64,000 nucleotides of DNA from Caecitellus pseudoparvulus (taxonomy: Eukaryota; Protista; Bigyra: Bicosoecida): positions 1 through 64,000 of the forward strand of contig CBFFRQ010000065.1 of NCBI GenBank assembly GCA_965644315.1, in the 5' to 3' direction. Below the pieces are notes generated by a model. That model was not told the origin of the DNA. It ran no database searches and saw only the letters and a list, made by a program, of their open reading frames with translations. A program made the translations under genes and the position numbers. Below are positions 1-64,000 of the stretch, piece by piece (within the stretch, counting starts at the first letter, position 1; the number at the start of each line of letters is the position of its first letter).

Positions 1-1523
1 ACTGCCGCGGTTGGGTGAGGGAGCGGTCGCTGGCCACTGCAGTGCAGGCCATCTCGTCAGCCAGCGTCGTGGCGGTGAACTTGGCCCTCGCCACCATCAT
101 GAAGCGCCTGACTCAATTCGAGAAGCACCACAGCATGGATTCGCAGTCCATGTCGCTGTCCATTCGCCTGTTCTTCTCGCAGTTCATCAACACTGCGCTG
201 GTCACAGTGTTCGTCAATGCGGACTGGACCCTCATAGGTGTACCCGTCGCCCCCATCTCCCAGCAGTACGATGACTTCTCCTCTGCTTGGTACGCCACCG
301 TGGGAGCTGGCATTGTGCTCACCATGCTGCTGAACATCATCTCGCCACATGCGTTCCCGCTCGCGCGCTGGGCGCAGCGCAGGTGCATGACGCGCGTCGC
401 GCTAGGGGAGCCCTTCTGCTACTGCCCCTCCGTTATCATGCGGTTGTGCTGCTTGTGCTGCTGCCCTCGGTGGTGCTGTGATGTGGTGAAGGAGATCCCG
501 CACTCCACTGTGCGCTCGCGCCAGCGCCACTACTGCTGCGCTCGACTGTGTGCGCCCTGCATGCCCAAGCACCAAGACAAGCTGACCAAGCTCTTCACGG
601 GGCCCGAGTTCCGCCTGTCTGTACGGTATGCCCAGCTTACAAACACCATCTTCGTGTGCCTGACCTTCGCCGCAGGCATGCCCATCCTTCTCCCCATCGG
701 CTGCGCTTCGTTCATCGTGTCATTCTACGTCGACAAGTACCTCTTCCTGCGCTTCTACCGCATTCCCCCGCACTACGACTCACGCATGGGCATGACCATG
801 TCTGGCCTCTTTCCTTACGCCATCCTCCTGCACGTCGGCTGTGCTGCGTGGATGTACTCAAACAAAGCCATCTTCTCAAGTGCAGAGTACGTCCTGCAGC
901 AAGTGCAAGACGGCGCTTTGTCTGCTGGTGGCGCCCTGGAGACTGCCACCCTGACGTACTCGGAGCGCCTGTCCCAACTGCACGTCATCCCCTTCATCGT
1001 CTTGTTCTTCGGCATTTCCATTTTCCTTGTGGCTGTCGTGCCCTCGAGCAGGTGTCCTCGGCAGCAGGCAGGTGCCTGTCCATCATGACCTGTGGCTACT
1101 GCCAGGCCCACGCCGACTTCCATGAGCCAGCTGGCGAAGAACAAGACCCCCCTGACGTTCACGCAGGCAACTGCCCCTGGCCCGAACAACACCCCCCCTA
1201 AGATGATTGGGACTGCCTCCTACAACATCCTCATGCAACCTCACTGCCAGGAAGCCTTTGCTCTCTCCACCGCCTTCGTGAGGGACAAGAAAGCCTTCAA
1301 GAACGTCGCAGACATCGTGTTCGACGCGCTGCCCACGGAGGAGCGCCTGCGGGCTGAGCGGCAAGCCATCAAGGCGAAGGTGAAAGAAGGCCGCAAACAA
1401 AAGCAGCGCGATGTCACGAAACAGCTCCGGGCGCAAAAACGCGCAGACAAGCGGGACCGTGCTGTGGCAGCCAAGATGGCGCACACAGCTGCCCTGAAGA
1501 AGTCGAAAGGGCGAAGGCGCTGA
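1..1523 (+). CDS. TMC/OSCA(CSC1/TMEM63)-like multipass channel, C-terminal part (5'-truncated)
   Basis: ORF 15..1088 has many TM helices and the family-typical segments DFSSAWYATVGAGIVLTMLLNI and GPEFRLSVRYAQ...GMPILLP...YVDKYLFLRFYRIPPHYD. The same frame resumes after a TGA at 1086-1088 and runs to 1523. The gap is bridged either by a 54-nt GT-AG intron (1052-1105) or by two compensating indels. Confidence 0.75.
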
Positions 1524-1572
1524 GGGGGCGTGAAGGGAACCACTTGATACTGAAAGTTGCAGTGTTTTCCTT

Positions 1573-2545
1573 CTATGAATGCAGTGTTTCGTGCTCTGAC
1601 GGCAGCGCGGGCGAGTCCAGCCGCCCCAAGCACACGATGTCACGACCCACCTTGAACGTCGTCATGCCTCGGGAGGAAGGTGAAGCTGCGGGGGGACCTA
1701 CGGGAACAAGGCCCAAAAAGTGACTGAATGGAAGTGGCTTGCCTTGTGCTGGCCACTTGCTCGCAAGGGGGGACGATGGAGCCCGAATGCCGCCAATAAA
1801 GACAGGTGCAACAGTGACGGCCACCAACTGCACGAGCTGTGGCTGAAGCGCAGCCTGCTGCAGCAAGCTTGTGATAAGACCAGCCCCACCTTCCACCATG
1901 ATTGACCAAAGCCCCAATGCACGCAACGAGTCCCAGATGCTCGCAAATTGCGCGTGTCCGTCTTCGTCCATGCGCACGCCGACACAGGTTGCTCCTGCAG
2001 CCACCAACGCGCGCGCCCGGGCTTGTGAGGCGCCATCCACGTCCTTACCATGCAGCACAACGACCTGACGTCCTGCTTCCCTGGCGATACGCAGCAGACG
2101 TGCCGTTGGGGGCAGACGAAGGTCGCGGTCAAGCACCACTGGCACTGGGCTCGGACCTGGCACCAGTCTACAGGTCAAGCTAGGGTCATCTGCAAGTGCC
2201 GTGCCAATGCCGATAAGAATAGCATCATGCATCGCACGCATTCCATGTGTCATCTTTAGCGAGTCGTCACAGGACAGTGCGATCATCTTCCCTGCGTGGT
2301 TGGGAACCGCGAGGCTGGCTCGCTCGCTTGGCGTTTCGGTCGCGAAACGCCAGCAGCTCCAAGTGCCGACAGCGCAGCCACACACCAGCCTCGTCGCTGA
2401 TAGAGCCATCCAGGGACTGTGCATAGGTGAGTGTGACAAAGTGATCTGCCTTGGTTTCCTTGCACTCTGCCATGAGGGCAGAGAGTCTGCTCAATACATC
2501 TTGCCCACCCTCGGCCTCATGAGACTCGGCACCCTCAGCAGCCAT
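1573..2545 (-). CDS. RIB7: RibD C-terminal/RIB7-type pyrimidine reductase (riboflavin biosynthesis), 2 exons
   Basis: Motifs VTLTYAQSLDGSI, HGMRAMHDAILIGIGTALADDPSLTCR and SIMVEGGAGLITS. ATG at 2545. A GT-AG intron at 2385-2292 joins ORF 2267..2587 to ORF 1573..2439 in frame. Confidence 0.85.
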
Positions 2546-3443
2546 CGTGCTGCAGCAGGTGGACAACAACGCGGCCACACACAGCATGGGAGGAAAGAGA
2601 GCAATGCATTGACCAATAGATTAAAGAGAGGGAAGGCGCAATTTGGCATAAGCCGATCTGCAGCCGCCCACGGTCATCATTCACATGGACAGAAGCTGCG
2701 TGCAGCTGCACACAGCCAACAGCGAGGGTAGAGCCCCTGCTTGCACAGGAGCCCTTCTAGAGGCGCCTACTACAAGACGATTCCAGGCCGTGCGGCCTGG
2801 TCGAGCAGGCCACTATGGCGGCACATCACCTGGCGCCCGAGAGCCCGTCAAGCACGGAAACTCGGGCGCCAGTGTGCAGGTCGAAGAGGGAGTCCGGGGG
2901 AGGAGCCGTACACGCTCACTCTTCCTCCTCGTCACCCTCCGCGATGGTGTCTGGGCGAGAAGTCGCCGCGTCGGTTGCGACAGCATCGGCAACCTCAGCG
3001 TCCCACATCATGAACCCTTCGGCGTCGAAGCCAGAGGGCATGTCGCACGCCGGACTTGGCGGTGTCGTTGTTGTAGTACCACAGAGCCTTCTGCGTTGCG
3101 CATGCGGGTCCAGGAGCCCCAGGTGGCGTCGTCCTCCTCCCGGCGCTCACCGGCCAGCAAGCGCCACGGAGGCCCGGCGGGGCCTTCTTCTGGGGGTGGC
3201 TCCCGGGCTGCCAGCGGCGGCGGCGCCCGCCTTGGACTCGCTTGCGGCAGGCGGAGGCGCCGGGAGACGGTAGCTCGCCGCTGCGAGCCAACATGGGGTT
3301 CTTGCGGTTCACGACCGCCTCCTTGGACAGCGGCGCCGCGGCTCCACGCTGCGAACTTGAGAGGCCTTCTGCTGGCGGGCCACAGCGCAGCGTGTGACAC
3401 CTTCCTCCACGCCAGCTGGGCCGTCCTCCTCGTCCACCTTGTC

Positions 3444-6400
3444 TCAGGCTCCAGTGCGCGCTGCAGGATGCAGCGCGCGTGCTAAGCTTGCCGTGGTTGG
3501 GCCGCGTGGAGGCAGAGAGGCACGGCGTGCCTCCTCCTGGGAGTCCTTGAGGGCCACTACCTCCATGCTGAGCTCAGCGAGGTTGGAGTCGATGTCCTTG
3601 GCTTGCTCTCGCACCATCTCCCACTGGGCCTTGCTTGGCACGCCGTCTGACTTGAGGATCTCGTCCAGGCGGGCGCGCTCAGCCCGCATGGTGGCGCGCA
3701 TGGCCATGGGGTTCATCTGCATGCCGCCGCCCTCCAGCTCCTCGTCCAGCATGGCGGCCGCCTTCAGCTGCTTGCCGCTGGCCTTGCCCTTCTTCCCGTC
3801 AGCCTTGGACTTGGAGGCGCACATGGTCTGGCAGTTGGTGCCGCCGAAGGTCGTGTACAGCTCGAAGCCGAAAACAGTGAAGAAGTAGATCAGGGACGCG
3901 AAGATGACCATCGCCACCAGCACAGTCAGCGCCTGGCGCTGCACCTGGTAGATGGGGCTGTTGTCGTCGCCGGTCTGGAACATGATGCCGGACAGGGTCA
4001 CGAAGCAGCCGCATGCCAGTAGCACCGCCTCCATGGTGTTGTAGTCGAAGAGGTAGTCCTGCTGCACAGAGCCCTTGGACTTCAGGACGGCCTCCATGTT
4101 GCCGTTGCCCCGCATGCGGGCCTTCTGGCGGTCATTGGCGTTGCGCAGAGCAGTCTCGTAGGCAGCCTTGATGGCCTGGTGCTTCTTGTTGCCCTCCTTC
4201 ACCTTGGACTGATGGTGCAGGATGATGCCGCGGCGCTCAGCCATAGACATGAACGGGTTGTGGCGCACTTGCAGGGAGAAGCAGAAGAAGAGGACGAGGA
4301 AGGCCACTGCCATCTGGAACGACGGTGTGCGGCGGAACAGGAGGGCTGTCAGGGCAATGCAGAACTTGCGGAAGATGATGGCCAGGAGCCAGTACCACTT
4401 GCCGGGCTTGAAGTGGTAGTACAGCTTGTGGTACATGAGGCGGAAGGAGTGGTGGGGGTTGGTGGACTTGATGTCCCCAATACCCATCGCGCGCAGGAGC
4501 TGGTCGGTCTTGACCTTGTCCTTGTTGCGGCTCAAGTGCCAGTACACGAACACGGGGTACGCGATGGTGTACGCGGGCAGGGCGAAGAAGAGCGCCGGGT
4601 AGAAGAAGACGTTGTGCTCTGGAGAGTAGCACTCAATGAAGTCCACCTCCAGGTACAGCTTGCCATCGCTGGGGTCCGTAGGCTGGCAGTTGAACGCGTC
4701 AAAGGTCGTGCGGGTGAGCAGCAGGTACAGGTAGTACATCATGAGCTGCCCCATGGCGACGAGGGTAGGAGTGTGCGTGCCACGATGCTTGGCAGCCTTG
4801 TGCATGATGCGGTCAAAGGCCGTCTTGGCCAGGTAAATGAGCAGCAGCATGGCGCCCAGGAACAGGGGCAGGGACTCGATGACAAACCACTTCTGGGCGT
4901 AGTTCACATCAGGGATGGCACACTCAGGCGCAGTGATGTCCAGGTTGATCTGGAAAATGGACAGAATGCGGTACAGGTCCCGCAGGAACTGGGGCCACTC
5001 CACACGAGCGTTGGCGAACATGCCCAGCACCTGGAAGTAATCCACACCGATGGAGATGAAGGCCAGGTGCACCTTGTATCGGTTCAGGACGTACCCGACG
5101 CAGCACAGGACAACAAGGCCCACGACGAAGAGCGTGATGAACAGCCAAGCCATGTCTGGGCAGGCCACACACAGACCAGCGACGCGGTAGAACCGCTCCG
5201 CACACTGCGAGCATCGCACGCCGGTGTACTCCGGGGCGCACTCGTTTGCACCCAAGCAAGACTCCGCCGGCTCGCACGGGACGAGGTCGAAGCAGGTGGT
5301 GTTGTATGGGTACGGGCGCTCGGAGCGGCCGCACTCGGGGTTGCCCATCTCGGCATCCAGACTGTACCAGCCTGGAATGGACTCAGGCTCGGAGAAGTCG
5401 GTGCAAATGGAGCCGCTGGAGGCTAGGCAGGCAGCCTGGCACTCAGCACCCTGAGGGCACGGCAGGCACTCCTCGCCCAGCTGGCCGTAGAAGCCGAACT
5501 GGCAATGGTACTGCACCTTGAAAACGGTGTCCACGCGGCCAGCTGCGATGTCGTCAGCGATGTACATGCCAGGCTCCAGACCCAAGCCCTCGCTCTCCTC
5601 TTCGTCCTGCAGAGCACGCGGGAAGGCAGCTCGGGACAGCTCACGGCGCCCGTCCAGGTTGCTCACGTCCACATCCACGTCTGCGCCGGAATGCACCTCG
5701 GTCAGGGACATGGACAGCACGCCCTCGCTCAGCACACGGATGTTCAAATGCATGAAGCCGCCCTCTGTGGCGCCCAGCAAAGCTGCCACGCCCGCGGGGT
5801 GCAGCACTCGGCCGGCGCCATCAAGGGCTGTCACGTTGCTGTTGGCATCCAGCGTGCTCTGGATGAGCGCGGCGGCAGTTGGAGAACCGACGCCGGTGCC
5901 CTGGAAGGTCACAGAGCCCATGGCGGACACGTTCGGGAAAGTGATGTTGCTGTACCCAGCAGCGGTGATGCTGACAACCTTGGGTCCAACAGTCGCAGGC
6001 GGCGTGTCACACTCCAACAGGTTGGAGGTGTTCAGTGACAGGCCCGTGCACTCCTGCTCTCCGATGAGCACCCGCAGAGGCAGGTCCAGAGAGGAGTGGC
6101 CGAAGTCTGCGCCCTGCAAGTGCCAGTTGCTCATACCAGTGGCGTCGGGTGTGTTGGGGCGGGAGGAACGCATGTACGGGGTGTTGAAGCTCTGCGTGGT
6201 GCTGACCGTGCCGGTGCCGTCCACATCCAGCACCAGCGGGTTGTCTCGCCCGAAACCAGGGTCCAGCTTGCAGAAGTAGTACTCGTGCGTGTAAGGCTCG
6301 GGCGTGTTGGACTTGAGCGGCGGGTCGGTGTCAAAGGGGTTCTCCCTGTGCAGGTACCACTGGCTCCACTGCGTCTCCATGTCGGATCGCCAAATGGTGC

Positions 6401-9400
6401 TGACATCCCGGCACGGCGCGAGGATGTCTGCGTTGTTGTCGTCCTTGGCCCCGTTCACGTTGGCCAGCACTCGCAGGCCGTCCACGTCGCCGTCTTCCTC
6501 GTCCAGCACCTTCACCACCAAGCGGGCCAAGTCTGCCACGTGTGCGTCAGCACCACCCACCCGGACGTTGTAGGAGAAGGACCCTGCAGCGCTGCTGAGC
6601 AGGCTCACCTGGTCCTCTGCAATGACGTTCTCGCGGCGGCCGAAGTTGGAGCCGAGCAGCTTCACAATGTAGCCCTTGGTGGGCCCAGTGGGGGGCTCCT
6701 GCCCCGTCACAACTGGCGGCATCACGGACACAGGCATGGGCAGCGTGACACGCTGGTTGCCGACATGCAGCACAACATTGCGAGGGGGGCCCTGCACATG
6801 CGGCGCGAGGAACTGGATGAAAGTGGAGTTGTGCGTCACCCACACAGACCCGCGGTGCAGGGGGGCTGCCACTGCATCGCCCAGGTTGAAGGGGTCAGGG
6901 ATCATGTAAGACAGGTGGCGGTCTGAGGGAGACTCCAGCACCAACGCCTGCAGGTCACCCTGGGGCAAGCTCTCGGGCAGGAAGTTCTCGCCCGTGATGG
7001 TGACCAAGGTGCCTGCGCGAGTGGGCCACTGGGTGGGCCACATGGAGTGCACCAGCGGGGCGCCATAGTTGATGACGGCGGCAGGGTCGTTGGGAACAGA
7101 GTCCACTCCCACAGTCGTCACGTAGGCAACCAGTCCCTGCCCCACGCCTGGAGGCAAGAGGCAGGAAATGTTAGTGTGGTCTGTGACCAGCGTGACGGGT
7201 CCGCAGTTCACAATGCGGCTATCACCAGGAGCGCGGAACCACACCGACAGCAGGCTTTCGTCATCGCCAAAGTTCACGCCCGTCACAAACACGACGCCAC
7301 CATCCGTGCCGATCGTATCGGTGCCAGTGCTGGCTGCCTGCACAGCGAGCACTCTGGGTTGCTCATAGCGCACATCGATGTAGTTCAGGTCGCCGGTGTA
7401 CCCACCGACACCAAAAGCCATGGTGTACACGCTGGCTGCGTTGCCAGCGGGCAGACGAAGCTGCTGGCTGGTGTGGCTGTGAGGCAGGGACACTGAGGCG
7501 GCCTTCAGGCAGATGTCGCCAGGCCCGGGCGGCGTGTCACGAGGGCGCAGCAGGGCGAAGGACGTCACGCCGGAGCCAGCGCAGAAAGTGCCGCCGCTCG
7601 TGAAGCCGTCCTCGCCGAAATTGTCGCCAACAAGGGTCACGATGCCACCAGCGGTGGGCAGGCGCACGCTGAGACGGCCAGCGGACGGGATGGTGTCCAG
7701 CGTCAGGTTCGCAGTGGACACGCCGGGGTAGTACAAACTCACTGCGCCGTGGTCAGCCACAGAGAAAGGCGTGGACACGGTGCGAGGTGAGCCGATGGCG
7801 GCCCCCGATGCATCCACCATCATCGTCACTTGCGACACGGAGGGCTTAGCGTACAGAACTGGGCAGCCGCGCTGGTCGGTCATGCCTCCAGCCTTGATGT
7901 GCACCGTCACATCGCCACCTTGGCCCTCAGGAGGGTGGCAGCGGGTGAAGCAGATGTTCTGGCCGTCTTCCACGCCAATCACAGTCGTGGGGCGGGAGTC
8001 GCTGGCATCCACCGGTGTGCACTCACGCGTGGTCTGGCTGGAAGACGCGAACGACGTGCTGGAGAAGCGGAGGGAAACAGACACATCACGGCTGCAAAGC
8101 CCAGTACCAGTGATGTTGAGCACATCGCGGCCCGAGATGGGCAGCGTGTTGCCTGCTGTCTGCAGGTCCGCATCGAGCAGGCGAGCGCAGTCACCCTCGC
8201 GCAGTGCGGGTGCGATGTCGCGGAACAGGACGCTGCCCACCTGGTTGCCGATGGTCACTGTGAGGTTTCCCACTGGGGCTGCCGCCACCCAGAACACGAC
8301 CTCAAAAGGGGTCCACTTGCGCACGCGGTCCCGGGGAATGGCGAAGCCCCAGTCAGGGTGTGCCTGGTCGTAGCCAGTGTACGCAGGAAGAGAGCCCATG
8401 TAGTTGTTGTCGCGGTCAGTGCCCGGAGGTGGGTCGTGGTCGACAAAGATCTGCCCGCACAGCTCCAGGGGGCTGCTGGTTGCACGTGGCACAGAGAGAC
8501 GGGGTGCGGAGTCACCACTCTCGATCGTGGCGCCGGCCAGGCCGGGAGGGGGCTGGCAGAAAGCGCCCGTGCCAGATCGCAGCGTGATCTCCAGCTGGCC
8601 AGGAGCAGTCTTGTTCGTGGACAGAGAGAAGTCAAAGCGGGTGAAGTCTGGAGCAGCGTAGGCAAAGGTCAAGTCGTTGGAGTACTTGGGCAGCGACAGC
8701 AGGTTCGACACACGCACAATGAGGCGGTGGCCGGAGCCATGGCCGCCTGGCTTTACAAACTCAATGACCTCCTTGTCCTCGGCGGCGTCATACCACATGT
8801 CGCTGGGGGGGATTTCCAGATCCCCGAACAGCACCGTGTGGTTCGCAAACTCGTCCAGGATGCCGAAGCCGCTTCCGACGATGCGGATGATCTCACCGTC
8901 CGCAGCCGTTGAGCGCAGAGGGGCCGTGCCAGTGATGGTGCGGGACAGGGCCACGCTCTGCCCAGCTTCCGTGAGCCGGGAACCAGCATCCAGCCGGTCG
9001 ATGTGAGGTGACTGGTAGTGGAACGCTGAATGGGACGTGGTGTGCTCGTTCACTTGGCCACGGATAGAGACGAACCAGTAGTATGGTCCGCCTGTGCTTG
9101 CCCGGGATGTGCACTCAATGCTGTCGTGGGACACCACGACACAGTCCTTCACCTCATAGTAATCAGAGCCGAGCTGAGAGCTGGGGCCCATGCGCACCCA
9201 GTCAAGGAAGGCGTCAGTGATCAAAGGTACGTGGGCCATCTGGTACGCAAAGTCTGGGCCAAAGTTGGACCCGTTCAAGATCAGGGACTGACCACCTTGG
9301 GAGTGAGCGAGCACTCCGCCCGAGCTGAACGCTACACCAGTGTCCTTGAACATGAAATCCACCAGCGTGGGCGACTCGTACGAAGTCGTGACGTCAGAGC

Positions 9401-12400
9401 TGAGCAAACCGTCAATGGTCAGCTCCCAGCGCAGGCCACTCCCGGCACCAGGACCAGTCATGCAGCTCACCTGGGTGTGAGCCACAGTCACGGAGCAGTT
9501 CACGGCCTGGAAAATGGGCGGGCAGCGCACCGTCGGGTCGGCACGGCAGAGCTTGCGCTGCTCCTCGTCCTGGTACTCCACCTTGTCGATGTTATCAGAG
9601 CCCAGGGGGCCAAAATGCTGGCCAGTGAGGATGACCTCCTGGCCACCCTGCGTGTCAGCATCTGACGCGCCAGCGCCAGTGTAATTGGCGATGACGGGAA
9701 CATGGTAGCTGTGGTTGGTCGGGAAGAGTCCGTTCTGGTTGATGATAGGCTGGTCCACCACCGTCACAGCAAAGACCCAGTCCTTTCCAGTGCCGACGTT
9801 GGTCAGGCAGCGCACTTGGGCAGTGCTGACGGACACGGCACAGCCCTGTGCAGTGAAGCGAGCAGGGTTGCTGGATGGCCCATACGTGACCTGAATGCGG
9901 GTGTCCCGCGCAGCAGGCAACCACTGGCCGTCCAGGTAAATAAGATCGCCGCCTTCCGTGCGGGCCTCATGCAAGGCTTCGCCTGAGATGGACGTGATAA
10001 CCGGTGGGCGGTAATGCAGCGTCACATTGCGCCCCACCAGCAGCTCGCTATGCTGCTGGGCGATGGTCACTTGCAAACTCAGGGCCTGGCCACCACCCAC
10101 GACGGAGGTGCACCGAATCAGCTCATGCGGCACCACAACGCGGCAGGACGCCGCGGAGTACACGTACTCGCCAGTCTCGGCAACCGCCCCAGCGGGGGCG
10201 GAGGCGGACAGTGGAGCCCCCATGTCTCCCATGGCGGTGGACACCACAGCGCCGCCAGTGCCGAACAAACGGAAGTACTTCACGATGGGCACGAAAGCTG
10301 CGTCAGCTGACAGGTCTTCTCCAAAGTTGGAGCCGGAAACCACGAACACGTCACCACCCTCGGCATCCAACACTTGGTCGGGCACAGAGGTGGGGAAGTT
10401 GGAGAAGGGCACAAAGGAAGCAGCTCGCGACACGACTCGCACACCAGTCACCTGAGGGGATCCGTACCGGCTGCCAGTGGCACCCTCCGTATAGACGGGA
10501 GACCACTTCGCTGAGGACGCGAGGGTCCAGCTCAGTTCCCCGCCCACACCGGGCGCCGTCGTGCAGGAAGCGGCGGTGAACGCCGTGGTCACAGTGCACG
10601 CCGTAGCGTGGAACTTATGCACCTTGCCAGCAGGCCCATAGGACACGAAGACCTCCTCGCCCAAGTCAGGGAACTGCGTCCCCGTCAACACGACAGTTTC
10701 ACCGCCTCGAGTGTTCATGCCGATGTGCGTTCCTGAAACGCCAGTGATGGTGGGGCGCCGGTACTGCCCAACATACCCGCCGAGGCTAAGTGTGTCTGGC
10801 TCAGTGGCGCCGGGTAGGGTGACTCGCAACTCGAATGCGAGGTCGCCGGCTGCACCCGGGATGGTTGTGCAGTTGATCTGGGTGTTGGTCACAGTCTGAA
10901 CGCAAGGGAAGACATATGACTCGGAGTAATCCACAGCAGGATCAAATGTGCGCAGAGGGGGGCTGTCAGCAGGGCGCCGAGTCCCGGTGGCATGAAGCTC
11001 AATGACAGCGCCCGGGATGGAAACCATGCCCAGGTTGCTGCCCGTGAGTGTGAGAGTATCCCCGCCGTCGACATTCAGGCTGTCGTACGGGCCCGTCATG
11101 CTGGATACGTGCACATCATTGGTGTTGATGACGTTGATGTTCACGACGATGTCAAGGACCTCACCGCCACCGTCCATAAGACGCACACCCAAGTTGTAAG
11201 AAGGGTGCAACTCGTAGTCAAGCTCGGGCGCTGCGAGTTTGATCAAGCCTTCAACGTCGGCGTTCGCCGTCTCAGCCTCGATGGACCACACGTTGTCAGA
11301 ATTACCTGAAGTGATGGTGTAGTTCAGTGTGCCCCATCCGTTGAGGGTGTCGAGCACATCAGGGTCTCGGCCGGCCACGGTGGCGACCGTCACACCGAAC
11401 TGCACGCGAGACACGTTGGCCGTGGCGAGAGGGGTGCCCTCGAACAAGGTCACGTCCCCATCCACGGTAGTCGTTGTGGACACACTTGCGCTGGGCTGCA
11501 GAGTCACTGTGGGGGCTTCGTTCTCGTCCACGATCTGGATGGCCATGGTCTGTGTATCATTCAGCCCGCCCTTGTCCTCGACGACCATAGTGAAGGTGTA
11601 CCCTTGCACCTGCTCGTAGTCGATGGCAGCGCCAGCAGACACCAAGGAGATCTGGCCACCCGCAGACAAACTAAACACGCCTGTGTTCAGGTTGGGGGAG
11701 GACCATGACTGGGTCTCCATGCCCGGGTCATCAGGGTCTGAGCGCGTGGCCTGTCCCACGATGTGGCTCGCAGCCGAGGTCTCGGGCAGCAGGAAAGGGG
11801 TGGACGCGTCCACGATGGAGGGGGCCTCGTTGACATCCGTAACGGTTACAGTCACAATGCTGAAGTTGGAGGCAGGCGTGGGGTTCGTGTCTGAAGCACG
11901 CACCGTCAGCACGTACGTTTCGTCAGCCTCGTGATCCAGGGGCTGGGCAACTTCGATGGAACCTTCGCACTCCACCACTCCACCTGGCAGCGAACCACAA
12001 GTGGGCCCAGGCACAACCCGGAAAGCGGCATTGCCCGTCTGCAATGGGGATGTCTGTGACATGGTGAACACGAGGAACTCCGCTGGGTCGGCGTCTGAAG
12101 CACCCAGGGAGAGGGTAACGGGAGTTCCGACGGTGGCAGTCTCCGGAATGCTGAAGGCTTGCACTGCTGGGATGAGGACTGGCTGGTTGTCATCGAACAT
12201 AGCAATGCTGAGCAGGGCAGTGTCGGTCAATCCCAGCGCGTCTGTGACAGTGACGGTGAAGTTGCACCATTCCGGGGAGGAAGTGCCCGTGAGGGGGTGC
12301 ACCTCGTCAGTGCTCTGCACGAGGCCGGCCGGGCTCAGGGCACTTGCACTGAAGACTGTGCTGCAATTCGCGTATGCGCCTGGAGAACCCGTGCCTGTCG

Positions 12401-15400
12401 CGACCATGGTGTAGTTCAGGCTGTCCCCGGAAGCTGCGATGTCGACATCGGAGCCGAAAACAGAGCCCAGCACTGTGCCGCTGGGGGCACCCTCGATGGT
12501 ACTGAAAGAGAAATCCTCCAACACTGGTGCCTCGTTCACGTTGGTGAGGTCCACAGTCACCTGCCCTTGCGAAGACAGGCCCCCGTCGTCCTGGATGATG
12601 ATTGGGAATGTCATCGAGCGAGTACCTTCGAAGTTGAAGCTGGCGTCGTCTCCGTCAGTGTCAACGCCGGCCGAGACGTCGGTCCTCAGGACACCGGCCG
12701 CGTCGATGGAGAAGAAAGCTGCACCCACAGTGTTGTTCGGGAAGGAGAAGGTGTGGTGAGTCGGTACCGTGTCGCCTGCATCCACATCAGTCCCGGACAC
12801 AGTGCCCACGACATGCCCATCTCCAGTGTTTTCGGCGAAAGTGAACACCTGCCCAGAGGTGAGCACTGGGGCTTCGTTGACGTCTTGCACGTTGATGGTG
12901 ATTGTGGTTGTCGAGGAGAGGGAACCATCGGTCACCCTCGCAGTCAGGGTGTGGCTGGAAATGGCCTCAAAGTTCAGGCGCTGCACAGCGGTGACGACGC
13001 CTGACGAAGAATCCACGCCAAAGAAGTCAGTTGCGCCACCAGTGAAGTCAAAGAACAGCAGGGGTGTCACGACTGTTGGGTCTCCGCCAGGCCCCACGTC
13101 CGGGTCAGACGCCTGCAATGCAGCGGCGAGCGCATGGGGAATGCTCACCTCTTCGTTCACCGTGAGGGTGGTGGGAGGATCGAACGCGGGCGCTTCGTTC
13201 ACGTTCCGCACGGAAATGGTGATGACTGCGGTGTCACTGGCAGCGGGGTAGGTCTGAGGGTTCAAGCTGCGGGTGCTCATGTCCAGACCATTGTCAGTCA
13301 CGCGCACCGTGAGCTCGTAGCGGGCGAGGGTCTCGAAGTCCACCGAGTCAATGGTGTACACTTCGCCAACCATGGTGGACTCGAGGCCCGGGGCAGTTGC
13401 TGGGCGGATGCCAAACGGCATGCTGAACCCGGGGGGCACCCCCGTGAAGTTCGCCCCACCAGGCATGTTGCCAAACTTGTATCCCGCGATCTCCCACGAC
13501 ATGACAGTGCGCCCGATTGCACTTGCGTTGAACTCTTGGTCCTCGGCGAACACGTGGCCAACAATGGTGCCAGCTGGCACATTTTCGTTCACGGTCATGG
13601 TGCCGTCAGGGATGACGGGGGCATCGTTCACGTCCAAGATTTCAACGATGAACGGTTGCACGGAGCCCAGCTCCTGGCCATCAGCGATGCGCAGCTCCAG
13701 GGCCACGTCTGGGCTGTCCAGCGCTTCGAAGTTCAAGCTGGTCCCGCCAGCCAGGGAAATGACACCAGTTGAGGCGTGGATCTGGAAGCGGCTGCCGTCC
13801 TGCCCAGTGATGGAGAAGCGCTTCTCAAGCCAGGTGAGGTCAACTGCGTAGCGATCGGGGTCATCCACGGTGGGAGCGTTCGGGGTGACGGAGGCGCCTG
13901 TGGCAGAATTCTCCTCGATCCAGAAGCGGGAGCCAGGCGCCTGGGTGAAGAATGGCGCCTCGTTAATGTCCATGATGCGCACTGTGACTTCCGGGGATGG
14001 GTCCAAGCCACAGGGACTCGTGATGGCGTTGTCATTCACATCCACCGTCAGAGTGAACATGGGCTCGGCCGAGCCTGGCGTAGAGTCACGCAACGCCTCG
14101 TAGTCGAAGTCTGAAGGAACTGTTGTGGCCACGCTCAGCTGCCCGGAGCAAGAGCCCATGGCAAAGACATCCGACAAGATGGCAGACGCGGCGTTGGAGG
14201 TGATGCTGGTGATGTTGTACTGCACCTCGTCAGCAATGTCTTCGTCTGTGACCACCACCGTGTGCAAGGCGCCGCCCACTGCTGTGGCCTTGGCTGGGTT
14301 CTCCTCCAGCTCGTACGGTACGAGGTTGTCCAGATTGTCCGTGCAGGGTGCTTCAGTGGTGGAGCTGCATAGCTTTGGGCAGTCGTTCTCATCCACGATA
14401 TCCACCTCAATGGTGCATGTAGAAGTGAAAGATGTTAAGTTAGTAGCTAGGTTACCAGGTGTAGTGGCTGTTACCTCGATGATGAACTTGTCGCACTGCT
14501 CAAAGTTGGGCACGGCGATGGGCGCGCTACCCCCGGAGTGAGTCACCTCCACGCGGCGGGGACCGGTCAATTCGTCAAGCAAAGCGCCGCTTGATGAACT
14601 TGGCGGGCAGCCGGGTGCTGGGTCGATTTTACGGGTGTAGGACAACACCTCTTCAGCAGTACCTGAGTCGTACTGCTCCGCGCGAATGACCAGATCGGGG
14701 AAGGCCTGGTGCTCAGACCACATGACGTTTCCAGTGGCCTGCGTGACGCTGCCTGGCACATTTGTGCAGCCCTCCACCCACGTCACTCGCTTGTATCGAA
14801 TACCATCCACGCAGGATTCACCCTCTCCGCATTTCGCTTGCCCAGATCGCTGCTTCGGGTCGTCATTGGGACCGTCAGGGGTGGAATAGAAACCAGTGGA
14901 CACTGGGGAAGTGTCTGTGCTTCCCGGTGGGCAGTACACAGTCGCAGGCTTGGACACTGCGGCGCCACACTGCACAGCAGTGGGCGTTGTGGAGCCATCG
15001 GGGCAGATGAAGCCACCGTCACACTGGCCGGTGCACTGGTTGCTCGTGAGGGCCCGCTGGTCTCCGTACCGCCCAGCAGGGCACTGGTACCGCCGCCCGC
15101 CGGAGCAATAGAAGCCAGCCTCGCACTCTTCTTGGTCTGTGCGAGTAGTGGGTGTGTTGCCAGTGGAGTAGAAGCCATCGTTCACGGAGATGAAGGTGCC
15201 CGAGCCGGCAGGGCAAACCCGAGTCACAGCGCCACACTGCTGTTCCTCAGCAGAGTCAGACCCCGCAGGGCACATGTACCCTGCAGAGCACAGGCCAGCG
15301 CACAGGGAGCTGCTCTCGCCTGGGGTGCCGTACCGGCCAGCAGGGCAGGGAAGCTGCTGAGGGTTGGTGTTGATGGTGCCAGAGGGGCAGTAGTACCCTG

Positions 15401-17447
15401 CGTCGCACAGACCGCTGCACGCATCTGTCTGCTGCCCTGCGCTGTCACCGTACCGGCCTGCGGGGCACTGGTTGGCGTTGGACGCAGTGGAGCCCGGAGG
15501 GCAGTAGTACCCCGCAATGCACTCGCCAGAGCAGACAGGGGAGGTCAGCCCCACGACAGCGCCATAACGCCCAGCTGGGCACAGGATGCAGTCAGCTGCG
15601 CTCTGAGCATTGCCGGAGGCTTGGTACCGCCCGAGGGGGCAGGCATTGCAGTTGGGGCCGGACAGGAAAGAGCCGGGGGGGCACGCATCAAAGAACTGGT
15701 ATGTTCCCACGTTCACCCACAAGTCGCAAGAGGCGTAGTTGGACACCTCCACAGTGGCCTGGCGGGAAGTGGAAGGGTTGCCCTGGCTCAAGTCAGCCTC
15801 GTTGGGCATGGCGCAGATGACTCGGTTGCCGTTGTACTGCGTCAGCCACACGGCACGCACCAAAATGGTGTGTGTGGAGCCGGCGCCATTCGTGTATGAG
15901 AACTTGCACATCAGGTCAGGGCCTCGCAAGAAGTTGGAGCCGTCCAGCGTGAGAGCGGTGGCAGTAATAGACTCGCCGCTCTGAGGCCCCCAGGAGGAAA
16001 TGGTGGGGGGGCTGGACAAACTGCTAGCCGCAGGGACGTACAGCGAGATGGACTCGGGCGCTCCCACACCCAGGGCATCGTCACGAGGCACGAGGGTGAC
16101 ACGGTGGCTGCCGGACTGGTCGGCTCGCGGGTTCCAGGTGAAGTCGTAGTACTTGACGTTGGATGGCGTGGAGGTCTGAGGGGTGATTGTGGCACCCACC
16201 GGCAGATCGCCCGATGTCACCTGAACCTTGTCGCAAGTGTCAATGTAGTCAGCTGCGCCAAGGGTGAAGGTGGTGGTCTGCCCTGGGGGGAAACAAGAGG
16301 GCAGGCCTGTGCCAGCCACCCACGGCGAGGGCGGGATGAACACCGGCGCGGCGTTGTTCTCGCAGTTGCACGAGCCAGCACAGTTGGAGTTGGATGTGCA
16401 GACTTGGCAGCGGGGAGTGCACTTGCAGTACTTCTTAGGCTGCACGGTCTTCATGATGAAGTCCACGGTGATCTCGCTATATGAGTCGGAGATCTTGATC
16501 ATGCCGCAGAAGAGGTAGTTCTGAGGGCTGGGCGGGTGGAACGCGACCACCCCGGAGGTGGACCCCACCTGCCATACGGATGCGCCAGCTTGGTGGGGAA
16601 GAGGGTCTGACGATGAGCCAGTCATGTCGGAAGCCGAGCCGAGGGAGTAAGTGAGGGGATCGACATCATCGTCAGCTGCGCCCATCACCCACTCGTTGCG
16701 CTGCCCCGCGATGACCTCTTGGATGGGTATCTGGGACGTGACAGGGGACGAGTTCTTCCACGTGTTACTGCCGAAGCGGCGCAAGTCCACGGTTGTCGTC
16801 AAACGCCAGGACCGGTGAGCCATGTTGCGCAGGCCACCAATACGGCAGCAGGAGCTGTACAGGCCGCTGTAGGGACCCTGACCGGGGAACGTAAACACAG
16901 TTTCCCGAGTGGCAGTGAACCAGTCTTCAGCAGCATTTGTTTGCGTGATTGACTGCGCGTGGAGCGTTGGGTAAGCCAAGAGCCGTGAATGCAACGTGTG
17001 AGGTGTACCAGCGGAATTGCGCTGCACACACCATTGGCGAAAACGACACAGTTCCTGCACCAGAAAAGCTCATGCCGCCACCGATTCTGTTCGTTGTTGT
17101 ACCTTGCTGGGCACCAAACCAGTTTCGCCTGCGAATGCCCGAGAGAGCGGCGCGAGGTTGTTGTCGAGCACGTCAGCTCGAGCAGCAGCTCGCGCGCCAC
17201 GCACCACGCCAGCATGATGTTGAAGCGGACCTGGATGTTGCTGGTTTGAGAGAAGGCACTGGGATTCACAGGCTTCCAGTTCACGTTGCCGTAGCTGCGA
17301 TCGAGGCAAGCAGGGGGGCAAACGTGCAAGTCTCGCTGCCCGACGAGGTGGGCCACGGTCGGCAGGCTCGACGTACCGATAGTGAGACCCGAGGACGGGG
17401 CTCACTGCTGCCACAAGCAGCAGCAATGTTGAGAGGAGCCCCCTCAT
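3444..17447 (-). CDS. Giant (~4,600 aa) cell-surface adhesion receptor: signal peptide, Sib-like N-terminal module, IPT, Cys-rich GCC/TNFR-like repeats, ~10 cadherin domains, multiple IPT/TIG domains, EGF-like region and nine-TM domain (nonagonal-cadherin-like)
   Basis: 4538-aa ORF plus three short 5' exons. Signal peptide MRGLLSTLLLLVAAVSPVLG starts at 17447; first intron 17376-17295. Cadherin Ca-linker motifs (DENDCP, DINEAP, DVNDAP, NVNEAP, DVNEAP, DENEAP) and LNFE/LDYE-type motifs, CPAGRYG repeats, GxNFG IPT motifs, and nine hydrophobic segments near the C-terminus. The true C-terminus may extend to ~2917. Confidence 0.88.
11100..14700 (-). repeat. Tandem array of ~10 cadherin extracellular domains within the giant receptor
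   Basis: About ten DxNxxP-type linkers at ~100-120 aa spacing, with FDYE/LNFE/VDFE/LDHE/IDYE/LDYE and AxD/VxD motifs between them. Confidence 0.85.
14800..15690 (-). repeat. Cys-rich GCC2/GCC3 (ephrin-receptor/TNFR-like) repeats within the giant receptor
   Basis: Repeated CPAGRYG...C(S/A/T)GxCxAGYxCPxGS units. Confidence 0.8.
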
Positions 17448-18434
17448 AGTGTCTGCTGCCAGCTGCGAGCCACAAAGAGCTTGCTTCTGAGGCCAAGCAC
17501 AGGGGGCGAGCAGCAAGTTGAAACGCTGGTGGAACTTGCGCGCTGGCACAGAACCACGTGCGCAGGTGATCTACAAGCAGCGAAAACGCCGCTGCGAGTA
17601 GTGTATACGTAGGCGTGTTCGAGGTAGGCAAAGTTGTCAAGTTTTGATGAGCTACCGAGGTGTTCTGCAACATGGTCCTCGGCATGTGTGAGGGGGGTGC
17701 AGCTCGCAGAATCGAGGGGGGGTGTGCCTGGCCTTGGGCGACGAACCACGGAAAGGGACCGAGCCAAGGCAGCCAGACACGTGTAAGGGGTGCACACATT
17801 CAGGGTGGTCCAGCATGAGAGCTTCTGGCTTGCTCAACACGCTTGCAGGTGGCTGCCTGAGCAGACTTTGCAGTTCAAGCTCACAGGCCAAGGCTCGCAA
17901 GGCACAGGCACGAGGAGGGGCTTGATGCCCTGGTTGTTTCGCGCTGCAACATGGACACCTGTTGTTGCTGGCTTCATATGGCCTGGCGCCCTGGCATCGA
18001 GCCTTGCTGCTGGACAGGAGAGCCGAAGCATGTCCCCGGGCTCCACCGTGGTCATCCTCAGCCAGGCGTGTACGCACAGGCAGAAGCGCTGGGAAATGGT
18101 AGGCTGTTATGGGGGCAGGCCTTGCATTACAAGACTTCCCTACTGTGGCTTTCTTCTTCGTGGATCGGGGGGGGCAGCGCACAAGCCCAGTGCTACATGT
18201 CGTCCCCTCGAACAAGAACACAAAACTGAAACCAAATTTGGCAGCCCTGAGGTAACCACCACCGAGAAGAGCTGCGAGACGCCCTGCTCACTTGGAACAG
18301 TGACGCCCGTTTGTGTGTGGAAGCGACAACTCACGTGGCAGGAGGCGGATAGACACCTGGCCGCCAATTTCGCCGGCAGCCGAGCCACACACCTTGATAC
18401 AAGTTGAAAGAGGCTGCCATCCGGGTCTGAAAAA

Positions 18435-20552
18435 ATGGCGGCTCAATCCGGGGCTGTCGCGTCCAAGGCAGCGGCGAGCCTGCAACCAAGTTTGCGCCGA
18501 GACCACAAAGTACGGCTGCAAAGGCCTTTGCCAGCGCAACCGTGGCACCCATTCAGCACGCTCCTCCATCGCACAGAGGGAAGTTGGGCGACGTTCTCAG
18601 CTCTCTAAGCAGCGGCGAGAGAAAGCCATGAAGCGACGCCGCCAGTGAGTAGAGCTCCAAGTGTGGCCTTGGCAGGCGCACCAAATTCCGCAAGGTTGGC
18701 CACCTCTTTCCGCCACAGGGCTGCCATGGGTGAAGCAAAGGTTGAGGATGTGACTGAGCGAGCAGTGAAGGATGCATTAGAGGTCCTTGATTCCCGCACG
18801 GTTGGTCTGGAGCCCCGCATCGCTGCGCTGGCCGTGATCCGCAAAGCAACGGCAGGTGACACGCCCGCCCTTGCCGAGCTCGCTTGCTCTGCCGGCATTG
18901 TCCGCGTCCTGTGCGTAGCGTTGCAGCAGTGGGATGTTGGCGCCAAGCTTGAGGCAGCCTGGTGCCTGTCCAACATTGCCGCAGGCTCTGACGCACACAC
19001 GGAGGCAGCGTGCGCAGCTGCACCATACCTCGTCGCGCTGTTGACGTCGGGCAACCCGCTGCTGGCAGAGCACGCGGCGTGGGGACTGGGCAACCTCGCC
19101 ACCACTCCAGATTCCCGCGCTGCGGTCATGGCTGCTGGCGCCATGCAGCCCCTCGTGGACTGCATCGTCGCCGGCCTGGAGGCGGAGCTTGCCCGCGTCG
19201 CACGTGCCAACCCTGCGTCCGCACCCTCCAGCGAAGCCGAGGAGCCGCGGGTTGTGGTGGCTCGTGTTGCGGCGTGGGCCGCCACCAACCTCCTGCACCG
19301 CACCGCCAAGGCCCTACCCTTCCTGGCCGCAGGCCTGGCGCCTGCTCTGGCCAAAGTGTACTCCGCCCTGTGGCAGGCAGGGCAGGGAGGGGGGGTGCCT
19401 GGACCCACCCTGCCAGCCTTCAGTCGGCCAGTGCTTTTCGAAGTGGCCTGGCTCTCAGCGTACATCGCAGCCCGCGAGGAGGCCGCTGTGCAGGTGCTGG
19501 TGGAGAGTGGCGCTATGGGGGCGGCGTTAGGGCTGCTGGCCGCACAGCACCCGCCCTTGGTGGTGCCGGCGCTGCGTCTGCTGGGCAACATCGCCGGCTG
19601 CGGCGTGCCTGCGTGGAACGAAGCCCTGGTGTCCGGGCCTGGTTTGTTGCAGGCGCTGGGGCAGTTGTTGGAGGGGGGGGCGGCGCAGGGGGGCACAGAC
19701 GCCCAGCAAGCCTTCGTGTTCCGACTGGAGGCCATGTGGGTGCTGGGGCAGCTGGCGGTGACTCATGCTGGGAGCCTCGTGGCGGGGGGGCTCGTGCCGG
19801 CCATGTCTCGGCACCTGACGCCTCCATGGCACCTGCTCACCACCACCATGACAGCCCTGTACAACATCCTCCGCCACGGGGCCACAGCGCCAGTGGGGGG
19901 CGGCAGCACAGCTCCCACAGCGCTTGCCATGACGCCCACCCACACCAGCTCCGTGGCAGGCAGCACAGCCACCGCCACGCCGGCCCCGCCACCACCCCCT
20001 GCTGCAGCCTCTTCAGACAGGGGCATTAGCCTGTCCCCGCCTTCCCTGACACCGCCGCCCTTCTTGCGAGACGTCCTGGACCAGCCAGGCGTGCTGCAGG
20101 CGTTCATTGACGGCTTGAACAAGCCCGACCTGTCCGTCGTCCACCGCTGCCTGAGCGTGGTGGACATGGCCCTGCGCTTCCTGCCAGACGGGGCCCAGCG
20201 GGTGGAAATGATGGGGGGGGTGGACGCCCTGTCCACCCTGGTCATGCGGGGGCCGGGCGACTCCAGCAGTGTGGAGGTGGCTGGCTTGACGAGCGAGGCA
20301 GAGGCCCTCTCCTCCTGGGCCGAGGACTTGTACGATCGCTTCTTCGCAGACAGCGATGGCGAGGGGGAGCATGCCGCGGAACTGCCGCAGGGCCAGCTGA
20401 CTCTGGGCGCCTGGGCATCCAAGCCCCTGCCTTTGGCTGCTGGTTTCCTGCAGGCTGGCGAAGCAGGCAGCCCCGAGCCTGCCACTGGCCCACGCGTGCC
20501 GAAGACGGCCAACCTGCCAGCTTGGGCGACGAAGGGAAGTGACCCTGCCTGA
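18435..20552 (+). CDS. Importin-alpha/TMCO6-like armadillo-repeat protein
   Basis: ARM motifs EAAWCLSNIAAG, AAWGLGNLA, EVAWLSAYI and ALRLLGNIA. Two short upstream exons (ATG 18435) encode a basic IBB-like segment, RRSQLSKQRREKAMKRRR, joined by GT-AG introns. Confidence 0.75.
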
Positions 20553-20851
20553 CGTGGAATCCGGAATGCACGCATGGCTTGCTGGCAGCTCAGTGCAGGC
20601 AGTTGGTCACAAGTATGTGTGTGTGTAAGCGTGCGGCGTGGGGGAGGCGGAGCAAGCGGGCCGGCTCGTAGGGCGTTACAGCGGGAGGGTCACAAGCAGG
20701 GATGTGAACGGCCGCCACGTGGCGCAAAAGCTCACGGGGGCACATACATTTCACCCCACAAACTCACCGCCTCCGCAGTGTGCTTTCACCGTGTGCTGTA
20801 GCTGGTGCTGTCTCCGGGCTGGGCCACAATACAGCGCGAGGCAGTGCAGGC

Positions 20852-23800
20852 ATGGCGTTTCATGGCTACGGCGGGCCTCCAACTGGCCCCGGCCAGGCTC
20901 CCGCTCCCGCGGGGCAGCCAGGACCATACCCTTACACGCAGCCACAAGCTGCAGGACCTCCAGCCTCACAAGGAAGTGCGTGAGCTGGTTATTGCGTGAT
21001 AGCCCGTTGTCAGCGGGCCTGGCGGTGCCTCCGGATGGTGTCGCACAGCCAGCTTTTACCGCAGCTTGCCTCTGCGCCAGTGGCGGAAGAAGCCGTGTGC
21101 GGGACAAAGTGCGGGTACATCCATGTCGCAAACGTACACTTTGCGTTCCTATGCTGGGTTGCTGCCCCAAAGGCCACTTGACGCTGCTGGTGCCACTGCC
21201 TGCCTTGCGGCATTACACTTCCTGCTGACGGAGCTTTGCAAGCGCCAGGCCCCCGTTCACGCGCCCCCTGCCTTTTCGCAGTTCCACCGACATCCTATGG
21301 TGGTCCTCCCACCATGGGTATGCCTCCGACTTCAGCTGGACCCCCTACAGCCACGACAGGTGCGTGTAGCTTCGCGGCACTGGCTCTGGACCTACACCTG
21401 GCACGCTGTGACCTCCTCTGCGCCTTCAGGTGTACCTGCAGGGGGCTTCGCCCCACCTCCCGCACCAACACAGTTCCAGCAGCCTCCTGCACCAAGTGTA
21501 GGAGGAGGTCCACCGACAGGCATGGGTGGGCCACCAACAGGCATGGGTGGTCCACCAACCGGCATGGGCGGCCCACCAACCGGCATGGGCGGCCCACCGA
21601 CAGGCATGGGCGGCCCACCTACCAGCATGGGAGGTCCACCAACGGGCATGGGTGGCCCACCGACAGGTATGGGTGGCCCACCGACAGCCATTGGTGCCCC
21701 GCCGACAACTGGTGTCACCGCACCAGCCATGCCTAGCAGTGTGAAGTTCATGAACCCATTCGGCGGAAGCGGCGACGGGGGGCAGCCTGCCCCAGTAGGC
21801 ACAGCTGGCGGTTTGATTGCTGCTCCCTCCGGTGCCATGCCCGCGACAGGAGCGCCCAACATCCCCACCGCCACAGTGGATGCGTCCAAGAACTGCCGTC
21901 CAGAGTACATGTCTGTGACCATGGACCGCATCCCCGCCACGCAGAGCCTGCTGGCGAAGACGTGCCTGCCGCTGGGCCTGTGTATCCAGCCGATGGCGGA
22001 AGCGCCTGGCCTGCCTGACCGGCCGCTGGTGGACTTCGGCCAGGTCGGCGTCATTCGCTGTGAAAATTGCCGGGCGTACATCAACCCCTTCGTGGAGTGG
22101 CTGGAGAACGGGACTCAGTGGCAGTGCAACTTCTGTGGCAGCTTGAACGTGACGCCCTCTGGGTACTACTGCGGCCTGGACTCAGAGGGCCGCCGGCATG
22201 ACCTGGCCAAGCGCCCTGAGCTGTGCACGGGGTCCGTGGAGATGGTGGCGCCGGACGAGTACATGGTGCGGGCCCCCGTCGCACCAGCCTACGTCTTCGT
22301 CCTGGACGCCTCCTTCAACGCCGTGCAGAGCGGCATGCTGGAGGCAGCCTGCGAGGCCATCCTGGAGTCCCTGGACAACCTGCCAGGCGGCGACCGCACC
22401 CAGGTGGCCTTCCTCACCTACTCCACAGCGGTGCACTTCTACTCCCTGCGCCCTTCAGCTTCCGCCCCCGCCATGCACGTCGTTGCCGACATCGACGACT
22501 TGTTCATGCCCACTTCTGGGGAAGACCTGCTGGTGAACTTGACTGAAGCGCGGCCCCTGGTGGAGGCACTGCTGGAGACACTGCCAGCCATGCACGCCAA
22601 CAGCAAGGCCGCCGACACGTGCCTGGGCTCTGCCCTCAACGCCGCCTACGCCATCATGCAGCACCTGGGCGGCAAGATGGTGGTGTGCCTGTCCCACCTG
22701 CCCTCCCAGGGCGCAGGCAAGCTGCAGCAGCGAGAGGGGCCCCGCATGCTGGGCTCCGACGACGAGTTCAAGCTGCTGGCGCCCGATGTCGGCGTTGGCG
22801 GCTCCTTCTACCGCAACCGGGCCGTGGACTTCTCCCGCCAGCAGATCTCCGTGGACGTCTTCATGCTGGGCAACCAGTACACTGACGTGGCCACCATTGG
22901 CAGCATGGCGCGGTACACCGCCGGGCAGGCCTTCTTCTACCCACACTACCAGGGACAGGTGGACGCGCCCCGCCTGCAGGCTGACCTGCTGCACACACTC
23001 ACCCGTACGACAGGGTTCGAGGCAGTCATGCGCGTGCGCGTGTCTGCTGGGCTCAGCATCTCCAACTTCTACGGCAACTTCTTCATCCGGGGGCAGGACC
23101 TGCTCACGCTGCCCAACATCACCCCCGACACGGCCTTCAACGTGGAGATGGCGCACGGAGCGGCCTCCCTCGCCCCAGGCGCCGTCGTCGCCGTGCAGGG
23201 CGCACTGCTGTACACCACCGCCGACGCCCAGAGGCGCATCCTCGTGCACACCATGGCCATCCCCGTCACCACCCTGCTGTCGGAGGTGTTCAGCGCCGCC
23301 AACGTCGACGCAGTGCAGAACATGATCGCCAAGGTGGCCCTGGACACCGCCCTGCGCAACGGCCTGCCTGCCTGCCGCCGCTACCTGCACCGCGTGGTGG
23401 TGGAGGTGTCCAGGGCATACGCCTCCAGCGAGTCCCCGCTGGGCGTGCCACAGCCCGCGGCGGGCGGCGGTGTGAACCTCCCTGAGTCCCTGCAGCTCCT
23501 GCCGCTGTACTCCATGGCCCTGCAGAAGAGCATCGTGTACCGGGGTGGCAGCGACATCTCCTCCGACGAGCGGGCGCACCTCGTGTACACCATGCTCACC
23601 ATGCCCGCCCTCAAGTGCCGTGCGTACTGCTACCCCCGCCTCTTCTCCCTGCACGACATGGAGGAGGGCGCAGGGCGCCCCGTGCCTGACGGCGTCGACG
23701 TGGACCCCGATGACGTCGCAGGCTACTCCCGCATCCGCCTGCCTGCCACCCTGCACAACACCGAGTCTGCGCTGGACGCCGGTGGTGTCTACCTCCTGGA

Positions 23801-24485
23801 CGACACCGTGGAGATGTTCCTGTGGGTGGGCTCTGCCGCGCCTTCGGGGCTGCTGCAGGCGCTCTTCGGCGTGCCGTCCCTGGCCGGCGCCAACACGGCA
23901 GGCCTGCTCCTGCTGCCCTTGGAGAACGACTACTCGACGAGGGTACTGGCCATTGTGAACGCCCTGCAGGAGTCCGCATGCCCCCAGCAGCGCCTGCGGG
24001 TGGTCTGCCAGGGTGCAGGGGGCTACCTCGAAAGCCGCTTCAAATACCGCATGGTGGAGGACGGCCAGAACTTCACAGGCGGAACCCTGGCGTACGCAGA
24101 GTACCTCGCAACAGTGGCCCGTGAAACAGCCGCCGTCGGTGCTGGTGCCCCCGGTGGCGGCAACGTGCCGCCTCCGCAAGCAGGCCCTCCCAGCCAAAGC
24201 CAGCCTCAGCATGGAGCGCCCGTGGCCGGGAGCATGGGCGGCCCTCCACCATCTGGCGCACCACCCCGACAGCAGGTGCCGCCGACAGCTGGCTCAACAC
24301 CCGGCTTTGGGGGGCCACCACCCATGACGGGTGGGCCACCCGCTCATGGTGGGCCCCCGACCAGCGGACCGCCCCCCGTACAGGGTGGGCCGCCTCCCAT
24401 GCAGGGTGGTGGGCCACCCATGGGAGGTCCTCCCATGGGGGGGCCTCCAACAGGCGGCTTCGGACCGCCTCCATCTCGCCGCTAA
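20852..24485 (+). CDS. SEC24: COPII coat subunit Sec24 (Sec24A/B type)
   Basis: Zinc finger RCENCRAYINPF...WQCNFC, trunk-domain motifs EYMVRAP..YVFVLD and GFEAVMRVRVS, LPESLQLLPLY, and gelsolin-like GVYLLD..EMFLWVG. The Pro/Gly-rich N-terminus is split by introns; ATG at 20852. Confidence 0.95.
21504..21692 (+). repeat. 21-bp coding tandem repeat (GGPPTGM x ~9) in the Sec24 N-terminus
   Basis: Units such as ggcggcccaccaaccggcatg, varying at synonymous positions. Confidence 0.95.
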
Positions 24486-24691
24486 TGAGTTCAAATTCAT
24501 GCCAACGGCAGTGCCTTCCGCAGCCCATGCTCAGCTCACCGTTCCAGAGGCCGGCAAAGGGAGAGTGCGGAATTTGCGTTGGCTTGGAGCATCGCTGAGC
24601 ACAGCCCCCTGCCGAACGCTCCACAACAGAAAGGGTTTCAGCGGCGTGCCGAAGGCATATAGGCAGGCTCTGGAACTCAGTGGAACTCACC

Positions 24692-26134
24692 ATGGCAGCC
24701 CAGGCCACCCATGCGAGACTGGCTTCCACCCTGCACAGGGCACAGCACAGCTCACCCGAAGCAACGCGACGGGGCCGCAAGCGCAGACGCCAAACCGCGT
24801 CGGCACCCGACAGTGAGGGCGCTAGGGGAAGCCACAACTACTCCTGGGGTGCCCATGGTGCTTCCCGACTGCAGGCTTCCCTGGCCCCTCGATACGCTGA
24901 CCATGCAAGCGGAGAACCGGGAAGTGAGGCCAGCGTGGCCCCCGCATACGCCCAAGCAAGCGCAGCAGCGGGAAGTGCAGCGACAGAGCAGACACGCCCA
25001 CGTGCCGAAGTGGATGATGCTACCGTGCGGTATGTGTACAGCTGGATGGCGCTGCGCATGGGCCTGTGGAGCGTGCCTGTGCGGGAGCTGACACCGCTGC
25101 TGTTTCTGGGCAACGCAGCAGGGGACGGCAGCAGCGCAGACCCGAGCACCTTGGCCGCCCTGCCCCAGCAGGCGGCGCGCATCACCACGCAGAGCTTCAC
25201 CTTGCCGGCGTCGTTCACACCGAGGAGCCACAGAGTTGAAGTGCCCGCTGTGGGCCTGCGCCACGCAGGGCCAGGAGGGTGGGAGGTCTTGCCAGCGTGG
25301 CCTGCGCGAAGTGTGTACCTGTCAGTGAATGGCAAAGTGGTGCCCAGCCTGGCGCCTCCTGCCAGCTCACCCAGCGCGGGAGTGGACATTGCCTCCGCCT
25401 GTGTCCCAGGCAACAACTCCCTCAAGCTGTGCTGCTACGCGCCTGACGCCGTCGTGGCCCAGGTCCGCCTGGCGCGCATGCTGCCCCCCACCACCACACC
25501 CAGCGCCGTGGCTCGTGCAGCCCTACGCAGCCTGCCTCATGCTGTCTGCACCATGGCCCTGCGCCTCGCCGCGGGGGGGGGTCTGGCCAGCGGAAGGGGG
25601 GGGCAGACGCCGCCGCCTGGTGCCCTTGCGGCGGCCAAGCGTGGGCAGCTGTCTGCGTGCCAGGCTGTGTTTGAGGCGATGGCGGAGTCACGGCGGGGCA
25701 AGAGCAGGGCGCTGGTGTGGGCAGTGGGGGCGAACGGTGATGCGGAAGTGATGGCCACTGGCGTGACCCTGTCCCTGGCTGACCCCCTGACTGGGGCCCC
25801 CTTGCAGTGGCCCGTGCGGGGACAACACTGCACCCACGTCGCATGCATGGACCTCCAAGTACTGCTCACGGGGGCTGCGGAGGGCACACTGACCCTGCAC
25901 ACTGCTGGGTGTCTGGCCTGCCCCCTCTGTCGTGCGCCAGTGCACTGGAGCGAGCTGTGCCTGGACTCAGCCACGCTGGGCCTGCTGCATGCTGTGCGGG
26001 GGGGGGCAACGCAGGGCACACTTGGCCTGCTGCAGGTCCCCCCACCTGCCCAGGAAGTCGGCGGCGGGGAGGAGGGGGCGGCCCCTGTCAGTGTTGCCGT
26101 TGACCACGATGGCTCCTGGACGCTCGTGCCGTGA
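24692..26134 (+). CDS. SP-RING (zf-MIZ) PIAS/SIZ-like SUMO E3 ligase, divergent
   Basis: LSLADPLTGAPLQWPVRGQHCTHVACMD...LACPLC matches the SP-RING pattern. Upstream WP..VYLSVNG..VDI..GNNSL resembles a PINIT-like region. Confidence 0.7.
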   Translation: MAAQATHARLASTLHRAQHSSPEATRRGRKRRRQTASAPDSEGARGSHNYSWGAHGASRLQASLAPRYADHASGEPGSEASVAPAYAQASAAAGSAATEQTRPRAEVDDATVRYVYSWMALRMGLWSVPVRELTPLLFLGNAAGDGSSADPSTLAALPQQAARITTQSFTLPASFTPRSHRVEVPAVGLRHAGPGGWEVLPAWPARSVYLSVNGKVVPSLAPPASSPSAGVDIASACVPGNNSLKLCCYAPDAVVAQVRLARMLPPTTTPSAVARAALRSLPHAVCTMALRLAAGGGLASGRGGQTPPPGALAAAKRGQLSACQAVFEAMAESRRGKSRALVWAVGANGDAEVMATGVTLSLADPLTGAPLQWPVRGQHCTHVACMDLQVLLTGAAEGTLTLHTAGCLACPLCRAPVHWSELCLDSATLGLLHAVRGGATQGTLGLLQVPPPAQEVGGGEEGAAPVSVAVDHDGSWTLVP

Positions 26135-26485
26135 CCGCAGGCACGCTGCAAAGTGGCGATCAGCGGAACCCAGCCACACCGTACTGCACGTGCACAGGGA
26201 CCCAGTGCACCCCAGCAGCTCCCCTCCCCCTGCCACGTGCAGGCTGGCGCCGCTTGCCGCAATGCAGACCCCTAGTACTCCTCAGCACGAGTGCCCACGA
26301 AGTTGGACTCAGACGCGACGCGCCAGTCTTGACTTACCAAGGGCCATAACAAAAGCACTGTGCACTCCTGCACGCTTTTCTTGGCATCCATGTCTTTCCA
26401 TCTCGCCACCTGGCATCGCCTGCACTGGGTCTGACCGTGGCTTTTAGCCCCCTGCGACGCGTGCGGAATCTGACACCACCACGCC

Positions 26486-27457
26486 ATGGCTGACCACAGC
26501 ACTGCAGGGTCGTGGCTGGGTGACTGGCGGGCGGCTTGCGAAGTCCAGGGTGTGGATTGGCTGCTGGCGCTGCTGCATGCTGGCTCCTCTGGTGCCCAGT
26601 GCGGCATGGCGTCGCTGGCGCCGTCTGACATTGCCGAGGCAGCGCGTGTGGCTTGCTCGGAGCAGGCCATGCAACTGTTGCGTGAGCTGCTGGCAATCAC
26701 TGCAAGCCGGGGCCTTGACATGGAGAGTACCTTTGGGGGTGCCTTTCGGACTGCGTGTGAGAGAGGCCGTGCAGACATCGTGCGTGAGTTGCTGAAGGTG
26801 GGAGGCGACAACAGCATCGATGCAAATGTGGACGGGGGGTTTGGTCTCCGGGCTGCCTGCGCCAACGGCCACTTGGAGGTGGTGCACGAACTGCTGGCCT
26901 TGGCAGGCGAAAGGGAAGTGGATGTCCATGCAGTCGCAGAGTGTGCTTTTCGGGATGCCTGTGCGCACGGCCACGTTCAAGTGGTGCGCGAGCTGCTGAG
27001 CCTGTCCGGCCACCGCGAAGTCGATGTGCACGCGATCGGAGAGTTCGCCATTCGCGAGGCATGCTCTCGTGGTCACCTTCACGTGGTGCGTCAGCTGCTG
27101 GCCTTGGCCGGTCACCGTGAAGTGGACGTGCACGTTGACGAGGAGTTCGCCTTCAGATGGGCATGTGCGCACGGCCACGCTGAAGTGGTGCGCGAGCTGC
27201 TGAGCCTGACTGGCCACCGTGAAGTCGATGTCCATGCACGGGAGGAGGGTGCATTCTGGGAGGCTTGCGCCCAGGAACAGCTGGGTGTGGTGCGGGAGCT
27301 GCTTGGCCTCACGGGCCGTCGTGCCACCCCACAGCAGGTCAGACGCAAAGCTGGTCACTTTGCGCAGCAACCTGCCAAGGATGCCGCATGGGCTGGCACG
27401 AGCAGTCGATTGGGCAGGCAGGCCATGGTGCTGCTGCGGGCAGGTGCGTCGGCTTGA
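26486..27457 (+). CDS. Intronless ankyrin-repeat protein
   Basis: About six ankyrin units of the form EVDVHA..E.AFR.AC..GH..VVRELL.L.GHR. Confidence 0.9.
   Translation: MADHSTAGSWLGDWRAACEVQGVDWLLALLHAGSSGAQCGMASLAPSDIAEAARVACSEQAMQLLRELLAITASRGLDMESTFGGAFRTACERGRADIVRELLKVGGDNSIDANVDGGFGLRAACANGHLEVVHELLALAGEREVDVHAVAECAFRDACAHGHVQVVRELLSLSGHREVDVHAIGEFAIREACSRGHLHVVRQLLALAGHREVDVHVDEEFAFRWACAHGHAEVVRELLSLTGHREVDVHAREEGAFWEACAQEQLGVVRELLGLTGRRATPQQVRRKAGHFAQQPAKDAAWAGTSSRLGRQAMVLLRAGASA
26813..27322 (+). repeat. 102-bp (34-aa) ankyrin tandem repeats
   Basis: The EVDVH codon block recurs at 26915, 27017, 27119 and 27221, an exact 102-nt period. Confidence 0.9.
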
Positions 27458-27729
27458 TGGAGGTGGCCTGGTGTGCCCGATGCCACAACGGCTGGCAATG
27501 GGCACACTCACGAATGCCTTGACGCATTGGAAGCTCGCGCTGGCGCCCAGCGGGCTTGTTGTTATCGTGATGGGCTTGGGTATCCAACAAGAGCCCAGAG
27601 CCTTCGCGCCTCGGCATAACCAACGCCAGGCCACAATCCAAACACCTCACCCAGTCCACTGCCTCCCTCAGTGTGCATTGGTTGTACTTGGTCGCTTGAT
27701 CTTGCGCCATGCTTGCCTGTGCGTGGCAG

Positions 27730-30080
27730 GATGGCACGCAAGCCCTTCCCTTGTGGGGTGGTGGTGTGTCTGCGGAATCTGAAAGCTGTGAGTGTCGCCT
27801 GCAACAAACCCCGGCTGTGCGCCAGGCCTCATCACCTGACCCGCGCTGCGCCTGCAGCGCTGGTTGAATGCCTTTGGACGCGTAGACTGTGGAGTTGGCC
27901 GGAGGCTGCGGAGGAATTGGCCAAGGCACGGGCAGCAGACTGGGTTTCGCGCGGGACGTTGACTCGTGAGGCGCGCGATCACACTGTGGACCTGCTCTCA
28001 AGCCTCGCCGCAAGTGATGTCGACAGGGCAGCTGTTTTCATCGCCATGTCTGCATATGCAGGTTGCCAGGTGAGTCAAGCCGTGCACCGCCAGGGGCTGG
28101 CGTCGTACCTGATCTGCGTATCCCATGCTGCGCCCACAGACCGTGCCAGACCTGGTTACCCTCTCCGCTCTGCTTGAGCCAAGCATGCTGTCACGCTTGT
28201 ATGAGTGTTGTCCGGTGCGAGGACCATCAGGGCACCCTGGTCTTGATTTGGCCAGCTTCCTGTGGAGCACCTTGGGGTGCAGTGCGCAGAAGCTGCTGGG
28301 GGAGCTAGAGGCAGGCGGCACAGGGTCCTTGAAAGGGCAAGGAAGTGGTGAGGCAGCCGAGGTTCTTGGCCAGTTGGCGGCTGCACTCCGACAGCAGGTC
28401 AAGGAGGAGGAGGCCAGGCAGCTGGCTCACATTCAGCGAAGGGTCGAAAAGAGGTTTGACGAGAGGATCGCAAAACTGAATGCTGAGCTGGCAGACTGCA
28501 TCAATCGTGCCATCGAAGAACTGAAAGAGAGCGAGTGTGACGAACAAGTGGTGCTGGCAGCGAAGCATGCGGTGGTGTGGCTTTGTGTGAGTGGAGTGCC
28601 GCTGCGCACTCGAACTGCCTCCGCCCTCACGTGCTCGTCTGTGTGCCGGCGCAGAAGCGGTCCTTGCACGAAATGGTGCAGCTGGTACTGCGCCCTGACG
28701 TCATCAAGCGCGCGCATGCACTGGTGAGCGAAGCTGGAAATGATCCGAAGATGGTATGGAGCTTCGGCTGCCTCCTGAGCAAGTGCATAAATGCTGTTCC
28801 ATCGAAGCTATTGGCGAACCAGCGAGAAGAGTGGCTTGTGCCTCTAAAGGAGCTGACCAAGAGCGCATGGGAGTCCTACTTAGTGGAAGATCTGACACCT
28901 GAGTCTTGGAAGGCGCTGTCCTTCATCCGACGCAAGTACATGGAGCAAGCTGCGGAGCGTGACTTCCCTGCCTTTCTGGCACGCTTCGATGATGCAGCAG
29001 GTCGGATCGAGGCAGCCATTGCGGACCTGGAGCGCAGCGAGTGTCCTGAGCCAGCTGTGCAGGCAGCCAAGTGCGCCCTGATGCGGGCAGGGGTGAGTGA
29101 AGGCGCAAGCCAGATGCGTAGGGAGAGTCGCCTGCACCGTGTACGTGTGCTCGTGTGCGCAGGAAAACGCGGTCATCGAGACAGTGCTGGCACTGCTAGA
29201 CCCCGATGTCGTGAAGGCGGCCTTCGTGCTGCTGGATGGCTCTGCGGGGCCTGAGACGACCTCCGGCCTGCTGTGGGACTTCCTGCGACATGCTGTGGTC
29301 ATTCCACCCAGACGCTTCCTACACTTTCTCGTTCGCGACAGGGTGGCTCGGCCCAAGAGCCTGTCAGATGAGGTTGGCTGGCAGACGTTCCTGGCACAGA
29401 GCCTGAGGCCCGCTGTAGAGCGAGCACTGGCCGCCACCCGCTTGGTGGAGCTGAGCGAGGCGGTGCGGACTGGCTTCGCTGATGCCATGCAGTACCTGCA
29501 CGGGGCGGAGGAGCAGCAGATCCGGAATGCCTTGACAGCTGCGGAGAAAAATGGGTGCTCTACGAGTGCCGTGTTGGCGGCGAGGTTTGCACTTATGGTG
29601 CTGTGCGAAGCTGACCGACGGGCCACCAGGTTCTGCAGCTGCGGCTGGTGGACTGCGAAAGAAATGCGCACGAAGGGGCCTTGCCGCTGCTCATACCGCA
29701 ATTTCAAGATGCAGACAGTGGTGCTGATGTTGAGTCCGGAAGTCTTGAAGCTGTCGCATAAGCTCTTGGGAAGCCCGGAAAGCAACGGAACAGCGTTGAG
29801 TGCGCTGGCCAACTTCTTTGCCAGCTGCGTGGTGCATCGCCCGCCTGTGCTGCTTGAGAAGCTGCAGCATGGCGCGTTTGTGGAGCCATATCACCCTGTA
29901 GAGCCTGTTGAGCTGTCCACGACGCGTGTCGGATCCAAGGACGAGTCGCAGGCTGAGTGTTGGGAGGAGCTCACCAAGTTGCTGGCACGGCTGACGAAAG
30001 GGAGCGAGGTCACGCGGACACAGCCATCGGGGACACGGCAGTGCATGCCTGTGCCCGGGAAGTGGACCAGGGGCCACTAG
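27730..30080 (+). CDS. Orphan multi-exon protein with four internal copies of an unrecognised helical domain (ends uncertain)
   Basis: ORFs 27671..28177, 28125..28727, 28577..29254 and 29097..30080 join in frame through GTGAGT..CAG introns at 28070-28139, 28587-28654 and 29093-29162. The internal repeats align with each other. Confidence 0.65.
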
Positions 30081-31337
30081 GCCTGCAGACTGGGTTTGAG
30101 GTAGCGTTCGATCGGCTCTGGTGCGGTGCTGGTGCTTTGAGCGTGGCTCAGCCTCGCCACTGCAAAGCCACACGCGGCAGCCCTGCCTTTCCGCGCAACG
30201 GAGTCCACCGCGCGTGGGGAAAAGGTTGGCCTCGTATGGAAGTGCTGGGGGGTGTGAGTGACCTGGCGACCTACTCACTGCAGTGCTGCATCTCGCTGCC
30301 ATGGGAAAGTGCTGGGACAGGGTTCACTTTCATGAGGAGTTGCCATGGATTGCGTTACAAGGACATGGAGCAGAGGCAGAGGCCCCCGTGTCACTTGCTG
30401 GAAGAGTGCGAGCAAGGGTGGCAAGTGTGGCTTTGGCTGGAGCCTTTCATTCGTCCTCATCGCTCTCCCTGCCCGCACTTGCCCGGTGACTACCAGGCCG
30501 CGCAGCGGCAGCAGCAGCAGCAGTTCCGTCAGGGGGCAGGCTGCTGGTGGAGCCTGCCATGCAGTCTGGGCCGACCAGTGCAAAGTAACCCTGAACATCG
30601 GTCTGACGTTGTGCCGGCTCAGCGTCTCTCACAGAGTCTCCTGCAAGTGAGCAGTAGATAAAGTACAGGCCAAACCCGTCGCCGGAGAAGGTTAATCTTC
30701 CACTTTGCTCCTCGTCTGAGGCCTGGCGGACTCGACAGCCAAATCCGAGTCTTGTATCCCACTCAAGCCTCGGATTGCGTCGGCAATTCGCCGGCGTTGG
30801 TTCTTCGCCAGGCACTGAAAAGCTGGTGGAAGCTGGTGCGGAGCAGCTTCCTCTGAGTCACTTCCAACACCCATCCCAGCGCCGTGCAAGCTTTGTGAGC
30901 GGCCAGCCATGCTTCCTTGGGAGTGATTTGATTATTTCTTGTGTGAATTCCGGCGTTGGGCCCAGGAAAGATGCTATGCGGTCCCCACGGTTGCCGCTTT
31001 GCGCCTCCGGTGCTCAAACGAAACGCAGGGCCGCGCGCAGCCACGTGCGAGGAGGGGCAGCGGCTGAGCCAGCCAGGCGTTGCCCAGGGCAAGATATGAA
31101 GCCCAAGGGAAGTCTGGGGGGGTTTGAGTGCGACGCTATGGGATTTGAAGCAGTTAGATCCGCTGCGGTGGCAGGCCAGCATCGCTCAAAGCAGTCGCTG
31201 AAACGCTGCACCGAGCCATGGTCTGCATTTCCAACGCAAAATACAACACCCTGTGCGTTCTTGCACATTCGAGTGTCCCCTGGTGGTGCCAAGCTGAGGA
31301 TAGCTTAAGTTTCCTGTCGCTTGCTGCTCAAATCGCC

Positions 31338-32582
31338 ATGGACTTCGTGGGCACACTTTGCTGGCTTTGTGGTGCAGCATTGCTCGCTGCGGGCTTGGTT
31401 GTGCTGGTCGCAGCGCTGGTGGCCTTCGCGCCCCAGACGTTTATCCACGAGGAAGACGTGTCTAACCGAGGTGGGAGGGTTCCGTTTGATCCGGTTTGGC
31501 CTCTCATCCGGGCCCTGGTGTCGCCGCTGAAGGCTTTCGTGTACGACCCCGTCAACGCGGGTGAAACGCTGCCGCCTCTGAGCCGCACGTTCCTCGGGGT
31601 GCGCGTGCAGCCGGAGTTGCTGGCAGGCCTGCATGCCCTCCGGCGTAAAAGTCACGCAGAGGACCCACGGGATGGCGCTGCTGAGCCCAGCACGCCTCTC
31701 TTCTACCTGGAAGTAGTGAGCTTTGCTCAGTTCATCGTCATGATGGCGAACCCCGCATTTCCCTTCGCCCTACTGGGCTCTGTCCACGCGCGCACGCGCA
31801 TCATGCAGCAAGCCCCCATTCCGATGGGGGCACAGCTGAAACTGTGCACGTGGCTCGGCTCTGCACGCCCTCACCGCCGGGGGACCGAGGTGGACTTCCA
31901 CGCAGAGGCGACGGTTCAGGGCGCGTCAGGCGCGGCGTGGAAGAACACCACCACGGTGCTGTTCTTCCACCGCCGCCCCCACGCCCAGCAAAAGGGCACC
32001 GCGTACGAGCCCCAGCTTCGCTCCAGTGCGCTGGTGGACGAGGGCGTGCCGCTGGCCGTGGACACTGGGTTCGTGTACGCTGCCCTGTGCAAGGACTACA
32101 ACCCCATCCACCTCATGGGCTGGTCGGCACGCCTCTTCGGCTTCAAACGCGCCATCGTGCACGGTATGTGCCTGCTGGAAAAGAGCCTGCCGGCGCTGCA
32201 GGACACGGCCGTTGCTCTGCACAGCCTGTCGCCTGCCACGGTGGGCGGCCCCATCACAGACCTGCAGGTGGAGGTGGAGCAGCAGCTGATGCAGGGGCTG
32301 CGTGGCGCGCCAGCGCCGCTGCGTCGGCGACTGTTGGAGGGGGCGGCGGCCACCACGCCCTTGGTGCTCACCGTCAACTTCCGCAAGCCGGTCTTCCTGC
32401 CGTCCATGCCGCGGGTGCAGACGCACGTCGCGTCCCCGGACGCCATCGCTGAGGCTGTGGGGGGCGATGGCTGGGCGGGGCCTGCCTCCGCCTTCAGCGG
32501 TGTCGCCGTCGCGTACGAGGTGCGGGATGAGCAGGACAGTGTGTGCCTGCATGGCACGCTGGCACTGGCACCGGCAGTGTAA
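31338..32582 (+). CDS. MaoC-like (hotdog-fold) dehydratase/hydratase with an N-terminal membrane anchor
   Basis: Hydratase-2 motif YAALCKDYNPIHL...ARLFGFKRAIVHGM, FPFALLGSVH and VNFRKPVFLPS; hydrophobic N-terminus. Confidence 0.85.
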   Translation: MDFVGTLCWLCGAALLAAGLVVLVAALVAFAPQTFIHEEDVSNRGGRVPFDPVWPLIRALVSPLKAFVYDPVNAGETLPPLSRTFLGVRVQPELLAGLHALRRKSHAEDPRDGAAEPSTPLFYLEVVSFAQFIVMMANPAFPFALLGSVHARTRIMQQAPIPMGAQLKLCTWLGSARPHRRGTEVDFHAEATVQGASGAAWKNTTTVLFFHRRPHAQQKGTAYEPQLRSSALVDEGVPLAVDTGFVYAALCKDYNPIHLMGWSARLFGFKRAIVHGMCLLEKSLPALQDTAVALHSLSPATVGGPITDLQVEVEQQLMQGLRGAPAPLRRRLLEGAAATTPLVLTVNFRKPVFLPSMPRVQTHVASPDAIAEAVGGDGWAGPASAFSGVAVAYEVRDEQDSVCLHGTLALAPAV

Positions 32583-32738
32583 AATTCAAATCCTCCCATG
32601 CTCTGCGTGCTGTTGGTGCGAGAGCCCTGACGCCCTGCTGTGAGCACTGCGCTGTGTGCGCTGTGTGCGCCGTGTACACCGTGTGCGCCGGCACCGCCAG
32701 GCAGAGCCACCACGAACCTGCTCACCACGCGCACCACC

Positions 32739-35700
32739 ATGCCCATAGCGTACGCCCAGGTGCTGGGAACCAGCACCGGGGACTCCACTCCCAGTGTTCT
32801 TGTTGCCATTGACAATACCCGGTGCGCCATCGCGATGTCTCGGGGCGACAGCACCTGCAAACACACTCCGGCGGGGTGGCTCGATTTCCGCAGGGTGGTG
32901 ATTAATGCGGGGGAAGGCCTGCAGCGGCAGTGCATGGAGCACCGGGTGCGCCTGGCCCGGTGCAGCTGCATTGCTCTGACACACCTGGACTACACCAGCT
33001 TCGGAGGCCTGCCAGGTGAGCACCGGCTGCTGGAACCCTTGCAAGCCACCCGGTAGCTACAGCAACCCCCCGCCCCGTGCACAGGCATGACGCTGACGCT
33101 GGCTGACATGGGCCGCAAGTCCATGCGCCTGGTGGCGCCCCCTGGCCTCACCGCTGCCCTCCTCGCCACTCGCCCCTTCCTGCGCCGAGCTGACGTCACC
33201 CTCACCACGACGGAGGTGTACCCCGCCCCCCCCGCAGCGGATGCCGCCCCCCTCCTCAGCAGCGTGCCCCTGGAGGGGGGCAGCACCCTGCTCTCCGCCT
33301 GCGTCCTACCACGGGGCATGGCTGTGCAGGTGCCGGCGGTGGCATCAGTGGCGGCAGCCCTGACCCCCCCTCCCACTCCCGAGGGGGCCCCCCACCCCGA
33401 TGCCACCCGCCTGCAGGCTCCCACCTGCCCCCTCCTCCTCACCAGTGTGGGGTCCCCCGCAGGGCCCCGGCAGTGGCCTGTGCACGCCACCGACGCGGCG
33501 GCAGCCGTTAAGGCCCTCACCCCAGCGGTGACCGGGGCCCCCCCCCCTCCGGAGGGGATGCCCCCGCCCCCCCTCCCCGTCGCCCTGCACGCGGTGGTGT
33601 CCCCCCCCCAGCGGGGCAAGTTCCACCCCAAGCGAGCCCTGGCGCTGGGGGTGCCCAAGGGCCCCAGCTTCGGAGCGCTGTCTCGGGGGGAGGCAGTGAC
33701 TCTGCCCTCTGGCGCCACTGTGCTGCCGGAGCAGTGCAAGGACCCAGACGTGCCTGGCGTGGCGGTGGTGGTGGTGCCATGCCCCACGGCAGACCATTTG
33801 GAGGCGGTGGCGGGGAGTGCGCTGTGGGACACGTGGGGGGGGTCGGACCCCCCCTCCCGCCTCGTCGCCGCCTTCCACACTGGCCCTGTGGGGGTGGTGT
33901 CCTCGCCCGCATACCTGGCGTGGGTGGCCAGTCTAGGCCCATCGGTGACTCACGTGTTCTTGAACGAACACATGTCCAGCCAGGCCCCTGTGTTCCGCGC
34001 CTCCGCCGCCCACGCAACTGCCCTGCACTTGCTCCACCCCCGCATCTTCCCCCTGCCGCACCCCCACGCGACGGCGCCAGAGTCCCTGTGCCTACCTCAG
34101 ATCGTGCGTCGGGCACAGGTCGCGCCCCTGCCCCCCGCCACCGCCACGCCCACCCTGGACATGGACGCACCTGCTGCCCGCGGCACCAAGCGCAAGCGCA
34201 AGGGGGGGGGTCCGCCCACCCCCTCCGAGCCCTATGCCCCCGTGCAGGACGCCACGTCAGTGCCAGTGGACGGCAAGCCTCTGGCCCAGCGCCTGGACCC
34301 GGCCGTGTACGGGGGTGCAGAGGGGGGGTCCGCCGGCCCCCTCGTCGTGGGGGGACAGCCCCTGCTCAAGCTCCACCTCCTGCCCGCCCAGCGCGAGGGG
34401 GTGGTGGACGTGGCCTTCGTGCGGGACACGGAAGCCTCTGCCGCTGACATCCGGTCGCACCTCTTCGCCACCCTGTCCCAGCCCGGCATGCAGCCCCTGC
34501 TGCCGGCACTGGCGGCAGCCCTGCACGCGCGAGGGGGGGGGCGGGGCGCTGCTGCTGCACCCACCTCCCCCGCGTCTGTGCTGCAGCCCCTGCCAGGCGG
34601 CGCCACGGAGCTGGGTGCAGCCCTGGCTCTGGCAGGGGCGGGTGAGGGGGGGGATGGCGCGGCACCCCCCTCGCACCCCCCTCCTCCCGGCCCTGCCAGC
34701 GCCGTGCACAGTGTGCCACCCCTAGAATTGGGTGCGCCGGCGCCAAGCCCACACCCTGTGCCGCAGCCTGCTGGGGACGACGGCGATGAGGGCAGTGACG
34801 CCGACCTGACGCCACACACCCACGCCAGGCCAACGCTGGCACCTGGCGCCTGTGCGCCAACGCCTGAAGGCGAGCACTCCTGGACGTTCAAACATGCCGA
34901 AGCAGCCAGTGCAGCAGCAAGTGCAGCTGGCATTGCATCGGCGCAGCAGGTGCCGCTGCCGGCCAGCGCTGCCGTGGCGTTTCTCGGCACGGGCAGTGCG
35001 TTGCCGAGCAAATACCGCAACGTGACTGGCGTGTGGGCTCGGACGCCGACAGGCGCCGGCATGCTGCTGGACGCGGGAGAGGGCACATTTGGACAGCTCG
35101 TCCGTCTGTTTGGGCGGGGTGGTGTGCCGGCGCAGGCGGTGTCGGCGCCGGACGAGTCACTGCCCACCAGCGCCGCTGACGCAGTGGCACGCTTGGGCCT
35201 GGCGTGGATCTCCCACATGCACGCTGACCACCACCTGGGCCTGCCCCGCATCCTGGCGGAGCGGCCCGCCACCTGCCCCCCCCTGGTCATCCTGGCGCCG
35301 TCTGAGATGCGGCAGTGGCTGGTTGAATTGTCTGCCATCATGCCCGGCCTAGCGGGCAAGTGGCGTTTCTTGCCCTGTGCCGCCTTCGACGCCTTCCCCG
35401 GCGCCGCCCCAGGGCGCGTGGAGGGCGGCCAGAGCAAGGCCTGCCGCGGGCTGGTGGGCCCAGAGGAGGCCGAGGCATGGGCCCACGCCTCCGCCCTCTG
35501 CGGCTTCCACGCCCTGCACACCGCCCGCGTCGTGCACTGTGACGACGCCTGGGCACTGCGCCTGCAGGGCGGCACGGACTGGAGCCTGACCGTGTCAGGG
35601 GACTGCCGGCCCTGTGACTCCGTCGCCGCCCTGGCGGCCGGCACGTCCCTGCTGGTGCACGAGGCCACCTTCGCTGACGGTGCGGAAATTGAAGCCGTCG

Positions 35701-35951
35701 CCAAGCGGCACGCCACGGCAGGCGAGGCGCTGCACGTGGCTGCCACGGCGCAGGCACAGGCCACGCTGCTGTACCACTTCTCGCAGCGCTACCCTAAGCT
35801 GCCTGCCATCAACCCTGCCAGCAAAGTGCCCGTGTGCGTCGCGTATGACTTCATGACCGTCACTGGCGCAGACCTGCCTAGCCTGCCGGCACTGTGGCCC
35901 GCCCTCTGCGCTGTGTACGCGAGCGAGGCGGTGCAGGAGGGCGCGGCTTAG
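32739..35951 (+). CDS. ELAC2: Ribonuclease Z, long form (tRNA 3'-processing endonuclease)
   Basis: N-terminal NAGEGLQR..EHRVRL and GGLPG|MTLTL (intron ~33016-33085), exosite GKF..KRALALGVPKGP, and FLGTGSALPSKYRNV, LLDAGEGT, HMHADHH, SGDCRPC, HEATF and HFSQRYPK. Confidence 0.93.
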
Positions 35952-36517
35952 GCGCGGCGGGAGGGCGGCGGGGGCGACGCCAGGTCCACCCCCTGCAACG
36001 CATCAGCTGCAGCCACGGAGTCATCGCCCCCCTGCCTGTGGCGACCGGCGAGCCCCCCCCCCTCCCCTGTCATCCACATGTGTTCCCCACCCGCCCGGTG
36101 TGCGTCCTCCACGTACAAGTGTGGGTTCCGCGCCGCGTGCCGCGCCCGCAGGTACTGCCAGCGCTGCACCAGCTGCCGCGTTTCAGCCAGGCGCAGCGGC
36201 CCCAGCGTGCCACTGGCCTGTGCGTGAGCAGCCGCCGCCTCTGCCGCCGTGCGGGTGACACGGGCGTTGGCTGCGAAGGGCTTGGCCACGCGAATGTACA
36301 GGGACGCGCCGTACCCCACTGCACCCACCATCATCAGCCCGATGGCCGCGGCGCCGAAGCCAGGGCTGACCTTGTACGGGTTGCGGTCGCTGCCCACGAT
36401 GCGGTGCATCACGCGCTTGTTCACGGCATTGAAGTCTTTGGCATCCACCGCCTGGCGGATGCTGCCCACTGTCGGGTCCTCAGGCAGGCGCACGCCGGGC
36501 TCCGCGTTCCCAGACAT
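35948..36517 (-). CDS. Hypothetical single-pass membrane protein (~190 aa)
   Basis: ORF with coding-like GC3 bias and one TM segment (FGAAAIGLMMVGAVGYGASLYI). ATG at 36517. Its stop codon overlaps the RNase Z stop. Confidence 0.55.
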   Translation of the reverse strand: MSGNAEPGVRLPEDPTVGSIRQAVDAKDFNAVNKRVMHRIVGSDRNPYKVSPGFGAAAIGLMMVGAVGYGASLYIRVAKPFAANARVTRTAAEAAAAHAQASGTLGPLRLAETRQLVQRWQYLRARHAARNPHLYVEDAHRAGGEHMWMTGEGGGLAGRHRQGGDDSVAAADALQGVDLASPPPPSRRA

Positions 36518-36857
36518 GCTGCACGTGAAACTCGCACGAAACGCCAGCACACACGCCCCTCGAATCGCCAGCCCCTGGGAATCTGACGCCAGTCACAAGC
36601 GTCCTACACGGGGGCGTGCATTTGTTGCATCCTCCTTGGGTTGTGGTTTTTGCTGGGGCTGGTCCTTTCCTGCGTTGCCTCTGGCCGCAGGAGTCCACCT
36701 CTGCCGCCACGAACGAGAGCGCGCAGCCCCACGCTGCACTTTACTCCGCCCCTCAAATCCTACACAGCTTAGGAACTCTCCACCACTTTTCCCACACATA
36801 CGCACCCCTTTCCTTCAGCAAACCGGCGCTCGCGTGCACGGCGGCGGCCTGCGCTCA

Positions 36858-37927
36858 ATGGCTGCGCCGCCACCCCCCTCGGGAGCTCCCCACCGCAAAG
36901 TGTGGCGCCGAGTGCTGTACGAGCGCCAGGTCTTCCCCGATGACCACGTGGACGACACCTTCCTGCAAACGCTCGTCACGAACGGTGTGTTGCCACGGCG
37001 CTGGCGGGCACGGCCAGGGCAGCAGACACACCCGTCCCCTTCACGCGGCGCCTCTCCCCTGCAGCCAACGCACGAGCGCCTGACTACTGGTCCCAAGTGC
37101 GCCGCACCTTTGGCTTGGTCGAGCGCGTATGCCTCGTGGTGCTGTTTTTCGTGAGGAAGCAGCGATGGGCTGCAGAGCAATTTCCGCAGCACTCACGCTG
37201 CGTGCCCCCCGCCGCCACCCAGATCCTTTTCTTCAAGCTGCACCTGGAGCAGATTTCCCTGCCAGCGTTCTTCTTCATTGACGCCGTGCTGATGGTGTGC
37301 CTGGCCGGGGCGGCGTTGCTGGGTGTGCACCTGTCCCCCGAAGGAGCCAGCGCCGGCCCGGGCGCCGCTGAGCACTCCATGCAGCGGTCCATCCTGCGCC
37401 TGTTCAAGTACACGGCGGTGTTCCTGGGCGTGCTCTTTGCATTGAGCCCCGTCCTGCGCACGCTCACGTCCTCCTACTCCAACGACACCATGTGGGCTCT
37501 CACCATCGGCTTCGCAGGCATGCACGTGCTGCTGCACGACTACGCGCACCCCCCCAACACACCCCAGTACGCCGGCGCCACCGCCCTCAACGCAGCCATG
37601 TTCGCCGCCATCCTCCTCGCATCTCGCCTCTCATCCAGCCAGCACGTCCTGGCCCTGGTCGCCTGTGCCATCGGCCTCTTCGGCGTGTGGCCCCACGCGC
37701 TGCAGGCTGCTAAGGCTTCCTCACGCCACGGCACGGCCCTCGTCGGCACGCTGCTGCTGGCTCTGGACTGCGGCCTGCTGGCCACCTTGGCGCCAGCTCT
37801 GGCCCTGGTGCTGGGGGTGTCCATGGCCAGCACCGCGCTGCTCAGTCCGCTGGCGCTGTCCTGGCTGCGCCCGCTGAAGCACGAGATCGCGGGGCCGTGG
37901 GACATCGCGCGGCCCACCACGGGGTGA
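36858..37927 (+). CDS. PIGC: GPI-GlcNAc transferase subunit C (PIG-C/Gpi2), 3 exons
   Basis: WRRVLYERQVFPDDHVDDTFL, LSPVLRTLTSSYSNDTMWAL, ALNAAMFAAILLASRL and C-terminal KHEIAGPWD. Confidence 0.93.
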
Positions 37928-37981
37928 AGTGTGAGTCACTGCACTTCACTTCACTTGACCCGCCCCAACAGCGCCGCGATG

Positions 37982-40245
37982 TCACCCCCCGCCACCCCCG
38001 GCGCGAACGCCACAGCGGCACCCGGCCCCCCCTCCCACGGCTCGGGGGAGCTGATGGGCCCATCCTCCGCACCCTGCGGCAACACCGTCGTGGCCATGGT
38101 GCCAGGGGAGGCAGTGGTGAAGGGGGACCGCTCCTCCCGCAGGCGCAGAGGGGACTCCGGCAGGGGGGGTACGACAGAGGGGGCGCGGGGGGGATGAGGG
38201 GGGGGGTGCGGGACCCCCCCCCCGCGTCGGCAGGCCCGACCCCGGGGGGGACCTCAGCGCCCTGTACCTGCCGCTGCCGCCGCCGCCTGGGGCGGGGGGT
38301 GTGGGCCCATCCCCCGCGCCACCCCCCCACAGCACCTCCCCGGATGGGAGGATGAAGTCAGACGCAGCAGGCAGCGCCTCATCCCCCCCCCCCGGCATCT
38401 GCCGGGATGTGCCTGCCAGGGACACCTCCCCCACATCCGCTGTGGCGGGGCGGGAGGGGGGGGGCGACCTCGCGAGGGGGGTCAGCGGGGCGCGGGCGGG
38501 GGGGGTGGGCCCACCCAGCACAGCTGCCCCGGCCTGGGCCAGGGCGGACTGCCCCCTGCGCCCGCCGGCAGACTTGGCCTTGCGCTCGGCAGGTCGCACG
38601 CGCCGACGGTCGGTCGCAGGGGGTGCCGCCTCTTCCACTCTGTGCCCGAATGCCACCACGGGCTTGGCCTTGCGGAGGGTGGGCCCACCCTCCGCCTCTG
38701 CCTTCAGCCGCCGCCGCCGCGCTGCGAACTTCAGCCGCAGCTTGGCCTTGCGCTGCGCCAGCTCGCCCTCGGGCAAATTCCGCTCCTCCAGCGCGGCCAA
38801 CGCCGCTTCCGCCTGCGCCTCCAACACCTGCAGTGGCGTCGGCGCTGCGGGGGCAGGCTTTGATGCGCGCGTGATGGGGGAGGGAGCCCGGGCAGGCCCC
38901 CCCCGACGCGCCGGCGGCTGCTGCCTGCTCTTGCCGCCCGGCGCGGCCCTGCGCCCATGCCGCGGTGCCGCCGAGTCACTGGCACGCCCAGGCCGCCCGG
39001 CGCCTGGTTTGCGGGGGCCATGTGACCGCTGCCGCCGTGGCACGGCAGGGGCTGCGTGCTCGTCTTCCTGCTGCTGTGCGAGCTGGCTCTGCAGCGCCGC
39101 GTGCTCGGCTTGCAGCGCTTCGAAACGCCGGCGTAACTCCTCGTCGGCGTCAGGCGCGCTCCGCCGCGGGGGCGAGGCGGGGGACGGCTTGGCCAGGTCA
39201 GGCGCAGCACGCCTCCCTCCGCCGCGCCTGCCGACATGTCTGGTGCCGTGGTGGCCTGACGCCACCTCCGCCACCACGCCCTCCAAGCCTGGCACGGCGA
39301 AGCCCGCTGGCTCAGGCGAGCTGGAGGGCGCGGGGGTGACGGGGGACACCTGCACGCCGTGGGGCTGCGAGGAGCGTGTGGGCGTGGCGGGCCCTGCCTC
39401 CACCTTCACGGCCAGTGACCGCCCCGCGGCACGCGCCGCTGCTGCGTCCAGCCACGCCTGCGCTCGGCCTGGCATCGGTGCGGTGCTGGCATCTTGGAAT
39501 GCAAGGCCCAGGTTCCGCAGCTCGCGCTGGTCGTCCTCCCAACTCCGTTGCTTTTCCTCCAGCTTGCGCTGTTCTCGCTCGGCCACTTGTGCCGCTGCGG
39601 CGGGGGACCGGCGTGGAAGGGTGTGCACCGAAACGCGCCTGAAACGGCACCGGCATTGCCAACGCACCCAGGTCGTCCACGAGCTGCTGGCGCTTGGCCG
39701 CTTTGGCCTCTGCATCTCTGTCACCTCCGTGCATGCGTCCCAGTGCGTTGCGTCCTCGAGTCACTGGCTGCGGCGACGCCTGCCCGCCCATCGGCAAACC
39801 AGTCACAGCACTGCCGTTGCTGCTCCGGTGTGTTGCCACCTGCGCCGCACAGGCACCCGGCGCACGTTGAAGCGCTGCAAAGCAAGCCACACACGCCTGC
39901 AATCCTCACCTGCACGCCCCGCTGTGGCATGTGACGCTCTGCAGCCTGGGGCGACTGCCCTGGCTCGCTGGACGGTGCAGCCTGTGCCGCATGCGACCTG
40001 GCAGGGGGGGCATTGGGAGCACCCCCCCCCGCCCGGCCAAAGCCCTCCATGAAGCCATCCATGAACCCCACACCAGGAGATGCTGGTTGGCCCCGGGGTG
40101 GTGCCTGCCGCCTGCCCACGCCGCCCGGCTGCTGCGTTGGCGCCGCTGCCGCAGCCAGCTGCTCATCCAGGAAGGCCCGTTGCTGCGCCACCTTCGCAGC
40201 GCGTGCAGCGGCCTCCTCAGGGCTCTTGGCGTACAGAAACGACAT
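37982..40245 (-). CDS. Low-complexity coiled-coil protein, possibly CCDC66/CSPP1-like (centrosome/cilium)
   Basis: Exons MSFLYAKSPEE..QQRAFLDEQL and AAKRQQLVDDL|QVAEREQRKLEEKQR give charged coiled coils. The rest is Pro/Ala/Gly-rich. Exon structure is approximate. Confidence 0.45.
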
Positions 40246-40734
40246 GCTGTGCACTGTGTGTGTCACTCCCCGCCGCAGCGAGTGGCCGCCTGTGCCTTGG
40301 TTTGTCCGCGGCAGGCAGTCAGCGGAGCGGTGCGTCGCTGCGAATTTGAGGGGGAGCCTGTGCTGCCCGCCTGGCGTTGTGCACGTGTGGTGTGAAACGC
40401 AGCAGGCAGGGGGTGTAGGGTGAGGTGGCGTGGTAGGGAGGCTGTACTGGCGTTGGTCGTGGCATGGAGAGGCCGCCATGGTCTAGGTAAGGGAGCGATT
40501 CGGGTACAATACGTGCGGGCTCTTGGACTGAATTGCCAGCATCCAATTTGCCCTTACTCAGCGATCGTAGGAGGTGTAATGACAAAATTGTCTCACTACA
40601 CAGACTGCACAGTGCCCGCCCCGCATGAACGCGCCCGCGATGCGCTGGTGAACCAGCTGAGTGAGGCACAGGTTGGATTCTCTGTAGGAGCCTGGCGTGG
40701 GAGCGCCAGCGACACGCAGATCTGCAGCCTGACG

Positions 40735-42943
40735 ATGGCAGGGCAGGAGCCGCTGGACATTCACGCAGCAGCATGGAGGGGGGATGTAAAAGCAGTGCAG
40801 CGGTTTCTGTGGCAAGACGAAGCGCTGGCAAACGCCGCGGATGAGACTCTGTACGGTGGTGCGTGCAGCTGCCGTTGGCGACCAATTTCCGCAGACACAC
40901 CGCGACGCCTACGCCCGTCACCATGCCCCAGGCGGCTACACTGCGCTGCACTACGCTGCATACCAGGGCAACGATGCCATCGTGGAGCTGCTCTTGCGTG
41001 AAGGGGCGGACGTCAACGCGCTGACGGAGGAGGGCGCCACGGCGGTGTTTTTGGCAGCGCAGCAAGGCCACGCGGGCGTCCTGCGGCTCCTCATCGCGGC
41101 AGGCGCTCGAGTTGACACGCCCGAGCACGTGCACGGGCTGTCTGCACTGGATGTCGCCGACACGGCCATCCTTCCCCTGCTGGCGGGGCCTCCGCACGGC
41201 TCCACCTCGCCCAAGTGCAGTGCAGCAGGGGGGCGGCGCAGTGCCGCGGCAGCTGGCAGCGACGGGTCACCGGCAACGCAGCAGCAGGCGTTCACACTTC
41301 CCCCACCCCCGACAGCCCCCACTGTCGCACTCTTCCGCAATGGTGCCGTGCAGGTGTCCTGGAGTCACCCACAGGACACCTACCGTGCGTTGCTGGCGTC
41401 ACATGTGAAGGCGGGTCAGGGGCCAGCCTCTGGCATGGCACCCGGTGACTTGGCGGCCCTGCGCAGCGGGCTGGCTCTGCCCGTGACGGGGTACGTGCTG
41501 CAAGTGGCGGTGGAGGCGGGGGAGGGGGGGGACCCGACCCCCCCTCACCTCCGCCACGTACCCCCCCTCGGGCCTGCCGCCGCCGCCCTGGGCGCCTCCA
41601 AGGTGCGGGGGCGTCTGCTGGCATCCATGGGTCGCCCGGCAGCCGCGGATTTGCCCGGCTTGCAGGTGACTCGCGGCACGTGCTCTGCGCTGGCCATGGA
41701 CGAGGGTGGCGCCACACTTCACGTGACCGTCCGCATCCTCCACGCCGACTTCATCCCTGGGCCCACCAGCCTCACCTGCACCCTGGCACAGATCCTGCCG
41801 CCCGGGGGCCACTACCGTTTCCGCATCGCCGCCGTGAACGGGCTGGGGCAGGGGCGGTGGTCCGCGTTGACTCCGCCCGTGGTCGTGGCCACAGTGCCAG
41901 ACGCACCGCCCCCCCCCCTGCCCCTGCTGCTGTGTGTGGACGGCCCTGCGGTGCAGACGCTGCACGCGGCGCTGCAGCTGCCGCCCGAGGCCCTGCCTGA
42001 AGTGGAGGTGGTGCACGGAGATGAGGGGGGTACAGGGGGGCACGGACCCCCCCTCCCCCTGCCCACCCCTGCTGTGGACGGGTCAGTGACTGTGGGCCCA
42101 GGTGCCGTGCACACCACGGCGGCCATGGTCGTGCACTGGCACTACGCCCTGGGCCTGGACGTCCGTGATGCGTTGGGCAGTGGCGCCACTGACTCGTGGC
42201 CCTGCAACGCAGCAGCACGCCGCGTTGCAGGGCTGCTCCCTGCGCGCGCCGCCCAGGCACCCCCCGGCTCCACCCCCCTGCAGCCCGTAGCGGAGGATGT
42301 GCAGGACATGTGCCGGCACCCCATGGATGACGGTGGCAGCCCCCTGACACAGTGGGGTATCAGCGTCTGGTGCTTGGGCGGCAGGGGGGTACGCCGAGGG
42401 CATGTCGTGGCTGCCACCGCCCTGGCTCCCCACACCGCCACCCTGCTCCTGCGGGGGCTGCGGGTGGGGCGCACCTACCAAGTCAACCTGCACGCCGTCA
42501 ACGCAGCAGGCAGGGGGCGGGGCAGTGATGTGTTGCAGTTCACAGTGCCCATGACGCTGCCGCCGCCGCCGGGGGGGGGTGGCACCCCCCCTCCTGAGGG
42601 CCCCTCCCGGGAGTCCACCCCCGGCCGCCCCGTGGCGGAGGTGCTGGCTGCTGACAGCACCGCCTTCCTGGGCACGGGGGACTCCTTCGGACCAGGGGTG
42701 TCAGGGGGGGGTCACGGCGCCACCCTGTTCTCCGCGCCAACCGGCCCAGACCGCTCACCCGCCAGCGCCGCACCAGCAGCAGCCCTGCGTTTCTCGGGCG
42801 GTGTGGAGGGCTTTGAAGCGGCGGCTGCCGATGTGCTGTCTGCGTCGGGCAGTGGCGGCAGTGGCGGCAGTGACTCGGAGGGGGGGGGTGGCGTACCCTC
42901 GGAGGGGGGGGCCTCCGGAGACCTCGGCGCAGACTTCTTCTGA
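40735..42943 (+). CDS. Ankyrin-repeat plus fibronectin type III protein
   Basis: IHAAAWRGD, TALHYAAYQG and TAVFLAAQQGH ankyrins; FN3 signatures YRFRIAAVNGLGQGRWS, DDGGSPLT and GLRVGRTYQVNLHAVNAAGRG. One intron near 40858-40931. Confidence 0.85.
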
Positions 42944-43122
42944 GCGGCGCCACAATCCAGCCACCGCCCCGCGTCTTCACCAGCACTCGTGCATTGTATG
43001 CGCAGCCCCACAAACTCCCCTCTCTTCAGCCCCCCCCGCTCGCTCGTGGCCTGCTGCGACGTCGCCGGCGTCGCTCCCCCGGCGCCACCTGGCTGCACAC
43101 TGCACACAGCCACCCCCACACC

Positions 43123-44442
43123 ATGTCTGTGGGCCCAGTGGGCGGCTACAAGGGCTGCAATGGCTCCCGCGCCCTGACTGACCTGTACGCGTACGAGCCA
43201 GGCACCAGCCTGGCAGGCAGGCACGGGCACTACGCCGGCCTGACAGCGGAGGCGGAGGGCCACCACAAGCCAGCGCTGCTGGAGGAGGCGAAGACTACAG
43301 ATACAAAGCGCATGGCCACAACGCTGAAGCCGGCTGACTACAAGCCGCCAGTGAGAGGGTGAGTGGCGTGAGGTCGCCGCGCAGCGTGTGTGCCGGTGCC
43401 TGGAGGCGTGCCAGGCGCTGTGCGAGTGAAGCGTGCAGCAGCCCTACCGCACACACCGAATGGCATCACCCCCACTGGCTTGCTGCCACTTGTGCGCGAA
43501 CTGCGGTTGGCTGCTCGGCGTGTTGCAGTTGCCTCCGATGTGTGATCGGCACGCTGCCAATTTCCGCACCCTCGCAGTGGAGTGCAAGCCGGGCGCCTGG
43601 CTCGCCTGCCCATGGAGCGGCGCTTCGTGGCGCGCAGCATGGCCCAGAGCAGCTTCGCTGACTACGCAAAGGAGGCTGAGGAGTGGTCAGCAGCCAGTGT
43701 GGAGGCCATCCGCGGCGCCTTTGACGTGCTGGACGTGGACGGCAGCGGCAGCCTGGAGCCACGCGAGGTGCGCATGGCCATGATGGAGGTGCTGCAGCGG
43801 GAGCCCAGTGACCACGAACACCGTGTGTTCATGGCCCACCTGGACACCGACAAGAACGGCCGCATCAGCCGGGATGAGTGGGAACGTGGCGTGGCTGGTG
43901 CAGTGCAGCACCTGGCGGCGGAGGCGGAGATCAGCGTGGTGCACAAGGACCAGCCGTGGAAGAAGCGGTACCCCCGCGAGCGGCGTGTCATGTCCAACCT
44001 GGCCATGGCCTCCACCTCCATGCGAGACATGGGCACGCGTGGCTCCCTGCCCACGGACAGGCCCCTCCTCACCGCCGCCAAGGTGTTGGCCTCCACCACC
44101 AACGACTTGCAGGAGGGCACGGTGAAGGACACGCTGCACCCGCCGCGGTACACGGGCTTCGTGCCGCAGGCCCAGCGCACGGCAGCGTACGCGCAGAGCC
44201 GCGTGTGTGCGCCACGCTCCACCTTCGACGCCAAGACCAACCTCACCCACACCTTCTCCAAGCGCATGCCCGGCTTCGGAGGGCACGTGCCCAGCGGCAA
44301 GGCGTCCCTTTCCATTTCCAAGCGCCGGGGGCTGTTCGCAGACACGGACAAGGGCGTGGCCGACTCCCTCGTGGAGCAGTACTGGGCGGCACGCAGCAGT
44401 GTTGCGGCGCGCCGGGCAGCGCAGGGCTCAGGCGGCTCGTGA
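43123..44442 (+). CDS. EF-hand protein with axonemal MIP-like P-x-[YF]-x-G-x-VP motifs (putative flagellar microtubule inner protein)
   Basis: EF loops DVDGSGSLEPRE and DTDKNGRISRDE; C-terminal PPRYTGFVP and MPGFGGHVP motifs; first exon from ATG 43123. Confidence 0.65.
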
Positions 44443-44672
44443 AGCGACATGGAGGTGTAGTCTGTGCAGTGCGTGCATACGTTCGTGGGTCAGGGCGGTG
44501 CCGGCGCCTTCCTACGGCGCGTTGCGGTGCCCCTCCAACGCAGCGACGGCGCAAGGCAGACTCGCGGCATGAGGGGAAAGTGGGGGGCACGACACGCCTC
44601 ACGCCACAATGCAGCACAGGCCTCAGAAAATGATGGCCTGGGAATCCTTTGGATCCACGGTGGCACTGGCGG

Positions 44673-46346
44673 ATGACCGCAGTGCACCCTACAGGGCTGG
44701 CTATCTGCGTTGCCAGGCGTCGCCGCGACTGGACACGCCAAGCCACCGCCATGCACCTGGCTCGCCGGGCAGACAGCGATGCAGAGACCCACGCCAGCGA
44801 TGTGATTGGGATTCACTTCTTCCAGCCCGGGCACAGTCACCTGCGCCGTGAAGGCGCTGTGTGTTGCAACTCCGGCAGTCTCGGCGGCTGCCTGGCGTCT
44901 GCCTGCATTGACGCTGGCTGTGGCCACTGCTACCTGGTGCAGCGGGCCAGCGGCTGGACAGACGCCGCATGCAACCAGGTGCAGAACCGAGGCCGCACCT
45001 GCTGCCAGGTGCGCCCTTGCGAGGGCCCCCTCATGTGTGACTCGGAGCGCCTATGCTGCTGCGACATGATGGGCGTTGGCACGGGCTGGGCGGCCATGGT
45101 CACGCCGTACACCCTCATGCCGCGAGCGCTGCGGGTGGTGGACACACTGCAGCGACTGTGCATTCTCATCCTCATCATCACCGCCCTCGGCGTGGGCATG
45201 GCGTGGAACATCGTGCTGGAGCAACTCGGCACGGCGTTGGCGGCGAAACGCAACGCAGGCCAGCTGCGCCAAGCTGACCTGCAGCCGTGGGGGCCGGGTT
45301 CGGGGCCCGCCCTGCCATCACCCGTCCAAAGCGATGACGACGACGGCTCTGGTGAAAGTGGCCTGAACCAGCAGTCTGGCCTGCTCGCTGCCCGCCTGGC
45401 AGGCAGCATCGCGGACTCCCTCCTCGTGCTGCTGGCAGTCACCCTGGCACTGCATTGCGCCAAGACCGCCTTCCCACACGCCCTGTGGCACCTGGCCCTG
45501 CACCCTCGCCAGCGCCTGGCCGTGCTGGGCACCTGGGCGCCTGTCGCACCCGACTCAGGCCTGGACACCTTCCGGCGGCCATGGGCCCACCCCGCCCGCC
45601 TGTGCCTGGGGCGGGTGGCCGCCTTCCTGCTCTGTGTCGCCAGTGTCGCCGGCGCTGTCCTGGTGCTGGCGCCACCTGCTGCGTCCTGGCGTAGCCTGGG
45701 TGACCTGGCAGACTTCATGCTGTACTTTGACACCACCTGGGTACGGCCCGCACCCACCTTCGGCCTGGTCCTGCTCCTGGTCGCTGTCTGGACCCTGTAC
45801 TTTGCGTTGATCTCCACATTCATGTGCGTTTTCGGCGTGGTGGTGTGGCAGGCGGGCGTAGCGCTGGCCCACACGCTGGCGGCATCCCCAGCCACCCCCT
45901 TCTTGCAACGCGCGTTCGGGCAGCCCACCGACTGGGGCGCCCAGAGCGCCATGCAGAGCTGGGTCGTCTTCCGCCCTGCAGCCTGGCGAACAGTGGACGC
46001 CACTGCGCCTTTGTTGGCGGAGGCAGGGCGGGGCCTGCCGCCGCCCTCCTCCGGCCGGCGTCGGCTGACTCCGGGTGCAGGGGCGGAAGGCAGCGTCACG
46101 ACACCGCTGGTGGCGCCACGTGCCACCCCCACCGCTGCGGCAACTGCGCCTGGCGCCTCACCCAGAGGGGTGCGGGTGCTGCCTGTGGAGGCGCAGGAGG
46201 TGGGTGCAGCCCCTCGCTTGCACGGCTCTGCAGCCAGGCACTACGACGCCGCCTGGTTCAGTCTGGGTGCAGGAGAAGTGCCGACGGCCCACCCTGTGCG
46301 TGTGTCAGACATGAGTCTGGTCATCCCCCCCGCCCAGCCTACGTGA
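44673..46346 (+). CDS. Hypothetical multipass membrane protein with a Cys-rich N-terminus
   Basis: Long ORF with GC3 bias, ~4-5 hydrophobic segments and CC/CCC clusters. No family recognised; start uncertain. Confidence 0.55.
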   Translation: MTAVHPTGLAICVARRRRDWTRQATAMHLARRADSDAETHASDVIGIHFFQPGHSHLRREGAVCCNSGSLGGCLASACIDAGCGHCYLVQRASGWTDAACNQVQNRGRTCCQVRPCEGPLMCDSERLCCCDMMGVGTGWAAMVTPYTLMPRALRVVDTLQRLCILILIITALGVGMAWNIVLEQLGTALAAKRNAGQLRQADLQPWGPGSGPALPSPVQSDDDDGSGESGLNQQSGLLAARLAGSIADSLLVLLAVTLALHCAKTAFPHALWHLALHPRQRLAVLGTWAPVAPDSGLDTFRRPWAHPARLCLGRVAAFLLCVASVAGAVLVLAPPAASWRSLGDLADFMLYFDTTWVRPAPTFGLVLLLVAVWTLYFALISTFMCVFGVVVWQAGVALAHTLAASPATPFLQRAFGQPTDWGAQSAMQSWVVFRPAAWRTVDATAPLLAEAGRGLPPPSSGRRRLTPGAGAEGSVTTPLVAPRATPTAAATAPGASPRGVRVLPVEAQEVGAAPRLHGSAARHYDAAWFSLGAGEVPTAHPVRVSDMSLVIPPAQPT

Positions 46347-48018
46347 AGATGGCGTTGACCATGCCCAGCTCCCGCGCAGCCGGCGCCACGTCAGTGTAGT
46401 AGTCCGTCACCGCTGCGAAGGGTGCCAGGCGCTGGATGGCGGCGACGGTGTCGGCGTCCACAGCGTTGACCCAGGACAAGTCCAGCACGCGCAGCTGGTG
46501 GCGGCAGGGCGCAGCGGCCAAGGCTGCAATGATGCCGCCTTTCGTCAGCGCCTTCACCCCGCCAAGCGTCAGGTGCGTCAGAGCAGGCAGCTCCAGCATG
46601 CTGCGCAGACCATCGTCCCCGACGCCTTGGCTCCAGGAAATGTCCAGAGTGGTGATGTGGCGGCAGCCCAGCGCAAGGGTGGCCAGGCCAGCGTCCGTGA
46701 TGCCTTCGCACCTGCCTGCCTGCAGCTCGCGCAGCTGAGGGCACGCCTGCGCAAGGGCAGTCAGCGCAGCGTCGCCGAAGGACAGCGTGCGCACTGCCAG
46801 GTACCGCAAATCAGGACACGCCTTGAGCAGGGGCAAGATGAGGCTCTCGTCAGCCTCCAGCTCCTCGCACCAGGACAGCTCCAAGTGCTGCAAGGGCAGC
46901 GGCCCCCGCTGCGCAAGCAGAGCAGCCTGCTCCGCAGTCACGGGCATCTCGCTCAAACCCAAGTGCACAGCCCGAGGCCCGATGGTTTCGAGAATGCTCT
47001 GCAATGCATCGGCGCTGGGTTCAGGCACTGCGCTGATGCCCAGGGCTGTCAGGTGGGGCGCGTCGCACAGTGCGCCAGCAGGCAGCGTTTCAACGCAGGA
47101 GCAGTCATCCAGCAGCAGCTGCTGCAGGGCGGGACAGGAGCAGGCAGCGGACACTACCTCCTCAGTGCAGGAAGTTCCAGAGATGTTCAAGGCCTTCAGG
47201 CGCCCCAACTCTGCCAGCCCCTCAAACCCACCTGAACAAGGCGTCGGATGTGGTGCAGTTGACAGTTTCGCCGATCGCGCAGAGGCAAACGCACCATCCG
47301 TGACGTCTGTGCACCAGGACACATCCAAGCGTCGCAGCTGCTTGCTGTTATTGTGCAGCAGGTCCTGTGGGGGGCAATGTGGTGCTGCAGTGAAGCGTTG
47401 CCGAGCGCGTCAGGCGCGCACAGCCCGCACCTGCAGCGTGCCGTCATGCAGGGCGCAGCCAGAAAGGCACACATGCGTGAGCTGGCGCAGAGTTGACAGC
47501 CCGGCGTGCAGCTGCTCCGGGCTGATGAAATTGCACCCTTCCAAGTTCAGGCGGCGCAGCGCCGGGCACAGCGCTGGCAAGCCGGAAAGCTGCAGCGTCG
47601 TGCCTGCGGGGGGCTCCGCTGCTGACTGAATGGACAGACACAAGACATCCTCCCGAAGACACGCGTCCAGTGTCTCAGTGTGCAGCATGCCCTTCACTGC
47701 CAGGAAGTGCAGGAGGTCTGTGACGTCTGCCGGTGACACTGCTGCCGCCAGCTCCCGCAGGCTGCCCCGCGCCTCCTCACTGCCGCCCAGCGCGTCTTGG
47801 GCATACCACACGCCCATGCGGCGAGCCAACAGCGTGAGCAGGGGCGGGATGACGAACACCTGTCCTTGCCCCTTCTCGCAGCCCCCCGCGCTGAGAGCCG
47901 AGACGCCCTCGCCAGGCTGACTTGGTGCCAGAGGCAGGGTGAGCCCCTCCGCCGGGGACTCCTTGCCTTCGCCCCCCGCCTGGAAGCACTCCTTTCCCTC
48001 TGAACCCCCGCGCTGCAT
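46339..48018 (-). CDS. Leucine-rich-repeat protein (FBXL/AMN1-like, cysteine-containing LRRs)
   Basis: LRRLNLEGCNFIS, LDVSWCTDVTD, CPQLRELQAGRCEGITDAGLATLA and LDISWSQGVGDDGL; multi-exon. Confidence 0.8.
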
Positions 48019-48273
48019 GTTGCACTGAAAACGCGCCTGGTTCGTGGGAAGGAGCCTGCTCTGGACGCTGTGCGACCAACCTCGCTGTGCTGACAAGGGG
48101 CCCTTCACGTAACACTGCTGCAAGCTCACACAGCTGCAGCACAGCCACAATTCCGAGAAGATGCTGTCTTCTGTATTGTGGCTGGCTATAGTGTGTGTCG
48201 TTGGTTACTTTGCGCTGGAGGGGTGCGGAAATTGCCCACCCATCCTCGTCTTTCCCCCCGTCCCACATGCACG

Positions 48274-48624
48274 ATGCGTGGATTTCGGCGTGTGCAAGGC
48301 CCGCCGACATCAGGTCCACTAACCTTGCATGAGAGGGTATTTGCATGGTGGAGGCTGGCCCACAGCAAAGCCTTAGACGCGCCGACGTGGGTGCAGGTGT
48401 CAGGAGCCGCAGTTGTGGCCTTGGCGTTGCTTGGAGGTGGTGCGGCTGCCGTGTCGGCAGCCCAGGACATGTGGCACCGCAGGCGGGATCCCATCGGGTA
48501 CTACGCCCTGCCTGGCGAGAGGCCATGGCAAACGCTGCACCGCATCTCCACTCCCCAGCCGGATGCGGGCCCTGCCCGGCAGACACCTGCGTCGGAGCCT
48601 GGCCCCACTTCGGAGGGGAGGTGA
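48274..48624 (+). CDS. Small hypothetical single-pass membrane protein
   Basis: 116-aa ORF from ATG 48274 with TM segment VQVSGAAVVALALLGGGAAAV. Confidence 0.45.
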   Translation: MRGFRRVQGPPTSGPLTLHERVFAWWRLAHSKALDAPTWVQVSGAAVVALALLGGGAAAVSAAQDMWHRRRDPIGYYALPGERPWQTLHRISTPQPDAGPARQTPASEPGPTSEGR

Positions 48625-48844
48625 CGCCTGTCACGAATCCCAATGCTCTACACAAGTACGAAAGGAACTCCTGCCTGCCTTGCCAGGCTGCGCCTGTCGC
48701 CGGCCTGAGCACACAGACGGCACCTCACTGCGGCAGGCAGAATGCCCTCTGCAACACCGGCTGCACGGTAGAGAGGGAGGCGCTGGCACATGCCAGGCCC
48801 GGAACGGCGGGCATGTTCCGTGGGTGGCTGCCGGGCGTGGCGCG

Positions 48845-49511
48845 TCACAGCACTGCGGTGGCCACCACCTTCGCTGGCACTCCGCCGAGGGTCACTCCTG
48901 GAGCTGCCACGAAGCCTGGCGCCAGGACGGCACCCTCCTGCACCACCACGCCGTCCTTCAACACACAGCCCGATGCCTGGGTGGGAAGGGGGCGGTGGCA
49001 CTGTGCTGGGGTGTGCAGGTGTGTGCAGGCGGGGCGCTCGCTGGACGCACGAGCAGAGCCTTGGCCCCCACCTGGACCCCCGCTCCCAGGGTGCTGCCCA
49101 CCACCACAGCCCCCGCGCCAATGCTACAGTCGTTGCCTAGCCGCACGCCGGCCCTGTGAGGCGGAGTGTGCGAAGGTGTGCCGAGAGAGTGCGTGGCGCT
49201 GCGGCGGCCCGCCCCCGCACGCACGCTGGGGAGGCACAAGAATTCAAGCACACCCCGTCCTCCAAAGTGCACCGCCGTCCGATGGAGACCGGCCCGTGGG
49301 TGGCGTCCAGAGTCACCTCCCGTCCAACGACACTCTGCACGAGAGCCAGGCGTCACAACGGTCAACGTCGCAGCATGGTTGCCGGATTGCCCGTGGAGCT
49401 CACCTTGCCACCGACGGTGATGGAGTCAGGATTCTTAAGTGCGACGCTCCTATGAATGCTGGCACCCACAGCGGTGCGCATGAAGGCGTCCTCCGGCGCT
49501 GCAGCAGCCAT
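48845..49511 (-). CDS. DCTN5: Dynactin subunit 5 (p25)-like left-handed beta-helix protein, multi-exon
   Basis: Joined exons read FMRTAVGASIHRSVALKNPDSITVGGK / ..VSIGRRCTLEDG.. / VRLGNDCSIGAGAVVVGSTLGAGVQVG / GCVLKDGVVVQEGAVLAPG..GGVPA, which follows the DCTN5 layout of hexapeptide repeats. Confidence 0.7.
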
Positions 49512-49626
49512 GGTGCTGCGGAAATTGTGAGAGGTTCCCGTCTCCTCGTTGCCCTATGCATGCACAGGGGGGCACGAGGGCAGAATGCAGCACTGCGAGG
49601 ACATCAAGTTAAATTGAAAGTGCGCA

Positions 49627-51450
49627 CTAGCTGCCTTCAGCAGCTGGGAGAAAAGCACTTGCAGGGGGGAGCAGCTTCGCGTCGTCGACCCAGGCAGCCA
49701 CATCTGCTTCGTGTGCTCTTTGCACCGCCAGCGGCAGGTCCTTGAGCGTCACTTGGAAAGTGCTGCTCAGGATCTGGTAGCCATGGGCCATGATGTGCAC
49801 GAGGGCCCCGCCTGCCACTGCTGGTGGGCAGTGCTGTGCGAAGCCAGGCGCTGCCTTGCGCGCCGTGGCCAACATGGCACCCAGCGCAGCAGTCGCATCT
49901 GCCTGCTGTGTCACCGCTGAACTCATGGCCGTCATGCTGCCTTCCAGTGCAACTTTTAACGCGCTGGAGTGCTTCGTTCGCAGCTGCTCCAGCACTGCGG
50001 GTGCCAGGCCTGCGGCCTCCTGCGCGGCAGGCGGCAACGCGCCACTCGCCAGCCACCCACACGCCACGGCAAAGTGATGCTGCACGAAGCCAAGGTCAGC
50101 ACAAGCTCGCAGTGCACGTGCCGGACCGGCGGCAGGGTTCACGAATGCCTTGCACACGAGTGCGCAGCCCTGAGCACTGTGCACCAGCGCAGTGCACGCT
50201 GCGTCACTCTCCACACGCTGCAGTGCACCTGCGACGCTGGTGTAGATTTGCTGCGCACACACCAACGCAGCCGTGGACACTGTCACCGCTGACAGGCGCA
50301 GCATGGAGGGGTTGGCCAGTGGAAGTGCCCACTTTCCCCCCACTGCCCAGCCGCCCTGTGCAGCCGCCTCTGCGAGGCTGGCCTCGTCGCCCGGTGGCGA
50401 CTCCTCAAACCTCCGCACGGCGGTGACTTGGCAAGGCGTCGCTGCCGCCACGATGCTGTCCGGCGCGCTGAGGTGCACAGGAATGGCGTGCAGTGTCGCT
50501 GCTGGCGTGTACGTTTCTTGGTACGCAGCTGCACACCTGCCGCGAAGCACCAGCCCCAGCAGCCTGCCTGCACTGCCAGCGCAAGGTGCGCCCAGCCGTG
50601 CCAGCCACGTGCCGCCGGAGCGTGGCTGCCAGCGGGCCTCACAGGCCTGCCATGCCGTCAGCAACGGGACGAGCTCCGAGTCTGGCACGCCCTCCACGCG
50701 AGGCAGGGAGGCCAGTTGGCGTAGGAGCCAGGTGGGGGGTGCGTTGCCGTCGTCACTCCCCCACACGTGTGACAGCGCGGCCTCCACTGCCGCCACCACC
50801 TCCGACCCCGCACCCTGCGTCAGCGCCCCTCGCACGAATGCATGCACTTCCTGCAGCTGCTCGGCGGTGTTGCTCAGCGCAGGCACCCCGCTCTGCTCAG
50901 TCGTGCTTGGCTGGATTTGCAGCTCTGACCGGTGCACTGTCACCGACGCGCCTGGCGCCAGCAGGCTGGGCAGGAATTGCTGCTGCAGCGAGGTCATGGC
51001 GGCACGGAGAGCCACCTGCACCGCGTCAGCCCCAGCAGCACTGTGCAGGTCCTGCAGCAGCTCCCCCATGGTCTGCTTGCTGCCGTCTGCCCAAGTGCCA
51101 GGCGCCAGGAGCAGTGAGCCAGGCGACACCCTCCACGCATTCGCCACGCGCGACTTGGCCAGCGCCAGCAACTCCGCAATGGGGGCGTGGAACGTGGCAG
51201 GGGTCGCGGAGCTCGCCAGCATCAGCTGTTCCACCTGTTTTGCGACGGGCTTGCTGTCGTGTGTGCCTTGGCAGCTGCTGGTTGAGAGTGCGGAAGTTGC
51301 TTCGCTCTGCGCATCGGCGAAGTGGTTGGTGGCTTGCGGGAGAGCACTGGATTCTGCTGCAGCCACACGCACGCCCAGCGCTTCAATGATGCCCTTTTCT
51401 TCCTGTGTCACATCGAAGAACGACCCCCCTTCAAAGGCGAGGCTTGCCAT
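49627..51450 (-). CDS. Divergent ZW10/Dsl1-like helical tethering protein
   Basis: C-terminal half LRLSAVTVSTAA...ALVHSAQGCALVCKAFV...ACADLGFVQHHF resembles, from memory, the ZW10 C-terminal region (C.IS...LF.S......HN.C.Y.AHHL). ATG at 51450. Confidence 0.5.
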   Translation of the reverse strand: MASLAFEGGSFFDVTQEEKGIIEALGVRVAAAESSALPQATNHFADAQSEATSALSTSSCQGTHDSKPVAKQVEQLMLASSATPATFHAPIAELLALAKSRVANAWRVSPGSLLLAPGTWADGSKQTMGELLQDLHSAAGADAVQVALRAAMTSLQQQFLPSLLAPGASVTVHRSELQIQPSTTEQSGVPALSNTAEQLQEVHAFVRGALTQGAGSEVVAAVEAALSHVWGSDDGNAPPTWLLRQLASLPRVEGVPDSELVPLLTAWQACEARWQPRSGGTWLARLGAPCAGSAGRLLGLVLRGRCAAAYQETYTPAATLHAIPVHLSAPDSIVAAATPCQVTAVRRFEESPPGDEASLAEAAAQGGWAVGGKWALPLANPSMLRLSAVTVSTAALVCAQQIYTSVAGALQRVESDAACTALVHSAQGCALVCKAFVNPAAGPARALRACADLGFVQHHFAVACGWLASGALPPAAQEAAGLAPAVLEQLRTKHSSALKVALEGSMTAMSSAVTQQADATAALGAMLATARKAAPGFAQHCPPAVAGGALVHIMAHGYQILSSTFQVTLKDLPLAVQRAHEADVAAWVDDAKLLPPASAFLPAAEGS

Positions 51451-51687
51451 GGCGAGCGCAGCGCCCGCAGCCGTTGTGCAAACGGAAGTGAAACTGGCAA
51501 AGCAAGGTGGATGAGAGCGCGAAGCTGCCCAGGGTCCTGTGGCACGATTGCACATGCACACTTTTGTGTGGGTAAATGATGAGGTGTTTGTTGTGGGCGC
51601 TGGTCGTCTGTGTTGCATTGGCCCCGCACACTGCGGGGGGAGGAGAACTGTCACGTCACGAAAGAGAGTCAAGAGGGTGGTGGGCGC

Positions 51688-52532
51688 TCACTCCAGGGGC
51701 ACAGAGCGAGTGGGAGAGACGGCACCCTCGGTCTTGGGCAGCGTCAGGTGCAGCTGGCCGTCTTGCACCTTTCCGCGGATGGCCTCCGGGTCCACGTTGG
51801 GAGGCAAACGCAGCACCCGGCGCACGGCACCCGAGTGCCGCTCGATGCGGCGCCACTTGGGACTGCCACCCTCCCCGCCTGTGAAAGAAGGAGAATACAG
51901 TGTGTGTATGATATTTGCCCGATGCAATGCTTCGCCGGTCGCTGCCCTGCAGGGCGGGACGCCGCACGCACCTCCGCTCTCGTCCTTGCCGCCCTGCGCA
52001 GTTGCTTCGATGACCAGGGAGCCGTCCTGCACGTCCACCTTCACTTGGTCTTTGGGGACGCCAGGCACGTCAGCCACGATCTCGAATGCATGGTCGGTTT
52101 CTGCGGTGGGGCGCAGCGTGGCGGTGTGCGACATTCGGCGGGGTGGCGGTGGAAAGTTCCAGCGCAGGCACAATTGCCGCCTCGGCACGCACCCTTCACG
52201 TCCAGCGACAGGGCGCGGGGGCCACGCAGGGCATGGCCAAAGAAACCAAGTTCCTGTCCCGTTCCACTTGCGTCCCCTCCCTGCCCCGCCGGCACGACGT
52301 GCTGCCCGTCACTGTGCTCGCCAGTGATGCCGGAGTGATGGGCTTCTCCTGAGCCGGGCGCGTCTTCCAGCCGCTCCACGGTCGGAGACCGGGCCGAAGT
52401 GCCACGAAGGAGTGCGAAGGGGTCCCCCATGAACGGGTCTGCAGCCAGGCTGCGGTGCATGGCGTGCATGTCAGCCATCATGGCGTCCATGTGGCGAGCC
52501 ATGGCAGCGAAGGGTGAGATGTGGCGGGCCAT
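51688..52532 (-). CDS. Small heat-shock protein (HSP20/alpha-crystallin), 3 exons
   Basis: LDVK|ETDHAFEIVADVPGVPKDQVKVDV..WRRIERHSGAVRRVLRLPPNVD..DGQLHLTLPK. Confidence 0.92.
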
Positions 52533-52649
52533 GTCAGCGTGCTGAAGCTTAGATAGCAGTGTCCACTGATGGTTGGGAGTTGCTTGAAGTGTGTGTGTTG
52601 CGTGTAGGCTGTGTGTAGCGTGCGTAGGGGTGATTCAGAGCAGTTTGTA

Positions 52650-53513
52650 ATGTGTCCCTGTCGTGGGTCTGCACTGGACGAGGACCCCCCCCCCCCATGC
52701 GAGGGAGGGGGGCACGTGGAGGCACACCTGCTGCGCCAGCTGGCCAACACAATCCCACCAGCAGCCCCCAGACAGCGAGCAGTCCATGCAGCGCCCATGC
52801 ACCAGTTGCTCAAGCAGCACAGAGCCAGCGTGGCGAGCGCCAACGGTAGCATGGACGGTTTTGGCATTGTGGGAACCGGCGTAGGCCGTGCGCAGGCACA
52901 TGCTTCGTCTCAAAGGGGAGGACCGACATCAGGCAGAACATCAGGCCGGCGCGTGGGCAGTGGAAGCGCCCTGCGAGCTGCCGCGGCGTCGTCGCTGGGG
53001 GGGGGCTCGGCGCGGAATTTGGTCGGTGCGCGACGTCGTGCAGGACCTGGCACCAGCGCCCCCAGAGCCAGTGGTCCCCCTTCGGCAGTGCCCACTGCAC
53101 CACCGCCATCACACATGCAGGGTAGTCGCGTTCCTTCCCAGTCAGGGGCCGCCGTTCCTGCCGCTGCCGCTGCAGCACCAGCCGGCGCTGCATCCAGCAC
53201 GAGCGTCGGGCACACGGGGCGCACACCCGGCACAGACCCCGTCCCCGGTGCCGTCGCGCGGAAGGCAACTGGCATGGCACGTGCATCGGCGTGGAGTAGC
53301 GAGGTGGAGAACAATTTCCGGCTGCAGGAGGTGGGGTGGCGCGACTTGGAAGAGTACCGCGTGGCGCACGGCGAGCCTGAGCGGTGGAAGGCGTCGGGGT
53401 TCATCGCCGTGCTCAAGAGCAAGGGCTCTGGCAACTACATTTACTTCGACCGTGCCCGGGAGTGCGAGGACAAATTCGTGCACCGAGTGAAGCTCTACAC
53501 CTACGCAAGCTGA
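52650..53513 (+). CDS. MEIG1: MEIG1-domain protein with a long low-complexity N-terminal extension (start uncertain)
   Basis: C-terminal WSSEVENNFRLQEVGWRD..EY..PERW..GFIAVL..YFDRARECEDKFVHRVKLYTY is the MEIG1 signature. Confidence 0.85.
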   Translation: MCPCRGSALDEDPPPPCEGGGHVEAHLLRQLANTIPPAAPRQRAVHAAPMHQLLKQHRASVASANGSMDGFGIVGTGVGRAQAHASSQRGGPTSGRTSGRRVGSGSALRAAAASSLGGGSARNLVGARRRAGPGTSAPRASGPPSAVPTAPPPSHMQGSRVPSQSGAAVPAAAAAAPAGAASSTSVGHTGRTPGTDPVPGAVARKATGMARASAWSSEVENNFRLQEVGWRDLEEYRVAHGEPERWKASGFIAVLKSKGSGNYIYFDRARECEDKFVHRVKLYTYAS

Positions 53514-53524
53514 TGGCTGGGGTG

Positions 53525-54635
53525 TCACTTGCCCTGGCCGCCTTTCTTCTTGGCGTTTCCCCGCCGTGTGGCCTTGCGGGAGGCCTTGCCGCCCCCCTTG
53601 CGAGGCGTGCTGTCTGTGGCGCTGGGCGGCGCCGGCGTGGCGGGCAGGCCCCCCGCCTGCAGTGCTGCGATGAACCTGGAATGCAGCTCGTGCAGAAAGT
53701 CCGGCTCGTCCAGCATGCCCACCAGCACGTCACGCAGCGCAGCCTTGGACAGGGCCAGGGGTGTGGGCGTGGGCGTGCCCTCCTCCTCTGCCACCCGCCT
53801 GGCCGCCGCATCCGCCATGCTCTGGGCCATGGAGGAGGAGGGTGTGCCGGAGGGGGGGGCGCTGCTGCGCCCACCTCCTGCACCACCAGGCGTGGCTGCA
53901 GAGTGGCTGGCAGCTTGCAGGAGGGACATGACGCTGGAGTGAGGCGTGGTGGGTGTGCTGGGGGGAGTGGGCCCAGGCTTGGCAGGCGTCATGGCTGGGG
54001 AGGCGCCGTCCCCCCGCAGGCTGCGGCAGTGGCTCTTGATGTGCTGGCGCAGGGTCCGGAGGTCGTGGGGGTGGTAGGACCAGAAACCACACACCGCCTG
54101 CGCAGGCAAGGAGGCGTGCGGGTGGGGCGTCGCTGGGAGGTGCGGGGGCGCCATCACGTACACCCTCGGCCGTCCTCAGCGACAGCATGTCATCTTGCAA
54201 GGTGGAGGAGGTACTGGCCTCCACGTCGAACTTCAAGTTCGTCGGACTCAGGCGATTCAACAAGATCAAGCGCATGGTGGGGGCCTCATACCTGCGCAGG
54301 AGGTGCCAGGGCCATGCAGGTACACGAGGCAGCGGCGTGCCACGGGCGTTTCACTCACCGCTGCACCAGGAAGAGCGGGCCCTCGATAGGCCGTTGTTCC
54401 TGCAAAGGCAGCGCAGGGGGTCGGCGTGACACTTGTGCAATTTACACCACTGCCTGAATCAGGCATGGCTACCCACCCATTCGCCCTTCTGGCAGTCGAA
54501 CTCGTACGCCTTGGTGTGCCGGGCCACAGCAACGATGCTCTCCACTGCTCGGTCCACACGAGACGTGAGCACCGCAAGGTTGATGGCAGCCGCCTTCTCC
54601 TGATCAAAGGTGATCAGCTCTCCCTCCTGGGCCAT
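53525..54635 (-). CDS. DCP1: mRNA-decapping activator DCP1 (EVH1 domain plus C-terminal trimerisation helix), multi-exon
   Basis: INLAVL..YEFD..W / IEGPLFLVQR / RLILLNRLS..NL / VCGFW EVH1 motifs; C-terminal LSKAALRDVLVGMLDEPDFLHELH. Confidence 0.85.
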
Positions 54636-54820
54636 GTCGCACTTCGACGAGGCTCAGGCGTGGGACAGGCGGACTGGGCGTAAGTGGGCGCTGGTGCTGG
54701 GCAGCTCTATGCCGGCGAGCCACGCGAGTGAGCGGCACAGTACCGCGATGCTCGGGAGAGGCCTGGCGCAAACAGGCGGTGGTGCATTGCAATGTTGGCC
54801 GTGCCGTTCACTGCCCGCGC

Positions 54821-56505
54821 TCAGGCGTGCGCACCCCCCTGCGCCGGCACACAGGCGTCCCACAGCGCGTCAAAGGCAGCCTGGTACTCCCGCACAGCCA
54901 TGGGGTCCCGCACCACCAGCACGTTCTCGGCGTTGCCATGGTGGGCCTGCTGGGTCCAGTTGTAGCTGCCCGTGGCCAGGAGGCGCCCATCCACGACGGC
55001 AAACTTGTGGTGCATGTGGTAGGTGGGGGAGGCATCCAGGCGGGTGGGGATACCGCTGGCCGCCAGGCGCAGGATGTCACTGCCGCGGGACTTGGCCTGC
55101 TCGTCGTCGGAGATGAGGCGCACCGCCACGCCCCGCCCCGCCGCCGCTGCGATGGCGTCAGCGATGGCGTTGTCGGTGATGCTGAACACGGCGATGTCCA
55201 GGGAGGTCACGGCGCGGCGCAGCAGGCGCAGAAGCCGGGCGTGGGCGCCAGGGCTGGGGAAGAACAGGCACTGCGTCTCCCCTCCGCTGCTCCCCCCCTG
55301 TGCGCCTCTCTCCGCCGCTGCAGCCACGGCAGGGTGTGCCGTTATCGCTGAAGCCTCCACGCTGGCCACTGCGGCGGTCGCTTGGGCGAGCCACTCCTGG
55401 GCAGGTGCCAGGGCGGGGGCTGTGCCCTCTGTCGCCAAGGCCGCCATGCACCGCCGGTGATGCGCTGCGTACGCGTCCCCGATGGCGCCCAGCAGCACTG
55501 ACGTGGTGGAGGGCGTGATGCCGCCTGCGTGGGGGGCCAGGGCGCCAGTGATGTCCCCAGGCGACACCAGGGTGCCGTCGGCCAGCTGGGCCACCAGTCC
55601 ATGCACCGCTTCCAGTGCGCCCTTCTGCAGGTCTAGCGCTGGCATGACTGTGGGCGTGGGGGAGGCTGGCCCATCCGCTGCCTCCCCCGCCACCTGCACC
55701 TGCGGACGGCGCCACGTGAGGGCAGCCTCACTGCCCAGGAAGCTGCGCACCTTGTCTTGCACCTGGGAGACGGCTGCTGTGGGCATGTGGAACGCCACGT
55801 CCACATTCCCCACCCGCCCCTTGTCTCCGCGTGGCACGTCAAAGTCGGCGCCGAGCGCGTGCAGTTCTCGTGCGTTGGCGCCGCCCCGCCCGATCAAGGA
55901 GCCCACGGCCGAGGCAGGCATGGTGAGCGTGAAGAAAGAGGCGCCAAAGGCATCCTTGACGCCCCACAAGGCGTCTGCCAGGGCAGACAGTGCAGGGGCC
56001 AGCGCTGTCCCAGGACCAGTCACCACCAAGGCTCCAAACACCGTGTCTTCAGCGGGGTCGTCCTGTGAGAACTGCGCAGTCAGCCCATCAAGAGCAGCCA
56101 GGCTAGACACAGCGGCTTCACACGACGCGAACGTCGGCTGTGCGCCAATGGAGGTGCTCAGTTGCACGGAGAGCGTGTCGTGACAAGGCACCACAGCACA
56201 CACCACGCCGACGACTGCGGCAGCACAGGCCTGGGGCGCCCCAGCCACCCACACGACTGGCCCATGTCCTCCCTGCCCTTCCTTATCTACGTTGATGCTG
56301 CAGCCAGACTTTTCCTGCAGCTCGCGGATCGTGGCGCCTTCTGCGGCGGCGGTTGGTGAGAGCAGTTGCCGCAAATCGGCGCCTGCAAGCTGTGAAGGGC
56401 AGACTCACTCTTGCCGATAACTCGCCCCACCAGGCCCCCCGGCACCCGCACCGCCCATCGCTCTCGAGGCCCAAGCAGGGACGAGCTGTCTGCCGAAGCT
56501 GCCAT
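54821..56505 (-). CDS. KH-domain / PLD-superfamily (Zucchini/PLD6/Nuc-like) nuclease fusion protein, 2 exons
   Basis: Intron 56408-56341 restores KH1 (VPGGLVGRVIGKKGATIRELQEKSGCSINV). A second intact KH reads MPASAVGSLIGRGGANAREL. The C-terminal single-HKD domain reads SLDIAVFSIT..RGVAVRLISD..HMHHKFAVVD..TGSYNWT..NAEN. Confidence 0.88.
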
Positions 56506-56585
56506 GGTGCTGCTCGCTGTTGTGCAGAGGCGCGGCGCAGTGACAGTGGTGACTTGGGAAGTGAATTGCCGCCACGCGCTGCACG

Positions 56586-57560
56586 TCAACGCGACGCCAT
56601 GCCGTCCAGGGCCGCAGTGACGCTCTCCCCAACAAGCGGGCTCGCACCACCCACAGCCGATGCATCTGCCCGGTCCCCCCCGTACGCCGCTGCCTTGGCG
56701 GCAGCACCGCCCTTCTCGCTGGCTGGGTCAGGCGTCAAGCTCGTGAACCGCAGGCGAGGGTGCAGCTTGGAGTGGTAAGGCAGCAGGTTCAGGGAACGAG
56801 CGCGCTTGATGGTGCGGGCCATGGCGCGCTGGTGCTTGGCACACAGCTTGGTCAGGCGCTTGGGCAGGATGGTGCCGTTGTCAGCCACGAACTGGGACAG
56901 CAGCGTGGAGTTGTCCACTCGCAGCATGTCCGTGCCGTGGTGGCAGCAGATGCAGTACTGCACTGGCAGCTCCGCCTGCTCGCTGGCAGCCGCCACACTG
57001 CCGTCCTGCATCTTGGCGTACTCCCTGAACAACATGCGCAGGCGAGGCTCAGAGACGGAGTAGGGTGCCTCCACGCTCCTGTGACAGAGATGGGCGGGGA
57101 TGGGAGACGAGTGCAGCCCGGCAACCCTGCACATGCGGCGCCCGAGGTACGTACGCAAAGCGTGCTTCTTCCCGCCGCCAGCGCTGGAAGGCGTTGTCAG
57201 CTGCGTTGGCGCCGACTGGACGTGCGCCGCGCCTGCCTCGCCTGGCCCTGTCCTCACTCTTGCGGTACGGCGCGTCACTGCGCAGGGCAGCTGCACCGGA
57301 GCCGCCAGCGATGAACACATCCTCGTCGTCTCCTGGCACGAGGTCCTCAGGGTCTGGCCCGGCAGCGTCGCCGTTGCTGGCGACAGAGGCGTCTGTGGAG
57401 CACCACGCGAGGCCGGGGCGGAATTTGGCCGGAACCACACGGCGCTGTGCTGTGAGCGCCACGCGGATGAGGGAGCCTGCGAGGAGGGGTTGAGAACTGT
57501 GTGTGGCTGAAGGGATGCCCTGTATGAACAACGTCCTGCGCACGCACGGGCTGTGTGCAT
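56586..57560 (-). CDS. MRPS18: Mitochondrial ribosomal protein S18 (bS18m), multi-exon
   Basis: CICC..N..LLSQFV...G.ILPKR.TKLCAKHQR.MARTIKRARSLNLLPY, with an Arg-rich N-terminus resembling a mitochondrial presequence. Confidence 0.85.
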   Translation of the reverse strand: MHTARACAGRCSYRASLQPHTVLNPSSQAPSSAWRSQHSAVWFRPNSAPASRGAPQTPLSPATATLPGQTLRTSCQETTRMCSSLAAPVQLPCAVTRRTARVRTGPGEAGAAHVQSAPTQLTTPSSAGGGKKHALRTYLGRRMCRVAGLHSSPIPAHLCHRSVEAPYSVSEPRLRMLFREYAKMQDGSVAAASEQAELPVQYCICCHHGTDMLRVDNSTLLSQFVADNGTILPKRLTKLCAKHQRAMARTIKRARSLNLLPYHSKLHPRLRFTSLTPDPASEKGGAAAKAAAYGGDRADASAVGGASPLVGESVTAALDGMASR

Positions 57561-58063
57561 GGTGTCGGGGAGGAGCCGGGAGTACGGTGTGCGGAATTGG
57601 CACGGTGTCCGCTGGACAGAGGCGACTTCCTGCAGTGGATAGGTGCCGGAAGAGCACAACCTGGGAGTCAGGAAGTGCTGAGTGTTCAAAAATGTTCCCA
57701 GGTGGCGGCTGGGGTCTTGGTTTGTGACTCGGGTGACAGCAGTGCACTGTCGCGGCGCACGTGCGTGCATGCCAAGAGTCCACCTGTCGAGCTACATGTA
57801 GGCCAGCAGCCACTGTCTCAGGCAGTCGTCACCCGACTGCATTTGCACCCCTTGTCCCCCATGTCGGCCGATCTGCCGCCCAGGCCCACCCTAGTCTTGG
57901 TGCCAGCACTCCCTACCGCATTGCGCAGTTTGTCCGCAGCAACACTTCCCACTCCACACCCAACGCCTCCAAGCGCACGCTCCAGCGGCCCGCAGTCTTC
58001 CAGCCCCAACTCGGCGAGTAAGCCGCTGCTTTGCGTCGCACTCGTTGCCGCAGCGCTCCCAGC

Positions 58064-59301
58064 ATGGCCGCCGCCAGCCCCGTCGAGGGGTCTGCCCCCC
58101 TCATCCACCTGGCCCTGCCCAAGGGACACATGAAGGACAACGTCTTCAAGCTCATGGAGGAGGCTGGCATGAAGGTGAAGTTGGGCAACGACCGGGCGTA
58201 CCGCCCCAGCATCTCTGTCCCCGGCTACGACGTCAAGTTGCTGAAGGTGAGAATCTCCACGCACCACAGCGCGCTCCGGGGTGTGACGTGCACCCCCTGC
58301 TCCTCGCCACTTGCCGTGCGCAGCCCCAGAACATCTTGGGACTGCTGAAAACTGGAGCTCGTGATCTTGGCTTTGCCGGCCTGGACTGGGCCACCGAGCT
58401 GGGCCTCACAGGGGACGTGGTGGAGGTGTGTCAGTTGTTTGCGGGTTCACTGCGGATTTTGATGCCGCACCCCACTGCAATGCCCCACCCAACGGCGCCG
58501 TCTGGCATGGCATGCTTGTGGGCACCCCTGAACTTGCATCTCTGCCCGCGCACAGCTCATGGACACCAAGTTGGACCCTGTGCGCATTGTCGCTGCCGCA
58601 CCCACAGAGGACATGCTGACAAAGGGCAAGGGCCTGGGCGGCCGCAAGCTGGTGGTGGCGTCCGAGTACGAGGGCATCTGCCGGGCATGGATTGAGAAGA
58701 AGGGCCTGGATGTGAGTGCACAGGCGCCGTCACGCGTGCTGCGGGGTCGCCCCCCCGCGTTACGCGCCGGGGGCCGGCGCTGCGGTGCTGCCCGTGACTT
58801 GCGGAATATTGCACCCTTGCACCGTTTCCCACCTGGCAGGCGGAATTCCTCCGCGCATACGGCGCCACCGAGTCCCTGCCCCCTGAGGACGCCGACTGCA
58901 TCGTGGACAACACCGCCACTGGCTCCACCCTGCGAGCCAACAACCTGCACATCCTGGAAACCATCACGCGCTCCTCCACCCGCCTCTTCGCCTCCAAGCA
59001 GGCACTGGCTGACCCCGAGAAGAAGGCTGCCATCGACACCTTTGTCCTGCTGCTGCAGAGCGTCCTGGACGCCCGGGCCCGCTCCCTGCTCAACTTCAAC
59101 GTCGCAGCAGACAAGCTGGAGGAGGTACTGGAGGGCCTGCCTTCCATGCGTGCCCCCACCGTCACCCAGCTGAGGGGTGCGGAGGGCTTCGCCGTGTCCA
59201 CGGCCGTGCCCACCGGCGATGTGCCGGGCCTGGTGCCGGTGCTCAAGGCCCACGGCGCGACGGACATCCTCGTTCTGCCCATCCAGCAGCTGGTGGCGTG
59301 A
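58064..59301 (+). CDS. HIS1: ATP phosphoribosyltransferase, long form (histidine biosynthesis), 4 exons
   Basis: LALPKG, DLGFAGLDW, VASEY, YGATESLPPEDADCIVDNTATGSTLRANNL, and the C-terminal regulatory domain LPSMRAPTV..LKAHGATDILV. Confidence 0.95.
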
Positions 59302-59307
59302 GGATCG

Positions 59308-60720
59308 TCAGCTGACGCCCGTGGCCGAAGTTGCGTTGGCCACAGAATGCAGCTGACCACACGCCGCCATGATGTCGTCCCCGCGCGACTGCCGCACGGT
59401 GGCGCGCACACCGCCCTGCTGCAACCATCGCTGAAAGTTCCTCACGGCATCCACGGATGCGCCTTGGACAGGCGCGCCCTCCCACGCGTTAAACATGCTG
59501 TGTTGCGAGCGAGGGCGCAGTGCGGGATTGCCGGCGTGAGCGAGGGACAGCTGCTTCCTCACATCAAGTTGACGTGCAGCCACTGCAGGCCAATGTCACG
59601 GCAGAATTCCACGAGGGCTGCGGCATCTGCACGGCCTGCATTCAGGCCTTCCAGCGGCGTGTACTCCAGCGTCACCCGAGCATCCCGTGCTACCCGCCCC
59701 CCTTCCTTCAAGATGCCTGCGCACAGCACGGCGGCAAAGCGTGCAGGGGTGCTTTCACTTAAAAAGCGCAGCACAAGGCTGGGGCATGCACTCACTGATG
59801 TACTGTTTGATGGCGTCCTTGAGCTCTGCGAGGGGCCATCGCCGATTCACGTCCATAATGTGACTCCGCACGTCATCCACAGCAGAGTGCAGCGAAACCG
59901 CCAAACTGGCGCCACATGCAGAAGCCAGCTCTGGGATGCGGGGGGCCACGCCAGAGGTGCTGACAGTCACTCTGCGCCGCGAGAGCCCCAGGCCCTCGGG
60001 GTGGGTCAGCACTTGAATGGCGCGCTTCACGCTGCGCCAGTTGTACAGCGGCTCACCCTGCCCCATGAACACGACGTTGGAGATGGGCCGGCGGCGCAGA
60101 GCACTGCCCTGCACTCCATGCATGCTGGTCAGTGCAGCGACACTGTCAGGGGCAGTGGCCCGCAGCTGCCGCGACGCCTGCAGCACTTGGGCCAGGATGT
60201 CCGCTGCAGCCAGGTTGCGGAGGAGCGGCTGCGTGCCCGTGTGGCAGAAGGAGCAGGACAGGGTGCAGCCGACCTGGGAGGAGACGCACAGTGTGCGGGA
60301 CCCAGCTGATGGGATCCACACCATCTCCACCTGCCCCCCTGTCCGTTTCTGGGCGGGGGCCAGTGTGGAAGGCAAGCTCAGCAACCACTTGCGCGTGCCA
60401 TCCGTTGAGGTCTGTGCAGCCACCACTTCCCCCGCGTCAACGGTCAAGCCAGCTGCCTGCAGACGAGCCACGCACGCCTTCCCCAAGCTCTGCATCTCCT
60501 TGAAGTTACAGCTGTTCTGTCGGTGCAGCTCCTGAAACAGCTGCCCGGCCCGGAAAGTAGGCAGCCCAGCACCTTGGCTGACGAGCGTCTGCAGAGCGGG
60601 CAGGTCCTCCCCCAGCACATTTACGGCAGGGGAGGCGGCAGAATGCAGACAAGGCCAGCTTCCTCCTGCTCTGCGCTTGCAGACTTGCAAGGCCGCGCGT
60701 TGGACAGCCCTCACCTGCAT
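59308..60720 (-). CDS. rlmN: RlmN-like radical-SAM RNA methyltransferase, probably mitochondrial, 3 exons
   Basis: STDGTRKWL, TLCVSSQVGCTLSCSFCHTG (CxxxCxxC), NVVFMGQGEPL, LAVSLH and RGDDIMAACGQL; Arg/Ala-rich N-terminal extension. Confidence 0.92.
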
Positions 60721-60723
60721 GTC

Positions 60724-60733
60724 GCGGAAATTG
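60724..60733 (-). promoter_or_regulatory. CAATTTCCGC motif immediately upstream of the rlmN ATG (representative of a recurrent motif)
   Basis: The exact 10-mer (either strand) also occurs at 35682, 37178, 40883, 43558, 48225, 49518 and 62640. Confidence 0.45.
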
Positions 60734-61120
60734 AACCACCACCCTCACAAAGCCAAAGGACCCTTTCTGAGCTTGGGATTTGGTGCACGTCGCTGCTGCG
60801 CGGTGCAAATGCTATCTGGGCGTAATGAAGGTTGCTGTACATTCTTTTCGCTGGCAATTGAGTTGGGCGATGCTTTCTCTGACCTCTTGCTTTGCCGTAC
60901 ATTTCCTGGATCTAGCACATGTCACTCTGCACAACGCCACGCACGATTGCTCCTGCCTCGCAAATCAACCAGAGCTCTGCAAGACCTGCAGCGCCACCCC
61001 CAGATTTGCCTAGGCTAACCCCCCCTGCTCGTGCTTGCCGGCCCTTAAACGCAGCTTGCCAGGCGCTGTTTTGCACGAGACAGGTTTGCGTCGCAGCGCA
61101 GTGAAACGCCAACACGCACC

Positions 61121-62508
61121 ATGTCCGGCGAGGCGCCACGCACGCTGCAGGCCACGCGTGGCGGCGGTGTCTTCAACTACCTCCCCTTTACTACAACGTT
61201 CTTTATGTGCGCGTGTCTCGGCACGTTCTTGCTCCAGTTCTTCTTGCCTGACGTCGCCTCCACTGGGGAGTTTGCCATCACGCCTGGCTTCATCGTCTTC
61301 TACTTCCAGTGGTACCGCCTCATCTCCAGCGCCTTCTTCCATGGTGGCCTCTTGCACATTGGCTTCAATATGATGACTTTGTATGCGCTCGGGACATCCT
61401 TGGTGAGCGGCAGCGCTGTCCCCTCCGCTCCGCTTACCCCACCCTCAATCTCTGACCCCGCAACCATGCTCAGGAGAGGCAGCTAGGCAGCTTGCACATG
61501 TTCGTGACAAGCTGGATCATCCTGCTCACGTCGGGGTTCATGTACACGGCAGCGTGCATGCTGTTGTGGGCGGTCACTGGCGCGCAGGGGTGGCTGCTGT
61601 ACTCCGCAGTGGGGTACTCTGGTGTCCTTTTCGGCATGGCGGTGCAGGAGAGCGCCTTGTCCTTCCTCCCCACACGCTCTGTCTTTGGTTGCTTCAATGT
61701 GCCCACGAAGTGGTACCCCTGGGTGCTCATGGTGGTCCTGCAACTGGTCATGCCCAACATCTCCCTCCTCGGCCACTTGTGTGGCGCTGTGGCTGGTTTC
61801 CTGCACATCCACGGGTACCTGAGCTGGGTGACGCCGTCCCTGGATGGTGTCAAGGCGGTGGAGGAGGCAGCGGTGCTGCAGTGCTGTGTGCGCCGGCCCA
61901 ACTACGTCTTGGCGCCCACCTCCTTGCCTCGTCCGGAAGGCGACGCCAACCTCCTCACCACCCTGGCTGGCTGCGTGGCCTTTGCCGTGGCAGGCCTGCG
62001 CCCCATTGTGGCATGCGTATGGAACGCCACTGTGGGCCGCGCCGCGCCCGGATGGACCATGGCAGGCTCCAGCGCCTCAGACCCCCCTGCTTCAGCAGGC
62101 CAGCCAGCGCCACGCCGCATGGTGAATGGGGTGGCGGTGGCGTCCACGCCGGCCCCCGCCCCAGCGCCGGCCCCCGACCTGGAGCTCGGCGCCATCAGCC
62201 CAGGCGGAGACAGTGCGGCATCTGCAGGGCACCACGCGGAGCAGCCTTCCACAGCGTCCTGGCCCTCGGCTCTGCTGCGTGGGGATTTGGCCACACGCGC
62301 CCAAGGGTACGCCCCAGTCTCGGCGGTGGAGGACGGGGAGGATGCGGCCAGCCAAGGCGAGCCTCCAGCGCCACAGCCTGCACCCGACTCCACGGGCAAC
62401 TTCCCTCAAGGCCAGGGGAGGTCGTTGGGGGGAGACACGGTGCAGCCGTCGCGCGGCCGTGGCCAGGGCCGTCTCGCGCACAGCCGCCTCCTGGCTCAGT
62501 CTCAGTGA
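61121..62508 (+). CDS. Rhomboid intramembrane serine protease (RHBDL4/RBL15-like), 2 exons
   Basis: QWYRLISSAFFHGGLLHIGFNM, catalytic GYSGVLF and SLLGHLCG, and YPWVLMV. Confidence 0.9.
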
Positions 62509-62696
62509 AGCTGCAGATGTGACGACAGCGCAAAACTTCAATCCATTCTTACATGTGAACCACCACGTAGTTATTGGAGCCTGCCTCCGCGTCCAGCCTG
62601 CACAGGTTTGCGCGTGTTCCAGCCGCCTGGCTGACAGGTCAATTTCCGCCGGCCACCCACCGCGCGTGACTCTGCCACACACGCCGTCCGCACACT

Positions 62697-64000
62697 ATGT
62701 TGGCTCGTGGAGTGACGAAGAAATTTATTTCCGCACGGGGCTCGCCGCACCTGTTGCGCGCCCTGGGCGTGTCCCTGCCCCAGGCCACCCTGCCTTCCAT
62801 GCCCCAGTTGGCCAGGCTCTGCAGCTCCCAATCTGCCGCCGCTGCCGAGGCGGATGAGGCAGCAGGGGCAGCCAAGTCTGCAACAGCCGCTGCAGCAGCA
62901 GAACCAAGCGCCGTGGAAGGTGCTGAGGGTGAGTTGCGCAGCGCTGTACGTGCCCTGTGCAAAGACTGGCTTGCTCACGTATTCCGCCACCTGTCACACC
63001 TTTCCAGGCGAGGTGCACGTGTTCCAGACCGAGACAAAGCAGCTGCTGGACATCGTGGCAAACGCGCTGTACACTGACCGCCACGTGTTCGTGCGCGAAC
63101 TCATCTCCAACGCTTCCGATGCCTGCGAGAAGGTTCGCCACATGCAAGTGAGCGGGCAGGATCTCGTGGAGCCTGAAGCGGCCCTGGGCATCCAGCTCTT
63201 CACCGACGAGGAGGCCGGCACCCTGACCATTGTGGACAACGGCATCGGCATGAACCGAGAAGAGGTGAAGACCAACCTCGGCACCATCGCCCACTCTGGC
63301 TCCAAGCAGTTCGTCAAGGCGCTGCAGGAGGGCGCTGCGGAGGCGGCCCAGAACGTCATCGGCCAGTTTGGCGTGGGCTTTTACTCTGCCTTCATGGTGG
63401 CGGACGACATCGAAGTGTACTCCAAGTCAGCTTCCCCTGACTCCCCGGAGGAGACCCTCTGGCGCAGCACGGGCGACGGGTCGTTCAGCATCGCCCCAGC
63501 TTCTGGCGCCGGGCGCGGCACGCGGATCGTGCTCAAGCTCAAGGACACCTGCAAGGACTTCTCCAACGCCGCGACGGTGGAGGACATCATCAAGCGCTAC
63601 TCCAACTTCGTGAACTTCCCCATCTTCCTCAACGGCAAGCAGGTCAACACCGTGTCGGCGCTGTGGGCCGTGCCCAAGTCTCAAGTCACCGAGGAGCAGT
63701 ACGAGGCCTTCTACCGCTACAAGGCCAAGGCGTACGACAAGCCCCTGATGACCATGCACTTTGCCTCTGACGCGCCCATCGAACTCAAGGCCCTGCTCTT
63801 CATCGGGCAGATGAACCCTGTACGTGCGCGTTGCCCCCATGCTGTGTGACCCCCCCTCCACCTCGCGCAACCTTATGGTTCCCTGGCACACCTACGTGGC
63901 ATTGCCTTGGAAAGAGCCGGTTGCGAACATCACCTGGGGCGGCGCGTCACATCGCCGCCCCGAAGAGGTTTTTTCTGTGCTTGGCGAGCTCCTCACTCCC
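62697..64000 (+). CDS. TRAP1: Mitochondrial HSP90 (TRAP1/HSP75), 3'-truncated
   Basis: FQTETKQLLDIVA..LY..VFVRELISNASDA, DNGIGM, NLGTIAHSGSK, IGQFGVGFYSAFMVAD and YSNFVNFPI, after a presequence-like first exon. The ORF enters an intron at ~63820 and continues past the window. Confidence 0.93.

What the first reader, a model, noticed from the sequence alone, without database searches (positions are those of the whole stretch)
54821..56505. KH RNA-binding domains fused to a Zucchini/PLD6-type nuclease, directly upstream of DCP1
Seen in sequence: after removing one 68-nt intron, the protein has a KH domain with an intact GKKG loop, a probable degenerate KH, a KH with an intact GRGG loop, a helical linker, and a single-HKD PLD domain with complete catalytic motifs (HHKFAVVD, TGSYNWT, NxEN). 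It lacks the N-terminal TM anchor of animal mitoPLD. Established: single-HKD enzymes (bacterial Nuc, animal Zucchini/PLD6) act as dimeric nucleases or cardiolipin hydrolases, and in animal piRNA biogenesis Zucchini works alongside a separate Tudor-KH protein (Papi/TDRKH). Inference: this is a self-targeting RNA endonuclease in which the KH domains select the substrate, possibly part of an undescribed small-RNA, mRNA-decay or antiviral pathway in a protist. I do not recall this domain architecture being described. The gene ends only ~185 bp before the DCP1 start on the same strand.
Basis: partly seen in the sequence, partly recalled or inferred. Interest (0 to 1): 0.85.

Follow-up and report, generated by a model that had tools for sequence, protein, structure and literature searches.

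The report
KH-domain-fused Zucchini-like nuclease gene
This protist gene joins RNA-gripping KH domains to the same type of cutting enzyme that animals use to make piRNAs; the fusion is real and conserved, and it also occurs, unstudied, in many other single-celled eukaryotes.

Summary
A two-exon gene lies on the minus strand at 54821-56505. Its 68-nt GT-AG intron (56341-56408) sits inside the first KH GxxG loop. It encodes KH, a degenerate KH-like module, KH (GRGG), a 5-helix insert, and one HKD PLD domain. Pfam gives PLDc_2 E 3.5e-29 and KH_1 E 3.7e-12. The best solved relatives are mammalian PLD6/Zucchini (E 3e-26), ahead of bacterial Nuc. The catalytic motif is complete. There is no N-terminal anchor, and the ~25-residue insert of mammalian PLD6 is absent. 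Four orthologous contigs keep the intron position and phase. All domains show pN well below pS.

The novelty claim is only partly right. This long form has just two 50%-identity clusters among 1.84 billion representatives. A shorter colinear KH-KH-PLD form (~320 aa) occurs in Thecamonas (annotated "phospholipase D6"), Emiliania, Filamoeba, Vexillifera, Lacrimia and dozens of environmental contigs. I found no paper describing it.

DCP1 adjacency is kept within this small clade, together with S18 and MEIG1, but not in Thecamonas.

The most likely function is a soluble, dimeric single-stranded nucleic-acid endonuclease, probably acting on RNA, positioned by its KH domains. This is inferred, not shown. 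No RNA reads could be obtained.

The parts
56409..56505 (-). Exon 1: ATG at 56505, 32 codons plus 1 base. A short N-terminus without a hydrophobic anchor, then KH1 strand 1 and the first half of the GxxG loop.
   Evidence: Sequence. Exon-1 peptide and donor GTGAGT. Orthologous exon 1 in L001, L009 and L010.
56341..56408 (-). 68-nt GT-AG intron, phase 1, inside the third codon of the KH1 GxxG loop.
   Evidence: Same position and phase in L001 (101 nt), L009 and L010.
54821..56340 (-). Exon 2, including the stop TGA at 54821-54823. One uninterrupted frame from KH1 helix 2 to the end of the PLD domain.
   Evidence: ORF 54821-56374. Pfam. pN far below pS in all regions among orthologues.
56192..56457 (-). 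KH1 (type I), with a G-K-K-G loop split by the intron.
   Evidence: KH_1 stretch at residues 2-43 of the exon-2 piece. AF2 elements H2-12, E15-19, E29-33, H36-50.
55964..56176 (-). Middle beta-alpha-beta-beta-alpha module without GxxG; a likely degenerate KH.
   Evidence: AF2 secondary structure E56-65, H70-82, E88-93, E101-110, H111-126. Its tail aligns to KH1 of the short family. No Pfam hit of its own.
55736..55942 (-). KH (type I) with an invariant G-x-G-G loop (G-R-G-G, 55880-55891).
   Evidence: Second KH_1 stretch. Invariant G151, G153, G154. Aligns to KH2 of the short family. dN/dS about 0.06.
55298..55645 (-). Clade-specific five-helix insert between the KH modules and the PLD domain.
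   Evidence: Model m3c26aa102d02, pLDDT 81. No PDB or Atlas match. Absent from the short family. dN/dS about 0.19.
55250..55270 (-). C-L-F-F-P-S-P motif, shared with the E-A/V-LFFPS of mammalian PLD6 and with all KH-PLD proteins.
   Evidence: Invariant C358-P364. Seen in A2. Seen in the human and mouse PLD6 chains.
54842..55252 (-). Single-HKD PLD domain of the PLD6/Zucchini-Nuc branch.
   Evidence: PLDc_2 E 3.5e-29. PDB 9lkx E 3.3e-26, 4ggj E 1e-24, 1byr E 2.8e-13. Foldseek top hits are Zucchini.
54959..55012 (-). Catalytic HxK(x)4D(x)6GSxN motif (H444 to N461).
   Evidence: Read. Invariant in the family.
54923..54934 (-). N-x-E-N motif (N470 to N473).
   Evidence: Invariant N470, E472, N473.
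53528..54635 (-). Neighbour (context): a DCP1-like gene whose ATG lies 185 nt after the stop.
   Evidence: The DCP1 Pfam profile matches exon 1 at 22.3 bits, E 1.3e-4, positions 3-39. The L001 orthologue covers profile positions 3-116 over two exons. Synteny.
56586..57122 (-). Neighbour (context): a ribosomal protein S18 gene ending 80 nt before the ATG.
   Evidence: Ribosomal_S18 E 9.3e-17. Upstream in all orthologous contigs.

Best explanation
The gene encodes a soluble member of the PLD6/Zucchini-Nuc branch of single-HKD phosphodiesterases, with its own nucleic-acid-binding arm.

Proposed mechanism:
- As in Nuc and Zucchini, two PLD domains must pair to form one active site. In that site a histidine attacks the phosphodiester and leaves a 5'-phosphate end (established for Nuc and Zucchini; inferred here).
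- Each subunit adds two intact type I KH domains plus a degenerate one. These would hold single-stranded RNA, or possibly ssDNA, and feed it across the catalytic groove.
- The KH domains would thereby replace the membrane anchor, the zinc-finger insert and the separate helper proteins that animal Zucchini relies on.
- The clade-specific five-helix insert probably sets the spacing between the KH arm and the nuclease, or adds a partner or dimer contact.

The gene is a long variant of a KH-KH-PLD family spread across protist supergroups. The cellular pathway (RNA decay, RNA processing or small-RNA biogenesis) is not known.
For: Shown:
- Domain calls: PLDc_2 E 3.5e-29 and KH_1 x2.
- The nearest solved sequences and folds are mammalian and fly PLD6/Zucchini, then Nuc and NucT.
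- The nearest curated bacterial families are all nucleases (NucT, DrmC, DpdK), not lipid synthases, though all score far below their cut-offs.
- The catalytic motif and the GxxG loops are intact and invariant.
- There is no anchor in exon 1.
- There is purifying selection on the KH, helical and PLD parts.
- One colinear profile alignment (probability 100) links it to the short KH-KH-PLD family.
- A tree holding all KH-bearing members as one clade is not rejected and scores better than the free tree (p-AU 0.66).
- The fusion recurs in Thecamonas, Emiliania, Filamoeba, Vexillifera and Lacrimia, including single transcripts in transcriptome sets.
- This is the only strong single-HKD PLDc_2 gene in the 30.6-Mb genome.

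Established knowledge: Nuc and Zucchini are dimeric nucleases. KH type I domains bind about 4 nt of single-stranded nucleic acid through the GxxG loop.
Against: - No activity, binding or localisation data exist for any member.
- PLD6 has also been reported to hydrolyse cardiolipin.
- KH domains can bind ssDNA.
- The AF2 full-length model is only moderate (pLDDT 64, five sequences), and no dimer was modelled.
- The PLD domain is 48-57% identical to ~230-aa bacterial proteins but only 40-47% identical to the short KH-PLD proteins. Its place inside the KH-bearing clade therefore rests on the KH region, the colinearity and a non-rejecting AU test, not on a resolved tree.
Confidence: 0.6

Rival explanations
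1. It is a DNA nuclease rather than an RNA nuclease. It would be a Nuc-like enzyme whose KH domains hold single-stranded DNA, for example in repair, recombination or degradation of foreign DNA.
For: - Nuc and NucT are among the structural and sequence matches.
- The closest sequences by identity are bacterial ~230-aa proteins, some annotated 'endonuclease'.
- Some KH proteins matched here (FUSE-binding protein, PCBP, hnRNP K) bind ssDNA.
Against: - The best solved relatives are the RNA-cleaving PLD6/Zucchini, by a margin of about 40 bits over Nuc.
- The tandem type I KH arrays matched (IMP1 KH34, vigilin, PCBP) are mainly RNA binders.
- No nuclear or organellar targeting signal is evident in exon 1.
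Confidence: 0.15
2. It is a lipid phosphodiesterase (a cardiolipin or other phospholipid hydrolase, like the original MitoPLD model). The KH domains would tether it to RNA granules or to mRNAs.
For: PLD6 was first described as a cardiolipin hydrolase. Databases name the Thecamonas and Emiliania members that way.
Against: - There is no membrane anchor or amphipathic N-terminus.
- The fusion to nucleic-acid-binding domains is conserved across supergroups.
- The nearest curated families are nucleases.
Confidence: 0.1
3. The PLD domain is a non-catalytic scaffold, as in FAM83/SACK1 pseudo-PLD domains, and the protein is simply a KH RNA-binding protein.
For: There are weak SACK1 Pfam hits over the same region (E 0.0047). 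FAM83 structures appear low in the fold list.
Against: Every catalytic residue of the HKD motif is present and invariant in the long family. PLD dN/dS is 0.07-0.10.
Confidence: 0.03
4. The model is wrong: the KH and PLD parts are separate genes, or the long frame is a GC-rich artefact.
For: - There are no RNA reads for this locus.
- An automated NCBI model of a 95% identical copy uses other splice sites (P0002).
- GC-rich DNA gives many long spurious frames.
Against: - A single 517-codon frame spans the KH, helical and PLD parts.
- Orthologues at 40% identity keep it whole.
- The intron position is conserved.
- pN is far below pS throughout.
- Short-family members occur as single transcripts.
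Confidence: 0.03

Closest known systems
Animal Zucchini / PLD6 (MitoPLD)
   Same: - Single HKD domain.
- About 45% identity over ~137 residues to the human and mouse enzymes (E 3e-26).
- Top fold match.
- Shared LFFPS motif before the core.
- Complete catalytic motif.
   Different: - No N-terminal transmembrane anchor.
- It lacks the ~25-residue segment that lies between LFFPS and the core in mammals. From the literature, that segment carries the zinc finger.
- It carries three KH-type modules and a helical insert in the same chain.
Protist KH-KH-PLD proteins (~320 aa; Thecamonas trahens 'phospholipase D6', Emiliania huxleyi EMIHUDRAFT_117229, Filamoeba, Vexillifera and Lacrimia transcripts); uncharacterised
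   Same: - Colinear KH - KH - LFFP - PLD layout; hhalign probability 100 with 36% identity.
- Intact GxxG and HKD motifs.
- A single clade of all KH-bearing members is not rejected.
   Different: - The window's family has an extra N-terminal KH.
- Its KH1 equivalent has lost GxxG.
- It has a ~115-residue helical insert that the short forms lack.
- Its PLD domain is only 40-47% identical to theirs.
Bacterial Nuc / NucT and the ~230-aa PLD-like 'endonuclease' proteins of Myxococcota, Planctomycetota and Acidobacteriota
   Same: - Single HKD nuclease-type domain.
- 48-57% identity to the ~230-aa proteins.
- Nuc E 2.8e-13 and NucT E 7.7e-9.
   Different: - The bacterial proteins have no KH domains.
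- NucT family scores are far below the equivalog cut-offs (61 vs 297 bits).
- This is a eukaryotic, intron-bearing gene.
Papi / TDRKH (KH-KH-Tudor partner of Zucchini in animals)
   Same: Tandem type I KH domains acting beside a Zucchini-type nuclease. Here that is an analogy of function only.
   Different: - The TDRKH KH structure matches only at E 0.58, while IMP1, PCBP and vigilin match better.
- There is no Tudor domain and no anchor.

Membership tests
PLD superfamily, single-HKD nuclease branch (Nuc/Zucchini/PLD6) | One HxK(x)4D(x)6GSxN motif per chain. | tested here: met
   H444-x-K446, D451, G458-S459-x-N461, all invariant. PLDc_2 full length, E 3.5e-29.
PLD superfamily, single-HKD nuclease branch (Nuc/Zucchini/PLD6) | Nearest relatives are nucleases rather than lipid synthases or two-HKD lipases. 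| tested here: met
   PDB ranking is PLD6/Zucchini, then Nuc, then NucT. NCBIfam gives NucT, DrmC and DpdK only.
PLD superfamily, single-HKD nuclease branch (Nuc/Zucchini/PLD6) | Homodimer forming one active site; endonuclease activity leaving a 5'-phosphate. | not testable with these tools
   Needs a multimer model, biochemistry or a structure.
Animal Zucchini/PLD6 proper | N-terminal transmembrane helix anchoring the enzyme to the outer mitochondrial membrane. | tested here: not met
   Exon 1 (33 aa) has no hydrophobic stretch and starts KH1 after about 16 residues. The same holds in the orthologues.
Animal Zucchini/PLD6 proper | Insert carrying the zinc-finger motif between the LFFPS motif and the catalytic core. 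| tested here: not met
   The human and mouse chains have about 28 residues between LFFPS and the core. The window has about 3. That this segment is the zinc finger is from the literature and was not tested.
Animal Zucchini/PLD6 proper | Role in PIWI-linked small-RNA 5'-end formation. | not testable with these tools
   The genome has one PAZ-Piwi frame whose best PDB matches are PIWI-clade, but these are weak (E 1e-7). No small-RNA data exist.
KH type I domain | beta-alpha-alpha-beta-beta-alpha fold with a GxxG loop between the two helices. | tested here: met
   Two KH_1 stretches. GKKG lies across the splice junction and GRGG is invariant. The AF2 topology agrees. The middle module lacks GxxG.
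Protist KH-KH-PLD family (unnamed) | Colinear KH - KH - (E)xLFFP - PLD6-like domain in one chain. | tested here: met
   hhalign probability 100 over 270 columns. AU test p 0.66 for one clade.
DCP1 (neighbour gene) | EVH1-type Dcp1 domain. | tested here: inconclusive
   Window exon 1 scores 22.3 bits against a cut-off of 22.5. The L001 orthologue's two exons cover profile positions 3-116, at 16.6 and 21.6 bits.

The most novel reading that the evidence does not exclude
KH-KH-PLD6 is the ancestral eukaryotic form of Zucchini, an RNA endonuclease that aims itself. Animals later moved the nuclease onto the mitochondrial membrane and handed RNA binding to separate KH proteins. In this protist the enzyme would work with the genome's single PIWI-like Argonaute to make Dicer-independent small RNAs, or would feed decapping-dependent mRNA decay.
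Probability: 0.12. Interest if true: 0.85.

Novelty: new variant of a known kind. Interest (0 to 1): 0.55.

Why it matters
Whether PLD6/Zucchini is at root a lipase or an RNA nuclease was long debated, and the animal enzyme needs a membrane and many helpers. Here the nearest non-animal relatives of PLD6 are covalently joined to tandem KH domains, and this recurs across several eukaryotic supergroups. That is 'Rosetta stone' evidence that nucleic acid is the family's old substrate. These soluble, anchor-free proteins could be easier to study biochemically than Zucchini. They also mark an RNA-cutting pathway in protists that nobody has examined. The window's own clade adds an unexplained helical domain and a third KH module.

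Tried and rejected
I did not try another route.
2. Helical insert.
   - Its HMM found nothing among 288 PLD relatives.
   - The upstream extensions in some full-profile alignments had poor posterior support.
   - The Atlas feature search, Foldseek PDB and Atlas fold search gave only generic helical bundles.
3. TDRKH/Papi kinship of the KH domains was rejected (E 0.58, against 1e-4 to 1e-7 for IMP1, PCBP and vigilin).
4. DCP1 linkage as a general rule was rejected. Thecamonas and another long-form locus have unrelated neighbours.
5. PLD-only trees (FastTree and IQ-TREE quick) did not place the long family inside the short KH group. Only the constrained search and the AU test did.
6. No Rfam family or tRNA lies in 52000-59000.
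7. Six literature searches found no description of the fusion. A 2025 Dictyostelium PLD paper states that there is no clear PLD6 orthologue there (PMC12242099).
8. The organism could not be named with these tools.
9. The joined spliced protein was deliberately not built or searched.

Full report
**Gene model**

The feature is a minus-strand gene. The first in-frame ATG is at 56505. Exon 1 runs to 56409. A 68-nt intron (56408-56341) has the donor GTGAGT and the acceptor CAG. Exon 2 runs from 56340 to the TGA stop at 54823-54821.

Splicing puts the two halves of a KH loop together as G-K-K-G followed by ATIRELQEKSG, which is a textbook type I KH. The intron is phase 1, inside the third codon of the loop.

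In the orthologous contigs L001, L009 and L010, an intron of about 100-110 nt sits at exactly the same codon and phase. There the loop reads G-S-R-G, with GT(G/A)AGT donors and CAG acceptors.

An automated NCBI model of a 95% identical copy (CAE7331077, labelled Symbiodinium sp. KB8) uses other splice sites and breaks this loop.

I handled the two exons separately by reference. 

**Domains**

Residue numbers below count along exon 2.

- Pfam on exon 2 gives PLDc_2 at E 3.5e-29 (full model) and KH_1 at E 3.7e-12 with two stretches.
- The AF2 model (506 aa, five-sequence alignment, mean pLDDT 64) gives this order:

| Part | Residues | Note |
|---|---|---|
| KH1 | starts in exon 1, then 2-50 | type I KH; GKKG loop split by the intron |
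| Middle module | 56-126 | beta-alpha-beta-beta-alpha, no GxxG |
| KH | 134-202 | full beta-alpha-alpha-beta-beta-alpha, loop G-R-G-G |
| Linker | about 206-232 | disordered |
| Helical segment | 233-348 | |
| PLD fold | 364-496 | |

- The catalytic signature HxK(x)4D(x)6GSxN and the downstream N-x-E-N are complete. They are invariant in the five-sequence family alignment, as is the second KH loop.
- Exon 1 has no hydrophobic segment, so there is no membrane anchor.
- Among the orthologues L001, L009 and L010, non-synonymous change is far below synonymous change everywhere. Where synonymous sites are not saturated, dN/dS is about 0.07-0.10 for PLD, 0.06 for the GRGG KH, 0.19 for the helical segment and 0.3 for the middle module.
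- The long frame is therefore coding throughout and under purifying selection as one protein.

**Which PLD**

Against solved structures by sequence:

| Match | E-value |
|---|---|
| Mammalian PLD6/MitoPLD | 3.3e-26 and 1e-24 (about 45% identity over ~137 residues) |
| Fly Zucchini | about 5e-22 |
| Salmonella Nuc | 2.8e-13 |
| Helicobacter NucT | 7.7e-9 |

- Foldseek ranks Zucchini first, then Nuc and NucT. It also picks up IMP1 KH34 for the N-terminal part.
- NCBIfam returns only nuclease families (NucT, DISARM DrmC, DpdK), all far below their cut-offs. No lipid synthase appears.
- The protein shares the motif (E)xLFFPS with human and mouse PLD6. The mammalian chains have about 28 residues between that motif and the core, while the window has about three. 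By published structures (my knowledge, not tested here) that mammalian segment carries the zinc finger.
- The closest sequences of all are ~230-aa single-domain proteins from Myxococcota, Planctomycetota and Acidobacteriota MAGs, at 48-57% identity. Some are annotated 'endonuclease' or 'cardiolipin hydrolase'.
- The domain therefore belongs to the PLD6/Zucchini-Nuc branch. It fails two features of animal Zucchini proper: the anchor and the insert.

**How common is the architecture**

- An exhaustive HMM search of 1.84 billion representatives with the full-length profile found only two 50%-identity clusters that match end to end. One is the window's own and the other is the P0003 group.
- The next hits are two-HKD proteins, some with HhH domains and none with KH.
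- Lower in the same list sit ~320-aa proteins with two KH_1 domains and one PLDc_2. A profile of eight of them retrieved dozens more.
- The named members are:
  - Thecamonas trahens (annotated 'phospholipase D6', UniRef 'mitochondrial cardiolipin hydrolase');
  - Emiliania huxleyi EMIHUDRAFT_117229;
  - Filamoeba sp.;
  - Vexillifera abyssalis;
  - Lacrimia lanifica.
- Several of these come from transcriptome sets, so they occur as single transcripts.
- Profile-profile comparison gives one colinear alignment (probability 100, 270 columns, 36% identity):
  - the tail of the window's middle module aligns to the tail of short-family KH1;
  - the GRGG KH aligns to KH2;
  - the helical segment is an insertion;
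  - LFFP plus PLD align throughout.
- PLD-only trees are poorly resolved.
- A search constrained to keep all 50 KH-bearing sequences together found a tree 14 log-likelihood units better than the free quick search. The AU test does not reject it (p 0.66).
- A single origin of the fusion is therefore compatible with the data but not proven.
- I found no paper describing KH-PLD6 fusions. A 2025 survey of Dictyostelium PLDs reports no clear PLD6 orthologue there (PMC12242099).

**The helical insert**

- Folded alone, it gives a confident five-helix bundle (pLDDT 81, with the core above 90).
- It has no sequence relatives outside the clade.
- It has no significant PDB or Atlas fold match.
- Its role is unknown. 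A spacer, a partner-binding surface or an added dimer contact are guesses.

**Neighbourhood**

- On the same strand, a ribosomal protein S18 gene ends 80 nt before the ATG.
- A DCP1-like gene starts 185 nt after the stop.
- MEIG1 follows.
- The order S18, KH-PLD, DCP1, MEIG1 is kept in all four orthologous contigs, while genes further out differ.
- In Thecamonas, and at another long-form locus, the neighbours are unrelated.
- The DCP1 adjacency is thus a clade-level block shared with two unrelated genes, not a general signature. It is weak evidence for a decapping link.
- No RNA gene lies in 52000-59000.

**Genome context**

- G000 is 30.6 Mb in 215 contigs.
- This is its only strong single-HKD PLDc_2 gene.
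- It has one PAZ-Piwi frame (Piwi E 3e-14). Its PDB matches above threshold are all PIWI-clade, but weak (E about 1e-7).
- It has a clear cellular RdRP (E 3e-44).
- It has a weak RNase III match in an 1816-aa frame.
- Small-RNA machinery therefore exists, but nothing ties it to this gene.
- Other agents' notes call the organism a marine heterotrophic stramenopile-like protist. I did not verify that.

**Mechanism and verdict**

- Shown: the gene, its domains, its intact catalytic and RNA-binding motifs, its selection, and its family.
- Inferred:
  - it dimerises like Nuc and Zucchini to form one active site;
  - it cuts single-stranded nucleic acid, most likely RNA;
  - the KH arm supplies substrate binding that animal Zucchini obtains from its membrane platform and partners.
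- I put this explanation at about 0.6. The rivals are a DNA-nuclease reading (0.15), a lipid-hydrolase reading (0.1), and small odds for a scaffold or a wrong gene model.
Its interpretation is partly supported: the fusion is not unique to this organism, and the DCP1 and TDRKH links are weak. The family as a whole appears uncharacterised, and this clade is a distinct long variant.

Noticed in passing
window 56506-56585 and 54636-54820: Three same-strand genes (S18, KH-PLD, DCP1-like) are separated by only 80 and 185 nt. The promoter and 5'UTR of each downstream gene must therefore overlap the 3' end of the gene before it. The block S18, KH-PLD, DCP1, MEIG1 is kept in four diverged contigs.
   Followed up: partly
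P0002 (CAE7331077.1, 'Symbiodinium sp. KB8'), 8.9-kb contig: A 95% identical copy is deposited under a dinoflagellate name, although the gene belongs to a small GC-rich protist genome. It is probably culture contamination in that assembly. Its automated gene model also mis-splices the KH1 loop and removes 22 residues after the second KH.
   Followed up: no
P0182 (354 aa, 'MAG: ... [archaeon]', 5.8-kb contig): A KH + PLDc_2 protein 62% identical to a eukaryote-type member is filed under an archaeal MAG. This is either a misbinned eukaryotic contig or a transfer.
   Followed up: no
G000:C41:129337-129717 (L008 58-2109): This is the genome's only detected Argonaute-family frame (PAZ + Piwi). It matches only PIWI-clade structures in the PDB, and weakly. 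A cellular RdRP lies at G000:C73:60724-62292, and an RNase III-like match lies in an 1816-aa frame at G000:C67:331159-331338.
   Followed up: partly
P0136 (Lacrimia lanifica, 383 aa): This diplonemid KH-PLD member has a ~60-residue proline-rich N-terminal extension that starts M-G-C. That looks like an N-myristoylation/palmitoylation signal and may be an alternative way of membrane attachment.
   Followed up: no
P0293-P0404: A large set of ~225-235-aa single-HKD proteins from Myxococcota, Planctomycetota and Acidobacteriota is 48-57% identical to this eukaryotic PLD domain. That is closer than animal PLD6 and bears on the bacterial ancestry of the PLD6 family.
   Followed up: partly
G000:C53:474494-475465: A two-HKD PLDc_2 gene lies in a 437-aa frame. 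It is the only other clear PLD-family gene found in the genome. It was not examined.
   Followed up: no
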